Part shown: one piece after another, positions 1-64,000 of the stretch | Layout of the letters: every line of letters starts with the position of its first letter | Position numbering within the stretch: position 1 is the stretch's first letter | From: an uncultured Alphaproteobacteria bacterium | GTDB lineage: Bacteria; Pseudomonadota; Alphaproteobacteria; RF32; CAG-239 | NCBI GenBank assembly: GCA_910585375.1 | Contig: CAJUCZ010000002.1 | Span: forward strand, 43,285-107,284 | DNA: 64,000 nucleotides | Direction: 5' to 3' | Notes under the pieces: generated by a model | Told to the model about the DNA's origin: nothing | What the model saw: only the letters and a program-made list of their open reading frames with translations | Databases searched by the model: none | Translations under genes and position numbers: made by a program

Positions 1-83
1 CGCAACCAGACTGGATACCTTGCAAGGCAAACGCTGGGAACAAGGATATCATAACAGACGCGGCGGTCGCGAATAAAAACTGA

Positions 84-113
84 TAAAAAATCCGGAGACA
101 TTTCCGGATTTTT
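84..113. terminator. Bidirectional hairpin terminator aatccgga-gacattt-tccggatt plus T-run
   Basis: Perfect 8-bp stem followed by T-run, between a possible upstream + strand gene end and the XRE gene end. Confidence 0.5.
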
Positions 114-136
114 TTATTTCCGCCGGCTTTTGTTTT

Positions 137-649
137 CTATTCCTGAAAGGGTTTGTCTGCCTGAGTTGCAGCCATTGCCAGAATTTGAAGCAAATTAAAA
201 ACATTGCCGGCAACCATCCGGTTACGAATTTTAAAATAATTAGACAGCAATTCCTGCGCTTCATTTGTATTTTCCGGACAAGCCGACAACGGATTATTGT
301 CACTGTCATCAATAATGTCAGGATGTTGTATAAAGCTTCGCGGACTTTGGTTCGCAACCTCCTGCGGCATATCTTCAAAAAAGAAGTTAAGGTCGGTTTT
401 AAGAAGTTTGCTTATATCCCATAAGCGGCTGGCGCCAATCCGGTTGTTCCCTTTTTCATATTTTTGTATTTGCTGAAAACTTACGCCCATCAGTGCGGCA
501 AATCTTTCCTGACTCATTCCCAAAAACTGCCGGCGCATCCTGATTCGTTGACCGACATACACATCTATAGGATTGGGAGCTCCGTCCGGACAACGGCCGC
601 GACTGTTGCTTTTAATAATTTTCTTGGTAGTCCTGTCAGATTTTTGCAT
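137..649 (-). CDS. XRE-family helix-turn-helix transcriptional regulator (start moved to internal ATG with AGGAGG RBS)
   Basis: Cro/CI-type HTH motif GQRIRMRRQFLGMSQERFAALMGVSFQQIQKYEKG. The track ORF extends to 697, but the ATG at 649 is preceded by AGGAGG 9 nt upstream. Confidence 0.55.
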   Translation of the reverse strand: MQKSDRTTKKIIKSNSRGRCPDGAPNPIDVYVGQRIRMRRQFLGMSQERFAALMGVSFQQIQKYEKGNNRIGASRLWDISKLLKTDLNFFFEDMPQEVANQSPRSFIQHPDIIDDSDNNPLSACPENTNEAQELLSNYFKIRNRMVAGNVFNLLQILAMAATQADKPFQE

Positions 650-997
650 ATAATCAATCCTCCTGGGTATGTAAAAAAACAAACTCCACCTTAACATTAA
701 GGTGGAGGAGCTCCTTACACGAGAATAGTGTAGCCATTATTCACCATAACCCAGTTATGGCGTAACCACAAACGAGTTATGGCTATTACCTGACACTCCT
801 CCGCAGTTAACGTATGAAGTGTCAAATCTTCTGCTACATAACAGTTTGACTATGTTATATTCTCGGGTTAGGATTCCCTGTACTTTATAATAATACGCAG
901 AAATACCTGCACCTGAGATTGTAAAGCCAAAAACTGAAAAATCAATTAAAATTTATCCCACGCCAAAGAAAAACAATTTTATACTAAAATATAGGTC

Positions 998-1310
998 TTG
1001 GAGCAAAACCTGAAAACAAAGCCCCTCTCCCTCTCTTGAAAGAGAGGGTTGGGGAGAGTTGATTAGCCCGATTACCGAACAACTTCTTAATCTTTGGAGC
1101 AAAGAGGTAAAATTAAAGCACAATCTCTCGTCCGGCACGATTTGGGTGCCCTTTGCGAATAGCTTAGGTTTTGGAGCAAAAACCAAAAATGAAGCACGGA
1201 GACGGAGAGCGTAGCGAGGTTAATTTTGCTATGAAACCTTAGCAAATGAGCGTAGGGCTGCCTTTTTGGTTACTTTTTGGCAGTCAAAAAGTAACAATAA
1301 AAAATAACCA
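998..1310. repeat. Three tandem degenerate ~80-95 bp repeats, each starting TTGGAGCAAA, each followed by a local hairpin
   Basis: TTGGAGCAAA at 998, 1094 and 1171. Repeat heads align as ttggagcaaaRNNNNaaaaNNaaagcNc. Hairpins include 1022-1058 (ccctctccctctcttg aaa gagagggttggggagag) and ggcacgatttgggtgcc. Confidence 0.5.
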
Positions 1311-1319
1311 ACTCTATGA

Positions 1320-1600
1320 AGAAACCAAAACCCGAAAATAAGAAAAGAAAAACGACGGTAAAAGAGAGCGAGCGGCGGAGGGAAAGCAAACGGAATAAGG
1401 GGGTGAGAAAGAGAAAGTGGGACGGGAAAAGAAAGTGGCAGGGAGTGATAGGGTGGAAAGAGAGAGGAGAGAAAACGGGGACGGGGAGATAAGAGAGAGG
1501 AAGAAGAGGGAAGGAGAAAGAGAGAAAAAAGTGAGAAAGAAGAAACAAGAAAAAGAAGGATGAATTCAGAGAGAAGGAAAAATTACAAAAAAAATTCTTG
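1320..1600. repeat. Roughly 280 bp polypurine (GA-rich) / polypyrimidine tract, potential H-DNA-forming
   Basis: Almost no T on the + strand, so all three frames lack stop codons by composition. This explains ORF-track entry 1270..1608(-) and a 59-aa K/R-rich + frame. Confidence 0.6.
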
Positions 1601-1698
1601 AATTTCAAAATTTTTATGCTATAAATACATCATACCTTTCATAATACAATTTGAGAGTGGGGCCAAAAGCCCCGCTTTTTTGTTAGAGGAAACAATAA

Positions 1699-2199
1699 AT
1701 GCAACAAAAACACCCGTTACAAGACCTGCTGGAACCGGTCATTTCCGGCCTCAATTACGAGGTTGTCCGGATTCTGACCATCGGCCAGAAAAATCCGACC
1801 CTGCAGATTATGATTGACCGTCTGGACGGCAAAGACATCACCGTTGACGACTGTGCCACGGTCAGCCGTGCCGTATCCGCTCTTCTGGATGAAAAAGATC
1901 CGATAAAAGACCAGTATTCTCTGGAAGTCAGCTCTCCGGGGCTGGATCGCCCTCTGACAAAACCTGAACATTTCAAACGTTTCTCCGGCAACGAGGCTCG
2001 GATTGAAACTTCTGTTGAAGTTGAAAAACGCAAACGTTTCAAAGGCTGCCTTAAAGGCGTTGATGACCAAAACCGCGTCCACATTGACATGGACGGCACG
2101 GATTATGCCATTGCTTTTGACGACATCAGCAAAGCCAAACTGATTTTAACCGATGAGCTTCTTCAGGCCGCTGCCGAAGCTCAGGCTATTGAACTTTAA
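1699..2199 (+). CDS. rimP: Ribosome maturation factor RimP
   Basis: Conserved position immediately upstream of nusA; length 166 aa with a RimP-like N-terminus. Confidence 0.8.
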   Translation: MQQKHPLQDLLEPVISGLNYEVVRILTIGQKNPTLQIMIDRLDGKDITVDDCATVSRAVSALLDEKDPIKDQYSLEVSSPGLDRPLTKPEHFKRFSGNEARIETSVEVEKRKRFKGCLKGVDDQNRVHIDMDGTDYAIAFDDISKAKLILTDELLQAAAEAQAIEL

Positions 2200-2225
2200 T
2201 TTCAAATTTTAACAAAGGACTTAAA

Positions 2226-3734
2226 ATGCAAAATACCGAAAGTATGCCAAGACCTGAAATTATCTTAGTCGCCGATACGGTCGCCCGTGAAAAAAACATT
2301 GACCGCGAAGACGTATTCACCGCCATGGAAGTCGCCATTCAAAAGGCCGGCCGCTCCAAATACGGCTTTGAGCATGACATCCGCGCTCACATCGACCGCA
2401 AAACCGGTGCCATTTCTCTGGCGCGTTATCGTGAAGTTGTTGAAGAAGTTGAAAACGAAGTTACCCAGTTGACCGTTGATCAGGCTCGCGATTATGACGA
2501 AAACGCCAAAGTCGGCGATTTTATCATCGATGCCCTGCCGCCGATTGATTTCGGCCGCATTGCCGCCCAAACCGCCAAACAGGTCATTGTCCAAAAAGTC
2601 CGCGATGCCGAACGCAACCGCCAGTTTGAAGAATATAAAGAAAAAATCAACACTATTGTCAACGGTACGGTCAAACGTATTGAATTCGGCAACGTCATTT
2701 TGGATATTGGCAAAACCGAGGCTGTTTTACGCCGCGATGAGATTATCCCGCGGGAAAAATTCAAAAACGGCGACCGCGTCCGCGCTTATGTTCTGGATGT
2801 CCGCCGCGAAACCAAAGGCCCGCAGATTTTCTTGTCCCGCACCTGTCCTGAATTTATGGCAAAATTGTTTGCTTCCGAAGTTCCGGAAATTTATGACGGC
2901 ATTGTCAAAATTGTGGCTGTTGCCCGCGATCCGGGATCAAAAGCCAAAATCGCCGTCAAAACCGACGATATGACAATTGACGCCGTCGGCGCCTGCGTTG
3001 GTCTGCGCGGTATCCGCGTTCAGGCTGTTGTCACCGAACTGCAGGGCGAAAAAATTGACATTGTTCCGTTCAGCGAAGACAAGGCTCAGTACATTGTCAG
3101 CGCTTTGGCACCGGCAGAAGTCAGCAAAGTCGTGCTGGATGAAGAAAATAACCGCATTGAAGTCGTTGTCCCGCAAGAGCAGTTCTCTCTGGCAATCGGC
3201 CGCCGCGGTCAAAACGTCAAACTGGCATCCCAGCTGCTCGGCTGTGACATTGATGTCCTGACCGAAGAACAGGAACAGGAACGCCGCTCAAACGAAAACA
3301 AAGTCCGCTCCCAGCGCTTTATGGAAGCTCTTGACGTTGATGAAATGATTGCCCACCTGCTGATTGCCGAAGGTTTTTCAACCGTCGACGAGATTGCAAT
3401 GGTCGCCCTGAACGAACTGGCCGAAATTGAAGGCTTTGACGAAGATTTGGCTGCCGAACTGCAAAACCGCGCAAAAGCTTTTGTAGAAAAACGCAATCAC
3501 GAATTTGAAGAAAAGAGCAAATCCCTCGGTCTTGACAAAGAAATTCAGGCTATTGAAGGCCTGGATCAGGATATGCTTTTGACATTGGCTTCAAAAGGTG
3601 TTAAAACCATTGACGATTTGGCCGATTTGGCTGCCGATGAACTGATTGAGATTTTGGGTGAAAATTCGCTGACCGAAGTCGAAGCCGAAAAAATCATCAT
3701 GGCTGCCCGTGCCCACTGGTTTGAAGAGGAATAA
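2226..3734 (+). CDS. nusA: Transcription termination/antitermination factor NusA
   Basis: 502 aa with S1 and KH regions in the rimP-nusA-infB context. Confidence 0.9.
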   Translation: MQNTESMPRPEIILVADTVAREKNIDREDVFTAMEVAIQKAGRSKYGFEHDIRAHIDRKTGAISLARYREVVEEVENEVTQLTVDQARDYDENAKVGDFIIDALPPIDFGRIAAQTAKQVIVQKVRDAERNRQFEEYKEKINTIVNGTVKRIEFGNVILDIGKTEAVLRRDEIIPREKFKNGDRVRAYVLDVRRETKGPQIFLSRTCPEFMAKLFASEVPEIYDGIVKIVAVARDPGSKAKIAVKTDDMTIDAVGACVGLRGIRVQAVVTELQGEKIDIVPFSEDKAQYIVSALAPAEVSKVVLDEENNRIEVVVPQEQFSLAIGRRGQNVKLASQLLGCDIDVLTEEQEQERRSNENKVRSQRFMEALDVDEMIAHLLIAEGFSTVDEIAMVALNELAEIEGFDEDLAAELQNRAKAFVEKRNHEFEEKSKSLGLDKEIQAIEGLDQDMLLTLASKGVKTIDDLADLAADELIEILGENSLTEVEAEKIIMAARAHWFEEE

Positions 3735-4306
3735 TGGCAACCGCAAAAGAAATAAGAAAATGCATCGTCAGCGGCGAGGTTATGGAGAAGGAAAATCTTC
3801 TCCGCTTCGCCCTTACGCCCGACAGACAGATTGTTCCGGATTTTAAGAAAAAAATTTCCGGCACAGGAATTTACGTCGGCAACGCAAAGAGCACCCTTGC
3901 CGCCGCGATTGAAAAAAACTTATTTTCCAAAGTCTGCAAAAAAAAGGTCAAAGCCGATGAGCAATTAATCATTCTGGTTGAAAACCTGCTCAAAAAACGC
4001 GGTCTGGAACTGGTTTCGCTTTCCCGCAAGGCCGGAATCCTGCTGACCGGATTTGAAAAAGTCTGTGAAGCCGTAAAAAAAGACAAAGTCGCTTTTATAA
4101 TGGAGGCCTCTGACGCCGGAACCGACGGACATAATCGGATTTTATCCGTATCTGGGGGATTGGAAATTTTTAACATTTATAGTGTTGAGGAGTTAGACAA
4201 GGCATTAAACAAAACAAACACTGTTCACATAGCTTTCAAAAAAAGCGACATGGCCAAATCAGTCCGTACGGAACTGACAAGAATTAAAAATTTTCTAAAT
4301 TCATAG
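3734..4306 (+). CDS. YlxR/DUF448-family RNA-binding protein with L7Ae-like C-terminal part
   Basis: Sits between nusA and infB as in many bacteria, and overlaps the nusA stop in an ATGA arrangement. Confidence 0.6.
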
Positions 4307-4337
4307 ACAAAGACGCAAAATACGGAGAAGAATTTAT

Positions 4338-6815
4338 ATGACAGAAGATAATGCAAAAAATAAACTCACATTATCGGGAAAACTCACACTAAAACTGGGC
4401 GATAAAGCCCCGAACAAAGGCAGCGAAGGCAAAAAGGTCATTCAGGTGGAAGTCCGCAAAAAACGGATAATCTCCCCTTCGGCATCAGCCAACAGCGAGT
4501 CCAAAGTCAAAATCGACGAGGCAACCGCTGCAAAATTAAAGCTGATCGCCGAGGCTAAAGAACACGAAGCACAAAAACGCCGCGAAGAAGAAGAACGCGA
4601 AATCGAACGCCGCCGAGAGGAAGAAGAAAGAAAGAAAAAGCAGGAACAGGAAAAAGCTGAAGCTGCCGAAAAAGCCATACAAGCCGAAAAATCAGCAGCA
4701 CAGGAAAGCAAAAAAATTCAGCAGCCTGAAAACAAACCTGCTCCGGCAGCCGAAGACAAAGGTTTCAAATCCAAAGACAAAAAATCTAAAGATTTTGATG
4801 ATGACGATGATGATGACAGTTATCATAAAAAAGGCAAAAAGTCTGTTGCTGAAAAAACATCATCACGCGAAGATGCTTTTGAACAGGAACGCAAAAAAAT
4901 CGTTAAACGCAGCTTTGAGCCGCAGCGCCGCGGCGGAAAGCTGAACATCAATGCAATCTCTGACGATGACGATGATGACTACGGCTTCGGAGGCCCTCGC
5001 CGCCGCTTTAAGAAAAAACAGCCCAAACCGGTCGTTGTTCAGCAGCCGCAGGAAAAAATCATCAAAGAAGTTACCATTCCTGAAATTATTACCGTTCAGG
5101 AACTGGCAAACCGCATGGCCGAAAAAAGCGCTGACGTTATCAAAAAACTGATGTCTTTGGGCGTAATGGCCACTATTAACCAACCTATTGACGCCGATAC
5201 CGCACAGATTATTGTTGAAGAATTCGGACACAAATTCAAACGTGTTGCCGAAAGCGATGTTGAACTCGGTCTGAGCGGACCGGAAGATAAAGCCGAAGAT
5301 ATGAAACCGCGTCCGCCGGTCGTAACCGTCATGGGTCACGTTGACCATGGTAAAACCTCATTGCTGGACGCTCTGCGCGAAACCAACGTTGCTGCCCGCG
5401 AAGCCGGCGGCATTACCCAGCATATCGGCGCATACCAGATTCAGGTAGAAACCGGCGACCGCATTACCTTTATCGATACGCCGGGTCACGAAGCCTTCTC
5501 GGAAATGCGTGCCCGCGGAGCCAAAGTAACAGATATCGTTGTCTTGGTCGTAGCCGCCAATGACGGCATTATGCCGCAAACGGTTGAAGCAATCCGCCAC
5601 GCTCAGGCCGCCGAAGTTCCGATTGTTGTTGCCATTAACAAAATCGATCTTCCCGGCGCTGACCCGATGAAAGTCAAAACCGCTTTGCTCAACCACGGCA
5701 TTGCCGTAGAAGAGCTTGGAGGGGAAAGCTTATGCGCCGAAGTTTCTGCAAAAAAACGCATTAACATCGATAAATTGGTTGAAGCCATTTTGCTGCAGGC
5801 CGAAATTCTGGATTTGAAAGCCAATCCCAACCGTAAAGCCGAAGGCACGGTTATCGAAGCTAAAATGGAAAAAGGCCGCGGCAGCGTTGCAACCGTCTTG
5901 GTTCAAAGAGGCACCATGCATATCGGCGACATTTGTATTGCCGGCAAAGAATGGGGTCACGTCCGCGCTATGTTTAATGAAACCGGCCACAAGATTTTTG
6001 AAGCCGGACCGGCAACACCGGTAGAAGTTCTGGGTTTACAGGGGACGCCTTCCGCAGGTGACGACTTCGTTATTGTTAATGACGAAAATCAGGCCAAAGA
6101 AGTAACCGGCTACCGCATTCGCAAAGAACGCGAAGCCAAACTGGTTAAGAGCGCCAAATCCGCCATGGAACAAATGCTTGATAAAATTAAATCCGGTGAA
6201 GTCAAGCACCTGCCGGTTATTATCAAAGCCGACGTTCAGGGCTCGATTGAAGCCATTGAAGGCACGATTAAAAAACTGTCCAACGATGAAGTCAGCGTCC
6301 AGATTCTGCACTCTGCCGTCGGCCCGATTTCTGAATCGGATATCTCTCTGGCTAAAGCGTCCAATGCCTTTATCATCGGCTTTAATGTCCGCGCCAACCC
6401 GCAAGCCCGCGACATGGCCAGACGCGACGGCGTAGACATTCGTTATTATTCAATCATCTACGATGTTGCCGATGACGTGAAGAAAGGTCTGGAAGGCATG
6501 CTTTCGCCGGAACTCAAAGAAAAGATTCTGGGATACGCCGAAATCCGCGAAGTCTACAATATTACCGGCGTGGGCAAAGTTGCCGGCTGTATGATTACGG
6601 AAGGACTGGTAAAACGCGGTGCCAAAATCAGATTGCTGCGTGATAACGTGGTTATCCATGACGGCAGCCTCGGCCAGCTCAAACGCTTCAAAGACGATGT
6701 CAAAGAAGTCAAAGAAGGTTATGAATGCGGTATGAGTTTTGAAAATTATAATGACATTCAAAAAGGCGACTTTATTGAATGTTACGAGATTGAAGAAATC
6801 GCCGCCACATTATAA
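4338..6815 (+). CDS. infB: Translation initiation factor IF-2
   Basis: 825 aa with GTPase motifs GHVDHGKT and DTPGH, and a charged low-complexity N-terminal region. Confidence 0.95.
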
Positions 6816-6821
6816 AAAGCA

Positions 6822-6850
6822 ACAAAAAAGCCTCTCTTAATGAGAGGCTT
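6822..6850. terminator. Bidirectional rho-independent terminator (aagcctctc-ttaat-gagaggctt)
   Basis: Perfect 9-bp stem flanked by A- and T-runs between convergent infB and the 6855..8045 ORF. Confidence 0.7.
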
Positions 6851-6854
6851 TTGT

Positions 6855-8045
6855 TTACTCACAAACAACTTTGCCGGACGCAAGATCTTCGGCCAAAGCA
6901 TCATTTTCCTTTTCGCTGTTCAGATAAGCATCCGCTTTCTCCTGCAAACCCAGTTTGTCAATAATCTCACGGGCCCCAGCGGCATGATTGCCGTTTAACA
7001 TTTTGCCCAATAAAACAATATTATTATTAAACTCACCGTTACGGTTCACAAAATCCAGCTGGCGTAAAGCCTCAAAATCATTCTCGGCAATCAACACAAT
7101 CAGCTTTTCCGTCACATAGGGAATCTGACTGGCAATTTTATTCACAATTTCTCTGGCTAAAATCTGTTCTTTTTCCGGATAACAAAAGTTTTTCAGCTTT
7201 TCCAGCAGCTCAACGGCTATGGCAACGGAAAGCGGCGGCTGACGGGAAATCACCCCAAGACACTGCGGCCAGAGCTCTGATTTCCAGTTCATCAGCAACC
7301 GGCAAATTTCATCGGCATTATTACAAGTAATAACCTGCTTCAAAAGCACAAGCGTTTCCTGCTCTTTTCCCAATATCCACGCCAAGTGGCACAAATTATA
7401 AAGATCAGAAGCAGCAGCACCTTTTTCCTCTGGAAAAATCCGGCTCAGCAAAGCCAATTCTTCAAAGGCATACACCATTTCTTTATCCAAATACGCAAAA
7501 CAGTTTCGGCACAGAAGCTCTTTTTTCTTCAGTTTGCGGGCTGACTGCACAAAGCACGTCAGAAGTTCAAACAAAAGACCGTTCAATTCCGGATTTTTCT
7601 GCAGCTGCGCTTTATTGGCGATCAGAAAAATACTGACTTCGCGCAGCAAATCTTCACTGACTTCGCCATGCTCCATCCAATACGTCAGAAGCTTGGCACA
7701 CCAGAAGCAATCATACTCCAGAGACGGATGTTTTAATGTACTGATAAATAAATCCTGCCAATCCGATGCCTGATGGAAAAAAGACAGAAACCTATTTTCC
7801 AAACCGGATCTTCTGCTCATAAGATTAACCATTCCGTTAAGCAAAACACTTCGGCAAACACAAAACTTGTCATCAGGACAAGATTGCTCGTCTTCTACAT
7901 CCAGAAAATAAAAATCCTCATAAGAGAATTTGTTTTCCAATAAAATCTGCTTCACCATCCAACGTTTGACAATAAAACGCCGGTTTTCGTTCTCACCGTT
8001 AAAAAATTGTGAAATTTGCTTTCGGCTGATTTTTTTCTGCTTCAT
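6855..8045 (-). CDS. Hypothetical protein, 396 aa, no recognisable domain
   Basis: Long uninterrupted ORF with its own terminator. It occupies the position where rbfA-truB-rpsO-pnp normally follow infB. Confidence 0.5.
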   Translation of the reverse strand: MKQKKISRKQISQFFNGENENRRFIVKRWMVKQILLENKFSYEDFYFLDVEDEQSCPDDKFCVCRSVLLNGMVNLMSRRSGLENRFLSFFHQASDWQDLFISTLKHPSLEYDCFWCAKLLTYWMEHGEVSEDLLREVSIFLIANKAQLQKNPELNGLLFELLTCFVQSARKLKKKELLCRNCFAYLDKEMVYAFEELALLSRIFPEEKGAAASDLYNLCHLAWILGKEQETLVLLKQVITCNNADEICRLLMNWKSELWPQCLGVISRQPPLSVAIAVELLEKLKNFCYPEKEQILAREIVNKIASQIPYVTEKLIVLIAENDFEALRQLDFVNRNGEFNNNIVLLGKMLNGNHAAGAREIIDKLGLQEKADAYLNSEKENDALAEDLASGKVVCE

Positions 8046-8197
8046 AAGTGATATAATTTAATAAATATTAATAATAAAATTTGGAAACGCGATTATACCA
8101 GCCTTTTTTTATTTGACAAGTTTTTAATCACTATTGAGTTTTGGGATTAAAAACGCTATATAATAAAACAGTTTGACTATTATTTTAAGGAATTGAA

Positions 8198-10063
8198 ATG
8201 AAATCGGGAAGAAATCTTGCAATCTGGCTGGCCATATTCGTTGTCCTTTCTCTGATAATGAATATTTTTAACGCCTCCCAACAGGTGAAAGATTATAACA
8301 AAGTCGCATTCTCTGAGTTTATGAATTATGCGGATAACAAACAATTGTCAGAGGTCACGGTCGAGGGGCCGAACATCACGGGCGTCACGACTAACGGTGA
8401 AAAATTCATCACCTATGCACCTTATGATCCGACAATGATTGAAACCATTCGTAAAAGCGGTGCCAAAGTTGAAGCCAAACCTGTTGATACCTCGGCAAAT
8501 ACATTCTGGGGTGTTCTGATTTCATGGTTCCCGATGATTCTGCTCATCGGCGTGTGGATTTTCTTTATGCGTCAGGCCAACTCGGGTAATAATAAAGCCA
8601 TGAGCTTCGGCAAATCGCGCGCCAGACTGATTGAAAATACCAAAAAAGTCACTTTTGCCGATGTTGCCGGTTGTGATGAAGCCAAAGAAGAACTGGAAGA
8701 AGTCATAGAATTCTTAAAAGAACCTGCAAAATTTCAGCGTCTGGGCGGAAAAATCCCGAAAGGCGTATTGCTCGTCGGCCCTCCGGGAACAGGTAAAACC
8801 CTGCTGGCCAAAGCTGTTGCCGGCGAGGCGAATGTTCCGTTTTTTTCCATTTCCGGTTCGGACTTTGTGGAAATGTTTGTCGGTGTCGGAGCTTCCCGCG
8901 TCCGCGATATGTTCCAACAGGCCAAAAAGAACTCCCCCTGCCTGCTTTTTATTGACGAGATTGACGCTGTCGGCCGGCACCGCGGTGCCGGATTGGGCGG
9001 CGGCAATGATGAGCGTGAACAGACCCTGAACCAGCTGCTGGTTGAGATGGACGGCTTCGAAGCCAATGAAAACGTTATTGTTATTGCAGCCACCAACCGT
9101 CCTGACGTCTTGGATCCGGCATTGCTGCGTCCCGGACGCTTTGACCGTCAGGTTACAGTCACCAATCCCGACAAAAAAGGCCGTGAAGAAATCTTGAATG
9201 TCCACGTCAAAAAAGTTCCGCTGGCCAAAGATGTCAACATTTCGGTCATTGCCCGCGGAACCCCCGGTTTTTCCGGCGCCGATCTGGCCAACTTGGTTAA
9301 TGAAGCGGCATTGCTTGCCGCCCGCAAAAACAAAAGGAAAGTAACATCAAAAGATTTTGATGAAGCCAAAGATAAGGTTCTGATGGGCGCAGAGAAAAAA
9401 TCTATGGCAATGGATGAAAAAGAAAAAACCCTGACCGCTTATCATGAAGCCGGTCATGCCATCTGCTCATTATATGTTGAAGAAACAGACCCGATTCATA
9501 AAGCTACCATTATCCCGCGCGGGCACGCTCTGGGTATGGTTCAGCAACTGCCGGAAAAAGACCAGTATTCTTATTCCCGTGCTAAAATGCTGTCACGCCT
9601 TGTTATTATGATGGGCGGCCGCGTTGCCGAAGAATTGAAGTTTGGTTACAACGCCGTTACCTCGGGCGCTTCTTCCGACATTGCCGCAGCCACCAATCTG
9701 GCACGCTCAATGGTCACGGAATGGGGAATGAGTGATTTGCTCGGCCCGATTTTATATGCCGAAAACTCCGGCGAAGTCTTTTTGGGCAAATCGGTCACTC
9801 AAAACAAAAACGTAAGCGAAGAAACCGCCAGACTGGTCGATTCTGAAATCAAACGTTTGGTAACGGAAGGCCATGACAACGCCAAAAAACTTCTGCAGGA
9901 AAAAGAAAAGGAATGGGAACTTCTGGCTCAGGCACTGATTGAATACGAAACCCTGACCGGTGACGAAATCAAAAAGGTCATCGCCGGAGAAAAGCTTGAT
10001 AAAAGTGACGAAGGTCCGGTCAGCGAAGAAAAGCGAACCCACTCTTCCGTTCCGGAAGTATAA
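8198..10063 (+). CDS. ftsH: ATP-dependent zinc metalloprotease FtsH
   Basis: Walker A GPPGTGKT, second-region-of-homology motif, HEAGH zinc site and an N-terminal TM segment. Confidence 0.95.
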
Positions 10064-10087
10064 TCTTCCTTTGGCCGGAATATCTGC

Positions 10088-10123
10088 AACTGCCTGCTCA
10101 CGCAGGCAGTATTGCGTTTAAAT
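10088..10123. terminator. Hairpin element ctgcctgctcacgcaggcag+tattgcgtttaaat (copy 1 of a repeated terminator module)
   Basis: Near-identical (about 33 of 35) copy at 23416-23451 after grpE. Confidence 0.55.
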
Positions 10124-10197
10124 AAAAAAACAACTTTGTAATCTGCCTCACTTCCGAAAAAAGAGATTATAAAGCTGTTTTTTAATCAATTATAAGA

Positions 10198-10863
10198 TTA
10201 TTCTTGCGTGGTATTTTTATACAACCACTCTTTGAATTCAACCACATTCCTGACTTCCGGAATCCAACTGAGTTCTTCCGGCAAATCCGACGTAAATTCG
10301 CACCGCATGCGCACCGGATGAGCACCGCTGTCAATCGCCGCATATTGATTGTAAATACGGTCATCGACCAAAACCGTTTCTTCGGCTTTCAGGCCATATC
10401 TTTTATAACAATCACGCAACATATCCTCTTTTGCCGTATCATGCATAAATTTCCCGTGCTGCACACATTCAATTGTCAAAAAGTCAGTAACTTCAGCTAA
10501 CAACGTATTAAGAAATTTCTTCTTTGTTTCCACGTCAAATGTCGCAGACATTGTAAACTGGCGATACCCTTTCTGATTCAATTCTTTCAGAACCTCAATA
10601 ACATTCGGATATAAGGGGCGATGACAAAAGAACTCCGGAGAATGACAAAAGTCATAATCAAGTTCCGCTCCCAATTCAGGATGAGTTTTAAGTTCTAATG
10701 CGCCATATTTCGGACTGACCGGCAAAACCTTCGGAAGATCCTCCCACTGAATATTTCCATATTTGGGCGCATATTTTGGATGCTTGGTTAAAAAATTATA
10801 ATAAGCAAAATTCAAATTTGCCAACACGCCGTCAACATCCCAAAAAATATTCTTAATCTTCAC
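10198..10863 (-). CDS. HAD-superfamily hydrolase (5'(3')-deoxyribonucleotidase-like)
   Basis: N-terminal DVDGVL motif typical of the HAD fold. Confidence 0.55.
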   Translation of the reverse strand: MKIKNIFWDVDGVLANLNFAYYNFLTKHPKYAPKYGNIQWEDLPKVLPVSPKYGALELKTHPELGAELDYDFCHSPEFFCHRPLYPNVIEVLKELNQKGYRQFTMSATFDVETKKKFLNTLLAEVTDFLTIECVQHGKFMHDTAKEDMLRDCYKRYGLKAEETVLVDDRIYNQYAAIDSGAHPVRMRCEFTSDLPEELSWIPEVRNVVEFKEWLYKNTTQE

Positions 10864-10962
10864 ATTTCCTCCTACACCTTCGTTAGGGAATAAAAATTTC
10901 TCATCCCGTTTAACAATAAAAATTACAGAAACAATGTACTATAAAACCCATTTTTCTGCAAC

Positions 10963-10991
10963 AAAAAAAGCCTCCGGATAAAGGAGGCTTA
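10963..10991. terminator. Terminator hairpin aagcctcc-ggataa-aggaggctt downstream of trxA
   Basis: Perfect inverted repeat with a flanking A-run. Confidence 0.6.
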
Positions 10992-11008
10992 ACTTATAAA
11001 GCAGCTCA

Positions 11009-11323
11009 TTAAGCGTGAGAAGAAATCCAGGCTTCCAAAGAGGCTTTTGAATTTAATCCGACTTTGGTATCAACCTGCTTGCCGTCTTTGAACAAAAACA
11101 TTGTCGGAATACTGCGGATTCCGTATTGCGCGGCCGTATTCGGTGCTTCATCCACATTCATCTTGCAAATTTTTACAGTGTCGCCCATAGACTTGGAAAC
11201 CTCTTCCAAAATCGGACCGAGCTGACGGCAGGGACCGCACCATTCCGCCCAAAAATCTACCAGCACCAAACCTTTTGACTTCAAAACCTCAGCATCAAAC
11301 TGACTGTCGACTATAGACTGCAT
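11009..11323 (-). CDS. trxA: Thioredoxin
   Basis: WCGPC active site; 104 aa. Confidence 0.9.
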   Translation of the reverse strand: MQSIVDSQFDAEVLKSKGLVLVDFWAEWCGPCRQLGPILEEVSKSMGDTVKICKMNVDEAPNTAAQYGIRSIPTMFLFKDGKQVDTKVGLNSKASLEAWISSHA

Positions 11324-11413
11324 TAGACTTTCCTTTCTTCATATAGTTTTACGTTTCTTCTAATATAGTAAATCTTTTTTCAATATTAAAGAGGAATCGC
11401 ACAAAATTCAGAT

Positions 11414-14400
11414 TTATTCTGCCAACGGCATCAAATCGGCAGTATCTGTCCATAGAATCAGCGGAACAACCTCTTTTTCGGGATAAATTCGCGCCAGCAA
11501 ATCTTTATAAGCCTGCATCTGCTTTCGATAAGCCGAGGGAATATCTTTAACGGACTTTGCTGCCGGTCGGTTGGTTTTATAATCCACCAGCAACACTCTG
11601 TCTTTTTCAACAATCAGCCTGTCAACCTGTCCTGAAATAATCCGGCCGTTAACCTCGCCCATAATCGGAACCTCTGCTTTTGACTCGGCAGAAAAGACTG
11701 CCGAAAATTCCGGATTTTCCAACAGGCGCACGACCTCATCGGCAATTCTTAGTTTTTCCGCAGACGGCAAATCCGGCACATTTTTTTGCAAATAGTCATC
11801 AATAATGCCGCGTCCGTCTTTGGCATAAACCTCCGGCAAAAACTGCAAAAGTTTGTGAATAATCAATCCGCGTCGATACCGGCTTTTTCCATGGCTCCCG
11901 ATTGGCGATGCCAGTGCAGGCTCTTCCTCATCCTCTTCCAATTTTGACGGGCTCAGCGGCCTTGCCAGCGCACTTTCTGTTTCCGGTTTTTCCTTAAGCC
12001 AGACAGCAGTACATTCAGGATAATCCGGTTTCTCCGACATTTTTTTAGGCTTAGGCTCAAACGCCTGCGGACATTCATAGGCAATAATATCGTCCTGCTC
12101 CGCCGTCCCGATTTCCCGCAGCGATTTCTCACAAATTTTATACCATGATTCCTCATGCGGCTTAGAACGTTCACTGTTATAGTAGCCGCAAATTGCCAGC
12201 AAATCTTCCGCTCTGGTCAAAGCCACATACAAAAGCCGCCTATACTCACGCAAGGCATTCTGCTTTTCGGCTTCTTTTATTTTAATGCAGTTATCGTCAT
12301 AATCCTGCGATGACAGAGGATAGTAAAACAAATCATCCCACAACATGCCGCCGGAATTTTTTACGCTCACTACACGCCCCGTATCCGGCAAAATCACAAT
12401 CGGCGCCTGCAAACCTTTTGAACCGTGAACCGTCATAATGCGCACGGCATCGGCTTCACTCTGCTCCAGCTCGCGCTTAATCTCCACCTCACCGCCGCCG
12501 ATCCAGTCAATAAAACCTTGCAGCGTCGGAATATGCTCTTGCTCATAAGCAATTGTCAAATTCATAAATTCGTCCAGACCGTCTTCGGCCTCATACCCCA
12601 GCCGCGATATAAACTTTTTCCTGCCGTCCTGCCGATTCAAAACCTCGGCATAAATCTCAAACGGCCGCAAAAATCCGGCACGGGAACTCAGCTGCTGCAA
12701 ACGCTGATAAACATTTCCATAAGCCGCATCGTCTTTCAGCCGGCTCCACAAGCTCACGCCTTTGCCGCGCTCACAACACAGTTTTTCCAAATCTTTGTCA
12801 TCCAGCCCGAACAAAGGAGATTTTAAAACCTCGGCCAAAGTCAGATCATCTGTCGGCAATAACAAAAACTTGCCGAACGAAACCAAATCCTGTACCGCAA
12901 TCTGCTCCAAAAGTTTAATCTTGTCCACGCCGGCAATGCTGACACCGACACTTTTGCAAGCGCGTACCAACTCTTCCACAAAACGGTTGCGCCGTTGCAC
13001 CAAAATCATAAAATCCTTATACCTGACCGGCCGCTTTTGCGACTTCAGTTCCTGACCGTTTTCCACCATCTGCTTAATACGTCCGGCAATTTGTCCGGCC
13101 AGTCTTGAACTTGTCGTTTCCACACTCACGCGTTCCATTGACGGCAGCCAGACGTCTTTGTTCTCCCCCTCTTCCGGCTCGACCAGCGGCCAGAGTTCAA
13201 CCCGTCCGGCTTCTCCGGCCCGAAAAGGGATATGCGTGATATCCTCGCCGTCATCCGCCACGCCGTCACGCCCCGGAAGCTGGCGGAACACATGGTTTAC
13301 CGTTTCCAAAACGGCCGCAGTTGAACGGAAAGACACTTCCAAATTAACCACGTCAAAACCATCAGGCCTCTCTTGTCGCGCTAACTGCGAAAAATATTGC
13401 TGCATATCGGCAAAACCTTTTGGATCCGCCCCCTGAAAACTGTAAATTGACTGTTTTTTATCTCCGACCGCAAACACGGTCTTGCGCACGTTTCCAACAC
13501 CGGCATCATCAAAAAAATGCTGGGTTAACGCCCGTATAATCGCCCATTGGTCAGGAGAAGTATCCTGCGCCTCGTCAATCAGAATATTATCTATGCCGCC
13601 GTCCAGCTTAAACATTACCCATTGTGAAACGCCTTTGTTTTCAAGCAGCTGTCTGGTTGTTACAATCAAATCCTCATAATCCATTTTGGAACGGATTTTC
13701 TTAAAATGATTATAAGCCGAAATCAAATCTTCCGCCAAAAGCAAAACCGCTCTTGTGCTGTCCGCGAGCCTGACCGCCGCCAGTTTTTTCCTTAAATCGC
13801 AAAGTCTCTGGGCTTCTGCATAAAAAACTTCTTCAAAATCAGGATACGCCGCCAATACCGCTTTTGTCGCCGCTTTTGCCGGAAGCCCGCCGTCTTTGTT
13901 CAAAAAACACGCGGCATAATCGTCAAAATCTTCCGCCCGCAAAGGCTGTTCCAACAATCCGGCAAGCTTTTGGGCTTTTTCTTTCTCTTTAACCCCGCCG
14001 GACATCCAGCCCTGCATCAGCATAAACGCTTCTTCCCGTGCAAATCCTGTCACAAATTCTTTCTTAAGGGCCGTTTCGCTGCAATTCTCAGACAAGCCGA
14101 GCCGCCGCAAAAGCTCGGCCGCAATCGTATCAACATTTTGATACCGAGCCAACATTTGCGAAATCTTATTACGGTTGGCCGCAATCGTATTCATAATTTC
14201 GGGAAAAGAAAACTCGCTGACCTTTCTTGTCAGAAAACTCAACGCCCGTCCGGCAGGACTATCCGGCTCTTCTTCAATCTTTTTCAACAGACGGGATTGA
14301 ATTTCGGCCAGCGCTTCGGCAGCCGCACGGTCATCCATCACCTCAAAATAAGGAGAAATATGCGCCTCCAGCGGAAAACGTTTCAAAATCTCCTGACAAA

Positions 14401-14812
14401 AGGCATGAATTGTCTGAATTTTCATTCCCCCCGGCGTATCCAGCAAAACGGCAAACAGCCGCCGCGCCGCGGCTTCCAGCTTTTCCAGCCGCTCCCGATC
14501 TTCCGGCAGTTTTCCGAGTAAGGCTTCCAATTCCCCCAACAATTCCGGCTCCGGCATAACCGCCCACCTGCTCAGCCTTTCGGAAATGCGGCTGCTCATC
14601 TCAACAGCCGCCGCTTTTGTATAAGTCAGACATAAAATCCGCCCCGGATTGCCGCCGCCCAGCAAAATCCGCAACACCCTGTCTGAAAGAACCTTTGTTT
14701 TTCCTGTTCCGGCCGAAGCCTGTACCCATACCGATTTTTTCGGATTCGCCGCCCGCCGCTGTTGTTCTGTTGCCCGCCGGCTGCGGTTTTGTCTTTCCTG
14801 CTCAATCATCAT
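11414..14812 (-). CDS. addA: Double-strand break repair helicase-nuclease AddA (UvrD-like helicase plus C-terminal nuclease)
   Basis: 1132 aa with Walker A AGTGKT and UvrD-like motifs; immediately downstream of addB with an 11-nt overlap. Confidence 0.85.
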   Translation of the reverse strand: MMIEQERQNRSRRATEQQRRAANPKKSVWVQASAGTGKTKVLSDRVLRILLGGGNPGRILCLTYTKAAAVEMSSRISERLSRWAVMPEPELLGELEALLGKLPEDRERLEKLEAAARRLFAVLLDTPGGMKIQTIHAFCQEILKRFPLEAHISPYFEVMDDRAAAEALAEIQSRLLKKIEEEPDSPAGRALSFLTRKVSEFSFPEIMNTIAANRNKISQMLARYQNVDTIAAELLRRLGLSENCSETALKKEFVTGFAREEAFMLMQGWMSGGVKEKEKAQKLAGLLEQPLRAEDFDDYAACFLNKDGGLPAKAATKAVLAAYPDFEEVFYAEAQRLCDLRKKLAAVRLADSTRAVLLLAEDLISAYNHFKKIRSKMDYEDLIVTTRQLLENKGVSQWVMFKLDGGIDNILIDEAQDTSPDQWAIIRALTQHFFDDAGVGNVRKTVFAVGDKKQSIYSFQGADPKGFADMQQYFSQLARQERPDGFDVVNLEVSFRSTAAVLETVNHVFRQLPGRDGVADDGEDITHIPFRAGEAGRVELWPLVEPEEGENKDVWLPSMERVSVETTSSRLAGQIAGRIKQMVENGQELKSQKRPVRYKDFMILVQRRNRFVEELVRACKSVGVSIAGVDKIKLLEQIAVQDLVSFGKFLLLPTDDLTLAEVLKSPLFGLDDKDLEKLCCERGKGVSLWSRLKDDAAYGNVYQRLQQLSSRAGFLRPFEIYAEVLNRQDGRKKFISRLGYEAEDGLDEFMNLTIAYEQEHIPTLQGFIDWIGGGEVEIKRELEQSEADAVRIMTVHGSKGLQAPIVILPDTGRVVSVKNSGGMLWDDLFYYPLSSQDYDDNCIKIKEAEKQNALREYRRLLYVALTRAEDLLAICGYYNSERSKPHEESWYKICEKSLREIGTAEQDDIIAYECPQAFEPKPKKMSEKPDYPECTAVWLKEKPETESALARPLSPSKLEEDEEEPALASPIGSHGKSRYRRGLIIHKLLQFLPEVYAKDGRGIIDDYLQKNVPDLPSAEKLRIADEVVRLLENPEFSAVFSAESKAEVPIMGEVNGRIISGQVDRLIVEKDRVLLVDYKTNRPAAKSVKDIPSAYRKQMQAYKDLLARIYPEKEVVPLILWTDTADLMPLAE

Positions 14813-17681
14813 TGTCTTTCACCGACCATTCTTTAATCCGCGCCAAATGCTCATAATCCGAATACTCCGGAATATTCTTCGGATTCGGCTGGCATACATA
14901 AGCGGTAGTTTCAAATTCAAAACAGTTGATATATTCTCTGAGAATTTCCAGATTATCCTGCAAAACCTGCTTTATATCCTCGGAAATTTCCGTTTCCTGC
15001 CGTCCCAGTTGCCAATAAATCAGCTTCGCCGCTTCGCGGGCCGGAATTCCGGCAAAACCGCCGCCTTCGGCAATTAATCCCTCAATCGGCAGCTGGGGCG
15101 CTTTTCCGGTACAAACCTCCTTGACCTTGCGCGCTTTTCCGGTCTTATAGTCAATGATATTGATTTTTCCGTCCTTTGTCTCATCAACACGGTCGGCAAT
15201 CGCTTTCAGTGTAAAGTCCCGTCCTGCGGTTTTAATTGTCAAAGAGCCTGACACTTCGGTATGCACTCTGGCTATCTGTGGACGGTATTCTTTTTCCTGC
15301 TGCAAAAACCAATCAACCGATTTCTCAAAATTCGGCCACCAAAAAGCTCTGGTTTCCTGCGCGACCTTATTTTCGGAAAAATAATCCTCACCCAATTTAA
15401 GCAATTCCTCTCGGGCATTTTCGGGCAGTTGCTCCGGATATTTATTGTTAAATTCCTGCAAAACCGCATGAACAATTGTACCGTAATCAGAAAAATCAAG
15501 CTTTTCTTCTACCTCTTCCAACCGTTTGAGCTTTAAAATATAACGGGCATAAATCTCATAGGGATCGCGCATCCACTTCTCAATGGCACTTGCCGACAAG
15601 GCATTCGGCCGCAGCCTGATCTCCGGACGCGGTGCCGGCGGTTTTATGCTGATAACCTTTTCCGGCTTGTCCAACTGTTTTGCCCAATAGCCGTAAGGGC
15701 TGAGCTCTCTGTCCGCTACCTTTTGCCCGAGAGCCTTCAAAACGGTTTCCAACCGCAGCCACCAGCGCGATTTTACCATCGGCGTTCCCTGCACCCGTTC
15801 CGCCCGCGTTAAATAAACAGTTTCGCCGCAAAGCAGCCGGAAAAAATCCAACGCGGCAATCCCTATAGCCTTTTCCGGCAGAGGAAAACCAAAATCTTTT
15901 TTCATCGGCCGCGACATCCACGGATCGGAAGATGCCGTCTTCGGCCAAACACCTTCGTTGACTTCCCCGATAATCGTAACATCAAAACGGTTCAGCCGTG
16001 CTTCAATCGGTCCGAGAATTTTCAAACGCGGATGTCCGCCAAACTTCGGACGCACGTTCACACCACTCATTAAGGCATCCAACAATCCGCCGTATTCTTT
16101 TGTCTCTATCTCACCGAGCACCTCGGCATTCTCATATAAATCGGCAATAAACTGCGCGGCAGCCTCGCCGTCGTCTCCCTGCCATAAAACCTGTTCTCCG
16201 CTTTTCTGCGGTGTTCCGGCCAACAGTTCGGCCGTTTTAATGTGACAAGCCAGCAAATCTTTGAAAAGCACTTTATCATGCCGCAACAGCTCTGACAATT
16301 CCAGCAGATTGTCTGAAATTTCCTGCAAAAAGGCCCCGCAGGCATCAGCCTGACCGCCGGCTTTGCGCCACCATTTTTCCAAATCACGCACCCGCAGACG
16401 GATATCGGCGGCTTCCTGCCCCATTCTCAACAACGGATGTTTTAACAATGCCAAAAGTTTAAGACGCGATTCGCTCTCCGCCGCCTGCGCCGTCAACCGC
16501 AAAAATATGCCGACAGCCGTCAGACTGAGCGGACGTCCGGCAGAATCATCAACCGTCACATCCCAACGTTCCAACTCCGCCGACACCCGCCGTGCCAGAT
16601 TTCTGTCAGACGTCACCAAAGCCGCCGTTTTCTCTGGCGTTTCCAACACCTCACGCATAATCAGCGCAATAGCCAGCGCTTCTTCCCGCAAATCGCCGCA
16701 GTTAAGCAGATTGATGCCGTGCCACGCTGTCTCGTCAAAACCTTTCTGCCCGATTTCCAACCAGCGGTTGGTCACGCCCGCCGGTCTCATAACCTCAGAC
16801 GCAAAAGCCTCCCGTTCCCTGTTCTCCGGCGATAACACCTCGGTAACCAGTTCCCGCGGCATATCCAAATAATCAAGCAGCTGCTTCAATTCAAATTGCG
16901 GATGCGTTTCATCAAGAACCGCCCAACTCTCGTCATCAAGTTTTCTGTCCAGCGCCGAAAGCCACAATTCGCCATTTGGCAATTCCAACACGGTTTTGAC
17001 CATTTTTCTCATTAAAGGATAAGTCGCCGTCGTACCGGCAATCACAATCCTTTTTTCCGGCCGGTTGCGCTGCCAGATGTCACATTGCGCTTCCAACAGC
17101 CGGTTGCGGCGCGCCACCGGATCAATAACCTGTCTTTCTTCCAGAATCAGCGGCCAGAATTCGGTGATAATCTTCAAAAATCTGAGCGTTTCCTGCCAGT
17201 GTACGGCATAATCATCCGGCACCAGATCAGCCAGTCCGGCAAAATCAAGCTGTTCGTTCTCTGCCAGATCAATCAGTCCCGACAACTCCTGCGCCAGATA
17301 GCAAGCCTGATTCAACGACATTTTTTCCATACCGAAATCACCGGGCTTTGACATAATGATTTTAGTAAACAAAAGGCTGCGTTCCGTACTGCTGATTGCC
17401 GGAAACATTCCCGACAAATATTCCCTGCTGCCGCCGCCGGTTAAAAACAATTCGTCTTCTTCGGCTTCGCCCAACGGCATCATACGGGGCAAAAGCATCG
17501 GCGACATGCCTCCCGCCCGCACAAAAGCATCGGCCAGCGCTTTAACCGCACGCCGGTTCGGCAGCAAAAACAGCACATCGGCCAGAGCCTGCCGATTCTC
17601 CCGATACTCGTCCAAAAATTTCTGCGCCAGAACATCGGTAAAACCGCAACTGGCCGGAACACTGTAAATCTTCTTTTTCAT
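14802..17681 (-). CDS. addB: Double-strand break repair protein AddB
   Basis: 959 aa with a C-terminal PD-(D/E)XK-like DYKTGK motif; operon with addA. Confidence 0.75.
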   Translation of the reverse strand: MKKKIYSVPASCGFTDVLAQKFLDEYRENRQALADVLFLLPNRRAVKALADAFVRAGGMSPMLLPRMMPLGEAEEDELFLTGGGSREYLSGMFPAISSTERSLLFTKIIMSKPGDFGMEKMSLNQACYLAQELSGLIDLAENEQLDFAGLADLVPDDYAVHWQETLRFLKIITEFWPLILEERQVIDPVARRNRLLEAQCDIWQRNRPEKRIVIAGTTATYPLMRKMVKTVLELPNGELWLSALDRKLDDESWAVLDETHPQFELKQLLDYLDMPRELVTEVLSPENREREAFASEVMRPAGVTNRWLEIGQKGFDETAWHGINLLNCGDLREEALAIALIMREVLETPEKTAALVTSDRNLARRVSAELERWDVTVDDSAGRPLSLTAVGIFLRLTAQAAESESRLKLLALLKHPLLRMGQEAADIRLRVRDLEKWWRKAGGQADACGAFLQEISDNLLELSELLRHDKVLFKDLLACHIKTAELLAGTPQKSGEQVLWQGDDGEAAAQFIADLYENAEVLGEIETKEYGGLLDALMSGVNVRPKFGGHPRLKILGPIEARLNRFDVTIIGEVNEGVWPKTASSDPWMSRPMKKDFGFPLPEKAIGIAALDFFRLLCGETVYLTRAERVQGTPMVKSRWWLRLETVLKALGQKVADRELSPYGYWAKQLDKPEKVISIKPPAPRPEIRLRPNALSASAIEKWMRDPYEIYARYILKLKRLEEVEEKLDFSDYGTIVHAVLQEFNNKYPEQLPENAREELLKLGEDYFSENKVAQETRAFWWPNFEKSVDWFLQQEKEYRPQIARVHTEVSGSLTIKTAGRDFTLKAIADRVDETKDGKINIIDYKTGKARKVKEVCTGKAPQLPIEGLIAEGGGFAGIPAREAAKLIYWQLGRQETEISEDIKQVLQDNLEILREYINCFEFETTAYVCQPNPKNIPEYSDYEHLARIKEWSVKDNDD

Positions 17682-17828
17682 AACGGAAAGTTTAAGCCGG
17701 ATTCCCGATTAGTCAACAAAAAACCGGATTTTCCATAAACAACTGTGCAAGTTATCAAATTTTGCCAAATAAAGGGGTTGCCATTCCGAAAAGAATAGAA
17801 TAAAAGGAAAACAGATAAGGAAACTCAA

Positions 17829-18572
17829 GTGCAACAGAACTTCAAAGTAAATGACTATGAAAATAACCGTCTGCCCACCAAACTGGCGGCGCTTCGTATT
17901 GCCGGCGAATATTTGCAGACGCGGATTCGCAACGGTTCAAATCCCAAAATCATTTATGAACACGGAGTTCATGTATTTAACGTTGCCAAAATCGCCCGTG
18001 CCATTGCCCGTCAGACCGGCGGCAGCCTGAATCCGGAAAAAGCATACATCCTCGGACTGCTGCATGACGTTGGCCGGATTAAAGACGAGACTGTGACCAA
18101 AATTCCGCACGGCATTGAAGGCTTCCGCTATCTGACCCGCCTCGGTTATCCCGGCGTCGCACCTGTCTGTCTGACCCACAATTTTATTGACAAAGACATA
18201 AAAGCCGGCGACTACCCGACATACAGCCCGAAACTATTTGAGCAGACCAAACAGTTTTTATCTGAAATCGAATATAATGATTACGACCGCCTGATTCAGT
18301 TGGGAGACCTGTTTTCGCGCGGCAAAGAAATTTTGAGTATCCGCCAGCGTCTGGATAAAAATAAACAGTTTTACAAAATCAAAAACCTGTCTTATGAAGA
18401 CAAGGCCTTCGCCTTAAGAGATTATTTTGATGACAAATTCGGCATTGACGTTGAAAAAATCGTCGCCGACACCTTTGATTTGACCAAACATACCAAAGGC
18501 GCTGCAACTTTCTTCTTAATTCCGCCGCAATATGCTTATGCACCGCGCCGCAGTTTCAGCTTTGTAAAATAA
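17829..18572 (+). CDS. HD-domain phosphohydrolase (GTG start)
   Basis: LLHDVGR HD motif. Confidence 0.55.
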   Translation: MQQNFKVNDYENNRLPTKLAALRIAGEYLQTRIRNGSNPKIIYEHGVHVFNVAKIARAIARQTGGSLNPEKAYILGLLHDVGRIKDETVTKIPHGIEGFRYLTRLGYPGVAPVCLTHNFIDKDIKAGDYPTYSPKLFEQTKQFLSEIEYNDYDRLIQLGDLFSRGKEILSIRQRLDKNKQFYKIKNLSYEDKAFALRDYFDDKFGIDVEKIVADTFDLTKHTKGAATFFLIPPQYAYAPRRSFSFVK

Positions 18573-19273
18573 TCCTCAGCAACCGCTGTTGCTTCCGGAT
18601 TGCCGACATGAAACCATTTTCCCTGATGAATATGGTAACCCAAACGCTTTTCGCGTTCCAGCCGGTCAAAAATATCAATCAGCCAATAGCGCCCTTCAGG
18701 CTCGTTGTCAAACACCCGCGGATGAACAACCAATACCCCGCCGTACAAATAGGCAGCTTTTGCATCCCTGTCGCGGCGTCGTTCCAAAAAGCCGTCCGTA
18801 TTAATGTTATAATCGCCGTTTCTGGCCGTATCATAAGCATTTTCCAACGGCTGAAGCATCAGCATCATATCATGCTTATTCTCATCCCAAGCCGTTATCA
18901 TGTCTTTTATCAGGCAACGGCCGGCCGCTTCCGTCCATAAAGCATCGCTGTTAACCACCACAAAGGCTTCCCTTTTCATTTTGGGCAAAGCATGCTTGAT
19001 ACCGCCGCCGGTTTCCAGAGCCTCTGCTTCTTCTGAAAAAATAAAATTTAAACCGCCTTTTTGCTGCAAATGCTTTTTAATCATTTCGCCTTTATAACAC
19101 AAATTGACGACACAATCTTTGATTCCGGCATCCCGCAACCGCTCGACATTATAATCAATCAGCGCTTTTCCGGCAACCTCTACCAATGGTTTGGGCTTAT
19201 CATCCGTCAACTGCAGCATTCTTTTGCCGCGGCCGGCCGCCAAAATAAAAGCCTGTGTAATTTTTTCCGCCAT
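18536..19273 (-). CDS. Sugar-phosphate nucleotidyltransferase (MurU-like)
   Basis: N-terminal LAAGRGKRM nucleotidyltransferase signature. Convergently overlaps the HD gene by 37 nt. Confidence 0.6.
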   Translation of the reverse strand: MAEKITQAFILAAGRGKRMLQLTDDKPKPLVEVAGKALIDYNVERLRDAGIKDCVVNLCYKGEMIKKHLQQKGGLNFIFSEEAEALETGGGIKHALPKMKREAFVVVNSDALWTEAAGRCLIKDMITAWDENKHDMMLMLQPLENAYDTARNGDYNINTDGFLERRRDRDAKAAYLYGGVLVVHPRVFDNEPEGRYWLIDIFDRLEREKRLGYHIHQGKWFHVGNPEATAVAEDYFTKLKLRRGA

Positions 19274-19287
19274 TTCTCCGCCTTCCC

Positions 19288-19890
19288 TTATGCAAAACAG
19301 TCTTCTATCAGCTTTGCAAAAGCCCGCCCGCGATGAGAAACTTTGGCTTTTTCTTCCGGCGTGAAATTGGCAAAAGTCTTGTCAAAACCGTCCGGCATAA
19401 ATACCGGATCAAACCCGAAACCTTTATTTCCGCTCTTCTCCGGAACAATCCGTCCGTCTACCCGCCCTTCAAAAACTTTTGTTTCCTGCTCAGGCACGGC
19501 CAAAGCCAGCACACAGGAAAAATGCGCCGACCAGTTATCCGTCTTTTTTTCGTTCAATTCGCCGATCAGCTTGTCCATCGCCTTGTCAAAATTGCGTTTG
19601 CCGTCCGCATCTTTCGGCGCATATCGGGCCGAATAAACCCCCGGCCGCCCGTCCAGAGCATCAACGCACAAACCGGAATCATCTCCCAAACAGGGCAGAC
19701 CGGAAAATTTCGCCAGCGTTTCTGCCTTCAGGCGGGCATTTTCCTCAAAGGTCGTTCCGGTTTCTTCAACATCGGGCAAAGCCAAATCATCAGCCGACAC
19801 GACTTCAACGTCAAACCGTGCCAGCATATCTCTGATTTCAGCGACTTTTCCCTGATTATGCGAAGCAATAACAAGCTTTTGCAATCTCAT
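19288..19890 (-). CDS. rdgB: dITP/XTP pyrophosphatase (non-canonical purine NTP pyrophosphatase)
   Basis: Ham1 family; conserved rph-rdgB pairing. Confidence 0.85.
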   Translation of the reverse strand: MRLQKLVIASHNQGKVAEIRDMLARFDVEVVSADDLALPDVEETGTTFEENARLKAETLAKFSGLPCLGDDSGLCVDALDGRPGVYSARYAPKDADGKRNFDKAMDKLIGELNEKKTDNWSAHFSCVLALAVPEQETKVFEGRVDGRIVPEKSGNKGFGFDPVFMPDGFDKTFANFTPEEKAKVSHRGRAFAKLIEDCFA

Positions 19891-20622
19891 TTATTTTATC
19901 CCCAAAGCTTCTTTCTGTTTGGCAATCAGTTCGGCAATCCCTTTTTTGGCCAGCCCGAAAAGCTTGGCATACTGCTCTTCATCAAACGGTTTTTCTTCCG
20001 CCGTCCCCTGAATCTCCACAATCCTGCCGCTCTCTGTCAGCACAAAATTCATATCAGCCTGCGCCGAAGAATCTTCCAAATAATCAACATCCAAGATTTC
20101 TTCCCCGTTATGAATGGCACAGGACACGGCCGCAACAAACTCGCGAATGGGATTAACGACCAGCTTTCCGTCTTTGCGCAGTTTCTCAATTGCCAGATAC
20201 AAAGCCACAAAACCGCCGGTAATGGAAGCCGTTCGGGTGCCGCCGTCCGCCTGAATAACGTCACAGTCAATGCAAAAAGACATGTCTTTCAGCTTTTCCA
20301 GATCAACCACTGAACGCAAAGCCCTGCCGACCAAACGCTGGATTTCCTGTGTCCGTCCTGAGGGTTTTGTCGTCTCCCTTGCCACGCGGACCTGTGTCGA
20401 ACGCGGCAACATTCCGTACTCTGCGGTAATCCAGCCGCGGTTTTGTCCTTTCAGCCAGACCGGAACCTTATCCTGCACGCTGGCAGTACAAACCACATGA
20501 GTCCCGCCGCATTTAATCAGACAGGATCCCTCGGCATATGGATTAAAATTCGGAATAATTTCAACTTTTCTAATCTCGTCAAATTGTCTTTGTGAATGTC
20601 TCATTTTAATTTTCCGTCCCAT
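19891..20622 (-). CDS. rph: Ribonuclease PH
   Basis: 243 aa with RNase PH family motifs. Confidence 0.9.
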
Positions 20623-20627
20623 AACTG

Positions 20628-22652
20628 TTAAACAATTTTGCCGGTTTTGAACAGCTTGTAATATTTATAGACGCTGCCGTCTTCCACATCCCAGCTAAAA
20701 TCCTTTTCCATGGCACTGACAGCCATCTGTTCCAGTTTTTCCGGATTCTGCTCAAAAACTTTTGTGCTTTTTACCAACACCTCGGCAAAAGCCTCCACAT
20801 TATTTGTAAGTTTTCCGGCATCTGCGGAAGACCCGAAGACTTGCTCTTTTTCACCATAAAAGACCAAAGTCCTGAACCCGTCGGCACCGTCTTCAATCGT
20901 ATCGACCAGCCCGCCGGTTGACATAGCCGCCGGCAGCGTTCCCTTCGCCATTGCCTCCATCTGAGTCAGGCCGCAAGGCTCAAAACGGCAGGGCATCATA
21001 TAAAAATCACTCGCCAGCTGAATTGCATAAGCAAACTCGTCTTTATATCCGCGGAACACGAAAATTCGTCTGGCAGCCTCTGGATTTTTAGCAGCCACTT
21101 TATCTTTCAACTTTGTCAGATATTCAAAATATCGGGCATCGCCGGCACCGCCCAAAATCCAAATCGGAGCCTCTTTATATTTATATTCTTTCAAAAACTT
21201 CACAATCGCTTCGGCAGCAATATCGTAACCTTTTTGTTCAACCAAACGGCTTGTCGCACAAAACATCGGAACCGCATCTGATTTTTCCGCCAAATCGGAA
21301 ATATCTTCAAACTTATAAAAATTCACAAGCGGCAGCATTTTTTGCTTAAAATCGCCGTCTGTTGCCAATCTCGAAAGCAGTTTGATAAATTCTTTTTTAT
21401 TATGCTTTTTGACGGCAATATTCTTCTCATCATAAAATTCAAATTTCGTGCCGCCAAAATAATTGTTGATTCGCTCAATTTTATCGGCCAGCGGCGCAAT
21501 CAGTTTCTTGTCATATCCGTTAACGATGCCGAAAAAGTTTCCGTTTTTCTGACGTATGTCCAGCAGCTCGGCAAAATCATACCCGAACTCTTTTTTGGAA
21601 ACCTCCTGCGCATAGTTTTTTGAAACGGTCACCAACCGATCCGCCAACTGCAGATTACAACCGGCCTGATTATAAGTTGCATTCACGGCCAGCGTTTTTT
21701 CAATACGGGGATTGCCGTTCCAACATGCTGCGGCAGAAGAAACAACCGGTTTCACGGCATCTTCATACAAAGAGTTAAGGATTTTGACCGTATTTTTATA
21801 ATCCCACCCCTGATACCCCATATGATGGACCAGATGGATAATCGGAATATTGCAAATTCTGTCAGCCAGTGTTTTTTTCAAACGGCCTTTTTCTGCCAGA
21901 TAAGGGGCCAGATATTTGCACAAACCTGCCAAAGCGCCACTGTGCCAGTCATTGGCAATCAGAATATTGGGAACATTAAGGCCGGAAAGCTTTCCTTCCA
22001 GAATAGCTTTCAGCAAAACATAAACGCTCTTTGAAAAAAATGCAAAACGTTCAACCTCGTCAACACCTTGCTTGTTAAAGACATAACACCCGTCCTGACA
22101 ACCGGGATTCCGATAATCCGTTGCAATAGAAAAAAACCGCCGGTTAGCCAAAAAAATGTAATTGCAACGGCCGTCATCAGCGGTATAAATTTTAACTTTG
22201 AATTTGCGGACCACACGGTTTTTTCCGACAAAAGGAACATTAATCTCGCCGATCTTCAGAACATTGACCGAACGTCCCTCAGCACCGGTATAAACATTTT
22301 TGCGCAGACTTGCCTTTTTATGAGAAGTATCGCCTGTATAAAGCGGCGTAACGATGCTGATTTTATCGCCGCCTGAAGCAAAAACTCGGTTAAAAGCTTC
22401 CGGCAGTTCCGTTGCAACAACACCCAAACCGCCAACTTTCATAAACGTTGCCGTTTCGGAAGAAATCATCCATGCATCAACATTTTTTATTTCCGGCCAT
22501 TTTTTTTCAGACACACATTGCTCTTTTGCCGTATTTTTAATCCGTGTCTCGGCGGCATCGACACCATCCGGTATTTTTTTCAAATAGTCCCGATAATTAT
22601 ATTGTGACAATAACCTTAAACCTATTTTTCCTTCCACAGGCCTGTGCTTCAT
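20628..22652 (-). CDS. GT5-family glycogen/starch-synthase-like glycosyltransferase with insertions; start moved to the [11 protein letters not shown]
   Basis: [20 protein letters not shown] and FEPCGL motifs. The track N-terminal 71 aa translate an AT-rich divergent promoter region that overlaps grpE. Confidence 0.6.
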
Positions 22653-22794
22653 TTCATACTCTTTCAACCCGGCAAGACAATGCAGTTTCTTACATATTTT
22701 CTGCAATAAAAGACTTCTGCTATTGACTTGTCTGCCAATAATTACTAAATAACTTATATATACAATCAATATCCTAAATTTTAAAGAGGAAAAG

Positions 22795-23394
22795 ATGAAA
22801 AAAGAAAAAATAGTTGATAACCGGAATACTGAGGAAAACCAAGCCCCCGAAGAGGATGCCGGCACGCTGGAAAACGAAGATGATACAATTGAAGAAAGCG
22901 TGGAAGAAGCCGTTGATTTAAGTCAGGAAATTGAAAAACTAAAAGCTGAAAACCTTGCTTTGAAAAATGAATTTCTAAGAGCTTATGCCGATGCCGAAAA
23001 CACCAAAAAGCGTTGTACTCAGGAAATTGAAAAAAACACCAAATATGCCATTTCATCTTTTGCCAAAGACCTGTTAAGCGTTGCCGACAACCTTCATCGC
23101 GCGATTGAAGCACTTCCGGAAGCAGAAAAAGCCAAATGTGAAGAAGCCAAAAATCTGCTGAAAGGCGTGGAACTGACAGAAGCCGAATTGATGAAAGTCT
23201 TTAACAAATTCGGAATTCAGAAAGTTGACAGCATGGGAAAAGTCTTTGACCCCAATTACCAAAGAGTTATTCAGGAAGTTGAAGACAAAGAAAAACCGGC
23301 GGGAACAATCATTGCCGAACTCCAAACCGGCTATACGATTAACGACCGCATCCTGCGCGAAGCCATGGTCGTCGTTACCAAAGGCGGAAAATAA
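22795..23394 (+). CDS. grpE: Nucleotide exchange factor GrpE
   Basis: 199 aa of GrpE family; no dnaK downstream. Confidence 0.9.
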   Translation: MKKEKIVDNRNTEENQAPEEDAGTLENEDDTIEESVEEAVDLSQEIEKLKAENLALKNEFLRAYADAENTKKRCTQEIEKNTKYAISSFAKDLLSVADNLHRAIEALPEAEKAKCEEAKNLLKGVELTEAELMKVFNKFGIQKVDSMGKVFDPNYQRVIQEVEDKEKPAGTIIAELQTGYTINDRILREAMVVVTKGGK

Positions 23395-23415
23395 ACACCG
23401 GTAAAAACAAATCCG

Positions 23416-23451
23416 TATCTGCCTGCTTATGCAGGCAGTATTACGTTTAAA
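23416..23451. terminator. Hairpin element atctgcctgcttatgcaggcag+tattacgtttaaat (copy 2 of the repeated terminator module)
   Basis: Near-identical to 10088-10123. Confidence 0.55.
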
Positions 23452-23551
23452 TTCCCAAATCATTTTATCCGGCACAAATTTTCTTGACAAAATATCGATA
23501 AACATATATCTTTCTTCATGAAATTTAATTAATTATAAATTATTATTTATT

Positions 23552-24451
23552 ATGGAAAATCTTTTGATTATTTCTATCAGTTCAGCACTGGTTGGATTTT
23601 GCATTTTATATGGTGCAGCTAAATTAAAACAACTTCTTAAAGAATTTGAAAAGCAGAACATTACCCCCTCGACATCTACTGCTCCGGAACAAATTGTCAA
23701 AATTTACTGGACAGAAGAAAATTACCAACGGAAGCGGACAAGGGTCTGGCTGCTTATGATTGGCATCTCGGCAACAATTATGTTGTTTGGATTCGGTGGA
23801 AGCTATTGTTTACAGAACAAGGAAAAATGGGCAGCTGAAGCAGAACAAAAAAAACAGGAAAAGCTCCGGAAATTAAACTGTTCACCCAAAGTTGAACAAT
23901 CCAAATCTGCAGATCAAATCCCGTGGTATTCTGAAGAGGCCGTTTTAAACCGTTTTGCCCGGTACAAAACCGCAAAATTGGATAAAACAGAGCTTAAGCT
24001 TCAGGCGCTGCAAAAAAAGATAACAGAAATCGATGCTGCAAAACCAACATCCGGCTATACAGAAAAAGAAATCTGTTATCATGAAAAAAAGACAGCCTTG
24101 TGTGCAGAAAGAGACAAACAAATTACAGAATTGGAAAAGATAAAAAAGCTTACACTGCAAAATTGGAGCTTGTGTATCTTAAATGTCCTATTTTATTTCT
24201 TTTTCCCTTTATCAAGTATTATACTTTGTTTTACTAATATAAATGAGGGGCGCTACAAAGTTTTTCTCTGCAAAATTGTTTTAACAATCATAATCCTCTA
24301 TTGGTTGCTTTTTATAAGCGGTAGTTTTACATTCGGCTTTTATATGTTACCGGTTGATTATTCTGTCACAATTTTACTTAGCATGATAGTAACAATCACG
24401 TACGGCTGGTGTTCCATTTATTCAATAAAACAATTTCATCGAAATGCATAA
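23552..24451 (+). CDS. Hypothetical membrane protein with a central coiled-coil, low GC
   Basis: N-terminal TM, K/E-rich central helix and C-terminal multi-TM region. Codon usage is AT-rich relative to neighbours. Confidence 0.45.
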   Translation: MENLLIISISSALVGFCILYGAAKLKQLLKEFEKQNITPSTSTAPEQIVKIYWTEENYQRKRTRVWLLMIGISATIMLFGFGGSYCLQNKEKWAAEAEQKKQEKLRKLNCSPKVEQSKSADQIPWYSEEAVLNRFARYKTAKLDKTELKLQALQKKITEIDAAKPTSGYTEKEICYHEKKTALCAERDKQITELEKIKKLTLQNWSLCILNVLFYFFFPLSSIILCFTNINEGRYKVFLCKIVLTIIILYWLLFISGSFTFGFYMLPVDYSVTILLSMIVTITYGWCSIYSIKQFHRNA

Positions 24452-24589
24452 TTTCAAACAAATCTGACCGCGGGGCAATTTTTGCCCCGCATTTTTTGTA
24501 CCAGACTTCCATAGGAATAATCTTAAAAAAATGCTGTTTGTGAAGCAAAAACTGATGTACAAAAAATAAGAAGAAAAGAAACAAGCATG

Positions 24590-24950
24590 ACTGGTCTTAA
24601 AAAATTAAAACTTGATATATGAGGCAGATAATAAGAAAAGAAAATTTTGGCGACAGAAGTGTATAGAGACATACATGACTTACCAAAATTTCCTTTTCTG
24701 TATTAGGTGCCCATAGTTTTATAAAACCGCGGAGAATGAGTCGAATAATAAGATTTTAGGGTGGAGAAAGCGGAGTGTACAAAGTAGTACATGAGCATTT
24801 CTCCAACCCGCTAAATCTGTATTAGTCGGCCATTATGCGCGTTTTTTAAAACTTGATAAAGGCCGATGCTATTTGTGGAGCAAAATTCGACGTGTACAAA
24901 AAATAGTACACGAGAATTTTGAAACGCAAATTTGATCGGCCTTTTGCAAG
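24590..24950. repeat. Cluster A of nested palindromic repeat units (3 units)
   Basis: Units are bounded by (g)ataataaga ... ctgtattag, with a gYgtac-N6-9-gtacRYga core and self-complementary arms. Inter-unit motif tataaaaccgcggagaatgag; terminal ttatgcgcgtttttt. Confidence 0.7.
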
Positions 24951-24952
24951 TT

Positions 24953-25690
24953 TTATATCATGGCCATTCCGCCATTAATATTAATAGTCTGTCCCGTAAT
25001 ATATTGCGCTTCATCAGACGCAAGGAATGCAACAACGTTTGCAATATCCTGAGCTTCACCAAGCTTGCCTTCCGGAATTTTGGCCAAAAGAGCGGCTTTA
25101 ACATCATCTGGCAAAACATCTGTCATCGGCGTGCGGATAAAGCCCGGAGCAATTGAGTTTACGGTAATGCCGCGCGAACCGACTTCCTGAGCCAGACATT
25201 TGTTCATGGCAATCATACCGGCCTTGGAAGCGGAATAGTTGGCCTGACCGGCATTTCCGGTAACGCCGACAACCGAGGCAATACCGATAATACGACCGAA
25301 ACGGCGCTTCATCATGCCGCGAACGGCAGCTTTTGCCAATTTGAAACCGGCTGAAAGGTTAACATCCAAAACCAGTTGCCAGTCTTCATCACTCATTCTG
25401 ATAAAGAGATTGTCGCGTGTCAAACCGGCATTGTTTACCAAAATATCAATACGGCCAAGTTTTTCCTCAACTTTTTCAACCAAAGATTTTACATCTTCAG
25501 GATTTGTCAGGTTGGCGGTAAAAACCTCAACATTGGAACCCAACTCTTCCTTCAGCTTAAGCATCGGCTCTTCACGCATATCGGTCAAAGCCAGAGTTGC
25601 CCCCTGAGCATGCAGCGTACGGGCGATTTTATCACCCAGTCCGCCGGCGGCACCGGTAATCAGGGCAACTTTTCCATCTAATCTAAACAT
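24953..25690 (-). CDS. fabG: 3-oxoacyl-[ACP] reductase
   Basis: SDR with GxxxGxG; fabD-fabG order. Confidence 0.9.
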   Translation of the reverse strand: MFRLDGKVALITGAAGGLGDKIARTLHAQGATLALTDMREEPMLKLKEELGSNVEVFTANLTNPEDVKSLVEKVEEKLGRIDILVNNAGLTRDNLFIRMSDEDWQLVLDVNLSAGFKLAKAAVRGMMKRRFGRIIGIASVVGVTGNAGQANYSASKAGMIAMNKCLAQEVGSRGITVNSIAPGFIRTPMTDVLPDDVKAALLAKIPEGKLGEAQDIANVVAFLASDEAQYITGQTININGGMAMI

Positions 25691-25714
25691 ATATTTTCTC
25701 CATATTGTAATGAG

Positions 25715-26659
25715 TTAAAAACTTTTTGCGAGTTCTTCGATTTCAGCAGGCGAACCGGCTGATACGGTACTGATTTCTTTGTCGCTTCTCTTAATAATTC
25801 CCGAAAGCACTTTACCGGCACCCAACTCAACGGCATTGGTAACGCCTTGCTCTTTCATATAAATAACGGTTTCACGCCAACGGACGGATCCGGTAACCTG
25901 CTCAACCAAATGCTTTACAATTTCCTTCTCATCAGTAACGGCCTCAGCCAACACATTGGCAATCAGCGGAATTTGCGGCTTATGAGCTTCAACCTCAGCC
26001 AGAGCTCTGGCCATAACTTCGGCCGCCGGCCCCATCAACGGGCTGTGAAAAGGTGCGCTGACCGGCAGTTTGATACATCTTTTGGCACCAAATTCCGGCG
26101 CGATCTCAACAGCTTTTTCAATTGCCTGAATATGCCCGCTCAAAACGACCTGACCGTCGGCATTGTCATTGGCCGCCACACAGGTATATCCGCCTTCGGA
26201 ACAAGCCTCTGCCAGAGCCACGACATCCTTGAAAGACACACCGATAACGGCAGCCATACCGCCCACGCCGACCGGCACGGCTTTTTGCATGGCATCGCCG
26301 CGCGTTCTGAGCAATCTGGCTGTATCAGCCAAAGAAAACACACCGGCGGCACAAGCAGCGGAATACTCGCCGAGAGAATGTCCGGCAACAAAACTGGCCT
26401 TGTCTTTGAGCAACACACCAAACTCTTTTTCCAATACTCTGACAACGGCCATCGAGTGAGCCATCAAAGCCGGCTGCGCATTGGTCGTCAGCGTCAAATC
26501 ACTTTCCGGCCCTTCAGACATAATCTTAAACAAATCCTGCGAAAGAGCGTCGTTAACTTCCTGAAAGACCTCTTTGGCCGACTTAAAATTTTCTGCCAAT
26601 TCCTTGCCCATGCCCACAAATTGTGAGCCCTGACCCGGGAATACAAAAGCATATTTCAT
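25715..26659 (-). CDS. fabD: Malonyl CoA-ACP transacylase
   Basis: GHSLGE active-site motif. Confidence 0.9.
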   Translation of the reverse strand: MKYAFVFPGQGSQFVGMGKELAENFKSAKEVFQEVNDALSQDLFKIMSEGPESDLTLTTNAQPALMAHSMAVVRVLEKEFGVLLKDKASFVAGHSLGEYSAACAAGVFSLADTARLLRTRGDAMQKAVPVGVGGMAAVIGVSFKDVVALAEACSEGGYTCVAANDNADGQVVLSGHIQAIEKAVEIAPEFGAKRCIKLPVSAPFHSPLMGPAAEVMARALAEVEAHKPQIPLIANVLAEAVTDEKEIVKHLVEQVTGSVRWRETVIYMKEQGVTNAVELGAGKVLSGIIKRSDKEISTVSAGSPAEIEELAKSF

Positions 26660-26859
26660 TAAAACCTCTTTATTCTTATTAATATCGCGTTAAGGTTTAT
26701 CGATTATTGTTATAAAGTCAAGACAAAAACCCATTTTATACTATCGCAAAGCAGCAACAGAGAAAGAAAAAACGGCTGAAATTTATTGCCAAAATTAAGA
26801 ATTCTTTGAGAATTTCCGGCATATAATCCAGCCAAAACAAAGAAAACGGATATCTGATC

Positions 26860-29139
26860 ATGGCCAAGAAAAAGAAAAAAGAAAAAAGTTTTATTGTCAA
26901 AACCCTCTGGCGTTTCTGGGGTGCACTGTTGCTTCTGCTTTCGGTATATGCCTTGCTGAGCTGTGCCTTTTATCATATTGATGACAATTCTTTTCTGCTG
27001 GCTTCCGCAACACCGGTCAAAAACTTTTTAGGACACGGCGGCGCAAACACGGCCGCTTTCATCTTCAATTATTTCGGCATAGCGCTTTTTCCTTTTTTAT
27101 GCGCCGCTCTCTTCTGGGGTTTTAGCCTGATACGCCTGAAAAGGATGGAATTTGCAATCTGCCGCTCTTTGTCTTTTATTTTCGGCATTTTAACATTTTC
27201 CATGTTTTTAAGCCTTCTGCCCGACGTTACCGGAACTTTCCGGCTCGGCGGCACGGTCGGCAATTTGTTTGCCGGACATACCCTGACCTTATTCAAAAAG
27301 TTTTACGTTTATGGCTATGCCGATTGGATTTTCGGCACGATATTATTGCTGTCTTCAATATTCTTCTTCAACTTTGCCGCCGGAATCACATATCGCAACT
27401 GGTTTGCCCTTGGCCGCCGCATTGCCGGCTGGATTAAAACCGCCGCTTTATGGACTGTTGCCGCTTTCCGCTATATTTTCAGCTTTGCACCGCAATACCG
27501 CGAAGAAAATCCGGCAAAAACGGAAAAAGAAAAATCTCCGCGCCGCAAAAAAGAAAAAGCCGCCAGAGAAGAGAAAAAAGAACCCGGATTTGAAAAGTCC
27601 AAACCCTTCACGCCGGAACCCGCCGGCGACAACTACCAATACCCAAGCATGGACATCTTGTCCAAACCCAAAGAAAAAAGCACCCATACCGTCAGCCAGA
27701 AAGAACTGGATAAAATCGCACTCGATTTGGAAAACGTCCTGCAGGAATTCGGTATTAACGGCAAAATCGTCAAAATCCGCCCCGGACCGGTCGTCACGCT
27801 TTATGAACTTGAACCTGCTCCCGGCACCAAAACTGCCCGCGTTATCAGTCTGGCAGACGATATTGCCCGCTCAATGAGCGCCGTTTCCGTCCGCATTGCC
27901 GTTGTTCCGGGCAGCAACACCATTGGTATTGAAATGCCGAACCCGACCCGCGAAATCGTCTACCTGCGCGAATTGCTTGACAGCGACGAATTTCAAAATG
28001 CCAAAGGTGCATTAACCGTCACGCTGGGCAAAGACATCGGCGGCAAAAACATTTATGCCGACCTTGCCAAAATGCCGCACCTACTGGTTGCCGGTACGAC
28101 CGGTTCCGGTAAATCCGTCGGCGTCAACACCATGATTCTGTCGCTGTTGTATAAAATGCGTCCCGATGAATGCAAACTCATCATGATTGACCCGAAAATG
28201 CTCGAATTTTCGTTATATAACGGAATTCCGCACCTGTTGACACCGGTTATTACAGATCCGGCCAAAGCGGTTATCGGCTTAAAATGGGCGGTCAAGGAAA
28301 TGGAAGACCGCTACCGTGCCATGGCTCAACTGAACGTCCGCAACATTTCCGGTTATAATCAGAAACTGCGCGAGCTTAAAGCCAGCGGACAAAAGATAAA
28401 ACGCACCATACAAACCGGATTTGATGCCGAGACCGGCGCGCCGATTTATGAAGAACAAGACTTAGACCTTACGCCGCTGCCTTATATTGTCATTATTGTT
28501 GATGAAATGGCCGACCTGATGCTTGTCGCCGGCAAAGAAGTTGAAGCCGCCATCCAGCGGCTGGCACAAATGGCGCGTGCCGCCGGCCTGCACCTGATTA
28601 TGTCCACCCAGCGCCCGTCCGTAGACGTCATCACCGGCACTATCAAAGCTAACTTCCCGACCCGCATAAGCTTTCAGGTTACTTCCAAAATCGACAGCCG
28701 TACCATTCTGGGCGAACAAGGCGCCGAACAACTGCTCGGCATGGGTGATATGCTCTATATGCCGGCCGGCCAACGCCCGTTGCGCGTTCACGCCGGATTC
28801 GTCAAAGACAGTGAGATTGAAAGCATCGTCGAATTCTTAAAAGCGCAAAAAGCACCGGAATATGTTGAAGGCGTAACTGAAGGACAGCTGAACGAAAAAG
28901 ACAGCGGTGCCGTCTTTGACAAAGGCAACTTCGGCGGAGGCACCGGCGGCGGGGAAGATGATTTGTATGCTCAGGCCGTAGCCATCGTCAAAAACGATAA
29001 AAAAACCTCCATCAGCTATGTCCAGCGCCGTCTGAGAATTGGGTATAACAAAGCGGCAACATTGATTGAGCGCATGGAAGAAGAAGGCATTATCAGCGCC
29101 CCCGACCATGCCGGCAAACGGGAAATTCTGGAAGGATAA
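26860..29139 (+). CDS. ftsK: DNA translocase FtsK
   Basis: N-terminal TM region, proline/lysine-rich linker, Walker A GTTGSGKS and C-terminal gamma domain. Confidence 0.9.
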   Translation: MAKKKKKEKSFIVKTLWRFWGALLLLLSVYALLSCAFYHIDDNSFLLASATPVKNFLGHGGANTAAFIFNYFGIALFPFLCAALFWGFSLIRLKRMEFAICRSLSFIFGILTFSMFLSLLPDVTGTFRLGGTVGNLFAGHTLTLFKKFYVYGYADWIFGTILLLSSIFFFNFAAGITYRNWFALGRRIAGWIKTAALWTVAAFRYIFSFAPQYREENPAKTEKEKSPRRKKEKAAREEKKEPGFEKSKPFTPEPAGDNYQYPSMDILSKPKEKSTHTVSQKELDKIALDLENVLQEFGINGKIVKIRPGPVVTLYELEPAPGTKTARVISLADDIARSMSAVSVRIAVVPGSNTIGIEMPNPTREIVYLRELLDSDEFQNAKGALTVTLGKDIGGKNIYADLAKMPHLLVAGTTGSGKSVGVNTMILSLLYKMRPDECKLIMIDPKMLEFSLYNGIPHLLTPVITDPAKAVIGLKWAVKEMEDRYRAMAQLNVRNISGYNQKLRELKASGQKIKRTIQTGFDAETGAPIYEEQDLDLTPLPYIVIIVDEMADLMLVAGKEVEAAIQRLAQMARAAGLHLIMSTQRPSVDVITGTIKANFPTRISFQVTSKIDSRTILGEQGAEQLLGMGDMLYMPAGQRPLRVHAGFVKDSEIESIVEFLKAQKAPEYVEGVTEGQLNEKDSGAVFDKGNFGGGTGGGEDDLYAQAVAIVKNDKKTSISYVQRRLRIGYNKAATLIERMEEEGIISAPDHAGKREILEG

Positions 29140-29173
29140 CCTGGCTTTACAATCCCAATAACAAGGAAAATCA

Positions 29174-29695
29174 ATGACCAGAGAATTCAAGGTTTCTAAA
29201 TCCCGTTGTTACATTATCAGTTTTATAACATTTTCAGCGGTTCTTTCTTGTGGCATCCTTCTTTTTCTTTACGCGGGAAATCCTAAAAAAAACATAGATC
29301 TCATTTTCTGTGGTATTATTTGTTTATTTTCCTCATATCAGTGCTTAAAATTTTTACAGTTCGGAAATCAAAAAAAATCTATCTTAAGCATAACCCCGCA
29401 AGGAATTATAGATAACCTTTGCAAATATGGCTTTATCCACTATTCCGAAATTATAAATATCGAACTGATAACCTACAAAAATAATAAAATGATAGAAATT
29501 AATGTTTATGACCTCAGTAATATTTTACAAAGACTATCAAAGTTCCAACAATTTTACAAAAAAATAGACAGGCCATTTTTCAGAAACAATATTCGAATCC
29601 CTACCTTTATTTTTCAAGATGATCCCAAGGAGATTGTCAATACTCTCCGCAATGCCTTAAACGAATATCAGCACCAAACAACAAATAATAACTAA
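29174..29695 (+). CDS. Hypothetical small membrane protein, low GC
   Basis: Two N-terminal TM helices and an AT-rich composition; followed by repeat cluster B. Confidence 0.4.
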   Translation: MTREFKVSKSRCYIISFITFSAVLSCGILLFLYAGNPKKNIDLIFCGIICLFSSYQCLKFLQFGNQKKSILSITPQGIIDNLCKYGFIHYSEIINIELITYKNNKMIEINVYDLSNILQRLSKFQQFYKKIDRPFFRNNIRIPTFIFQDDPKEIVNTLRNALNEYQHQTTNNN

Positions 29696-29699
29696 CTCT

Positions 29700-29978
29700 G
29701 TGTCTCTGGAAAGTCTTGGCAAGCGCAGAAAGCGTAAGCAACCGCAGCAAGCCTGGATGCCTAAGTCAGATAATAAGAAAAAAGAATTTTAGCGACAGAA
29801 GTGTACGTAGTGGTACATGACTTAGCTAAAATTCTTTTTTCTGTATTAGGGTTTTATAAAAACGCGGAGAAAGAGGCTGGTAATAAGAAATAAAAAAGGA
29901 AGTACCGCAGCGTACATAGTAGTACGTGAGGAAACTTCCTTTTGCTATTTCTGTATTAATAGCCCTTTATACGCGTTT
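29700..29978. repeat. Cluster B of nested palindromic repeat units (2 units) plus the cttggcaagc...gcaaccgcagc sub-repeat
   Basis: Unit B1 has a perfect 18-bp stem agaaaaaagaattttagc/gctaaaattcttttttct around a gtgtacgtagtggtacatgac core. Unit B2 is flanked by the inverted tataaaaacgcgg / cgcgttttttata. Confidence 0.7.
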
Positions 29979-29979
29979 T

Positions 29980-32391
29980 TTATATTTTCATCTTGTAGAA
30001 GGACCGATATACAAATATCAACCCCAACAATAAGAAGAAAATACCCAGCCCCAGAGAAACACATCTCGGAGCGGCAACAGCCATTTCTACTGCCAGCAAT
30101 CCGAACAAAGTCGTAAACTTGATAATCGGATTGAGAGCAACGGAAGACGTATCTTTGAACGGATCACCGACCGTATCGCCGACAACAGTAGCGTCATGCA
30201 ACGGCGTACCTTTCTCATTCAAATCAACCTCAACCACTTTCTTGGCATTATCCCATGCGCCGCCGGCATTCGCCATAAACAGCGCTTGGAACAAACCAAA
30301 CACGGCAATTGAAATCAGATAGCTTGCAAACAGGTTTGCATCAAAGCAGGCAAACGCAATCGTAAAAGAAAAGATTACGATAAAGATGTTAAACATGCCC
30401 TTTTGCGCATAGATTGTGCAAATTTTTACAACTTTCTGAGAATCTTTCTTAGACGCAGCTTTTTTACCGTCAAGTTTGATGTGACTCTTAATAAAGTCAA
30501 CCGCTCGGTAAGCACCGGTCGAAACCGCCTGCATGGAAGCGCCCGAGAACCAGTAAATCACCGCACCGCCGAGAATCAGGCCGAACAGAACTTGCGGATC
30601 CAGCAGATTAAGCTTCAGGTTCAACAGCAAAATGATTGAGAAAATCATCGTTGTAGCTCCGATAACCGCCGTACCGATAAGAACCGGCTTGGCCGTTGCC
30701 TTAAAGGTGTTTCCGGCACTGTCATTAGCTTCCAGCAAATGCTTTCCTTGCTCAAAATTCGGTTTAAATCCGTATTTTTTCTCAATCTCTTTGTCCACGT
30801 TTTTAACGCTTTCAATCTGAGACAGCTCAAAAACGGACTGTGCATTGTCGGTAACCGGACCATAGCTGTCTACGGCAATAGTCACCGGCCCCATGCCAAG
30901 CATCCCGAATGCCACCAGACCGAAAGCAAAAACCGACGGATAAACCATAAAGTCGCCCAAACCGGACTGCGCGGTAAAGAAAGCGATAACCATCAAACCG
31001 ACCATGACCATTCCCTGCCAGAAAGCGGAAAAGTTACCGGCAACGATACCGGAAATAATGTTCAGAGAAGCACCGGCTTCACGGCTGGATTTGACGATTT
31101 CCTGAACATGCTGTGACTTGGACGATGTAAAGATTTTGGTAAACTCCGGAATCAGAGCCGCCGCCAAAGTACCGCAGCTGATAATCAGAGAAAGACGCCA
31201 CCACAAATCCGGACTGATATCGCCGATCATCACATAAGAAACACCAAAAGTGACGGCAATCGAAATGATTGAAGTAAACCAGATCAGGCTTGTCAGCGGT
31301 TTTTCAAAATCAAAGAATTCTTTTTTGCCGTAAAGGGCAGAAGAAACTTTATTGTTAAACCAGTAAGAAATCAGCGATGTAATAATCATCAGGATACGCA
31401 TTGCAAAAATCCAGACAATCAGACGAGCCTGAAAATCAATACCGTTCGGCATCAACGCCAAATCGCCGTTCGGGGCATACATCATGCCGGCACCGAGAAC
31501 GATAAAGCTGATAAGAGCCACGCCGGTCACGCCGTAAGTTTCAAAACCATCGGCAGTGGGTCCGACGGAGTCGCCGGCATTATCACCGGTACAGTCGGCA
31601 ATCACTCCCGGATTGCGAACGTCATCCTCACCGATTTTGAAAATAATCTTCATCAGGTCGGCCCCAATATCGGCAATCTTTGTAAAAATGCCGCCGCAAA
31701 TACGCAAAGCTGCCGCACCCAGAGATTCGCCGATGGCAAATCCGATAAAGCAGGCGCCGGCGCTTTCTTTCGGCACAAACAAAAGAATGGCAATCATCAT
31801 AATCAGCTCAACGCAAATCAGCAAAACGCCGATAGACATGCCGGAACGCAACGGCAGGCTCATAACCTTATAAGCCTTGGCTTCCAAAGAAGAAAAAGCC
31901 GTTCGGGCATTGGCATAGTTGTTAATGCGCATACCGAACCAAGCCACGGAATAAGAACCGAGAATTCCCAAAACTGACCAGGAAAGAATAGTCAGAACTT
32001 TGGGCATCGGCGTTGCGTTAAGATAATAGAAATAGTAGAAAATACAGACCGCAATAAACACTTCCAGAACCAACAGCAGTTTAGCCTGTTGTTTCATATA
32101 AGTTTTGCAGGTTGCATAAATCAGTTCCGAAACCTTCAGCATGGCATCATGAGCCGGCATTTTTTTGATCTTAAGAAACTCATACAAACCAAAAAGCATA
32201 CCCAAAACACAGATACTCATGCCATACAGCAAAATCTGCGAACCCAGAACAGAATAACCGAAGATGTTGTATTCCACATCCAAAGACGGAATTTTGAGGT
32301 CAATTTCAGAAGCATATGCCCCCTGAACAACCCCGACCAGCGCCAGCATCAGCGCACCGGCAAAGGTCTTAAAATTTTTCAAACCAAACAT
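29980..32391 (-). CDS. hppA: Membrane-bound proton-translocating pyrophosphatase
   Basis: 803 aa, multi-TM, with H+-PPase signatures GDTVGDPFKDT and DNAGG. Confidence 0.9.
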   Translation of the reverse strand: MFGLKNFKTFAGALMLALVGVVQGAYASEIDLKIPSLDVEYNIFGYSVLGSQILLYGMSICVLGMLFGLYEFLKIKKMPAHDAMLKVSELIYATCKTYMKQQAKLLLVLEVFIAVCIFYYFYYLNATPMPKVLTILSWSVLGILGSYSVAWFGMRINNYANARTAFSSLEAKAYKVMSLPLRSGMSIGVLLICVELIMMIAILLFVPKESAGACFIGFAIGESLGAAALRICGGIFTKIADIGADLMKIIFKIGEDDVRNPGVIADCTGDNAGDSVGPTADGFETYGVTGVALISFIVLGAGMMYAPNGDLALMPNGIDFQARLIVWIFAMRILMIITSLISYWFNNKVSSALYGKKEFFDFEKPLTSLIWFTSIISIAVTFGVSYVMIGDISPDLWWRLSLIISCGTLAAALIPEFTKIFTSSKSQHVQEIVKSSREAGASLNIISGIVAGNFSAFWQGMVMVGLMVIAFFTAQSGLGDFMVYPSVFAFGLVAFGMLGMGPVTIAVDSYGPVTDNAQSVFELSQIESVKNVDKEIEKKYGFKPNFEQGKHLLEANDSAGNTFKATAKPVLIGTAVIGATTMIFSIILLLNLKLNLLDPQVLFGLILGGAVIYWFSGASMQAVSTGAYRAVDFIKSHIKLDGKKAASKKDSQKVVKICTIYAQKGMFNIFIVIFSFTIAFACFDANLFASYLISIAVFGLFQALFMANAGGAWDNAKKVVEVDLNEKGTPLHDATVVGDTVGDPFKDTSSVALNPIIKFTTLFGLLAVEMAVAAPRCVSLGLGIFFLLLGLIFVYRSFYKMKI

Positions 32392-32620
32392 ATAATTTTC
32401 CTTATAGTTGATATTAACAAACCAACAGAAGCCAGACAGTTTCCCGCTGTGGTTATACCCGATATCTTATTCTTTTTTTCTAAACAATAGGTTAAGAATC
32501 GGCAAATATAATTTTCTGGCTCAGTCAACCAAAATATTATTGGAAAAGAAAAAGATTTATTTTGGAATTGTCCTTTGCCTGTGCTATGATAATTGTTGAA
32601 TGATTTTGAGGAGACTGACG

Positions 32621-32878
32621 ATGAAAAAATTATTGATATTAGGGGCATTGCTGGCTGTTGGCGCCTGCGCCGCTTCAGAACCGAAAGTAAAAGAAACCTA
32701 TCCCTACGGCATGAACGAAAAAGAATGGAACCAGCTTTCCATAAAAGACAAAGCTGCCATCCGCAGAGATTTTTATTTCTATGAAAAAGGCTCGACTTCT
32801 TTTGTCAATCCGCAACTTGTTGTCGAAGGCCGTCAGGACAGCAATCAAAATGTTTTTTTAAAACAGGAAAACAAATAG
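32621..32878 (+). CDS. Small lipoprotein (start moved to MKKLLILGALLAVGAC with GAGGAG RBS)
   Basis: Signal peptide plus lipobox VGAC. Confidence 0.5.
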   Translation: MKKLLILGALLAVGACAASEPKVKETYPYGMNEKEWNQLSIKDKAAIRRDFYFYEKGSTSFVNPQLVVEGRQDSNQNVFLKQENK

Positions 32879-32918
32879 ACCGACAAAAAAAGAAAACGTT
32901 AATCGGTCGATAAAATAA

Positions 32919-32947
32919 AAACCCCGCTTTTTGGGGTTTTCATTTTG
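32919..32947. terminator. Bidirectional terminator aaaacccc-gcttttt-ggggtttt
   Basis: Perfect 8-bp stem between convergent genes. Confidence 0.7.
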
Positions 32948-32948
32948 C

Positions 32949-34538
32949 CTATCTTCCGCGGGCATCGTACATTGCCAGCCTCAAATTATTATCTTGCTGC
33001 AACGTTGCCACAAACTTCCCTTTAAATTTGCCGGCTCGGTTCATCAGCCCGTTGTAATCATTTGTTTTTTCTCCGCCCCTTTTATGATGCTTATTAATAA
33101 AGTCAATCCGCGCTTTAACCATATGATCATAAAAATACTGCTCGTTTTTCGCTTTGCCGGCAATACCGTTCGCCAGTTCCACAATTTTGTCCGTCCGTCG
33201 CACGTTCTTGCGTCCTCTGGCCTCATAAATTCCGTTGGCAATAATCTGTGACGCCGTCTTTGACGAATGGTTCACGCGAATGTCAAACAGCAATAAGGCA
33301 ATGCTCTCATTTTTAAAATCGCCGATTCTGTAATAATCATAAAAATCTTTTTTATAAATAAGCTCGCATTGCTCTTTATTCAGATTCTTAATATTTCCGG
33401 CAGTCGGGAAATCAAGTTCTTCCGCCAGTTTTTTATTATTCTTCCAAAAATTCTTTAAGGTAATGCTGGTAATTCCCATTTGGGTCGGATAATCCCATGA
33501 CACATTGCGATAACCGCCCTCATGTTTGAATACAACTCCCATAAAACGTTGAAATTTTTCATCATCCAACCCGTATTCCGCACGGATTTTTTGCGGCAGC
33601 TTTCCTTTTTTTACGGCTGTTTTTTCCAATGTTTTCTCTTTAATGCCGACTTTGATCTGCTCCGCTTTTTCACTTACCGCAATTCTTTTCTCCGACACAA
33701 CCTTTTTCTTTGCCTGCACCTTCCTTTGTCCTTCAACCGGCTTAATCACCTCGGGCATAACGGCCGCTTTCATCTCCCTGGCATCAACTTCCGCTTTCGA
33801 AAGCTTTTCAGTCTTGTCTTTTGCCTTTTCCTTTTGCTTTTCCTGCAGCTGCTGATGAGCATACAAGCCGCCGGTCAGGGTTAATGTTGTCAGGGCTGCC
33901 CCGACAACAGCTTTTCTGGAAGCCTGACAAAACCGATCAGCCCCGATTCTGATGCGATGAGCTTTATCAGCTCGCTGTAACAAAATTTTTGCCCCGTTGT
34001 AAGCGGACTTCGCCCCCTTTGCCATAAAAGCGCCAAACGCTGCCGCCTTATCTTTAGCTTTTTCCCAAAGATAACGGTTGTAAACGTCTTCCATATTCTC
34101 AATATTGTCCAAACCGAGTTCGGTCAGCCGCCCCTGCCCGATACCGCATTCGTTAAGCTTTTGCATATAAGCTGCAGCCCGCCGATAATCCCGATACGCC
34201 GACCGCATAATTCCGTCCGCAATATCGCAGTCTTTTTTATCGCTGTCCCGTTCGTCAAACGGCACCACGAAAGTCCCGCCGTTAAACACGATTTTACGCG
34301 GTTGAAGCCCGGCGTCTTTATAACGCGCGATATCCCGATACTGACGGCTGAAATAATCACGGACAAACTTCTTTTTTGCCTCACCTGCTTCTAAAGAACT
34401 TCTGATATAAAAACACGGAATAATAACCGGCCGGTTATCAATTGTCATAACCTGCGGCGTCATATTAAAACCGGCATATTCCCGTTTTAAAAAACGAAAT
34501 ACGGCATCATTCGGAAGGTTATCGGCATTCTTGCTCAT
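32949..34538 (-). CDS. Membrane-anchored protein with C-terminal GH108 lysozyme-like (peptidoglycan-binding) domain and a novel ~220-aa N-terminal domain
   Basis: C-terminal VFKHEGGYRNVSWDYPTQMGIT resembles the GH108 N-terminal signature; one central TM AVVGAALTTLTLTGGLYA; K-rich coiled linker. Start moved to MSKNADN (GGAGA RBS); a TATAAT lies upstream in what the track translated. Confidence 0.5.
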   Translation of the reverse strand: MSKNADNLPNDAVFRFLKREYAGFNMTPQVMTIDNRPVIIPCFYIRSSLEAGEAKKKFVRDYFSRQYRDIARYKDAGLQPRKIVFNGGTFVVPFDERDSDKKDCDIADGIMRSAYRDYRRAAAYMQKLNECGIGQGRLTELGLDNIENMEDVYNRYLWEKAKDKAAAFGAFMAKGAKSAYNGAKILLQRADKAHRIRIGADRFCQASRKAVVGAALTTLTLTGGLYAHQQLQEKQKEKAKDKTEKLSKAEVDAREMKAAVMPEVIKPVEGQRKVQAKKKVVSEKRIAVSEKAEQIKVGIKEKTLEKTAVKKGKLPQKIRAEYGLDDEKFQRFMGVVFKHEGGYRNVSWDYPTQMGITSITLKNFWKNNKKLAEELDFPTAGNIKNLNKEQCELIYKKDFYDYYRIGDFKNESIALLLFDIRVNHSSKTASQIIANGIYEARGRKNVRRTDKIVELANGIAGKAKNEQYFYDHMVKARIDFINKHHKRGGEKTNDYNGLMNRAGKFKGKFVATLQQDNNLRLAMYDARGR

Positions 34539-34633
34539 GGAACTGTCTCCGCTATATACTTTAGCAGTATTATAACAAAGACCGGCCATGGAATCAATAA
34601 AAAAGGGCTGCCGGAAAGACAGCCCCCGTTTTT

Positions 34634-34924
34634 TTACTCTTCAAAACGGTCAAACAACATTTTCAGCTCTTCGATTTTTTCCGTTTTAGCTTGTTCATTG
34701 TCAAAAGACTGGGCAACGCAAGACTGCAAATGGCGTTTAAGAATATTCCCCTCTACTGCCCTGATTGCAGAACGAACAGCTTTAAGCTGAATCAAAATCT
34801 CGGGACAATACCGGTTTTCCGCAATCATCTTTTTCACGCCTTCCAATTGTCCGATCACACGATTCAGGCGCGGAACCTCTGTCTCATGGCATGGCGGATC
34901 CGGCAAATTTTGTTCGTTGCTCAT
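34634..34924 (-). CDS. CsoR/RcnR/FrmR-family metal-sensing transcriptional repressor (Cys-His-Cys type, CsoR-like)
   Basis: 96 aa DUF156 fold with conserved Cys (RYCPEIL) and HLQSC ligands. Confidence 0.75.
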   Translation of the reverse strand: MSNEQNLPDPPCHETEVPRLNRVIGQLEGVKKMIAENRYCPEILIQLKAVRSAIRAVEGNILKRHLQSCVAQSFDNEQAKTEKIEELKMLFDRFEE

Positions 34925-34935
34925 AACCTTGCCCC

Positions 34936-35115
34936 TTATTTGCAGTTACATTTGTCACTGCATTTATGCGTCTCGTTACATTGACAATCGTCTCCGCAGG
35001 TACAATGCTCATTGCATCCGCAATTCTCGCCGCATTGGTGCGTTTCGTCACATTTGCAGTTCTCTCCGCAGGTACAATTCGGATTCTTGCATTTAGGATT
35101 GTTGCAGTTTCTCAT
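34936..35115 (-). CDS. Metallothionein-like Cys-rich small protein (59 aa, 16 Cys), not in ORF track
   Basis: Translates to MRNCNNPKCKNPNCTCGENCKCDETHQCGENCGCNEHCTCGDDCQCNETHKCSDKCNCK; RBS aaggagaaagta before the ATG; 11 nt upstream of the CsoR-like gene on the same strand. Confidence 0.65.
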   Translation of the reverse strand: MRNCNNPKCKNPNCTCGENCKCDETHQCGENCGCNEHCTCGDDCQCNETHKCSDKCNCK

Positions 35116-35130
35116 TACTTTCTCCTTTCA

Positions 35131-35172
35131 ATACCCCCTATGGGTAAATTCAATATACCCTGTTGGGGTATA
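35131..35172. promoter_or_regulatory. Two CsoR-type operator palindromes (ATACCCcctatGGGTA and TATACCCtgttgGGGTATA) upstream of the metallothionein-like gene
   Basis: The second has perfect 7-bp arms, TACCC...GGGTA-type as in known CsoR operators. Located in the divergent intergenic region with the pirin gene. Confidence 0.55.
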
Positions 35173-35258
35173 AAAGTCAATAGCCTTTAAGCACTATAAA
35201 ACTTGAAAGCTCAGACCCCAGACATATATCCGAAAGAAATACAATCAGGAGAAAAAAA

Positions 35259-35966
35259 ATGCATTTTTTAAGACCGGCGGCGGAACGCGGCCAGACCCGG
35301 ACCAAATGGCTGAACAGTTATCATACTTTTTCATTCGGCAACTATTATGACCCGCAATTTATGGGTTTCAGTGATCTCAGAGTCATTAATGACGACATTG
35401 TCGAACCAGCCCGCGGTTTTGACATGCACCCGCACAATAACATGGAAATCATCAGCATTGTTTTGAGCGGAGAACTGGAACATAAAGACAGTATGGGAAA
35501 CGGTTCCGTCATCCGTGCGGGCGAAATACAAAAAATGACGGCCGGCAGCGGCATCCTGCACAGCGAATTCAATCCCTCTGACAAAGAACAGGTACACTTT
35601 CTGCAAATTTGGATCATGCCGGATTTGAGAGACCTGCGCCCCGATTATCTGCAAAAGAAATTTTCGGAAAAAGAACTGAAAAACCGCCTGCACCTGATTG
35701 TCTCGCCTGACGGCGCCGACGATTCAATCCAAATTCATCAAAATGCCGAAATTTATCAAAGCCTGCTCGATGCCGGCCAAACGGTAAAATATAAAATTTC
35801 CGCAAATCGTGCCGTTTGGCTCCAAATCGCCGCAGGTTCCGTCACCTTGAATAATACGCCGCTGGTAGCCGGCGACGGTTATGCCCTATGGAACGAAGAT
35901 ACGGAAATAGAACTCCGCGGCATTGACAACCAAAGCAACATCTTGTTGTTCAACCTGAGCAAATAA
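35259..35966 (+). CDS. Pirin-family protein (cupin, quercetin 2,3-dioxygenase-like)
   Basis: FDMHPHNNMEIISIVLSGELEH metal-binding motif. Confidence 0.85.
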   Translation: MHFLRPAAERGQTRTKWLNSYHTFSFGNYYDPQFMGFSDLRVINDDIVEPARGFDMHPHNNMEIISIVLSGELEHKDSMGNGSVIRAGEIQKMTAGSGILHSEFNPSDKEQVHFLQIWIMPDLRDLRPDYLQKKFSEKELKNRLHLIVSPDGADDSIQIHQNAEIYQSLLDAGQTVKYKISANRAVWLQIAAGSVTLNNTPLVAGDGYALWNEDTEIELRGIDNQSNILLFNLSK

Positions 35967-36071
35967 CCTTTATCAAAGCAGAAAGCTTTAATCTCTGTAC
36001 TAACAGGAAAGTCAGGTTGAAATCTTCTTGTACCGACTTATTTGATAAGCATTACAACAAAGGAGGATAAT

Positions 36072-36332
36072 ATGTACACACCGGCTCAGGGAGACAAAGT
36101 AAAAATCAGGGACTTTTCTAACCGCCCGTTTCAGGAAGATGATGAAAAAAACTTCTTTGTAAAAACCATTGCCGAAGAAAAGCTGATTGATTCCGCAGAA
36201 GGGCTTGACGATGAAGAAGAATTTGAAAAAGACATGCTTAATTACGGCGATTTTGAAGACCTTCCCGACAGCGACCGGGAAACAATCTGCCGCAGTAAAG
36301 GCATAAAAATAGATAATTGCCTGAAATTGTAA
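36072..36332 (+). CDS. Hypothetical acidic small protein (start moved to MYTPAQGD with AGGAGG RBS)
   Basis: ORF followed by a strong terminator at 36353-36388. Confidence 0.4.
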   Translation: MYTPAQGDKVKIRDFSNRPFQEDDEKNFFVKTIAEEKLIDSAEGLDDEEEFEKDMLNYGDFEDLPDSDRETICRSKGIKIDNCLKL

Positions 36333-36487
36333 TCATAAACTCCGTCAAAAAAAAGATTCCGCCAAACATGGCGGAATTTTTTTCATACCGCCTATCATAC
36401 CTTTTTATCCCCCGTCAGCTTCCCGACTTGATAATTTTTCGTCAGGAATTATCTTATATAATATAAAAAAATTTTTCAGAGAAAAAA

Positions 36488-37594
36488 ATGCCGTTAACTT
36501 TCAAAATAACACATCAGACTTTGGAACTTGACCTCGGCGGAAATTTTTCCGGCTACGATAATGAGGTCGAAAAATCAGATTTGTTCAATGCGTTGCCCAA
36601 AAGCAAAAAACTTCTGGTTAACGCCGAAAATTTAAAAAATTGGGATTCGACATTGGTCGTTATTCTTTATAATCTGGCCAAACAGGCCGGACAACGAAAA
36701 ATTCCTTATGACTATTCCTCTCTGCCCGACAATCTGCGCCGGCTGGTTTCTCTGGCCTTGGAGGTTGACCGCCGGCCGCCTGCACCGCCAAATCGGAAAT
36801 CTCCCTGGCTGGAAACTCTAGGCGGCTGGGGAATCAGCGTTTATTCAGGTTTTATCGGCGGTCTGAAATTTCTCGGCCGGACAATGGCTTCAATCGGAAG
36901 ATTCCTGCACGGCAAAGCTGTCATGCGGCCGGTTGACTTTTGGTTTGCAATGGAAGACTGCGGTTATCGGGCCGTTGCCATTGTTTCTTTGGTCAGCTTT
37001 ATGGTCGGGTTAATTTTGGCTTTTGTCGGTGCCATTCAGCTTCAGACTTTCGGCGCCCAGATTTATGTTGCCAGTCTGGTTACCATCGGCATGACCCGTA
37101 TCATGGGAGCCATTATGGCCGGAATTATCATGGCCGGCCGCACCGGAGCGTCTTATGCCGCCGCGATTGGAACCATGCAGGTAAACGAAGAAATTGACGC
37201 CCTCAAAACCATGGGAATACCGGTTACGGATTTTTTGGTGCTGCCGCGGACGCTGAGCCTTATTCTGACAATGCCTGTCCTGACCGTCTTGGCAGATTTT
37301 ATGGGTATCTTCGGCGGAACTTTTGTCGGAACTGTTATGCTTGATATTTCACTGCAGGAATATATTAAATATTCCGTTGATACCTTTAGTATGAAAAACT
37401 TTCTGGTTGGTATCTTCCATGGTTTTCTGTACGGGCTGATCATCTCGCTCTGCGGCTGTTACTACGGCGTCAACAGCGGCCGCAACGCGGACAGTGTCGG
37501 TAAGGCCGCAACCAAAGCCGTTGTTTCCGCCATTGTCTGGATGATTGTCGTAACGGGCATTCTCACTTTTGTATTTAAGGCGATGGGAATATGA
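36488..37594 (+). CDS. MlaE-family ABC transporter permease with an N-terminal STAS-like domain
   Basis: Multi-TM MlaE/YrbE-like core; operon with ATPase, MCE and lipoprotein genes. Confidence 0.75.
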   Translation: MPLTFKITHQTLELDLGGNFSGYDNEVEKSDLFNALPKSKKLLVNAENLKNWDSTLVVILYNLAKQAGQRKIPYDYSSLPDNLRRLVSLALEVDRRPPAPPNRKSPWLETLGGWGISVYSGFIGGLKFLGRTMASIGRFLHGKAVMRPVDFWFAMEDCGYRAVAIVSLVSFMVGLILAFVGAIQLQTFGAQIYVASLVTIGMTRIMGAIMAGIIMAGRTGASYAAAIGTMQVNEEIDALKTMGIPVTDFLVLPRTLSLILTMPVLTVLADFMGIFGGTFVGTVMLDISLQEYIKYSVDTFSMKNFLVGIFHGFLYGLIISLCGCYYGVNSGRNADSVGKAATKAVVSAIVWMIVVTGILTFVFKAMGI

Positions 37595-38355
37595 AAAAAC
37601 AGCAGCCTGAAATAGAAGTCAGCAACCTGACCTTGGGATACGGGGATTTTATCCTGATGAAAGACATCAGTTTTCAGGTTAATAAAGGCGATGTCTTTAT
37701 CATCATGGGCGCCAGCGGCGGCGGCAAAAGCACGCTGCTGAAAGCCCTGACCGGCCTGCTGCAGCCGTTCAGCGGACAAATCTGTATCGGCGGCACCGAT
37801 TTTACGACAGCCACGCCAAGACAAAGAAACGAAATCATGCAACATTGCGGCATACTCTACCAAAGCGGCGCCCTGTTCAGCTCTATGACTCTGGCCGAAA
37901 ACATTGCCCTGCCGCTGCAACGCTATACAAATTACTCCGCCCGCCTGATAAAAGAACTGGTCTCATTAAAGCTGGCGCTTGTCGGGCTGACCGGATTTGA
38001 AGACTTTTATCCGTCCGAAATCAGCGGCGGCATGAACAAACGCGCAGGACTGGCCAGAGCATTGGCACTTGATCCCAAAATCGTTTATTTTGACGAACCT
38101 TCTGCGGGACTGGATCCGATAAGCTCCAAACTGCTGGACGACCTGATTCTGGATATCAATCACAGTCTGGGAACCACCATCGTTGTCGTTACCCACGAAC
38201 TCGATTCAATTTTTACCATCGGCAGCAACTCAATCTTTTTGGACGCCGATACCAAAAGCATTGCCGGTTACGGCAACCCCAAAGAACTGCTAAAAACAAC
38301 CACAAACCCCAAGCTTCGCGAATTTCTGACCCGTGGAGGAGAAAAAAATGCCTAA
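37591..38355 (+). CDS. ABC transporter ATP-binding protein (MlaF-like)
   Basis: Walker A GASGGGKST, LSGGM signature and Walker B. Confidence 0.85.
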   Translation: MKKQQPEIEVSNLTLGYGDFILMKDISFQVNKGDVFIIMGASGGGKSTLLKALTGLLQPFSGQICIGGTDFTTATPRQRNEIMQHCGILYQSGALFSSMTLAENIALPLQRYTNYSARLIKELVSLKLALVGLTGFEDFYPSEISGGMNKRAGLARALALDPKIVYFDEPSAGLDPISSKLLDDLILDINHSLGTTIVVVTHELDSIFTIGSNSIFLDADTKSIAGYGNPKELLKTTTNPKLREFLTRGGEKNA

Positions 38356-39109
38356 ACAACCCAATAAAACCCTGATTGGCCTTTTTATCGCCGCCGGTAT
38401 TGCCATTATCGTCATAACGGCAGGTATATACGTCAAAAATAACTTATTAAGCAACAAAAAAAATACCGTCGTCATGTATTTTGAAGAATCAATCAAAGGT
38501 CTGAATGTCGGTTCTTCCGTTGTCTTCAAAGGAGTGGAAATCGGAAACGTCACCAAAATCGGCATTATCGCCGATCCCGATTCCATGGACTTCAGCATTG
38601 TGGTTTTTGCCGAACTCAACAACCAAAACATCAAAGCAATCGCCGAATACCGCAACAAAAAGAAACTTCTGGAAACGATGATACAAAAAGGCCTCCGCGC
38701 CCGTTTGACAACCAAAAGCTATGTCACCGGACAACTGATGATTGAATTTGCCATTTTGCCCAATTCTCCGGCATATACCCAACCCAACAAACAAGACTAT
38801 TTGGTTGTACCGACAACCTTATCTTCTCTGGCCGAACTATCAAGAGATCTGCAAAGCCTGCCGGTCAAACAAAGCATAGACAATTTCAACAAATTCTTTA
38901 CCGGCCTCAACAATCAAATGCCACAAGTTGAAAGCATTATCGATAAAATAGATACATTAATCGGCAACAATCCGCGTGCCGTCACCGGAACATTGTACAA
39001 CTTCAACCAGACCATGACCGGCATCCGCGATGCCGCCAATGCTTTCCGCAACTTAACCGATTACCTTGAACGTCATCCGGAAGCAATTTTGAAAGGAAAA
39101 GAAAAATGA
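38333..39109 (+). CDS. MCE-domain substrate-binding protein (MlaD-like)
   Basis: N-terminal TM followed by an MCE domain. Confidence 0.75.
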   Translation: MEEKKMPKQPNKTLIGLFIAAGIAIIVITAGIYVKNNLLSNKKNTVVMYFEESIKGLNVGSSVVFKGVEIGNVTKIGIIADPDSMDFSIVVFAELNNQNIKAIAEYRNKKKLLETMIQKGLRARLTTKSYVTGQLMIEFAILPNSPAYTQPNKQDYLVVPTTLSSLAELSRDLQSLPVKQSIDNFNKFFTGLNNQMPQVESIIDKIDTLIGNNPRAVTGTLYNFNQTMTGIRDAANAFRNLTDYLERHPEAILKGKEK

Positions 39110-39675
39110 AAAACGCCATAACCCTGTGCCTGTTCTTTCTTCTTTGCGGCTGCCTGAGCTTCAGTGACAGCCCGCCCTCTCAGTTCTATATGCTTGAAAC
39201 TCTGCCCGCCGAACCAATCAGCAGAAAAATATTGAATATCGGCATTCAGGAAGTCCAAATTCCCGAATATGTCAGCCGTCCGCAAATCGTAACAACCAGA
39301 AACACTGTTGAATACAACATCTCGGAATTCAACCGCTGGAGCTCGCCCCTTTCCGGTATCATCCAACGGACATTGGCTTCGGATATGGCTTACCTGCTGC
39401 CGAAATCTTTTATCAAACCCGCAAGTATCATAAGCGACAACTATACTTACACCATATCGTTGGAAATCAACCGTTTTGACGGCGAGTTTGGCAAAGACGC
39501 CAAACTTGAAGCCTGGTGGTATATATTAAACCGCACCGGCACAATCCTTTACCGCGGTCAAAGCAATTTGTCACAACCTGCCGGTACCGGCTATGAAGAG
39601 TTAGTTTCTGCCCAAAGCCGCCTGCTGGCCGGACTGGCTGAACAAATTGCCGCAAAAATCATAACACTGCAATAA
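39106..39675 (+). CDS. ABC-transport auxiliary lipoprotein (PqiC/YmbA-like)
   Basis: Lipobox LCGC; conserved position after the MCE gene. Confidence 0.6.
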   Translation: MKNAITLCLFFLLCGCLSFSDSPPSQFYMLETLPAEPISRKILNIGIQEVQIPEYVSRPQIVTTRNTVEYNISEFNRWSSPLSGIIQRTLASDMAYLLPKSFIKPASIISDNYTYTISLEINRFDGEFGKDAKLEAWWYILNRTGTILYRGQSNLSQPAGTGYEELVSAQSRLLAGLAEQIAAKIITLQ

Positions 39676-39682
39676 AACCAAA

Positions 39683-39712
39683 GCTCCCTTACCAAAAGGG
39701 AGCTTTCTTTTT
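39683..39712. terminator. Terminator aagctccc-ttaccaaaa-gggagctt plus T-run
   Basis: Stem-loop with T-run after the MCE operon. Confidence 0.65.
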
Positions 39713-39727
39713 TAAGCAAAAAATAAA

Positions 39728-40702
39728 TTACTTTTCTGCAGCTTCATCCTCCAACCTTTGCCGTAAATAAGCCGCAGCCATCAAAACCGCCGCTTTCGAC
39801 GGCGCTGAATCTGCCAGCGCATTCAACATCATAAAATCATGTATTGTTCCGGCAAAGCGTAAAGAAACAACCGCCACACCGGCTTCATTCAATTTACGGG
39901 CAAAAGCCTCGCCTTCATCACGCAAAACATCATTTTCATCCGTTATTACCAACGCCGGCGGCAACCCTTCCAAAGCATGCGGCTCAGCCCGCAACGGACT
40001 GGCCAGAATATCATTGCGGTCCTGCTCATTCGGAGCATATTGCTGCCAAAACCATTCCATAGCCTTTTTTGTTAACCATGGCCCGTTAGCAAATTCCAAA
40101 TATGATTCCGTCTCAAAAGCCGCATCCGTTACCGGATAAAATAATGCCTGCGTCTTAATTTCCGGCTGATTGCCGTTTGCCTTTGCCATTAATGTCATTG
40201 CAATCGCCATATTGCCGCCGACACTGTCACCGGCAACAGCCAGACGGGATGCATTGGCACCATATTTGTCGGCATAAGCCGCAATATATTGCAAAACCGC
40301 AAACAAATCGTCAGTCGTATCCGGAAATTGCGCTTCCGGAGACGGCATATAAACCGGAAAAACCACCACTGCCGGAATTTTTGCCGCCAGTTCCGCCACC
40401 AGACAGGCGTGCGTCTTGTCATCACCCATAACCCAGCCGCCGCCGTGAATATAAAACACCAGCGGCAAAACTTTTCTATTACCTTTCGGAGAAACAATTT
40501 TTACCGGCATTTTGCGGCCGCTGTTGGTTTCTACCTCAATATTTTCAATCTTCACCGCCGGCATGGAAGCTCCGGCTTTTTGAACTTCAGACAAAACGTT
40601 TCTGGCCTCCTGTGGCGTCAGTTCATAAAGCGGCCGGCCTCCGGATTTTTGCAAATCATCAACAAAATCCTGCACCTTGTTCATCAAAAACACTTTTTCC
40701 AT
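39728..40702 (-). CDS. Alpha/beta-hydrolase esterase/lipase (HGGG family)
   Basis: HGGGW oxyanion motif and GDSVGG nucleophile elbow. Confidence 0.75.
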   Translation of the reverse strand: MEKVFLMNKVQDFVDDLQKSGGRPLYELTPQEARNVLSEVQKAGASMPAVKIENIEVETNSGRKMPVKIVSPKGNRKVLPLVFYIHGGGWVMGDDKTHACLVAELAAKIPAVVVFPVYMPSPEAQFPDTTDDLFAVLQYIAAYADKYGANASRLAVAGDSVGGNMAIAMTLMAKANGNQPEIKTQALFYPVTDAAFETESYLEFANGPWLTKKAMEWFWQQYAPNEQDRNDILASPLRAEPHALEGLPPALVITDENDVLRDEGEAFARKLNEAGVAVVSLRFAGTIHDFMMLNALADSAPSKAAVLMAAAYLRQRLEDEAAEK

Positions 40703-40844
40703 ATCATCCTCCTTTCGAAAAAGGTTATACTTGAAGATATAAAGCCAAATTCCACAGATTCAAGCACTTGTTGACTTCCTTTTCGCATTATGATAAGTTC
40801 AACGGGTTAAAATAAGAATATGTCAAATTAAATACTTTTATGTC

Positions 40845-41699
40845 ATGAAAAACTTTATTATTACTCAAAAAGACAGCCTTTATATTTTATGGCTGTGGGA
40901 CAGTATAAAAGAAGATTTTGAAAAACTGGCCGAAGGCCCTTGGGCACAATGCCGCGCCCTTTCAAAAGAAGCACTGATTGGAAATGCTGCCGACGACTTC
41001 CGTTTTTTCGGAATAAGCCGCGATAAGCTGTTCCAATCGCCGGAACATTGCTCGGAAGTTGACAACCGCAACGACTGTTTTCTCTATAAAAAAGAAAAAA
41101 ACTGGTACCTGCGCACAGACAAATTCTCTGACACCGACCGACTTCTGGGAACGGCAGATTACTATGACACTCCGTTTGGAAAAAGATTTTTTTATGTTCA
41201 ATTTCTTCCTAAAAAAGAATATATATTGAGCTTTGTCTGTAAAGGAACATCAGAAGTCTTTCAAAAAAAATACGACAAACCGTATTTTACCGGCAAAGAA
41301 TATGTTGTTGCCGACAGAAACGACGGATATTCCGATATCTACAGCTATGGACTTCCGTCAACAAAAGAACTGATAGAAATACCGTACTGCAACAAAACAA
41401 GAATTTACGGCTACGTAAAAAAAGCGGAGGCCTATAAGCTTTTGGCCGAAGAACAATATATAAGCACGTTCCAAAATGCCTATCTGGTCTTCAAGGAACA
41501 CCAAACAGCCGGATTGTTCGCCATAGATCAGGAAGAAACCAAACTGGTTGCCGAAGGAAAATACAAAACGCACCAATGGAAAAATATTTTTTATTTGAAT
41601 GGCAAAGGCTATCCGTATACTTACAACGTTGTTGAATGGGACAAGGTTTTCTTGACACCGGCCGGCAAAATCAAAAATTTCTTCAAAAAACTGTTCTAA
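40845..41699 (+). CDS. Hypothetical protein (284 aa)
   Basis: ORF with terminator; its last codons FKKLF-stop are duplicated at 42423-42443. Confidence 0.45.
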   Translation: MKNFIITQKDSLYILWLWDSIKEDFEKLAEGPWAQCRALSKEALIGNAADDFRFFGISRDKLFQSPEHCSEVDNRNDCFLYKKEKNWYLRTDKFSDTDRLLGTADYYDTPFGKRFFYVQFLPKKEYILSFVCKGTSEVFQKKYDKPYFTGKEYVVADRNDGYSDIYSYGLPSTKELIEIPYCNKTRIYGYVKKAEAYKLLAEEQYISTFQNAYLVFKEHQTAGLFAIDQEETKLVAEGKYKTHQWKNIFYLNGKGYPYTYNVVEWDKVFLTPAGKIKNFFKKLF

Positions 41700-41783
41700 A
41701 AAAGCAAAAAGCCGGAAAGCCAAAAGCTTCCGGCTCTTTTTGTTACAATTTTAAATAATCCTCAAAAGACACATATTCCCGAC
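41681..41783. repeat. Direct repeat copy 1 (~100 bp: gene-end + bidirectional terminator + remnant 3' end of a 42484..43206-like gene)
   Basis: Matches 42423-42524. The minus strand of copy 1 still reads REYVSFEDYLKL-stop. Confidence 0.65.
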
Positions 41784-41892
41784 ATTCTGCATCAATTTAT
41801 AACATAACTTTTTTGTTTAGACCGGCTGAAACACCGGTTTTTTACGATTATCTTTCAGCTGTTCAATCATTTTTAACAAAAGGAGAAAAAAC

Positions 41893-42378
41893 ATGGCTTC
41901 TAAAAACAATCAACTTAACATATTCTTGTCCAATCTTGCTGTTATGAATATCAAAATTCACAATTTGCATTGGAACATTATCGGTGCCGAGTTCCCTGTT
42001 ATCCACAAAATGACCGAAAAACTTTATAAAATGATCCAACTGCAGTTTGACGAAGTTGCCGAAGCAATGAAAATGCAAAACGAAATGCCATTTGCTTCTA
42101 TGGCAGACTATCTGAAAAATGCTACCATCGACGAAATTGAAAGCAGAGATTTTAACGCTTATGAAGTTTTGGAAGAGCTTGATGCCGACTGCCAGACTAT
42201 TATGGATTTGGCCAAAGACATCCGTGACGAAGCTGACAAAAAGGACAACTTCCTTATCGCAAACCTTTTCGAAGATTATCTGGCTGTTTATGCCAAAAAA
42301 TCCTGGATGATTCGCACCATGCTCAAAGAAGATGCTATTCCGCTGGAAGAAGATGAAGAATCAGAAGACGACGAATAA
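41893..42378 (+). CDS. dps: DNA-binding ferritin-like protein Dps
   Basis: Dps/ferritin-like four-helix pattern NLHWNIIGAEFPVIHKMTEKLY; acidic C-terminal tail. Confidence 0.75.
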   Translation: MASKNNQLNIFLSNLAVMNIKIHNLHWNIIGAEFPVIHKMTEKLYKMIQLQFDEVAEAMKMQNEMPFASMADYLKNATIDEIESRDFNAYEVLEELDADCQTIMDLAKDIRDEADKKDNFLIANLFEDYLAVYAKKSWMIRTMLKEDAIPLEEDEESEDDE

Positions 42379-42422
42379 TCAGTCTGCCGACAAAACCGGC
42401 CGCCTTCACAGACGGCCTTTCC

Positions 42423-42524
42423 CTTCAAAAAACTGTTTTAAAAAGCAAAGAGCCGGAAAGTCAAAAGCTTCCGGCTCTCTCTGTTACAAACTCAAATAAT
42501 CCTCAAAAGACACATATTCCCGAC
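42423..42524. repeat. Direct repeat copy 2 (includes remnant PFKKLF-stop plus terminator plus the genuine 3' end of 42484..43206)
   Basis: About 90% identical to 41681-41783. Confidence 0.65.
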
Positions 42525-43206
42525 GTCCCGGTATCTCACCATCGAGAATCTCAGCCCCGATACAATTCCCGGTAATATACAGAGGAACAACTTTTCTCAT
42601 TCTCCCGTTTATTTGGGTATAAACTTTATCGCAAAACTTCTGCACCCGCACCGCTCTAAAATACTCATTATACGGCTTGGCATATTTCACCAAATGCTGC
42701 CACGGCACATTTTTACAAAACTCTTCCGGCGTTACCAAATACGGATTGGTTTTCTTTTTGCCGGTTTTCTCGTCAAACTCGGTCTTATAAAACACGGCAC
42801 CGATACAATAGCCGGTCTGTCCCTGAAAAGGCGGCAACATCAACGCATGAAACGAAGAATAACCATTTTTTTCAAGCTTCACCCCGTAACCGGCCGGATC
42901 AATATAAAACCGCTCAAAAGTCAACACATCGTCAGGACAATCCTGACAGGAAACCGCTGTATCGTCTTCTTTTACCAGACTGAAATAAGCATGGTTCCTG
43001 TACACCCCATCCTCAATCGTAACAAAAGACTGCAGAAACATTGATGTTGTTTCATTCATAAAGATTGCTGATTTTCTTTCCTGCCATAAGGAATCAGAAC
43101 CGATTTCGCTGGCAACAATCTTAAAGTCCAGACAACATTTTGCATCTATCGGGCTAAAACGCCCGTCCCACCAGTTGGGAACAAATTTTTCCGAATAAAT
43201 TTCCAT
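42484..43206 (-). CDS. Hypothetical protein (240 aa)
   Basis: ORF; C-terminus REYVSFEDYLSL. Confidence 0.45.
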   Translation of the reverse strand: MEIYSEKFVPNWWDGRFSPIDAKCCLDFKIVASEIGSDSLWQERKSAIFMNETTSMFLQSFVTIEDGVYRNHAYFSLVKEDDTAVSCQDCPDDVLTFERFYIDPAGYGVKLEKNGYSSFHALMLPPFQGQTGYCIGAVFYKTEFDEKTGKKKTNPYLVTPEEFCKNVPWQHLVKYAKPYNEYFRAVRVQKFCDKVYTQINGRMRKVVPLYITGNCIGAEILDGEIPGRREYVSFEDYLSL

Positions 43207-43420
43207 AATTATAAATTCTTAAGTAAATAATTCTTTATCGTGGTCAATATTACTATTATCCCACAAAAGAGTCAACCGGCTTTCTCAAACGGCAAACCTC
43301 AAATAACATAGGATAGATTTTCTTATTCTGTTGTCATCTGTTACAAAAAAGGATTAGATAAGACCTAATAAAAAGCAAACCGCTTTTTATACATAAATCA
43401 ACTACGTAAGGAGAACAGCA

Positions 43421-43771
43421 ATGGATGCTGCAAAAATAAAACAACTTTTTAATGAATATTTTATCAATACTTTGAAAAATGACTACGTTAACTATCAGGG
43501 ACGTGCCAACCGCCCGATGTATTGGTACTTTGTCTTGTTCAACCTCATTATAAGCATTATCATTTCAATCATCGCCGGCGCAACCGGATTACATATCCTG
43601 TCCAGCTTGTATTCTCTGGCCCTTTTCTGCCCGGGTGTCTGCCTCGGCATTCGCCGTATGCATGATTTGGGAAAAACCGGCTGGTGGATTCTGGTACCGC
43701 TTTACAACATTTATCTCCTCTGCCTCAAAGGCGAAGATAAAGACAATGCTTACGGCAAACCTGTCAAATAA
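43421..43771 (+). CDS. DUF805-family inner membrane protein
   Basis: GRANRPMYW ... RRMHDLGKTGWW motif pattern. Confidence 0.65.
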   Translation: MDAAKIKQLFNEYFINTLKNDYVNYQGRANRPMYWYFVLFNLIISIIISIIAGATGLHILSSLYSLALFCPGVCLGIRRMHDLGKTGWWILVPLYNIYLLCLKGEDKDNAYGKPVK

Positions 43772-43905
43772 GATCCGCCTTATTTTATAAAGCCTGCTCA
43801 ACGCAGGCTTTTTTTGCATCAAAAACGGCTTAATCTTAATTATTGACAATTTTAATATATAGCACATAATATACATATAAGTCAAACTATATAAAGGAAA
43901 AAAAT

Positions 43906-44412
43906 ATGAAAAAGTTTATATTATTTTTATCCGCATCATTCTTACTCCCCCTAAAAGCCTTTGCCAATCCGGCCTGTGCCGTATGTACCGTAGCAATCGG
44001 AGCCTCTGTCGGCATTGCCAGAAAACTCGGCATAGAAGACTCGATTGTAGGTTTGTGGGCCGGAGCATTGCTGACATTACTCGGCTACTGGACAATAATA
44101 TTTTTTGATAAAAAAAATTGGCACTTTTTCGGGCGAAATTTTTTGCTCATGCTTATTTCTGTCGGAATGATCGGCTTTATTTATATAAGTGAAGTAAGCT
44201 ACCAACCGCGGATTATTTGGCAGATTTTTTACCTCGACCCTATTTTGTTCAGCTCAATGTTAGGCATGCTTATCTACATATATTCGCAAAAATTCTACCA
44301 ATGGATGAAAATGAAAAACGACGGACATGCCCATTTTCCGTTTGAAAAAGTTGTTTTGCCGCTCATCCTCCTGCTCCTGACCAGCTTTTACCTGACCTGT
44401 TTTCCTGTTTGA
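43906..44412 (+). CDS. Hypothetical membrane protein with signal peptide
   Basis: ORF with several TM segments. Confidence 0.4.
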   Translation: MKKFILFLSASFLLPLKAFANPACAVCTVAIGASVGIARKLGIEDSIVGLWAGALLTLLGYWTIIFFDKKNWHFFGRNFLLMLISVGMIGFIYISEVSYQPRIIWQIFYLDPILFSSMLGMLIYIYSQKFYQWMKMKNDGHAHFPFEKVVLPLILLLLTSFYLTCFPV

Positions 44413-44440
44413 AGACAACACCCAACATAAATAAATGCCA

Positions 44441-44485
44441 CCTGCAAGAGGCGGCATTTATTTATGGCGTACCCGGACGGGGATA
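44441..44485. repeat. Copy of terminator hairpin + tRNA-Arg 3'-end fragment (aaataaatgccRcctgcaagaggcggcatttattta-tggcgtacccgg...)
   Basis: Near-identical to 44820-44878 at the genuine tRNA 3' end. Confidence 0.6.
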
Positions 44486-44676
44486 GGGACAAAAAACTGA
44501 CCAACGTCAGATTTTTGGCACGTATCCCTAGCTTTACTTGTTGAGCAAGGAAAGCGGCAGCAACCGCAGCGAAACTAAGAAAGCTTGGAGCCCTCCCCGT
44601 GAAAACAAGCTCCTGCGATGTTTGAACGGAAGGGTACATCACAAAAAATCCCCAGCAATGCAGGGGATTTTGAAGT

Positions 44677-44696
44677 GGCGTACCAGGAGGGATTAC
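44677..44696. repeat. Second displaced tRNA-Arg 3'-end fragment (tggcgtaccaggagggatt)
   Basis: 19 of 20 identical to the tRNA-Arg 3' end at 44856-44875. Confidence 0.55.
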
Positions 44697-44855
44697 TCTT
44701 CGCTTCGCTCCAAGTTGCACTGGCGCTCGTTCGCTTTGCTCACCGGCGTTCTCCCGCCCGCCTCTCTCTGGTAGTCAAACCCACTTACTCGTGGGTTCAA
44801 ATCCACCGCTCCACAACATAAATAAATGCCGCCTGCAAGAGGCGGCATTTATTTA

Positions 44856-44932
44856 TGGCGTACCCGGAGGGATTCGAACCCACGACCCTCGGCGTCGGAG
44901 GCCGATACTCTATCCAACTGAGCTACGGGTAC
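44856..44932 (-). tRNA. tRNA-Arg (anticodon CCG)
   Basis: Manual fold: acceptor GTACCCG/CGGGTAC, D-arm GCTC/GAGT, anticodon stem TCGGC/GCCGA with loop CTCCGAC, T-loop TTCGAAT, encoded CCA. One U-U mismatch in the T-stem. Confidence 0.8.
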
Positions 44933-45081
44933 ATAAACTGTCGCAAACAGTATTACAACAAAATTTTCAATAATTCTACAAAAAAAGTCATTTATCTCAA
45001 TTTTTTCTTGACTTCTAGCAAAATTGTAGTTATTAACAAGCCAACAGGTTTATTTTATGGTTAAGACAAAGGATTATAACA

Positions 45082-45375
45082 ATGGCTAAAAAATGTGATA
45101 TCGCAGGAACCGGCGCTATGAGCGGAAACAACGTTAGCCACGCTAACAACAAAACCCGCCGCCGCTTTTTGCCGAACTTGCAGAATGTTTCTCTGCTGAG
45201 CGAGACATTAGGCAAAATCTTCAAACTGAAAGTTTGCTCCAAAACTTTGCGTTCTATTGAACACAATGGTGGTTTGGATGCTTACTTGGAAGCTACTTCT
45301 AATACAAAATTGACTGAAGAAGCAGTTAAAATCAAAAAATCAATTGCAAAAAGCAAAGCTGCTGCCGCTGAATAA
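45082..45375 (+). CDS. rpmB: 50S ribosomal protein L28
   Basis: N-terminal AKKCDIAGTGAMSGNNVSHANNKTRRRFLPNLQ matches the L28 family. Confidence 0.85.
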   Translation: MAKKCDIAGTGAMSGNNVSHANNKTRRRFLPNLQNVSLLSETLGKIFKLKVCSKTLRSIEHNGGLDAYLEATSNTKLTEEAVKIKKSIAKSKAAAAE

Positions 45376-45534
45376 GCGCTTTCTTCAGAAGTTTTTATCA
45401 AGAACTCCCTCGGGAGTTCTTTTTTTATCCCCATAATTAACAGCCTGTGCAAAATCTGCAGCGAAATATTTTGAGTTTTACAAAAATCTTCGCTATAAAA
45501 AATCAAATAAAAAACATCAGGACTGTTATAGATT

Positions 45535-47010
45535 ATGGAAAATATAGATACCGCCAAACTGCCGCAAAATATTGAAGCCGAACAAGCGCTCCTCGGAGCA
45601 TTGCTTGCCAATAACAAAGCCTTTGAAAAAGTCTCCGAATTTTTAAAACCGGAACACTTTGCCGATCCGGTTCACGCCAAAATTTATGATATCATTTCCA
45701 AGCTCATCAGCAAAGGGCACATTGCTGACGTTATCACACTTAAAAACTACTTCGAACAAGAAGGGTTGCTTGATGAAGTCGGCGGCTACAAATATCTGGT
45801 CCAACTGGCCGACAGCTCTTCTCCGCTGACCAATGCCGAATATTATGCACAGTTTATTTATGACAAATACCTGCGCCGCGAACTAATTAACACCGGTTTT
45901 GAAATTGTCAACGAAGCCACAAAAGAAGATTTGGACTCCAACGCTTTTGACCAAATAGAAAGCGCCGAAAAAAAACTGTTCGAACTCTCCAATCAGGGCG
46001 ACACCCGCGGCGGCTTTGTAGACTTTTCCGAAGCCTTGAACAATTCATTGCACCTTATTGCCGAAGCCTATGAAAAAGACGGCAAAATCTCGGGTCTGCC
46101 CACCTCTTTGGATGCCCTTGATTACATGATTGGCGGCCTGAACAAATCAGACTTAATCATTATCGCCGGCCGTCCGGCCATGGGCAAAACCGCTCTGGCC
46201 ACCAATATCGCCTACAATGTTGCCGAATATATGGCCAATAACAAAAATCTGGATCCCAAAACCCGCGGTGTTGCATTTTTTTCACTGGAAATGTCCGCTG
46301 ACCAACTGGCAAGCCGTATTCTTTCCACCGTCACACAGACTAACGGTAAAAAAATGCGAAACGGCGAACTCGACAAAGCTGAATTTATGCGCATTGCCGC
46401 TGCCGTTCAGGAACTGGAACAAATTCCGCTTTACATTGATGATACGCCGGGCCTGAATATCAATATGATTCGTACCCGTGCCCGCCGTCTGCGCCGCAAT
46501 AAAGGACTCGGCGCCATTGTAATCGACTATATTCAATTAATTGTCGGCTCAGGCAGCAAAAAGAACGAAGGCAACCGCGTACAGGAATTGTCCGAAATTT
46601 CCCGCGGCTTAAAAATACTTGCCAAAGAACTGAACGTGCCGGTTATTGCTCTGTCACAGCTTAACCGCGGCGTAGAGCAGCGTGACGACAAACGTCCGGT
46701 CATGTCGGACCTGCGTGAATCCGGCTCAATCGAACAAGATGCCGATATTGTTATGTTCGTCTTCCGTGAAAATTATTATATTCAAAACGAAGAACCCAAG
46801 CAAAAAGCAGGTGAAACGCCGGAACACTTCCAAAAGCGTCAGGAAGAATGGGAAGAACGCCTGCGCCGTACCAAAAACATCGGTGAAGTTATTATCGGCA
46901 AACAGCGCCATGGCTCAACCGGTACGGTGCAACTGTTCTGGAACGGCGAATTTGCTCAATTCGGCAATTTGGCCAAAGACGAATACTTGCCGGAACAAGC
47001 CCGAGATTAA
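45535..47010 (+). CDS. dnaB: Replicative DNA helicase DnaB
   Basis: 491 aa with Walker A GRPAMGKT and DnaB N- and C-terminal domains. Confidence 0.9.
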   Translation: MENIDTAKLPQNIEAEQALLGALLANNKAFEKVSEFLKPEHFADPVHAKIYDIISKLISKGHIADVITLKNYFEQEGLLDEVGGYKYLVQLADSSSPLTNAEYYAQFIYDKYLRRELINTGFEIVNEATKEDLDSNAFDQIESAEKKLFELSNQGDTRGGFVDFSEALNNSLHLIAEAYEKDGKISGLPTSLDALDYMIGGLNKSDLIIIAGRPAMGKTALATNIAYNVAEYMANNKNLDPKTRGVAFFSLEMSADQLASRILSTVTQTNGKKMRNGELDKAEFMRIAAAVQELEQIPLYIDDTPGLNINMIRTRARRLRRNKGLGAIVIDYIQLIVGSGSKKNEGNRVQELSEISRGLKILAKELNVPVIALSQLNRGVEQRDDKRPVMSDLRESGSIEQDADIVMFVFRENYYIQNEEPKQKAGETPEHFQKRQEEWEERLRRTKNIGEVIIGKQRHGSTGTVQLFWNGEFAQFGNLAKDEYLPEQARD

Positions 47011-47033
47011 TCCTTTATCATAACAACAACTTG

Positions 47034-47068
47034 CGGATATGTACCTGTGTAACCAAGGTACATATTTT
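47034..47068. terminator. Terminator atatgtacct-gtgtaacca-aggtacatat plus T7
   Basis: Perfect 10-bp stem followed by a T-run after dnaB. Confidence 0.7.
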
Positions 47069-47094
47069 TTTATTAACTTTAAATTAAATAAATA

Positions 47095-47123
47095 TTGACA
47101 TTTAATGAAAGGTGGGGTATAAT
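47095..47123 (+). promoter_or_regulatory. Perfect consensus sigma70 promoter TTGACA-17 nt-TATAAT upstream of pilin paralog 1
   Basis: TTGACA at 47095-47100, 17-nt spacer, TATAAT at 47118-47123, AAGGAG RBS at 47137-47142. Confidence 0.7.
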
Positions 47124-47146
47124 TTATGTCATAAACAAGGAGAAAA

Positions 47147-47530
47147 ATGATGAACTTCCTCAGAAAAAACATTTGGACAATCTGCCTGATTCTGGCCTTT
47201 GTCCTCATTTCAGGATCAGCTATGGCGGCAACGGGCAGTCAAAGCAGCCTTATGGGTATTGCTAAACAAAAAGCCTTCACTACTTTCAACAATGTCAAAA
47301 ACATCATCTTTATCGTTGGCGGTTTCGGTCTGGTTTTGCTGGCCTTCAACGCCATCTTCGGCAAACTCAAATGGACGGCTTTTGCCTCGCTGGCCGTTGG
47401 TTTGGCAATTTTAGCCGCCGCCGGTGCTATCGTCCGTTACGCAACCGGTGATACAAACTTAAATGCCACAGGTCAGGGAGCTGACAGTTTTGGCGATACT
47501 TTCCAGCAATCTGCCGCAGACACTTACTAA
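47147..47530 (+). CDS. TrbC/VirB2-like type IV secretion pilin paralog 1
   Basis: Cleavable signal peptide (AMA), two hydrophobic segments separated by GK(L)KW, and a C-terminal IVRY. First 31 codons are identical to paralog 2. Confidence 0.6.
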   Translation: MMNFLRKNIWTICLILAFVLISGSAMAATGSQSSLMGIAKQKAFTTFNNVKNIIFIVGGFGLVLLAFNAIFGKLKWTAFASLAVGLAILAAAGAIVRYATGDTNLNATGQGADSFGDTFQQSAADTY

Positions 47531-47555
47531 AAGCATAAGGCGTTGCCTGAACAAC

Positions 47556-47644
47556 GCCTTATTCCTCGGAGAGAAACCCTTGCAAGTAAACCCAATTTAC
47601 GAGATTAATTTTCTCACCGGATTTCTCTCCGCCTCTTTTTATTA
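47556..47644 (+). other. Conserved 3' structured element copy 1 (10-bp stem cggagagaaa...tttctctccg enclosing ~45 nt), candidate ncRNA/3'UTR element
   Basis: About 97% identical to 51047-51135; follows a terminator hairpin aaggcgttg-cctgaa-caacgcctt. Confidence 0.45.
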
Positions 47645-48022
47645 ATGCCTTCCGCAACAACATCCTTCATGTTTCTTTCCGGTTTTCTTGCAGCAGTCAT
47701 CACCCCGTCCGCAATGACAGACATCATCGTCTCCGCAGTGGCCGCCGCAATCACACCCCTGATTGCCGCACGCACAGGTTTCTTCCGCCGTATTTTTGGT
47801 ATAGTATTCAAACTCACCGCTGCCGTCAGCATTAAACCGCGCAGAAAAACTGCCGGAACTAAAACTAAGTTTACCCGATTCGGCCTGCATAGAATCCGGA
47901 ATTTCGCCCTCGGCAATCGCCTGCTGCATTTTTTCCAATCTTTTCTTTTTTCCTTCGCAACACGCACAACCCGAGCCTTGTATCGGTCCTGAAATTAATA
48001 ATTTTGCCAGCCAGCCAAACAT
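47642..48022 (-). CDS. Cys/Gly-rich protein with metallothionein-like C-terminal domain (126 aa)
   Basis: C-terminal ETCACGNQGCDCGGHCGDDDVCHCGRGDDCCKKTGKKHEGCCCGRH. Strong RBS aaggagaaagaaaa before the ATG at 48022. Confidence 0.5.
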   Translation of the reverse strand: MFGWLAKLLISGPIQGSGCACCEGKKKRLEKMQQAIAEGEIPDSMQAESGKLSFSSGSFSARFNADGSGEFEYYTKNTAEETCACGNQGCDCGGHCGDDDVCHCGRGDDCCKKTGKKHEGCCCGRH

Positions 48023-48090
48023 TTTTCTTTCTCCTTAAAATCATTTATAGTATTATAGCGGACAAATCATTAAAAAAAAGGAAAAATGAA

Positions 48091-48528
48091 GTGCGGGAAC
48101 ACTTTTGGAAACATAAAAAACTTGCCGATTTTACGGAGGAAGAATGGGAAGCCGTCTGTATGAACTGCGGCAAATGCTGTCTGTTCAAACTGGAAGACGA
48201 AGACAGCGGCGAAATTTACTATACAAATGTCGCCTGCCGTTATTTCGACAAAGAACACTGCCGCTGCAGTTGCTATCAAGAACGCTGCAAACTGGTTCCG
48301 ACCTGCCTGAAACTAACCAAAGACAATGTCGATAAAATCAGCTGGATGCCGCAAAACTGCGCTTATCGCCGGCTGGCAGAAGGCAAAGGCCTGCCGGATT
48401 GGCACCCGCTCTTAAACAATGGTCAGATGGCTGAAGAACATACCATAAAAAACTATTGCATTTCGGAACTCGAAATTGATGAAAATGACCTTGAAGACCA
48501 TATTATCGAGGATTGGGATGAACAATGA
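48091..48528 (+). CDS. YcgN/UPF0260-family (CxxCxxCC) putative metal-binding protein, paralog 1 (GTG start)
   Basis: CMNCGKCC motif and PDWHPL; the N-terminus aligns with paralog 2 when started at the GTG at 48091. Confidence 0.6.
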   Translation: MREHFWKHKKLADFTEEEWEAVCMNCGKCCLFKLEDEDSGEIYYTNVACRYFDKEHCRCSCYQERCKLVPTCLKLTKDNVDKISWMPQNCAYRRLAEGKGLPDWHPLLNNGQMAEEHTIKNYCISELEIDENDLEDHIIEDWDEQ

Positions 48529-49031
48529 GCAACAAAGAATACAGCCTGGAAGCCGCATATGACCCGCAGTCGCGTTATGACGACTTGTCCCGATTCGAAC
48601 CGGAATTCTGGAAAAAGAAAAAATTGGAAGACCTGAACAAAGAAGAATGGGAACTTCTTTGCGACGGTTGCGGCAAATGCTGCCTGAACAAGCTTGAGAT
48701 TAAAGGAAAAATAAAATTCACCAACACCCGCTGTCGCTTTTTGGACTGCCAAAACTGCCTGTGTAAAATATACAGCCGCCGTTTTGAAAAAGTGCCGGAC
48801 TGCCGTGACATCGACCTTGCCGCCATTCGCGAAAAGCCCCGCTGGCTGCCGAAAACCTGTGCATATTGGCTTTTGGACAACGGCTTTGACCTGCCGGATT
48901 GGCACCCGCTGAAAACCGGCTGCGCCGACAGCGTCCATAAAGCAGGAATGTCGTTAAAAGACAAAGATACCGTTTCCGAAACAGGAATAGAAGATTATGA
49001 GAATTACATTATTGACTGGCCGGACCTTTGA
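48525..49031 (+). CDS. YcgN/UPF0260-family protein, paralog 2
   Basis: CDGCGKCC and PDWHPL motifs; tandem with paralog 1. Confidence 0.65.
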   Translation: MSNKEYSLEAAYDPQSRYDDLSRFEPEFWKKKKLEDLNKEEWELLCDGCGKCCLNKLEIKGKIKFTNTRCRFLDCQNCLCKIYSRRFEKVPDCRDIDLAAIREKPRWLPKTCAYWLLDNGFDLPDWHPLKTGCADSVHKAGMSLKDKDTVSETGIEDYENYIIDWPDL

Positions 49032-49707
49032 TTATGCTGCGGCTCTGGGCTACGATATCAAAGTTGTCAAATCGCCCCGTGCCAGCAAGCTGATTTTAAG
49101 AATTGACAATAAAGAAAGGATTCCCGTTCTGACAATACCGCGCTACTGCTCAAGCAAACGGGCTCTTGAATTTGTCCGCAGCAATCAGGAATGGATAGAT
49201 TCCTGCCTGTCCAAGATTCCGCAAATCAGACAGTTTCAGAACGGCGAACAACTGTCGCTCTTCGGCAAAACTTATACCGTCAGACATATGCCCAATGCCC
49301 GCGCCGGCGTCTTTTTTGACGGCGATTCGGTTTGCGTGTCCGGCGGACGGGAATTTTTGCACCGCCGCCTGCGCGATTTTATCAAAGAACAGGCGCAAAA
49401 AAAGTTTCGTCAGGCTTCACAGCGGCTGGCTGCAAAAATAGACTGCCATGTCAACGATGTTTATATCAAAGACACCAAAAGCCGCTGGGGCAGCTGCTCC
49501 AACCGCAATAATATTAACTATAACTGGCGGATTGCCTTAGCGCCGGACTATGTCATAAAATACCTGATTGCCCATGAAGTGTCCCACCTCCGCCATCCGG
49601 ATCATTCCGAAGACTTCTGGAACTGCGTTGCCTCTTTTGAACCGCGCTATCACAAAGGCCGCGACTGGTTGAAAGAACACGGCAAAGAACTTTATATCTA
49701 CGAATAA
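48997..49707 (+). CDS. YgjP-like (DUF45/M48-like) metal-dependent hydrolase
   Basis: HEVSHL zinc motif with the surrounding DUF45 pattern. Confidence 0.65.
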   Translation: MRITLLTGRTFDYAAALGYDIKVVKSPRASKLILRIDNKERIPVLTIPRYCSSKRALEFVRSNQEWIDSCLSKIPQIRQFQNGEQLSLFGKTYTVRHMPNARAGVFFDGDSVCVSGGREFLHRRLRDFIKEQAQKKFRQASQRLAAKIDCHVNDVYIKDTKSRWGSCSNRNNINYNWRIALAPDYVIKYLIAHEVSHLRHPDHSEDFWNCVASFEPRYHKGRDWLKEHGKELYIYE

Positions 49708-49771
49708 CGCCGTCACAAAGCTTGATTCACTCATAAAAAATTTCTATATTATATACAGATATAACCTAATT

Positions 49772-50512
49772 ATGGAGAAATTTCTTATGGAAAACAAAAT
49801 TTATACTGCACCTGTTGAAACGACTGTCGTCAACGAAGGTCTGCGTGAATACCTGATGAAAGTATTCAACTACATGGCCGGCGGCCTCTGCATTACCGCT
49901 CTGGCTTCTTATCTGATTATCAGCAATCCGTCGGTAATGCGGCTGTTTTATAACATCACGCCGCAAAGTGCCGGTCTCTCGGCCTTGGGCTGGATTGCCT
50001 TTTTGGCACCGCTGGTTATTGTTTTTGCCTTCGGCTGGGTTATCAACCGCGGCACCGCTTCTCAGGTTAAAGGCGTCTTTTGGCTGTATTCTGCATTGAT
50101 GGGCGTTTCGCTCTGCCCGATTCTGCTTTTATACACCGGTGAAAGCGTTACCCGTGTTTTCCTGATTACCGCTGCAACCTTTGGTGCCATGAGCCTTTAC
50201 GGCTATACTACCAAACGCGATTTAAGCGGTCTGGGCAGCTTTTTGATTATGGGACTGATCGGTGTTATTATCGCCATGGTCGTTAATATGTTTATGAAAA
50301 GCGAAACCATGTCTTATGCCCTCTCGGTATTGAGCGTTTTGATCTTCACCGGCTTAACAGCCTATGACATACAGAAAATCCGCGCAATGTATGTTGATTA
50401 TGAAGACAATGAAATAACAACCAAAAAAGCCGTTGCCGGCGCTTTGTCATTGTATCTTGACTTCATCAACATCTTCATCAATCTGCTGCGTTTGATGGGC
50501 GACCGCAGATAA
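49772..50512 (+). CDS. Bax-inhibitor-1/YccA-family membrane protein
   Basis: 7-TM profile with BI-1-like conserved loops. Confidence 0.7.
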   Translation: MEKFLMENKIYTAPVETTVVNEGLREYLMKVFNYMAGGLCITALASYLIISNPSVMRLFYNITPQSAGLSALGWIAFLAPLVIVFAFGWVINRGTASQVKGVFWLYSALMGVSLCPILLLYTGESVTRVFLITAATFGAMSLYGYTTKRDLSGLGSFLIMGLIGVIIAMVVNMFMKSETMSYALSVLSVLIFTGLTAYDIQKIRAMYVDYEDNEITTKKAVAGALSLYLDFINIFINLLRLMGDRR

Positions 50513-50594
50513 AATCCGCACCGGAAATTATAATTTCTAAAAAGAGTCTGAATTTTTCAGGCTCTTTTTTTATTAACTTTAAATTAAATAAATA

Positions 50595-50623
50595 TTGATA
50601 TTTATTGAAAGGTGGGATATAAT
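50595..50623 (+). promoter_or_regulatory. Near-consensus sigma70 promoter TTGATA-17 nt-TATAAT upstream of pilin paralog 2
   Basis: Duplicate of the 47095-47123 module with 3 substitutions. Confidence 0.65.
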
Positions 50624-50646
50624 TTATGTCATAAACAAGGAGAAAA

Positions 50647-51024
50647 ATGATGAACTTCCTCAGAAAAAACATTTGGACAATCTGCCTGATTCTGGCCTTT
50701 GTCCTCATTTCAGGATCAGCTATGGCTACCAATACCGGCGGCGGGCAAAACAGTTTGATGGATATTGCCAAAACCAAAGCCGGTACAACTTTTCAGAACG
50801 TAAAAAGCATTGTGTTTATCGTCGGGGGTTTTGGCTTGGTCTTGCTGGCCTTCGGTGCCATCTTCGGCAAAATCAAATGGTCGGCTTTTGCCTCGCTGGC
50901 CGTTGGTTTGGCGATTTTGGCTGCGGCCGGTTCTATCGTCAAATACGCAACCGGCGACAGTAAAGTAAGCGGACAAGAGAGCACTTATTTTGTAGATACA
51001 TTCCAAAATTCCGCAACAGACTAA
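50647..51024 (+). CDS. TrbC/VirB2-like type IV secretion pilin paralog 2
   Basis: Same architecture as paralog 1: identical signal peptide and a diverged mature region. Confidence 0.6.
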   Translation: MMNFLRKNIWTICLILAFVLISGSAMATNTGGGQNSLMDIAKTKAGTTFQNVKSIVFIVGGFGLVLLAFGAIFGKIKWSAFASLAVGLAILAAAGSIVKYATGDSKVSGQESTYFVDTFQNSATD

Positions 51025-51046
51025 AACAAAGGCGTTGCCTGAACAA

Positions 51047-51135
51047 CGCCTTACTCCTTGGAGAGAAACCCTTGCAAGTAAACCCAATTTACGAGATTAA
51101 TTTTCTCACCGGATTTCTCTCCGCCTCTTTTTATC
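51047..51135 (+). other. Conserved 3' structured element copy 2
   Basis: See 47556-47644. Confidence 0.45.
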
Positions 51136-51264
51136 ACACAAAATTCCTTCAAAAAATCATTGACTTGCCGGCAAAAACTGTCTATAAGGAGCTGTAACCC
51201 GAGAATTTCCACTGTTTTGACTTTGGAAATTTTAAATAAATAACTAAAAAACCGGAGAAACAAA

Positions 51265-51399
51265 ATGAAACGTACATATCAACCCAGCAAACTGGTAAGA
51301 GCCCGTCGTCACGGCTTTCGCACCCGCATGGCAACCGTCGGCGGCCGCAAAGTTCTGGCAGCTCGTCGTTTGAGAGGACGTAAAAGACTTTCTGCTTAG
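51265..51399 (+). CDS. rpmH: 50S ribosomal protein L34 (44 aa, below ORF-track cutoff)
   Basis: [44 protein letters not shown]; immediately upstream of rnpA. Confidence 0.9.
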
Positions 51400-51417
51400 T
51401 TTCTGTGAAAGCAAACT

Positions 51418-51831
51418 ATGACTAAAGTTTTTATCTTAAAAAAACGCAAAGATTTTGTAAAAGTCGCCTCGCAAGGTCAAAAAATGGTATCTTCCGCTTT
51501 GATTCTGCAGGCGGCTTTTCATATTCCCGCTGCCAATGCCCTCCCCGGCGGCGCCGGACTGGGCTATACCGTTACCAAAAAAGTCGGGAAAGCACACATC
51601 CGCAACCGTTCCAAACGGCGTTTGCGTGCTGCTGCCCGTGAGATTTTTCCCAAACATGCCCTGTCCGGCGTTTGTTATGTCTTAATCGGCCGGCATAATA
51701 CGGCAACCAGAGACTTCGCCAAACTCAAAGAAGAAATGATTATTGCCTTAAAACGCATTAACAAACTTTTGACCAAAGAGAAAAAGGCTTATGAAAAAAC
51801 TCCTGATTCTGCCGCTGATTCTGCTGATTAA
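51418..51831 (+). CDS. rnpA: Ribonuclease P protein component
   Basis: Basic 137-aa protein in the rpmH-rnpA-yidD-yidC cluster. Confidence 0.85.
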
Positions 51832-52036
51832 AGTCTATCAGTTTTTTATTTCGCCCCTTTTGCCCGGCGTCTGCCGCTACCGTCCGACCTGCTCGCAATA
51901 CACGATTGAAGCGCTCCGCACACATGGGCTTATTAAAGGGCTTTATCTCGGAATTAAAAGAATCCTGCGTTGTCACCCGTGGGGCGGCAGCGGATACGAT
52001 CCCGTCCCGCCAAAAGAAAAACCGCATAAACATTGA
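51791..52036 (+). CDS. yidD: Membrane protein insertion efficiency factor YidD
   Basis: [10 protein letters not shown] and [12 protein letters not shown] motifs. Confidence 0.85.
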
Positions 52037-52138
52037 TAATTGCTTGCCTTAGCGCAGAATATGGATTAAATATGATATAAAATATTTTTTGCCGGCAGCA
52101 AACCGGCATTCAAAGTCAAAAAGGAGCTGTAATAAATT

Positions 52139-53818
52139 ATGAAAGAAGAGACCAGAGGCCTGTTTCTTGCCGTTGTTTTATCCGTTATTGCCATTCTCGT
52201 TACCAACTACCTGTTTCCTAAAGCACCGGCAGCTCCGCAGCCGCAGCAGGAACCGGAAATTGTTGCCTCCGCGGAACCTCTGACGGAGGAAACCGGCAAA
52301 ATTATTGTTGATGAAACACCGCTGACAACAGCCGAAGCCGTTGCTTCTGAAAAACGCATAAAATTTGCCAATACGGACATTCACGGCAGCATCCGCCTCA
52401 AAGGCGCCCGCTTTGACGAACTTTACCTTTCCAAATATAAAACCGGCTTGGAAAAAGACAGCCCTGACATTGAGCTTTTATCACCGTCACGCACAGCAAC
52501 ACCTTATTATGCCGAGTTCGGCTGGCTGTCTAATGACCACAATTTAAAACTGCCTGACGGTTCAACCGTTTGGCAGGCCAAAACCGGTAAATTGACACCT
52601 GAAAACCCGTTGGTTTTGGAATACAACAACGGTCAGGGACTTCGCTTCATCCGCAAAATATCCCTTGATAAAAACTATATGTTTAACATTGAACAATCCG
52701 TTGAAAACAACACCGCAAAAAGTGTCAGCCTTTTTCCTTACGGTTTAATCAGCCGCACTGTTAACTCCGAAAAAGATTCCAAAAGCGCTGTTGTTCACGA
52801 GGGAATGCTCGGCGTTATCGATTCTTCTCTTAAAGAAACAAAATATGCTTCGCTCAAGAAAAAAGGCGATAAGGAAGAATTCAAAACCAACGGCGGCTGG
52901 GCAGGATTCGGTGATCGCTACTGGTTTAGCTCTCTGGTCTTTAACAACAACCAAAACGCCAAAGTCAAATTCATTAAAACCGATGACAATACCTATCAGG
53001 TTGACTACCTTGGCGATGCCGCAACCATTGCCCCCGGCTCTATCGGAACACAGAACATCCGGTTTTATTCCGGCGCCAAAGAAATCAAATTACTGGATAA
53101 ATACACCAAACAATACAACATTGACAAGTTTGATCTGGCGGTTGACTTCGGCTGGTATTACTTCCTGACCAAACCGTTCTTTTACATCTTAGACTTTTTA
53201 TACCGTATCATTGGCAATATGGGCTGGGCGATTCTGCTGTTTGCCGCTCTGTTGCGCCTGCTGATGTATCCGGTTGCCAACAAGTCTTATGAAAGCATGT
53301 CCCGTATGAAGAAAATTCAACCCAAAATGCAGGAATTGCAGGAAAAATATAAAGACGATAAGATGAAACTGCAACAAGAAGTCATGAATTTGTATCGCAA
53401 AGAAAAAATCAATCCGGCAGCCGGCTGCCTGCCTGTTTTAATTCAAATTCCGGTATTTTTCTCTTTATACAAAGTGTTGAACATCTCTATTGAAATCCGT
53501 CATGCCCCGTTTATCGGCTGGATCAAAGACCTTTCGGCGCCTGACCCCTTAACAATTTCCGTCTGGTCGCATTTACCGGTTCCGGCTCTGTTGGATATCG
53601 GTATCTGGCCGATTCTGATGGGTGTCAGCATGTACATTCAGCAAAAACTCAATCCGGCACCGTCCAACAAAGATCAGGCCCGCGTTTTTGCCATGCTGCC
53701 GTTAATCTTTACATTTATGCTTGGCCACTTTGCTTCCGGTCTGGTCATCTACTGGACTTTGAGCAACCTGCTCTCAATCATTCAGCAAAAAGCCATTATG
53801 CGCAAAGTCGGAGTTTAA
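52139..53818 (+). CDS. yidC: Membrane protein insertase YidC
   Basis: 559 aa with a periplasmic domain and conserved C-terminal TM core. Confidence 0.9.
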   Translation: MKEETRGLFLAVVLSVIAILVTNYLFPKAPAAPQPQQEPEIVASAEPLTEETGKIIVDETPLTTAEAVASEKRIKFANTDIHGSIRLKGARFDELYLSKYKTGLEKDSPDIELLSPSRTATPYYAEFGWLSNDHNLKLPDGSTVWQAKTGKLTPENPLVLEYNNGQGLRFIRKISLDKNYMFNIEQSVENNTAKSVSLFPYGLISRTVNSEKDSKSAVVHEGMLGVIDSSLKETKYASLKKKGDKEEFKTNGGWAGFGDRYWFSSLVFNNNQNAKVKFIKTDDNTYQVDYLGDAATIAPGSIGTQNIRFYSGAKEIKLLDKYTKQYNIDKFDLAVDFGWYYFLTKPFFYILDFLYRIIGNMGWAILLFAALLRLLMYPVANKSYESMSRMKKIQPKMQELQEKYKDDKMKLQQEVMNLYRKEKINPAAGCLPVLIQIPVFFSLYKVLNISIEIRHAPFIGWIKDLSAPDPLTISVWSHLPVPALLDIGIWPILMGVSMYIQQKLNPAPSNKDQARVFAMLPLIFTFMLGHFASGLVIYWTLSNLLSIIQQKAIMRKVGV

Positions 53819-53821
53819 AAC

Positions 53822-54466
53822 ATGGAGATAAAACCGGAAGATTTTACCGCTGAACAACTGGACGCAGGACGTAAACTGCTTTCCGGCCCCTGCAGTTTTA
53901 TGCTCGGGGTTGCCCGTTTGGATCAGCTTCCGGTTTCCTCACTCGATGAAATTGCTTTTGCCGGCCGTTCCAACGTAGGCAAGTCTAGCCTGATCAATGC
54001 GCTGACCGGACAGAAAAATCTGGCCAAAGCCTCAAATACCCCCGGCCGCACCCAACAGCTGAATTACTTTAATCTGGGCGATAAAATACTTATAGTCGAC
54101 CTTCCGGGCTACGGATTTGCCCAAGCGCCGGAAAGCATGGTCAAACAATGGCAGAAGGTGATTTTTGCTTATCTTCAGGGACGTGTAAACCTCAAACGTG
54201 TTTTCTTGCTGATTGACTCCCGCCACGGTATAAAAAAAGTTGACGAAGAAATTATGAAAATGCTTGATACCGCAGCGGTTACTTATCAGATTGTTTTGAC
54301 CAAAACAGATAAAATCTCAGCCAAAGCTCTGCAAAAAGTCATTGCCGACACGGAAGAAACCATTAAAAAACACGGGGCTGCCCATATCCGCCTGCTGGCA
54401 ACCAGTTCTGAAAAGAAAAAAGGATTGGAAGAGTTACGCGCCGAAATTGCAGGACTTGCCGGATAA
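53822..54466 (+). CDS. engB: Ribosome biogenesis GTP-binding protein EngB/YihA
   Basis: [15 protein letters not shown]1 motif and DLPGYG. Confidence 0.85.
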
Positions 54467-54635
54467 AGGATATTGACTAAAACTTAGATTCAGACTATAC
54501 TCATAGGTACAAATTTATTATTAACTTAAATTATATTGCCTATGATATAAAAATACACGTATCTTTTTAGTCGTTATCGGAACTCTCTGCACAAACTCAG
54601 ACTTCCCAGTTTTTAACCATTAAAATAAAGATACT

Positions 54636-54803
54636 ATGATTGCAAACGTTTTACATTCATTAAACGGATGGCAGACAGGTCTTCTTTTGTGGGGATGCTT
54701 GGTGATTCTGGTTTACTTATATTCAGCTTATGACTCATATAAGTACCGTGACATCAATAAATATCTCAACAAATTAGAAACGGAAGGCGACACCGAAGGA
54801 TAA
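54636..54803 (+). CDS. Possible 55-aa small membrane protein (below track cutoff)
   Basis: ORF MIANVLHSLNGWQTGLLLWGCLVILVYLYSAY... followed by a terminator; weak RBS. Confidence 0.3.
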   Translation: MIANVLHSLNGWQTGLLLWGCLVILVYLYSAYDSYKYRDINKYLNKLETEGDTEG

Positions 54804-54807
54804 AAAA

Positions 54808-54845
54808 AACAGGATTCCGGCTTCAAAACCGTAATCCTGTTTTTT
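54808..54845. terminator. Bidirectional terminator caggatt...aatcctg with flanking A/T runs
   Basis: aaaaaaaacaggattccggcttcaaaaccgtaatcctgttttttt. Confidence 0.65.
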
Positions 54846-55543
54846 TATCCCATCTTTTTGTAAAAATCTTTTCTCTTCTGTCTGCTCATAGACCACAAAT
54901 TTCCCAATCCGTTAACCGGCTGCACCTCATATTTTGATTCAAAGTCAAAATCCCGCCGCAAAAACAGGCTGGTTGCCTTGGTATAACAATTCATCGGGCA
55001 AAAGCCATAAAAATCAACCTGAATCAAATCGGCTTTTTTCAAAATTGCAACAGATTTCTGATACTCAAGGCTGGTATTAATCCGGTCGCTGTCATCAAGA
55101 ATAATCATTCCTCCGGCAGCCAGTTTTTGCACGGCAGCCGCACAACATTCCGCCCGCCTTTTGCCGTCTACGACAATAACGTCAAACAAATCGTCCTGTT
55201 CGAATATGGCTTTCTCATAAATTTCGCCTTCATCCCGCCAGCGCACGTCCAAATTCGGCTCCGTCATCTCCTGCTGCCATTTTTCAAACCACTTCGGATT
55301 ATCCTCAATACTAACAACATACTTTGCCCTCGCCGCCCAAAAATGCGACGAAGAACCGCAGCCGTATTCAAAAACCTGTTTTTGCCCGTAATCAAACTGT
55401 GACAAATATTCTATCGCCGGAAAAGTATACCACGGGATCGGATTTCCGTCCCGATCTGCACAAACTTTTTCATCAATTGAGCGCTCCAGAGCAAAATCTT
55501 TTTGCAGCATCTCCACCGCTTTGGCAAATTTTTCGCTGAACAT
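54845..55543 (-). CDS. Class I SAM-dependent methyltransferase
   Basis: EYGCGSS glycine-rich SAM motif. Confidence 0.5.
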   Translation of the reverse strand: MFSEKFAKAVEMLQKDFALERSIDEKVCADRDGNPIPWYTFPAIEYLSQFDYGQKQVFEYGCGSSSHFWAARAKYVVSIEDNPKWFEKWQQEMTEPNLDVRWRDEGEIYEKAIFEQDDLFDVIVVDGKRRAECCAAAVQKLAAGGMIILDDSDRINTSLEYQKSVAILKKADLIQVDFYGFCPMNCYTKATSLFLRRDFDFESKYEVQPVNGLGNLWSMSRQKRKDFYKKMG

Positions 55544-55626
55544 AATCCCTCCCGTTGAAAAATGATTTAGCGCATATATATCACATTAGTGCAAAATGCC
55601 AACTTTTTTATTTTAGGAGAAACAAT

Positions 55627-55836
55627 ATGGACATCGTACGCAAAATTGCCTTGATTTTAACAATCATCGGCGCATTAAACTGGGGTTTAATCGGATTTTT
55701 CGGCTTTAACCTCGTTTCTTTTCTGTTCGGAGAAGCCAGCATCTTAACTCAAATTATATACATGTTGGTAGGTATTTCCGCTGTTATTGCTATTTTTGAC
55801 TTGCCCTATTTCCGCGTCAGAATAGAAGAAAAATAA
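55627..55836 (+). CDS. DUF378-family small membrane protein (start moved to MDIVRK with AGGAGA RBS)
   Basis: Two TM helices GALNWGLIGFFGFNLV typical of DUF378. Confidence 0.55.
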   Translation: MDIVRKIALILTIIGALNWGLIGFFGFNLVSFLFGEASILTQIIYMLVGISAVIAIFDLPYFRVRIEEK

Positions 55837-55865
55837 AAAACAAACCGCCGGAAATCAACCGGCGG

Positions 55866-56366
55866 TTATTTTTTTAGCTCATTTTTCCGCCAATGATAAA
55901 CAGAAACATAATACCCCAGAAAATATCCCAAAAAACCAAAAACAATAATATACGGCACGCTGCCGACAACAATACTGTAACCGTACTCTGTTACCATATC
56001 CTTCAACCCGTGCAACAGCCCGTCATCAAATTTTGAGACAATATAACCATAACTCATATTGCTTTCCAACCCGCGCATTTTGTTGCCGGTCAAATAAAAA
56101 GCATACATAATCGGCAAATTCGTAAAAGTATTTGAAACAAAAGTCCAAGCCAGCCCGATAACCAGACTGAAACGCCATTTCAAACGCCTGCCGATAACCC
56201 AGATAATAAAGACAAAAGGCATTTGCACCGGAAAAGGAATAAAAGAACCGCCCAACCCGATCATTGTTGCCCGAGCCACATAGCGGGGATCCTTATGCCG
56301 CCGCTTCATCGGCATAATAAGTTTCCGCTCAAAAAACAGTTTCCACTTGTCCAAAAATTCCTTCAT
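55866..56366 (-). CDS. DUF2062-like membrane protein
   Basis: ORF with three or four TM segments. Confidence 0.45.
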   Translation of the reverse strand: MKEFLDKWKLFFERKLIMPMKRRHKDPRYVARATMIGLGGSFIPFPVQMPFVFIIWVIGRRLKWRFSLVIGLAWTFVSNTFTNLPIMYAFYLTGNKMRGLESNMSYGYIVSKFDDGLLHGLKDMVTEYGYSIVVGSVPYIIVFGFLGYFLGYYVSVYHWRKNELKK

Positions 56367-56430
56367 TCGTTTTTCCTGTAATACAAACCTAATGATAATT
56401 TATATATACCAAATATATAAAAATTAAACC

Positions 56431-57459
56431 CTAGCGGATTAATCGCGCCGCTTTGGAAGAAATTTGCATCAACGTATAACTGACAATTTCCTCCACCGGC
56501 ATATTCGTCGTTTTGCAGTCCCGCTCACACTTATACAGCAGTTCAATAACGCCCAGCACGTTATTTTTGTTCCAGATGTTGAGCTGGCGCTTAAAACTCC
56601 CTTCCCGAAAAAAGATAATGCGGGGAATCAGCCGTCCCATTGCCCGCTCAATACTGTCACCGTTTTCCATATAAGAAAGTGCAGTCAGAATTTTGTTAAA
56701 ATGATACGTCAGCGTCCGGACGATAGAGATTGGCTCATTTCCTTCGTTAATCATTTTCTGATAAGCCCTGAGCGCCTTGTCTTTATCTCCGCCGGCCGTA
56801 AAATAACAAACATCGTCACTGCTGGAAGCCGAGGCATCAGAAACCACGGCCGCAACATCCTCACTGCCAACCGCCTTTTTTTCTCCCATATAGGTAATCA
56901 GCTTTTCAATCTCACCCAAATTAGTCTTCCGGTCATTGGAAAGGCGGGAACACAAAAGCTGCAAAGCCTCATTGCCGATACTGTAGCCGTTCTCTCCCAA
57001 TTTGCCGCGCACGGTCGCAAAAACATCTTCGTCACGGTCATCATAACAGGCAATAACCCCCATATCTTCACGCGATTCGCCCAAAGCCACCAAGGAAGAT
57101 TTCTTGTTCAGACTACCGGACGAAACAATAATCAACGTATCAGAAAGAGAATTATCCAACAACGTCTTCAAATGCTTGGTCAGATTGTTATCGGCATCTT
57201 TAATCACAATCACGCGCCGGCCGCCCATCAGCGACCTGCTGGAATACTCCGCCGACAAGGCACCGACATCGGAAAGAACATCGGAGCAGTTAAAGTAAAC
57301 CACCTGAAAAGGATCATAAATATCAGGGCTGATGCATTTGGTCAGATTTTTGACATATTCCACCTGCAAACCTTCATTACTGCCGTAAACCAAAAAACAC
57401 TTAATCTGTTCTTCCGGTTTTTTGCAGAATTTTTCAATTTGCGCCTGTTTATAAATCAC
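56431..57459 (-). CDS. holA: DNA polymerase III delta subunit
   Basis: 342 aa in the conserved leuS-lptE-holA context. Confidence 0.75.
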   Translation of the reverse strand: MIYKQAQIEKFCKKPEEQIKCFLVYGSNEGLQVEYVKNLTKCISPDIYDPFQVVYFNCSDVLSDVGALSAEYSSRSLMGGRRVIVIKDADNNLTKHLKTLLDNSLSDTLIIVSSGSLNKKSSLVALGESREDMGVIACYDDRDEDVFATVRGKLGENGYSIGNEALQLLCSRLSNDRKTNLGEIEKLITYMGEKKAVGSEDVAAVVSDASASSSDDVCYFTAGGDKDKALRAYQKMINEGNEPISIVRTLTYHFNKILTALSYMENGDSIERAMGRLIPRIIFFREGSFKRQLNIWNKNNVLGVIELLYKCERDCKTTNMPVEEIVSYTLMQISSKAARLIR

Positions 57460-58007
57460 TAATAATTCCCCCGCATTCCGAGCTCACGGTGAAAATAGGC
57501 CCCCAAACGCAAAGCAATGTCATTAGCAATAATCTTGGCCGCATCCGATTGTGTTTTTTTCTGTGCCATCGTTGTCGAATAAGGATTGGCCAAAATATCA
57601 TAACTCACAAAAGACACACTGTCACCGCGAACAAGCATCTCATTGTTTTGAGAAGAAACCAGCTCATAAACAACCGAATAACGAACTCTTTCGCGTGTTG
57701 CCGTAATATCCCGCCGCAAAGCCTGTTGAACAACTTCTTTGCCGCGCAATGTCACATATAAACGATACTGCGGCTTATCCGGCATACCTCTCGGCGTAAT
57801 CAAATCCAGCAGCTCGTTCCGAACTTCCTGCCCAAAACGCTCAGCAATCGGTTCAACCTTGACTTTTGCCATTTCCGATGTTACCGAGGTATCAAAGTTT
57901 CCGCTGAAATACCATCCCGAAGTATCTTCCCGTTGCGCATACAAAGGCTCAAAACCACAGGCTGATATACAAAACAAGGCTAAAAATCCACCGATTACTT
58001 TCTTCAT
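57459..58007 (-). CDS. lptE: LPS-assembly lipoprotein LptE
   Basis: Lipobox ISACG; position between leuS and holA. Confidence 0.7.
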   Translation of the reverse strand: MKKVIGGFLALFCISACGFEPLYAQREDTSGWYFSGNFDTSVTSEMAKVKVEPIAERFGQEVRNELLDLITPRGMPDKPQYRLYVTLRGKEVVQQALRRDITATRERVRYSVVYELVSSQNNEMLVRGDSVSFVSYDILANPYSTTMAQKKTQSDAAKIIANDIALRLGAYFHRELGMRGNY

Positions 58008-58127
58008 CTTCGTCCTTTTTATAAAAAAAACTTACTTATAGCAAATTTAACCGCATTTCCAATGCAAGTCCATAATTTTTTACGCAAAAGCCCACAAATA
58101 AGAAAAACGTTTACAATGACAGATGTT

Positions 58128-58596
58128 TTTTCAGGCCGCTGTAAAAACCGCGATAGAAGCGCTAAGCAAAAACAATCGCAGCTCCGGTTGTTTTTGTCTG
58201 CAAACTCTTTGGAACATCTTGGCAAGCAAGGAAAGCGTTAGCAACCGCAGCGAGCTTAGATGCCTAAGGTACAAAATAGTACATGAGCATTTCTCCATCC
58301 CGCTAAATCTGTATTAGTCGGCTATTATATGCGGTGTTTACAAAAATTACGGAGAATGAGGCTAGTAATAAGAAAAAACCTTTAAGGCGACAGGAGTGTA
58401 CGTGGTGGTACATGACTTAGCCTTAAAAATTTTCCATATTAAGCGCCCCTTCAGGCCGCTGTAAAAAACGCGATAGACGCGACGGATAATAAGAAAAAGA
58501 AAATCCGGCGACAGGCGCGTACATAAACGTACGTAACTTAGCCGGATTTTCTTTTTCTGTATTAGGCGTCCGTATTGCGCGTTTTTTACGCGACAA
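58128..58596. repeat. Cluster C of nested palindromic repeat units (3 units) inserted between leuS stop and lptE start
   Basis: Unit C3 has a perfect 17-bp stem agaaaaagaaaatccgg/ccggattttctttttct around a gcgtacataaacgtacgta core. Also holds duplicated ttcaggccgctgtaaaaaRcgcgataga modules and the cttggcaagc...gcaaccgcagc sub-repeat. Confidence 0.7.
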
Positions 58597-61063
58597 GGTT
58601 GATAATTTTGTTGGGCACCACTATAACCTTTTTAATCTCTTTGCCCTCAAGCTGACGCTTAACATTCTCAAGAGAAAGGGCTGCTTTTTCAACTTCTTCC
58701 TTCGGGGCGTCCTTCGGCAGATCAATCGTGCCGCGCATTTTGCCGCAGATCTGAACGGCATAAGTCACGGTATTTTCTTCCGCCAGTTTGGCATCACCTT
58801 TCGGCCAAGGTTCTTTAATCGCCAAAGTCGAATGCCCCATACGCGCCCACATTTCCTCAGCCAGATGCGGTGTAAACGGACACATCAAAAGCAAAAGGTT
58901 TTCATAAAGCTCAGGCGCAATCTCATCCAAAGAAGACAAATGGTTGACATAAGTCATCAACGAAGAAACCGCCGTATTAAACTTCATCTGATCGATTCTC
59001 TCGGTTACTTCAAGAATGGTTTTGTGCATCATCTGAATATCTTTAGCCGAAGCCTTGGCATTTTTGGTAACTTTTCTGAACAGATTATAAATCTTGCCGA
59101 CAAAACGGTACACACCGTTCAGACTGTCTTCCGACCACATTGCCACTTGGTCAAACGGCCCGATAAACATTTCATAAAGACGGAAACTGTCTGCACCGTA
59201 ATTGTTGACAATATCATCCGGATTAATTACGTTGCCTCGTGATTTTGACATTTTCTCACCGTTCTCGGCCAAAATCATACCATGCGACGTCCGGCGCTGA
59301 TAAGGTTCCTTCATCGGCACATAACCGCAGTCATAAAGAAACTTATGCCAAAAACGCGAATACAGCAGGTGCAGCGTCGTATGTTCCATGCCGCCGTTAT
59401 ACCAGTCAACATTCATCCAATAATCCAAAGCCTCTTTGGAAGCAAACGCCTTATCATTATGCGGATCGCAATAACGCAAAAAATACCATGAGGATCCGGC
59501 CCAGTTTGGCATTACGTCCGTTTCTCTGCGGGCATGGGCACCACATTTCGGACAAGTTGTATTAACCCAGTCTGTTGCCTTGGCTAAAGGAGAATCGCCG
59601 TTATCATTCGGCAAATAGTCTGGAACTTCAGGCAAAGTCAGCGGCAACTGGTCTTCCGGCACCGGCTGCCAGCCGCAATGTTCGCAATAAACCATCGGAA
59701 TCGGCTCTCCCCAGTAACGCTGGCGGGAGAACACCCAGTCCCGCAGCTTAAAGTTCACCTTAGGCTGCCCAAACCCGCCATTCTCGGCAAATTCAACGGC
59801 AGCTTTCATGGCGTCTTCTTTGTTCATGCCGTTCATAAAACCGGAGTTGATATGTTCTCCGTCTTCTTCCCAGGCTTTTTCGGATATATCGCCGCCGGCT
59901 AAAACCTGAATAATCGGCAATTTAAACGCCTTGGCAAAATCATAGTCACGCTGGTCATGCGCCGGCACCGCCATAATTGCGCCGGTTCCGTATCCGGTCA
60001 GAACATAATCGGAAATAAACACCGGAATCAAAGTGCCGTTAAATGGATTTCTGGCCTTAATGCCTTTAAGCTCGACACCGGTTTTGCTGTCATCCATCGT
60101 TCTTTGCAACTCAGACTTTTTGGCCGTTGCCTCAACATAAGCCTGAACTTCGGACGGATTTTCAAATCGCTGCATTAATGCCGCGACAAATTCATGTTCC
60201 GGCGCCATAACCATATAGGTAACGCCAAAAGCCGTATCCGGACGCGTGGTAAAGACTTTGAGCTTTTTGCCGTCCAGCGGAGTCCCCTGCACATCGGTCA
60301 AATCAAAATCCAGCTCCGCTCCTTCCGAACGGCCAATCCAGTTAACCTGCTGCGCTTTAACCCTGTCAATAAAGTCCAAATCATCCAAGTCATTAATCAA
60401 ACGGTCGGCATATTTTGTAATCGCCACCATCCACTGCTCTTTATCCTTACGCACAACCTGTGCTCCGCAACGCTCGCAACAGCCGTTGACAACCTCTTCG
60501 TTGGCCAGACCAACTTTGCAGGACGGACACCAGTTGATTGCCATCTTGTTTTTATAAGCCAGACCTTTTTCAAAAAGCTTAATAAACATCCACTGCGTCC
60601 ATTTGTAATATTCCGGATCACAAGTGTTAAAAGCCCTGTCCCAATCAAAGCTGAACCCGATTGACTTCAGCTGGCGGGTAAAGTTTTCAATATTGGCCTT
60701 GGTCGAAACGGCAGGATGCACGCCGGTTTTAATGGCATAATTTTCCGCCGGCAGACCGAATGCGTCAAACCCCATCGGATACAAAACATTAAAACCCTGC
60801 ATTCTTTTTTTGCGGGCAACCACGTCCAAAGCGGTATAAGAACGCGGATGTCCCACATGCAGGCCGGCACCCGACGGATACGGAAACTCAACCAGAACAT
60901 AATATTTTTCTTTGTTCTTATCAATATCAACCTTATAGGCTTTTTCTTCATCCCAAATACTTTGCCATTTTTTCTCAATTGTTTTAAAATTATAGCGGTC
61001 TTCCATCGCCCATTCCTTGGCCCATTCTTCAAAAGAGCCTTTTCCATTATATCTGTCAGTCAT
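58586..61063 (-). CDS. leuS: Leucine--tRNA ligase
   Basis: 825 aa with HVGH and KMSKS motifs. Confidence 0.95.
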   Translation of the reverse strand: MTDRYNGKGSFEEWAKEWAMEDRYNFKTIEKKWQSIWDEEKAYKVDIDKNKEKYYVLVEFPYPSGAGLHVGHPRSYTALDVVARKKRMQGFNVLYPMGFDAFGLPAENYAIKTGVHPAVSTKANIENFTRQLKSIGFSFDWDRAFNTCDPEYYKWTQWMFIKLFEKGLAYKNKMAINWCPSCKVGLANEEVVNGCCERCGAQVVRKDKEQWMVAITKYADRLINDLDDLDFIDRVKAQQVNWIGRSEGAELDFDLTDVQGTPLDGKKLKVFTTRPDTAFGVTYMVMAPEHEFVAALMQRFENPSEVQAYVEATAKKSELQRTMDDSKTGVELKGIKARNPFNGTLIPVFISDYVLTGYGTGAIMAVPAHDQRDYDFAKAFKLPIIQVLAGGDISEKAWEEDGEHINSGFMNGMNKEDAMKAAVEFAENGGFGQPKVNFKLRDWVFSRQRYWGEPIPMVYCEHCGWQPVPEDQLPLTLPEVPDYLPNDNGDSPLAKATDWVNTTCPKCGAHARRETDVMPNWAGSSWYFLRYCDPHNDKAFASKEALDYWMNVDWYNGGMEHTTLHLLYSRFWHKFLYDCGYVPMKEPYQRRTSHGMILAENGEKMSKSRGNVINPDDIVNNYGADSFRLYEMFIGPFDQVAMWSEDSLNGVYRFVGKIYNLFRKVTKNAKASAKDIQMMHKTILEVTERIDQMKFNTAVSSLMTYVNHLSSLDEIAPELYENLLLLMCPFTPHLAEEMWARMGHSTLAIKEPWPKGDAKLAEENTVTYAVQICGKMRGTIDLPKDAPKEEVEKAALSLENVKRQLEGKEIKKVIVVPNKIINLVA

Positions 61064-61077
61064 ATTCTCTCTCTATA

Positions 61078-61512
61078 CTATTTGTACAAACTTGCTCTGT
61101 ATAACTCCCTTGCTTTCAGGAGAATTCTGTCTTCCATTGCACTTTGCAGTCGGCTGCCGGCTTCAACGTCATACCACTTTCCGTTTTTCAACATTCTCTT
61201 TTCAACACTGACTTTAATACCGTTGCTGCGCAATTCCTTCGTCAATACCTGAACCTTGACTCTAAACAGCTCTCGGGGATAGCCTTCCATTCTGAACCAG
61301 TCGGTCACAATCAGCCCCTTGGACGGATTCTCCGTTTTCAACGGTGTAAAACTCATCCTCTCCAGCGCCGCGCGCCACAAAAACTCATTTACCGGCAGTT
61401 TTTCGGCCGCTTCCGGCTTTTTATTATCAGCCCACGGATTCATCCACGAAAAATATGAGCAGCCGCCGGTCATAACCACAGCCGCCAGCAAAGTCAAAAG
61501 TGCTTTTCTCAT
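61078..61512 (-). CDS. DUF3576-like lipoprotein
   Basis: Signal peptide plus lipobox TGGC. Confidence 0.5.
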   Translation of the reverse strand: MRKALLTLLAAVVMTGGCSYFSWMNPWADNKKPEAAEKLPVNEFLWRAALERMSFTPLKTENPSKGLIVTDWFRMEGYPRELFRVKVQVLTKELRSNGIKVSVEKRMLKNGKWYDVEAGSRLQSAMEDRILLKARELYRASLYK

Positions 61513-61661
61513 TTTGTTACATTCCTTAAAAAAACAAAGTTTTGCTCAGGTTATAATAAATTCTTTCAAAAAACAAGAGTCCAAAATAAAAATTTCACAC
61601 TTGTAATTATGGCGGAATCTCACTAAAATAACGCACAACAATTCACCCGAAGGGAAAAAAT

Positions 61662-62954
61662 ATGAATGACCCCCGCCGTCTGGCCGTTGAAACTTTGCAA
61701 AATATTTTGGAAAACAAACGTTTTTTCAATGAGATAAAAAAAGAAGAAGCCTTTGCCGCCCAAAAAGAACAGGGCTTTTTAAATATGCTGATTCTCACGT
61801 CACTGCGCCGTTTGGTCTTTCTGCAAAAGGTCATTTCCGTTTTTGCCGCCAAAAAACTGCCGGACAAACATGCTTTTGCCCGCTATGCTTTGATTCTTGC
61901 CGCCGCCGAAATTTTATTTTTAGAAACGCCGGATTATGCCGTCCTTAACAGCTACGTCAATCTGGTCAAAAAACAAAACGACAAATATATCGCCGGCTTT
62001 GTCAATGCGGTTTTGCGCAAAATCACCGCCGCTAAAGAAGAACTGTTAAGTACCGGCAACGGTATTTTCTTTCCCGAAAACTTTCGCAGACTTCTGCAAA
62101 AGGATTATACCGGAAAACAAATTTCCCTCATTGAAACGGCTGCTGTCAATGAAGCCCCGCTTGACTTAACCGTCAAAAACAATCCTGAAATCTGGGCGGA
62201 AAAGCTTGACGGCATCCTGCTGCCCAACGGCACCGTCCGCTTGGAAAATACCGGAAAAATCGAAAAACTTTCCGGATACAAAGAAGGCTGCTGGTGGGTA
62301 CAGGATTTTTCAGCCTCTCTGGCAGCCAAAACTTTAAGCAAGCCGGAAAATAAAAACATTCTTGACCTTTGCGCCGCTCCCGGCGGAAAAACCGCACAAT
62401 TGCTTGCTGCCGGCGCACAAGTTGCCTCTCTTGACATTTCGGAAGACCGGCTTAAAACACTGAGCGAGAACATCCGGCGCCTGCAACTCCCGCAGCCTCG
62501 GATTATTTGTACCGATGCATTGTCTTATCTGGAAAATACGACCGATACTTATGATGCCGTTTTGTTGGACGCGCCCTGCTCGGCAACCGGCACCCTGCGC
62601 CGCCACCCTGAAACCGTCCATATTAAAAGCGCTGCGGACATTCAAAAAATGGCCGCATTGCAAAAACAAATTCTGGAAAAAATTTCCAAAGTGATAAGAA
62701 ACGGCGGAGAACTAGTTTACTGTACTTGTTCCATTGCCAAAAACGAAGGTGAACGCCAAATAACCTCCTTCCTGCAACAGCATGCCGAATTTCGCATTAT
62801 TCCGCTTTCTTCCGAGAACTTTTCGCTTTACCCCGGACAATTGCCCGATGACATGTTTACGCCGCAAGGCTTTGTCCGCACGCTGCCTTATCACCTTTCG
62901 GCACAAGGAGGCGCCGATTCTTTCTTTATTGCCAAACTGCAAAAGGTAAAATAA
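61662..62954 (+). CDS. rsmB: 16S rRNA (cytosine967-C5)-methyltransferase RsmB/Sun
   Basis: NOL1/NOP2/Sun catalytic region DLCAAPGGKT with PC and TC cysteine motifs. Confidence 0.8.
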   Translation: MNDPRRLAVETLQNILENKRFFNEIKKEEAFAAQKEQGFLNMLILTSLRRLVFLQKVISVFAAKKLPDKHAFARYALILAAAEILFLETPDYAVLNSYVNLVKKQNDKYIAGFVNAVLRKITAAKEELLSTGNGIFFPENFRRLLQKDYTGKQISLIETAAVNEAPLDLTVKNNPEIWAEKLDGILLPNGTVRLENTGKIEKLSGYKEGCWWVQDFSASLAAKTLSKPENKNILDLCAAPGGKTAQLLAAGAQVASLDISEDRLKTLSENIRRLQLPQPRIICTDALSYLENTTDTYDAVLLDAPCSATGTLRRHPETVHIKSAADIQKMAALQKQILEKISKVIRNGGELVYCTCSIAKNEGERQITSFLQQHAEFRIIPLSSENFSLYPGQLPDDMFTPQGFVRTLPYHLSAQGGADSFFIAKLQKVK

Positions 62955-62957
62955 ATC

Positions 62958-63866
62958 ATGGCCGACACAGAAGAAAAAACATCCGTTGCCAAACCGCCGG
63001 TTTACATTCTGGGAAATACGCCGCTCGGCCAATACCTCGCAGCTAAATTTATCCTTAAAGGCGAAAACGCGGTTATCATTGCATCCCGACAAAACTGCCC
63101 GACAGAAATAGAAATCAGCTTGCGCGAAGAACACAGTCTGAAAAAACAAAAATTCAGTATTCCTTGCCGGCACTATTCATCGGAAAAAGCCAAAATGTTG
63201 ATAATAACCTCTCCGAACAACCGCCTGAAATCAGAACTGATGCTGCTGTCTGCCGCCCATTTTTCTGCCGCGCCGATCATTGTTTTCTCCATGCTTTCAG
63301 ACTTTCGGATTATTGAAAGCCTGCTCAAACACAACACGATAAGAGCCGGCTTTGACGGCTGGCTGCAAACCAAAGACAACCAGATTTTTATATTGGGCGG
63401 CGAACCGCAGGTAACTTTGTCCAAACCGTTTAACACGCTGGAATATTCGCTTAAGGCCTTAAGCTATTTTCACGGCGCCGAAATTTTATGCCAAACCTGT
63501 GAGGATAAAAATCAGGTTTTTTGGCAGGCCTTTGCCGGATATGCCGTTTCTGCACTCGCCTCGGCTCACTACCGGCAAAGCATTTTTAATATCCTTAAAA
63601 ACAAAGACAAACAAAACCTTATCAATACCGCCGTTAATGAAATCTGCTCACTGGCCGCCGCAGAAAACATTTCTTTGACATCCGAGGAAATTCTGAAAAA
63701 AATTTACAATACGCCGATAAACTACACTTACGGAACACAAACTCCGAGTGATTCGACCGGAAGAGAACTTTACAACATTCACGGCATTATCACCAATACC
63801 GCCCGCAGGCATAACATTGCCGTTCCGGCCTTAAAACAACTGCATCCCCAAGATATTTCCGTATAA
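62958..63866 (+). CDS. Ketopantoate-reductase (ApbA/PanE)-like protein with degenerate NAD(P)-binding motif
   Basis: N-terminal YILGNTPLGQYLAAKF in place of GxGxxG; length and C-terminal region fit the family only loosely. Confidence 0.35.
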   Translation: MADTEEKTSVAKPPVYILGNTPLGQYLAAKFILKGENAVIIASRQNCPTEIEISLREEHSLKKQKFSIPCRHYSSEKAKMLIITSPNNRLKSELMLLSAAHFSAAPIIVFSMLSDFRIIESLLKHNTIRAGFDGWLQTKDNQIFILGGEPQVTLSKPFNTLEYSLKALSYFHGAEILCQTCEDKNQVFWQAFAGYAVSALASAHYRQSIFNILKNKDKQNLINTAVNEICSLAAAENISLTSEEILKKIYNTPINYTYGTQTPSDSTGRELYNIHGIITNTARRHNIAVPALKQLHPQDISV

Positions 63867-64000
63867 AAACACATTGATTGTTGAACAAATAAATTAATGA
63901 GTTACAATAATTTGAAAAATCAGAAAGACTCAGGCGATGAATTTTGAAAACACTCTTTTGATAATCTGCACGGCCGCAAGCTTTTTCTTGGGCTTTGGCT

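What the first reader, a model, noticed from the sequence alone, without database searches (positions are those of the whole stretch)
47087..51135. Duplicated VirB2/TrbC-like pilin paralogs with identical consensus promoters and conserved 3' element bracketing a 3.5 kb gene block
Two 126-127-aa genes (47147..47530 and 50647..51024) share about 220 bp of identical sequence. This covers a perfect sigma70 promoter (TTGACA-17-TATAAT, and TTGATA-17-TATAAT), an AAGGAG RBS, and the first 31 codons (signal peptide MMNFLRKNIWTICLILAFVLISGSAMA). Their mature domains then diverge. Both have the VirB2/TrbC architecture: two hydrophobic helices around a GK(L/I)KW turn and a C-terminal I-V-R/K-Y. Multi-copy scattered VirB2 paralogs are a hallmark of Rickettsiales-type T4SS. 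The perfect consensus promoter predicts very high expression of surface-exposed, antigenically variable pilins. The strict identity of the 5' and 3' flanks against the diverged mature domains suggests gene conversion or cassette-like exchange. The flanks could also mediate inversion or deletion of the intervening block: the Cys-rich protein, two YcgN paralogs, YgjP-like and BI-1.
Basis: partly seen in the sequence, partly recalled or inferred. Interest (0 to 1): 0.7.

Follow-up and report, generated by a model that had tools for sequence, protein, structure and literature searches.

The report
Satellite VirB2 pilin gene cassettes
An uncultured gut alphaproteobacterium carries two extra, self-contained copies of its type IV secretion pilin gene among housekeeping genes; their control regions are kept nearly identical while the likely surface-exposed pilin ends vary, a new variant of pilin diversification known from Anaplasma and Bartonella.

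Summary
Two direct-repeat ORFs (47147-47530, 127 aa; 50647-51024, 125 aa) both pass the Pfam TrbC/VirB2 threshold. Each lies in a ~580-bp cassette: a near-consensus sigma70 promoter, AAGGAG, a 27-codon signal peptide, a variable mature pilin and a structured 106-nt 3' element.

The window holds no T4SS machinery. A vertically inherited locus (three TrbC-like genes, a VirB3-sized ORF, VirB4) was found in sister species. It also occurs in the same two metagenome samples that hold this exact locus.

In this genus the cassettes occupy up to three intergenic sites:
- The flanks evolve in concert: dS is 0.06 in the signal peptide against 0.57 in the core, and one species shares the same synonymous changes at all three sites.
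- The mature N-terminus and C-tail are hypervariable and reassorted.
- The T4SS-locus pilin is 96-100% conserved across the same species.
- One public MAG holds the exact reciprocal crossover products of the two copies.

The "Rickettsiales-type" label is not supported.

Unexpected lead: invariant loops of the 3' element are perfectly complementary (16 + 12 nt) to the translation-initiation region of the T4SS-locus pilin. This suggests antisense cross-regulation, which is untested.

The parts
47065..47146 (+). Cassette A 5' block. It contains an A/T-rich UP-like tract, -35 TTGACA (47095-47100), -10 TATAAT (47118-47123), a short leader and SD AAGGAG (47137-47142).
   Evidence: The block is 89-96% identical to the 5' blocks of all satellite copies in five sister species.
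47147..47530 (+). Satellite pilin A (127 aa). The signal peptide is 47147-47227. The mature domain is 'type 1', with a long tail ending in GDTFQQSAADTY.
   Evidence: PF04956 at 28.0 bits against a cut-off of 27.9. It is identical to P0001, found on 14 contigs. The mature domain resembles the T4SS-locus pilin and L018_B rather than the site-A orthologues.
47537..47642 (+). Cassette A 3' element. Hairpin 1 is 47537-47560. The Y-shaped three-way junction is 47568-47630, with an invariant core (16-mer 47581-47596, 12-mer 47604-47615). The U-run is 47631-47642. It abuts the stop of the convergent Cys-rich ORF.
   Evidence: MFE -36.5 kcal/mol, z -5.8. Four pairs carry compensatory changes across 11 copies, and the core is invariant. 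The core is complementary to the T4SS-locus pilin TIR.
47642..48022 (-). Cys-rich 126-aa ORF, the first gene of the 3.5-kb intervening block.
   Evidence: No Pfam match. Conserved in relatives.
48088..49031 (+). Two tandem YcgN-like CxxCxxCC paralogues (48088-48528 and 48525-49031).
   Evidence: PF03692 at E 7e-9 and 6e-4. Internal direct repeats D5, D7 and D8.
48997..49707 (+). YgjP-like metallopeptidase.
   Evidence: PF01863 at E 1e-49.
49772..50512 (+). Bax-inhibitor-1 / YccA-like membrane protein, the last gene of the block.
   Evidence: PF01027 at E 4e-62.
50565..50646 (+). Cassette B 5' block. It contains -35 TTGATA (50595-50600), -10 TATAAT (50618-50623) and SD 50637-50642.
50647..51024 (+). 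Satellite pilin B (125 aa). The signal peptide is the same as in A. The mature domain is 'type 2', with tail SKVSGQESTYFVDTFQNSATD.
   Evidence: PF04956 at 34.3 bits. The tail module matches the site-A copy of another species.
51029..51134 (+). Cassette B 3' element. Hairpin 1 is 51029-51052, the Y junction 51060-51122, the 16-mer 51073-51088, the 12-mer 51096-51107 and the U-run 51123-51134. The rpmH promoter region follows.

Best explanation
The two ORFs are paralogous, independently transcribed 'satellite' copies of the major VirB2/TrbC-family pilin. They belong to a chromosomal, vertically inherited type IV secretion system in an uncultured gut alphaproteobacterium (the window is GCA_948940615.1, contig CARAPH010000002.1).

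Each copy is a ~580-bp expression cassette with these parts:
- an A/T tract and a near-consensus sigma70 promoter;
- a short leader with AAGGAG;
- a 27-codon signal peptide;
- a mature pilin;
- a hairpin plus a Y-shaped terminator.

In this genus such cassettes have been copied into up to three intergenic sites among housekeeping genes: A after dnaB, B before rpmH, and a third site C. All are far from the T4SS locus, which keeps its own almost invariant pilin.

Recombination between copies (gene conversion) keeps the regulatory and export flanks homogeneous. It also reassorts the N-terminal and C-tail segments of the mature pilin. These two segments are hypervariable, whereas the two-helix core never changes.

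The likely outcome is that one secretion machine can be supplied with abundant, alternative pilin subunits. This would vary the pilus surface, for example for immune or phage evasion or partner recognition.

Shown here: the homology, the copy census, concerted evolution of the flanks, where the variation lies, the recombinant contigs, and the presence of the T4SS locus in the same species lineage.

Inferred: the transcription level, incorporation into a pilus, and what the variation is for.
For: Family assignment:
- PF04956 passes the gathering score for both ORFs.
- 193 homologues are all PF04956-annotated and are named TrbC/VirB2 where a name is given.
- The AF2 model gives a helix hairpin, 37-72 and 78-101.

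T4SS locus:
- It holds a pilin, two more TrbC-like genes, a 96-aa ORF and VirB4 (TIGR00929, E 2e-106). It is found in sister genomes and in the same two samples that carry this exact window locus: ERZ17758937 (L004 with L093) and ERZ17810135 (L002 with L094).
- Its divergence from four sister species (93/90/90/79%) mirrors that of the window's housekeeping region (92/89/91/80%).

Multi-copy and dispersed: MGYG-HGUT-04444 has 4 loci, RGIG9125 has 3 loci (4 copies) and CASGEB has 3 loci. Site C is orthologous in three species. All satellites share the 5' block and the 3' element.

Concerted evolution:
- Between W_A and W_B, dS is 0.058 in the signal peptide. It is 0.565 in the core, 1.26 in the N-variable part and saturated in the tail.
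- In one species the copies at sites A, B and C share about 8 synonymous changes that are absent from three other species.

Variation:
- Entropy is confined to residues about 28-36 and 104-117, and the modules are mosaic (for example P0008).
- Orthologous satellites are 68-87% identical. The T4SS-locus pilin is 96-100% identical across the same five species.

Recombination between A and B: L015 and L013 are exact reciprocal crossover products of L101_A x L101_B. L013 has a 119-nt terminal overlap.

No plasmid or viral relatives were found.
Against: - There are no expression data. The promoter strength is a consensus match only.
- In the window's own MAG, neither the T4SS locus nor a site-C copy was retrieved. 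The link rests on co-occurrence in two samples and on matching divergence.
- Only VirB2 and VirB4 of the machinery are recognisable. The other locus proteins match nothing, so the function of the apparatus is unknown.
- dN/dS in the tail is 0.3-1.2 on about 25 codons. It cannot separate diversifying selection from relaxed constraint.
- In RP4 TrbC the C-terminal tail is removed during maturation (own knowledge). If that happens here, the tail variation would not be displayed on the pilus.
- Foldseek gave no significant match to solved pilins.
- The recombinant contigs come from one short-read MAG.
Confidence: 0.72

Rival explanations
1. The conserved 3' element is more than a terminator. As part of the abundant satellite mRNA, or as a processed 3'UTR-derived small RNA, its two exposed loops pair with the leader and Shine-Dalgarno/start region of the T4SS-locus pilin mRNA. 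This would down-regulate the ancestral pilin when a satellite is expressed, a form of pilin exclusion. This adds to the best explanation rather than replacing it.
For: - The 16-mer TGCAAGTAAACCCAAT occurs only in satellite 3' elements. Its exact complement occurs only 18-33 nt upstream of the ATG of the T4SS-locus pilin. This holds in every genome of the same clade and in no other genus.
- A second 12-nt perfect complement, ATTAATTTTCTC against GAGAAAAUUAAU, covers the SD through to the AU of the AUG.
- In the 128 kb of window sequence (both strands) the longest chance complement to the core is a single 12-mer.
- The two segments lie in the same 5'-3' order in both RNAs, so the element is not a simple inverted copy of the leader.
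- The 36-nt core is invariant across 10 of 11 copies, while the enclosing stems change by compensatory substitutions.
- The core sits in loops and half-stems of a stable fold.
- The net cofold gain is -9.8 kcal/mol, against -3.2 for the satellite's own TIR. Only 3 of 200 shuffles and 1 of 53 natural TIRs do as well.
Against: - There are no RNA data.
- The TSS of the T4SS-locus pilin is unmapped, and no good sigma70 match lies upstream.
- The whole T4SS-locus intergenic region is 95% conserved in this clade, so the target site shows no site-specific conservation.
- There is no covariation between element and target. The one variant copy (L038_C) introduces a mismatch.
- Only one clade carries the pair, so n = 1.
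- The Y stem must open, or kissing complexes must form. The thermodynamic advantage is modest.
- A DNA-binding protein that recognises both sites cannot be excluded.
Confidence: 0.3
2. This is a plain recent duplication with no ongoing exchange. The flanks are identical only because they are young or under purifying selection as promoter, signal peptide and terminator. The mature domains simply drifted.
For: - Promoter, SD, signal peptide and terminator are all functional elements expected to be conserved.
- The flank identities between W and its nearest species (92-98%) are near the genomic background of about 93%.
Against: - Both sites A and B pre-date the split of several species. Even so, synonymous divergence between the paralogues is ten times lower in the signal peptide than in the equally constrained core.
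- Three loci in one species share the same synonymous changes.
- Allele type and site are uncoupled. W_A is type 1 where sister species have type 2. L018 has type 1 at B. The W_B tail matches the site-A tail of another species.
- Chimeric alleles exist, for example P0008.
Confidence: 0.1
3. This is a Neisseria-like pilE/pilS system. One copy is the expression locus and the others are silent donor cassettes that feed it by unidirectional gene conversion.
For: - Conserved flanks bracket variable cassettes.
- A conserved 3' repeat lies downstream of every copy.
- Alleles are mosaic.
Against: - Every copy has its own near-consensus promoter, SD, start codon, full signal peptide and complete ORF. 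None is truncated or promoterless.
- The T4SS-locus copy, the natural 'expression site', is the one that does not vary.
Confidence: 0.05
4. The ORFs are small two-helix membrane proteins unrelated to pili, and the Pfam hits are borderline noise from hydrophobic composition.
For: - Copy A scores only 0.1 bit above the gathering cut-off.
- NCBIfam, the PDB sequence search and Foldseek give nothing specific.
Against: - A paralogue that is 81% identical is the first gene of a cluster with two more PF04956 genes, a VirB3-sized ORF and a VirB4 ATPase. This holds in more than 60 genomes.
- The profile match is full-length, 91 of 98 positions.
Confidence: 0.03

Closest known systems
VirB2 paralogue families of Anaplasmataceae (Anaplasma phagocytophilum, 8-15 virB2 copies; PMC3556328)
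   Same: - There are multiple VirB2 genes for one T4SS.
- Diversity is concentrated in two hypervariable regions, one near the N-terminus of the mature protein and one near the C-terminus, around two conserved hydrophobic helices (one search compared).
- In both cases exposed, antigenically variable pilus subunits have been proposed.
   Different: - In Anaplasma the paralogues are clustered in one array next to virB4-2. Here they are single-gene cassettes dispersed among housekeeping genes, each with its own near-consensus promoter and a shared structured 3' element.
- The host here is a free-living-type gut alphaproteobacterium, not a member of the Rickettsiales.
- A frozen 'master' copy at the T4SS locus is contrasted with variable satellites.
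Bartonella Trw T4SS: tandem amplification of trwL (VirB2) and trwJ-H (PMC2610397, which cites Nystedt et al. 2008, Mol Biol Evol 25:287)
   Same: - The VirB2-type pilin gene is amplified.
- Concerted evolution combines with diversification of the surface-exposed parts.
- The variant pilus components are probably co-expressed.
   Different: - Trw copies are tandem within the operon of a horizontally acquired, R388-like system.
- Here the copies are dispersed autonomous cassettes of an ancient, vertically inherited and otherwise unrecognisable T4SS.
Neisseria pilE/pilS antigenic variation (own knowledge)
   Same: - Conserved flanks, including a 3' repeat, bracket the variable pilin segments.
- Alleles are mosaics produced by recombination.
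   Different: - Neisseria pilin is a type IV pilin, an unrelated protein.
- The pilS copies are silent and truncated. Here all copies are complete and carry promoters.
3'UTR-derived trans-acting sRNAs of enterobacteria (for example CpxQ, DapZ, SroC; own knowledge)
   Same: - The candidate regulatory RNA shares the 3' end and terminator of an abundant mRNA.
- It has an invariant seed-like core.
- It is complementary to the translation-initiation region of another mRNA.
   Different: - Nothing is known here about processing or chaperones.
- There are two separate complementary segments displayed on a three-way junction.
- The proposed target is the paralogue of the gene that carries the element.

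Membership tests
TrbC/VirB2 pilin family (Pfam PF04956) | The profile HMM score is at or above the curated gathering threshold, with a full-length match. | tested here: met
   Scores of 28.0 bits (copy A) and 34.3 bits (copy B) against a cut-off of 27.9. Profile positions 7-97 of 98 are matched. Copy A is borderline.
TrbC/VirB2 pilin family (Pfam PF04956) | A long signal peptide followed by two hydrophobic helices joined by a short basic loop. | tested here: met
   The sequence has the signal peptide ending in AMA, then IIFIVGGFGLVLLAF, the GK(L/I)KW loop, and AFASLAVGLAILAAAG. The AF2 model has helices 37-72 and 78-101, with pLDDT 80-88 in the core.
TrbC/VirB2 pilin family (Pfam PF04956) | Encoded together with VirB3/VirB4-type assembly genes. 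| tested here: inconclusive
   This is not so for the two window genes: the large ORFs of the window are all housekeeping genes. It is so for the 81%-identical paralogue in the same species lineage, where the order is pilin, 2 TrbC-like genes, a 96-aa ORF and VirB4.
TrbC/VirB2 pilin family (Pfam PF04956) | A fold like that of solved conjugative or T-pilus pilins. | tested here: inconclusive
   Foldseek against the PDB gave no match with E < 1, only generic helical hairpins. A profile search of PDB sequences found no pilin.
TrbC/VirB2 pilin family (Pfam PF04956) | Polymerises into a pilus, with possible cyclisation or C-terminal processing. | not testable with these tools
   This needs biochemistry or cryo-EM.
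Rickettsiales vir homologue (rvh) T4SS | The host belongs to the Rickettsiales. | tested here: not met
   All 80 related loci are gut MAGs labelled Alphaproteobacteria, 'Azospirillum sp.' or Ca. Scatocola. Ca. Scatocola is filed under Rhodospirillales.
Rickettsiales vir homologue (rvh) T4SS | Split islands with duplicated virB4, virB6, virB8 and virB9 and no virB5. | tested here: inconclusive
   One VirB4 lies next to the pilins. The neighbouring ORFs (102, 476, 235, 381 and more than 1399 aa) match no Pfam or NCBIfam model.
Rickettsiales vir homologue (rvh) T4SS | Multiple virB2 paralogues. | tested here: met
   There are up to 4 major-pilin genes plus 2 TrbC-like genes per genome. They are dispersed, whereas in Anaplasma they are clustered.
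Silent-cassette pilin variation (pilE/pilS type) | Donor copies lack a promoter, a start codon or the 5' coding part. | tested here: not met
   All copies carry a promoter, SD, ATG, signal peptide and complete ORF.
3'UTR-derived trans-acting sRNA | It lies at the 3' end of an mRNA and shares its intrinsic terminator. | tested here: met
   The element starts 7 nt after the stop codon and ends in a stem plus a U-run. In some copies the U-run is degenerate.
3'UTR-derived trans-acting sRNA | A conserved seed is complementary to a target mRNA, usually at its ribosome-binding site. | tested here: met
   There are 16-nt and 12-nt perfect complements to the leader and the SD-AUG region of the T4SS-locus pilin. 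The core is invariant.
3'UTR-derived trans-acting sRNA | The RNA species accumulates and regulates the target. Compensatory mutations restore the regulation. | not testable with these tools
   This needs RNA-seq or Northern blots and reporter assays.

The most novel reading that the evidence does not exclude
The satellite pilin cassettes carry an antisense regulator of the ancestral pilin gene in their 3' UTR. Two invariant loops on a Y-shaped terminator pair with the leader (16 nt) and with the SD/start codon (12 nt) of the T4SS-locus virB2 mRNA. A strongly transcribed satellite would therefore silence the frozen master pilin and take over pilus composition. This would be RNA-mediated paralogue exclusion built into a portable pilin cassette.
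Probability: 0.3. Interest if true: 0.8.

Novelty: new variant of a known kind. Interest (0 to 1): 0.6.

Why it matters
Uncultured gut Alphaproteobacteria of this group are widespread in humans, ruminants, birds and mice. Almost nothing is known about how they interact with hosts or with other microbes.

This work shows that they carry a conserved, vertically inherited and largely unrecognisable T4SS. In one genus, the pilin of that system has been turned into a family of dispersed, recombining, promoter-equipped cassettes. This marks the pilus as a surface structure under strong diversifying pressure, from immunity, phages or partner recognition.

It also gives a compact natural example in which concerted evolution of regulatory flanks and diversification of exposed segments can be studied.

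If the 3'UTR-to-leader complementarity is functional, it would be a new way for paralogous surface-protein genes to exclude one another. It is directly testable with reporter fusions.

Tried and rejected
- NCBIfam gave no hit for either pilin.
- A profile search of PDB sequences returned only spurious methanol dehydrogenase hits.
- AF2 plus Foldseek against the PDB gave only generic helical hairpins with E > 1, so structure adds nothing beyond a two-helix hairpin.
- Rfam at E <= 1 over 44-54 kb found only tRNA-Arg.
- tblastn against plasmids and a scan of viral contigs found no relatives.
- A literature search for a T4SS in RF32-type gut Alphaproteobacteria found no paper. One search failed on term syntax.
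- Operator idea: I considered the palindrome AATAAATATTGATATTTATT over the -35 of copy B. Its right half varies among copies, so I dropped it.
- Insertion signatures: I compared filled and empty sites (L018 lacks copy A; L019 has another gene at B) and found no target-site duplication or terminal inverted repeat. The copying mechanism remains unknown.
- Duplex energy of the whole Y element against random windows was uninformative, because its purine and pyrimidine arms pair with many sequences.
- Satellite pilins exist in other genera (L057, L064), and tandem copies in L045, L088 and L091. They have ordinary terminators and lack the Y element, so the element-target pairing could not be tested for covariation across genera.
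- I could not retrieve other contigs of the window's own MAG. I also could not model the T4SS-locus proteins, because the tools do not accept them.

Full report
**1. The observation**

The window holds two + strand ORFs, 47147-47530 (127 aa) and 50647-51024 (125 aa). An alignment and a repeat search give three segments:
- a 162-nt 5' block at 98% identity (47065-47226 vs 50565-50726), whose three mismatches all lie in the promoter region;
- a 229-nt middle part at 79%;
- a 106-nt 3' block at 98% (47537-47642 vs 51029-51134).

The longest exact runs are 109 nt and 75 nt. Probes from either block occur exactly twice in the window and never in shuffles.

The promoter scan finds TTGACA-17-TATAAT (12/12) upstream of copy A and TTGATA-17-TATAAT (11/12) upstream of copy B. 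The shared coding part is the 27-codon signal peptide.

The window is identical to part of GCA_948940615.1 contig CARAPH010000002.1. The same A-block-B layout is present in several independent assemblies.

**2. What the ORFs are**

Both pass the gathering score of PF04956 TrbC/VirB2 with a full-length match, at 28.0 and 34.3 bits against 27.9. A search of the large protein collection returns 193 relatives. Nearly all are PF04956-annotated, and those that carry a name are called 'TrbC/VirB2 family protein [Alphaproteobacteria bacterium]'.

An AF2 model shows the expected helix hairpin. Foldseek and PDB sequence searches are uninformative.

No T4SS machinery lies in the window. Its large ORFs are nusA, infB, ftsH, addAB-like nucleases, ftsK, H+-PPase, dnaB, yidC, leuS, rsmB and similar genes.

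**3. Where the machinery is**

A scan of species-representative genomes found 231 relatives, of which the best 80 loci were kept. All come from gut MAGs of Alphaproteobacteria; two records are labelled Lactobacillus or Lactobacillaceae, probably through mis-binning.

In most of these loci the pilin is the first gene of a conserved cluster:
- the pilin, followed by two further TrbC-like genes;
- a 96-aa ORF in the virB3 position;
- an ~810-aa VirB4 (TIGR00929, E 2e-106);
- a divergent upstream cluster of type IVb-pilus genes (TcpQ, secretin, PilO, T2SSE, T2SSF).

The other proteins of the locus match no Pfam or NCBIfam model.

The version of this locus whose pilin is P0006 (81% identical to copy A) occurs in the same two metagenome assemblies that contain the exact window locus: ERZ17758937 (L004 and L093) and ERZ17810135 (L002 and L094). 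Its nucleotide identity to four sister species is 93/90/90/79%. That of the window's housekeeping region to the same species is 92/89/91/80%.

I conclude that the window's species has this T4SS locus and that the locus is inherited vertically. I could not retrieve it from the window's own MAG.

**4. Satellite cassettes**

Within the genus, the unit of 5' block, signal peptide, mature pilin and 3' element recurs at further places.
- Site A (dnaB | Cys-rich ORF) and site B (BI-1 | rpmH) are both filled in the window species, in RGIG9125 (L009, L010, L014) and in L101.
- Only B is filled in L018 and in the more distant L007. Only A is filled in L019.
- A third site, C, is orthologous in three species (L016, L017, L038).

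Sister genomes thus hold up to four major-pilin genes plus the two TrbC-like genes of the T4SS locus.

No transposase, target-site duplication or terminal inverted repeat marks the cassette borders. The 5' border falls right after the terminator of the upstream gene.

**5. How the copies evolve**

Synonymous divergence between copies A and B is uneven:
- 0.058 in the signal peptide;
- 0.565 in the protein-invariant two-helix core;
- 1.26 in the N-terminal variable part;
- saturated in the tail.

In the species represented by L101, L013, L015 and L017, the copies at sites A, B and C all share the same ~8 synonymous substitutions in the signal-peptide DNA relative to three other species. In those other species, the A, B and C copies share the alternative states. 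Because the sites pre-date these species, this is the signature of concerted evolution by gene conversion.

Across 26 distinct satellite alleles, variation is confined to residues ~28-36 (the start of the mature protein) and ~104-117 (the C-tail). The core is invariant.

The modules are reassorted:
- Copy A is 'type 1' where sister species have 'type 2' at site A.
- L018 has type 1 at site B.
- The tail of copy B matches the site-A tail of another species.
- P0008 joins a type-1 N-module to a type-2 tail.

Orthologous satellites are 68-87% identical in the mature domain. The T4SS-locus pilin is 96-100% identical across the same five species.

The contrast with this frozen master copy argues that the termini are functional and that their variability in the satellites is not mere junk. 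Even so, dN/dS on ~25 codons (0.3-1.2) cannot by itself separate diversifying selection from relaxed constraint. C-terminal processing as in RP4 TrbC (own knowledge) would change the reading.

**6. Recombination between A and B**

In MGYG-HGUT-04444, one contig runs dnaB-pilin-rpmH without the 3.5-kb block (L015). A separate 3609-bp contig (L013) carries BI-1-pilin-Cys-rich...YgjP and has a 119-nt terminal overlap, so it is a circular path.

Compared base by base with the standard A-block-B arrangement of the same species (L101):
- L015 is the 5' part of A joined to the 3' part of B;
- L013 is the reciprocal;
- the switch lies in a 50-nt identical run, which is shorter than the apparent k of 119.

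These are the products expected from a crossover between the direct repeats, namely a deletion plus a circle. Because this is one short-read MAG, I treat it as suggestive and not proven. Direct repeats cannot give inversion.

**7. The 3' element**

It folds into hairpin 1 followed by a three-way junction and a U-run, at -36.5 kcal/mol and z -5.8.

Across 11 copies, four pairs show compensatory changes, in hairpin 1 and in the outer stem of the junction. A 36-nt core, TGCAAGTAAACCCAATTTACGAGATTAATTTTCTCA, is invariant in all copies except the diverged L038_C. On the minus strand, hairpin 1 has the better U-run. It could therefore stop transcription entering from the convergent gene at sites A and C. 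The element is therefore at least a terminator for both directions.

Its core also contains a 16-mer whose exact complement lies 18-33 nt upstream of the start codon of the T4SS-locus pilin, in every genome of this clade and nowhere else in the loci held. A 12-mer in the core is complementary to GAGAAAAUUAAU, which runs from the SD to the AU of the AUG of the same gene. In 128 kb of window sequence (both strands), the best chance complement to the core is a single 12-mer.

The two segments occur in the same order in both RNAs, so the element is not a simple inverted copy of the leader. They sit in the two small hairpin loops and adjoining half-stems.

A full-length cofold gains -9.8 kcal/mol, against -3.2 for the satellite's own initiation region. 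Only 3 of 200 shuffles and 1 of 53 natural initiation regions do as well.

Other genera have different leaders and no such element.

This suggests antisense control of the master pilin by satellite transcripts. The weaknesses are:
- there are no RNA data;
- the TSS is unmapped;
- the target's whole intergenic region is conserved;
- there is no covariation, and only one clade carries the pair.

I give it about 0.3.

**8. Comparison with known systems**

The closest parallels are the VirB2 paralogue arrays of Anaplasma and the tandem trwL amplification of the Bartonella Trw system.
- Anaplasma has 8-15 copies, with two hypervariable regions near the N- and C-termini (PMC3556328).
- Bartonella Trw shows concerted evolution together with diversification (PMC2610397, citing Nystedt et al. 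2008).

The case here differs in four ways:
- the copies are dispersed, autonomous, promoter-equipped cassettes among housekeeping genes;
- a conserved master copy coexists with variable satellites;
- the host is a gut commensal-type alphaproteobacterium with an otherwise unrecognisable T4SS;
- all cassettes share a structured 3' element.

It is not a pilE/pilS-type system, because no copy is silent. The 'Rickettsiales-type' label fails on taxonomy and on arrangement.

**9. Verdict**

Gene conversion is supported, and the deletion potential is plausibly supported. The Rickettsiales framing is not supported, and the expression claim is untested. I rate this a new variant of a known kind, with one new and testable lead in the 3'UTR-leader complementarity.

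Noticed in passing
L093:1-20387 (also L011, L020-L092): A T4SS locus is conserved in more than 60 gut alphaproteobacterial MAGs, with VirB4 about 67-84% identical across genera. It holds three TrbC-like genes, one of them fused to a long C-terminal extension in some genomes. The following ORFs (102, 476, 235, 381 and more than 1399 aa) match no Pfam or NCBIfam model. An adjacent divergent cluster encodes type IVb-pilus-like genes (TcpQ, secretin, PilO, T2SSE, T2SSF). The system as a whole looks undescribed.
   Followed up: partly
L015:9900-10500 and L013:1-3609 (MGYG-HGUT-04444), compared with L101: Two contigs of one public MAG are the exact reciprocal products of a crossover between pilin copies A and B. 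One is a chromosome contig that lacks the 3.5-kb block. The other is a 3.6-kb contig with a 119-nt terminal overlap, so it is a circular path. The switch lies in a 50-nt identical run.
   Followed up: partly
window 44423-44932: There are three copies of a ~58-nt unit. Each is a palindromic terminator-like hairpin followed by TGGCGTACC(C/A)GGA(G/C)GG, the 3' end of tRNA-Arg(CCG). Only the last copy continues into the complete tRNA gene (44856-44932, minus strand). Repeated tRNA-end fragments of this kind can be scars of integration events.
   Followed up: no
window 47095-47100 and 47147-47530: Copy A is the only satellite with the perfect TTGACA -35; all others have TTGATA. It also carries four substitutions (VKN, AFN, GKL, KWT) at positions that are invariant in the other 25 satellite alleles.
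   Followed up: partly
window 47642-48022 (minus strand): A 126-aa ORF with no Pfam match is very rich in Cys, His, Asp and Gly runs (CACCEG..., CDCGGHCGDDDVCHCGRGDDCC..., CCCGRH). It is conserved next to dnaB in relatives and may bind metal.
   Followed up: no
window 48088-49031: Two tandem, overlapping YcgN-like (CxxCxxCC) paralogues share stretches of 70-83% nucleotide identity. This tandem duplication is conserved in all relatives examined.
   Followed up: no
window 32949-34589 (minus strand): A 546-aa protein has a GH108 lysozyme-like domain only in its C-terminal part. The N-terminal ~350 aa are unassigned.
   Followed up: no
L045:10001-10819, L088:8689-9615, L091:10001-10977; L057 and L064: Other genera of the same group have duplicated the major pilin independently. 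In L091 the tandem duplication includes the promoter and terminator. L057 and L064 have copies away from VirB4. These copies have ordinary terminators and no Y-shaped 3' element.
   Followed up: partly
L051, L083 (record titles): Two contigs that carry this alphaproteobacterial T4SS pilin are deposited in MAGs labelled Lactobacillus sp. and Lactobacillaceae. This is probably mis-binning.
   Followed up: no
L019:13350-14450: In this species, site B (between BI-1 and rpmH) holds a ~1-kb minus-strand ORF instead of a pilin cassette. The intergenic site has therefore been used for different insertions.
   Followed up: no
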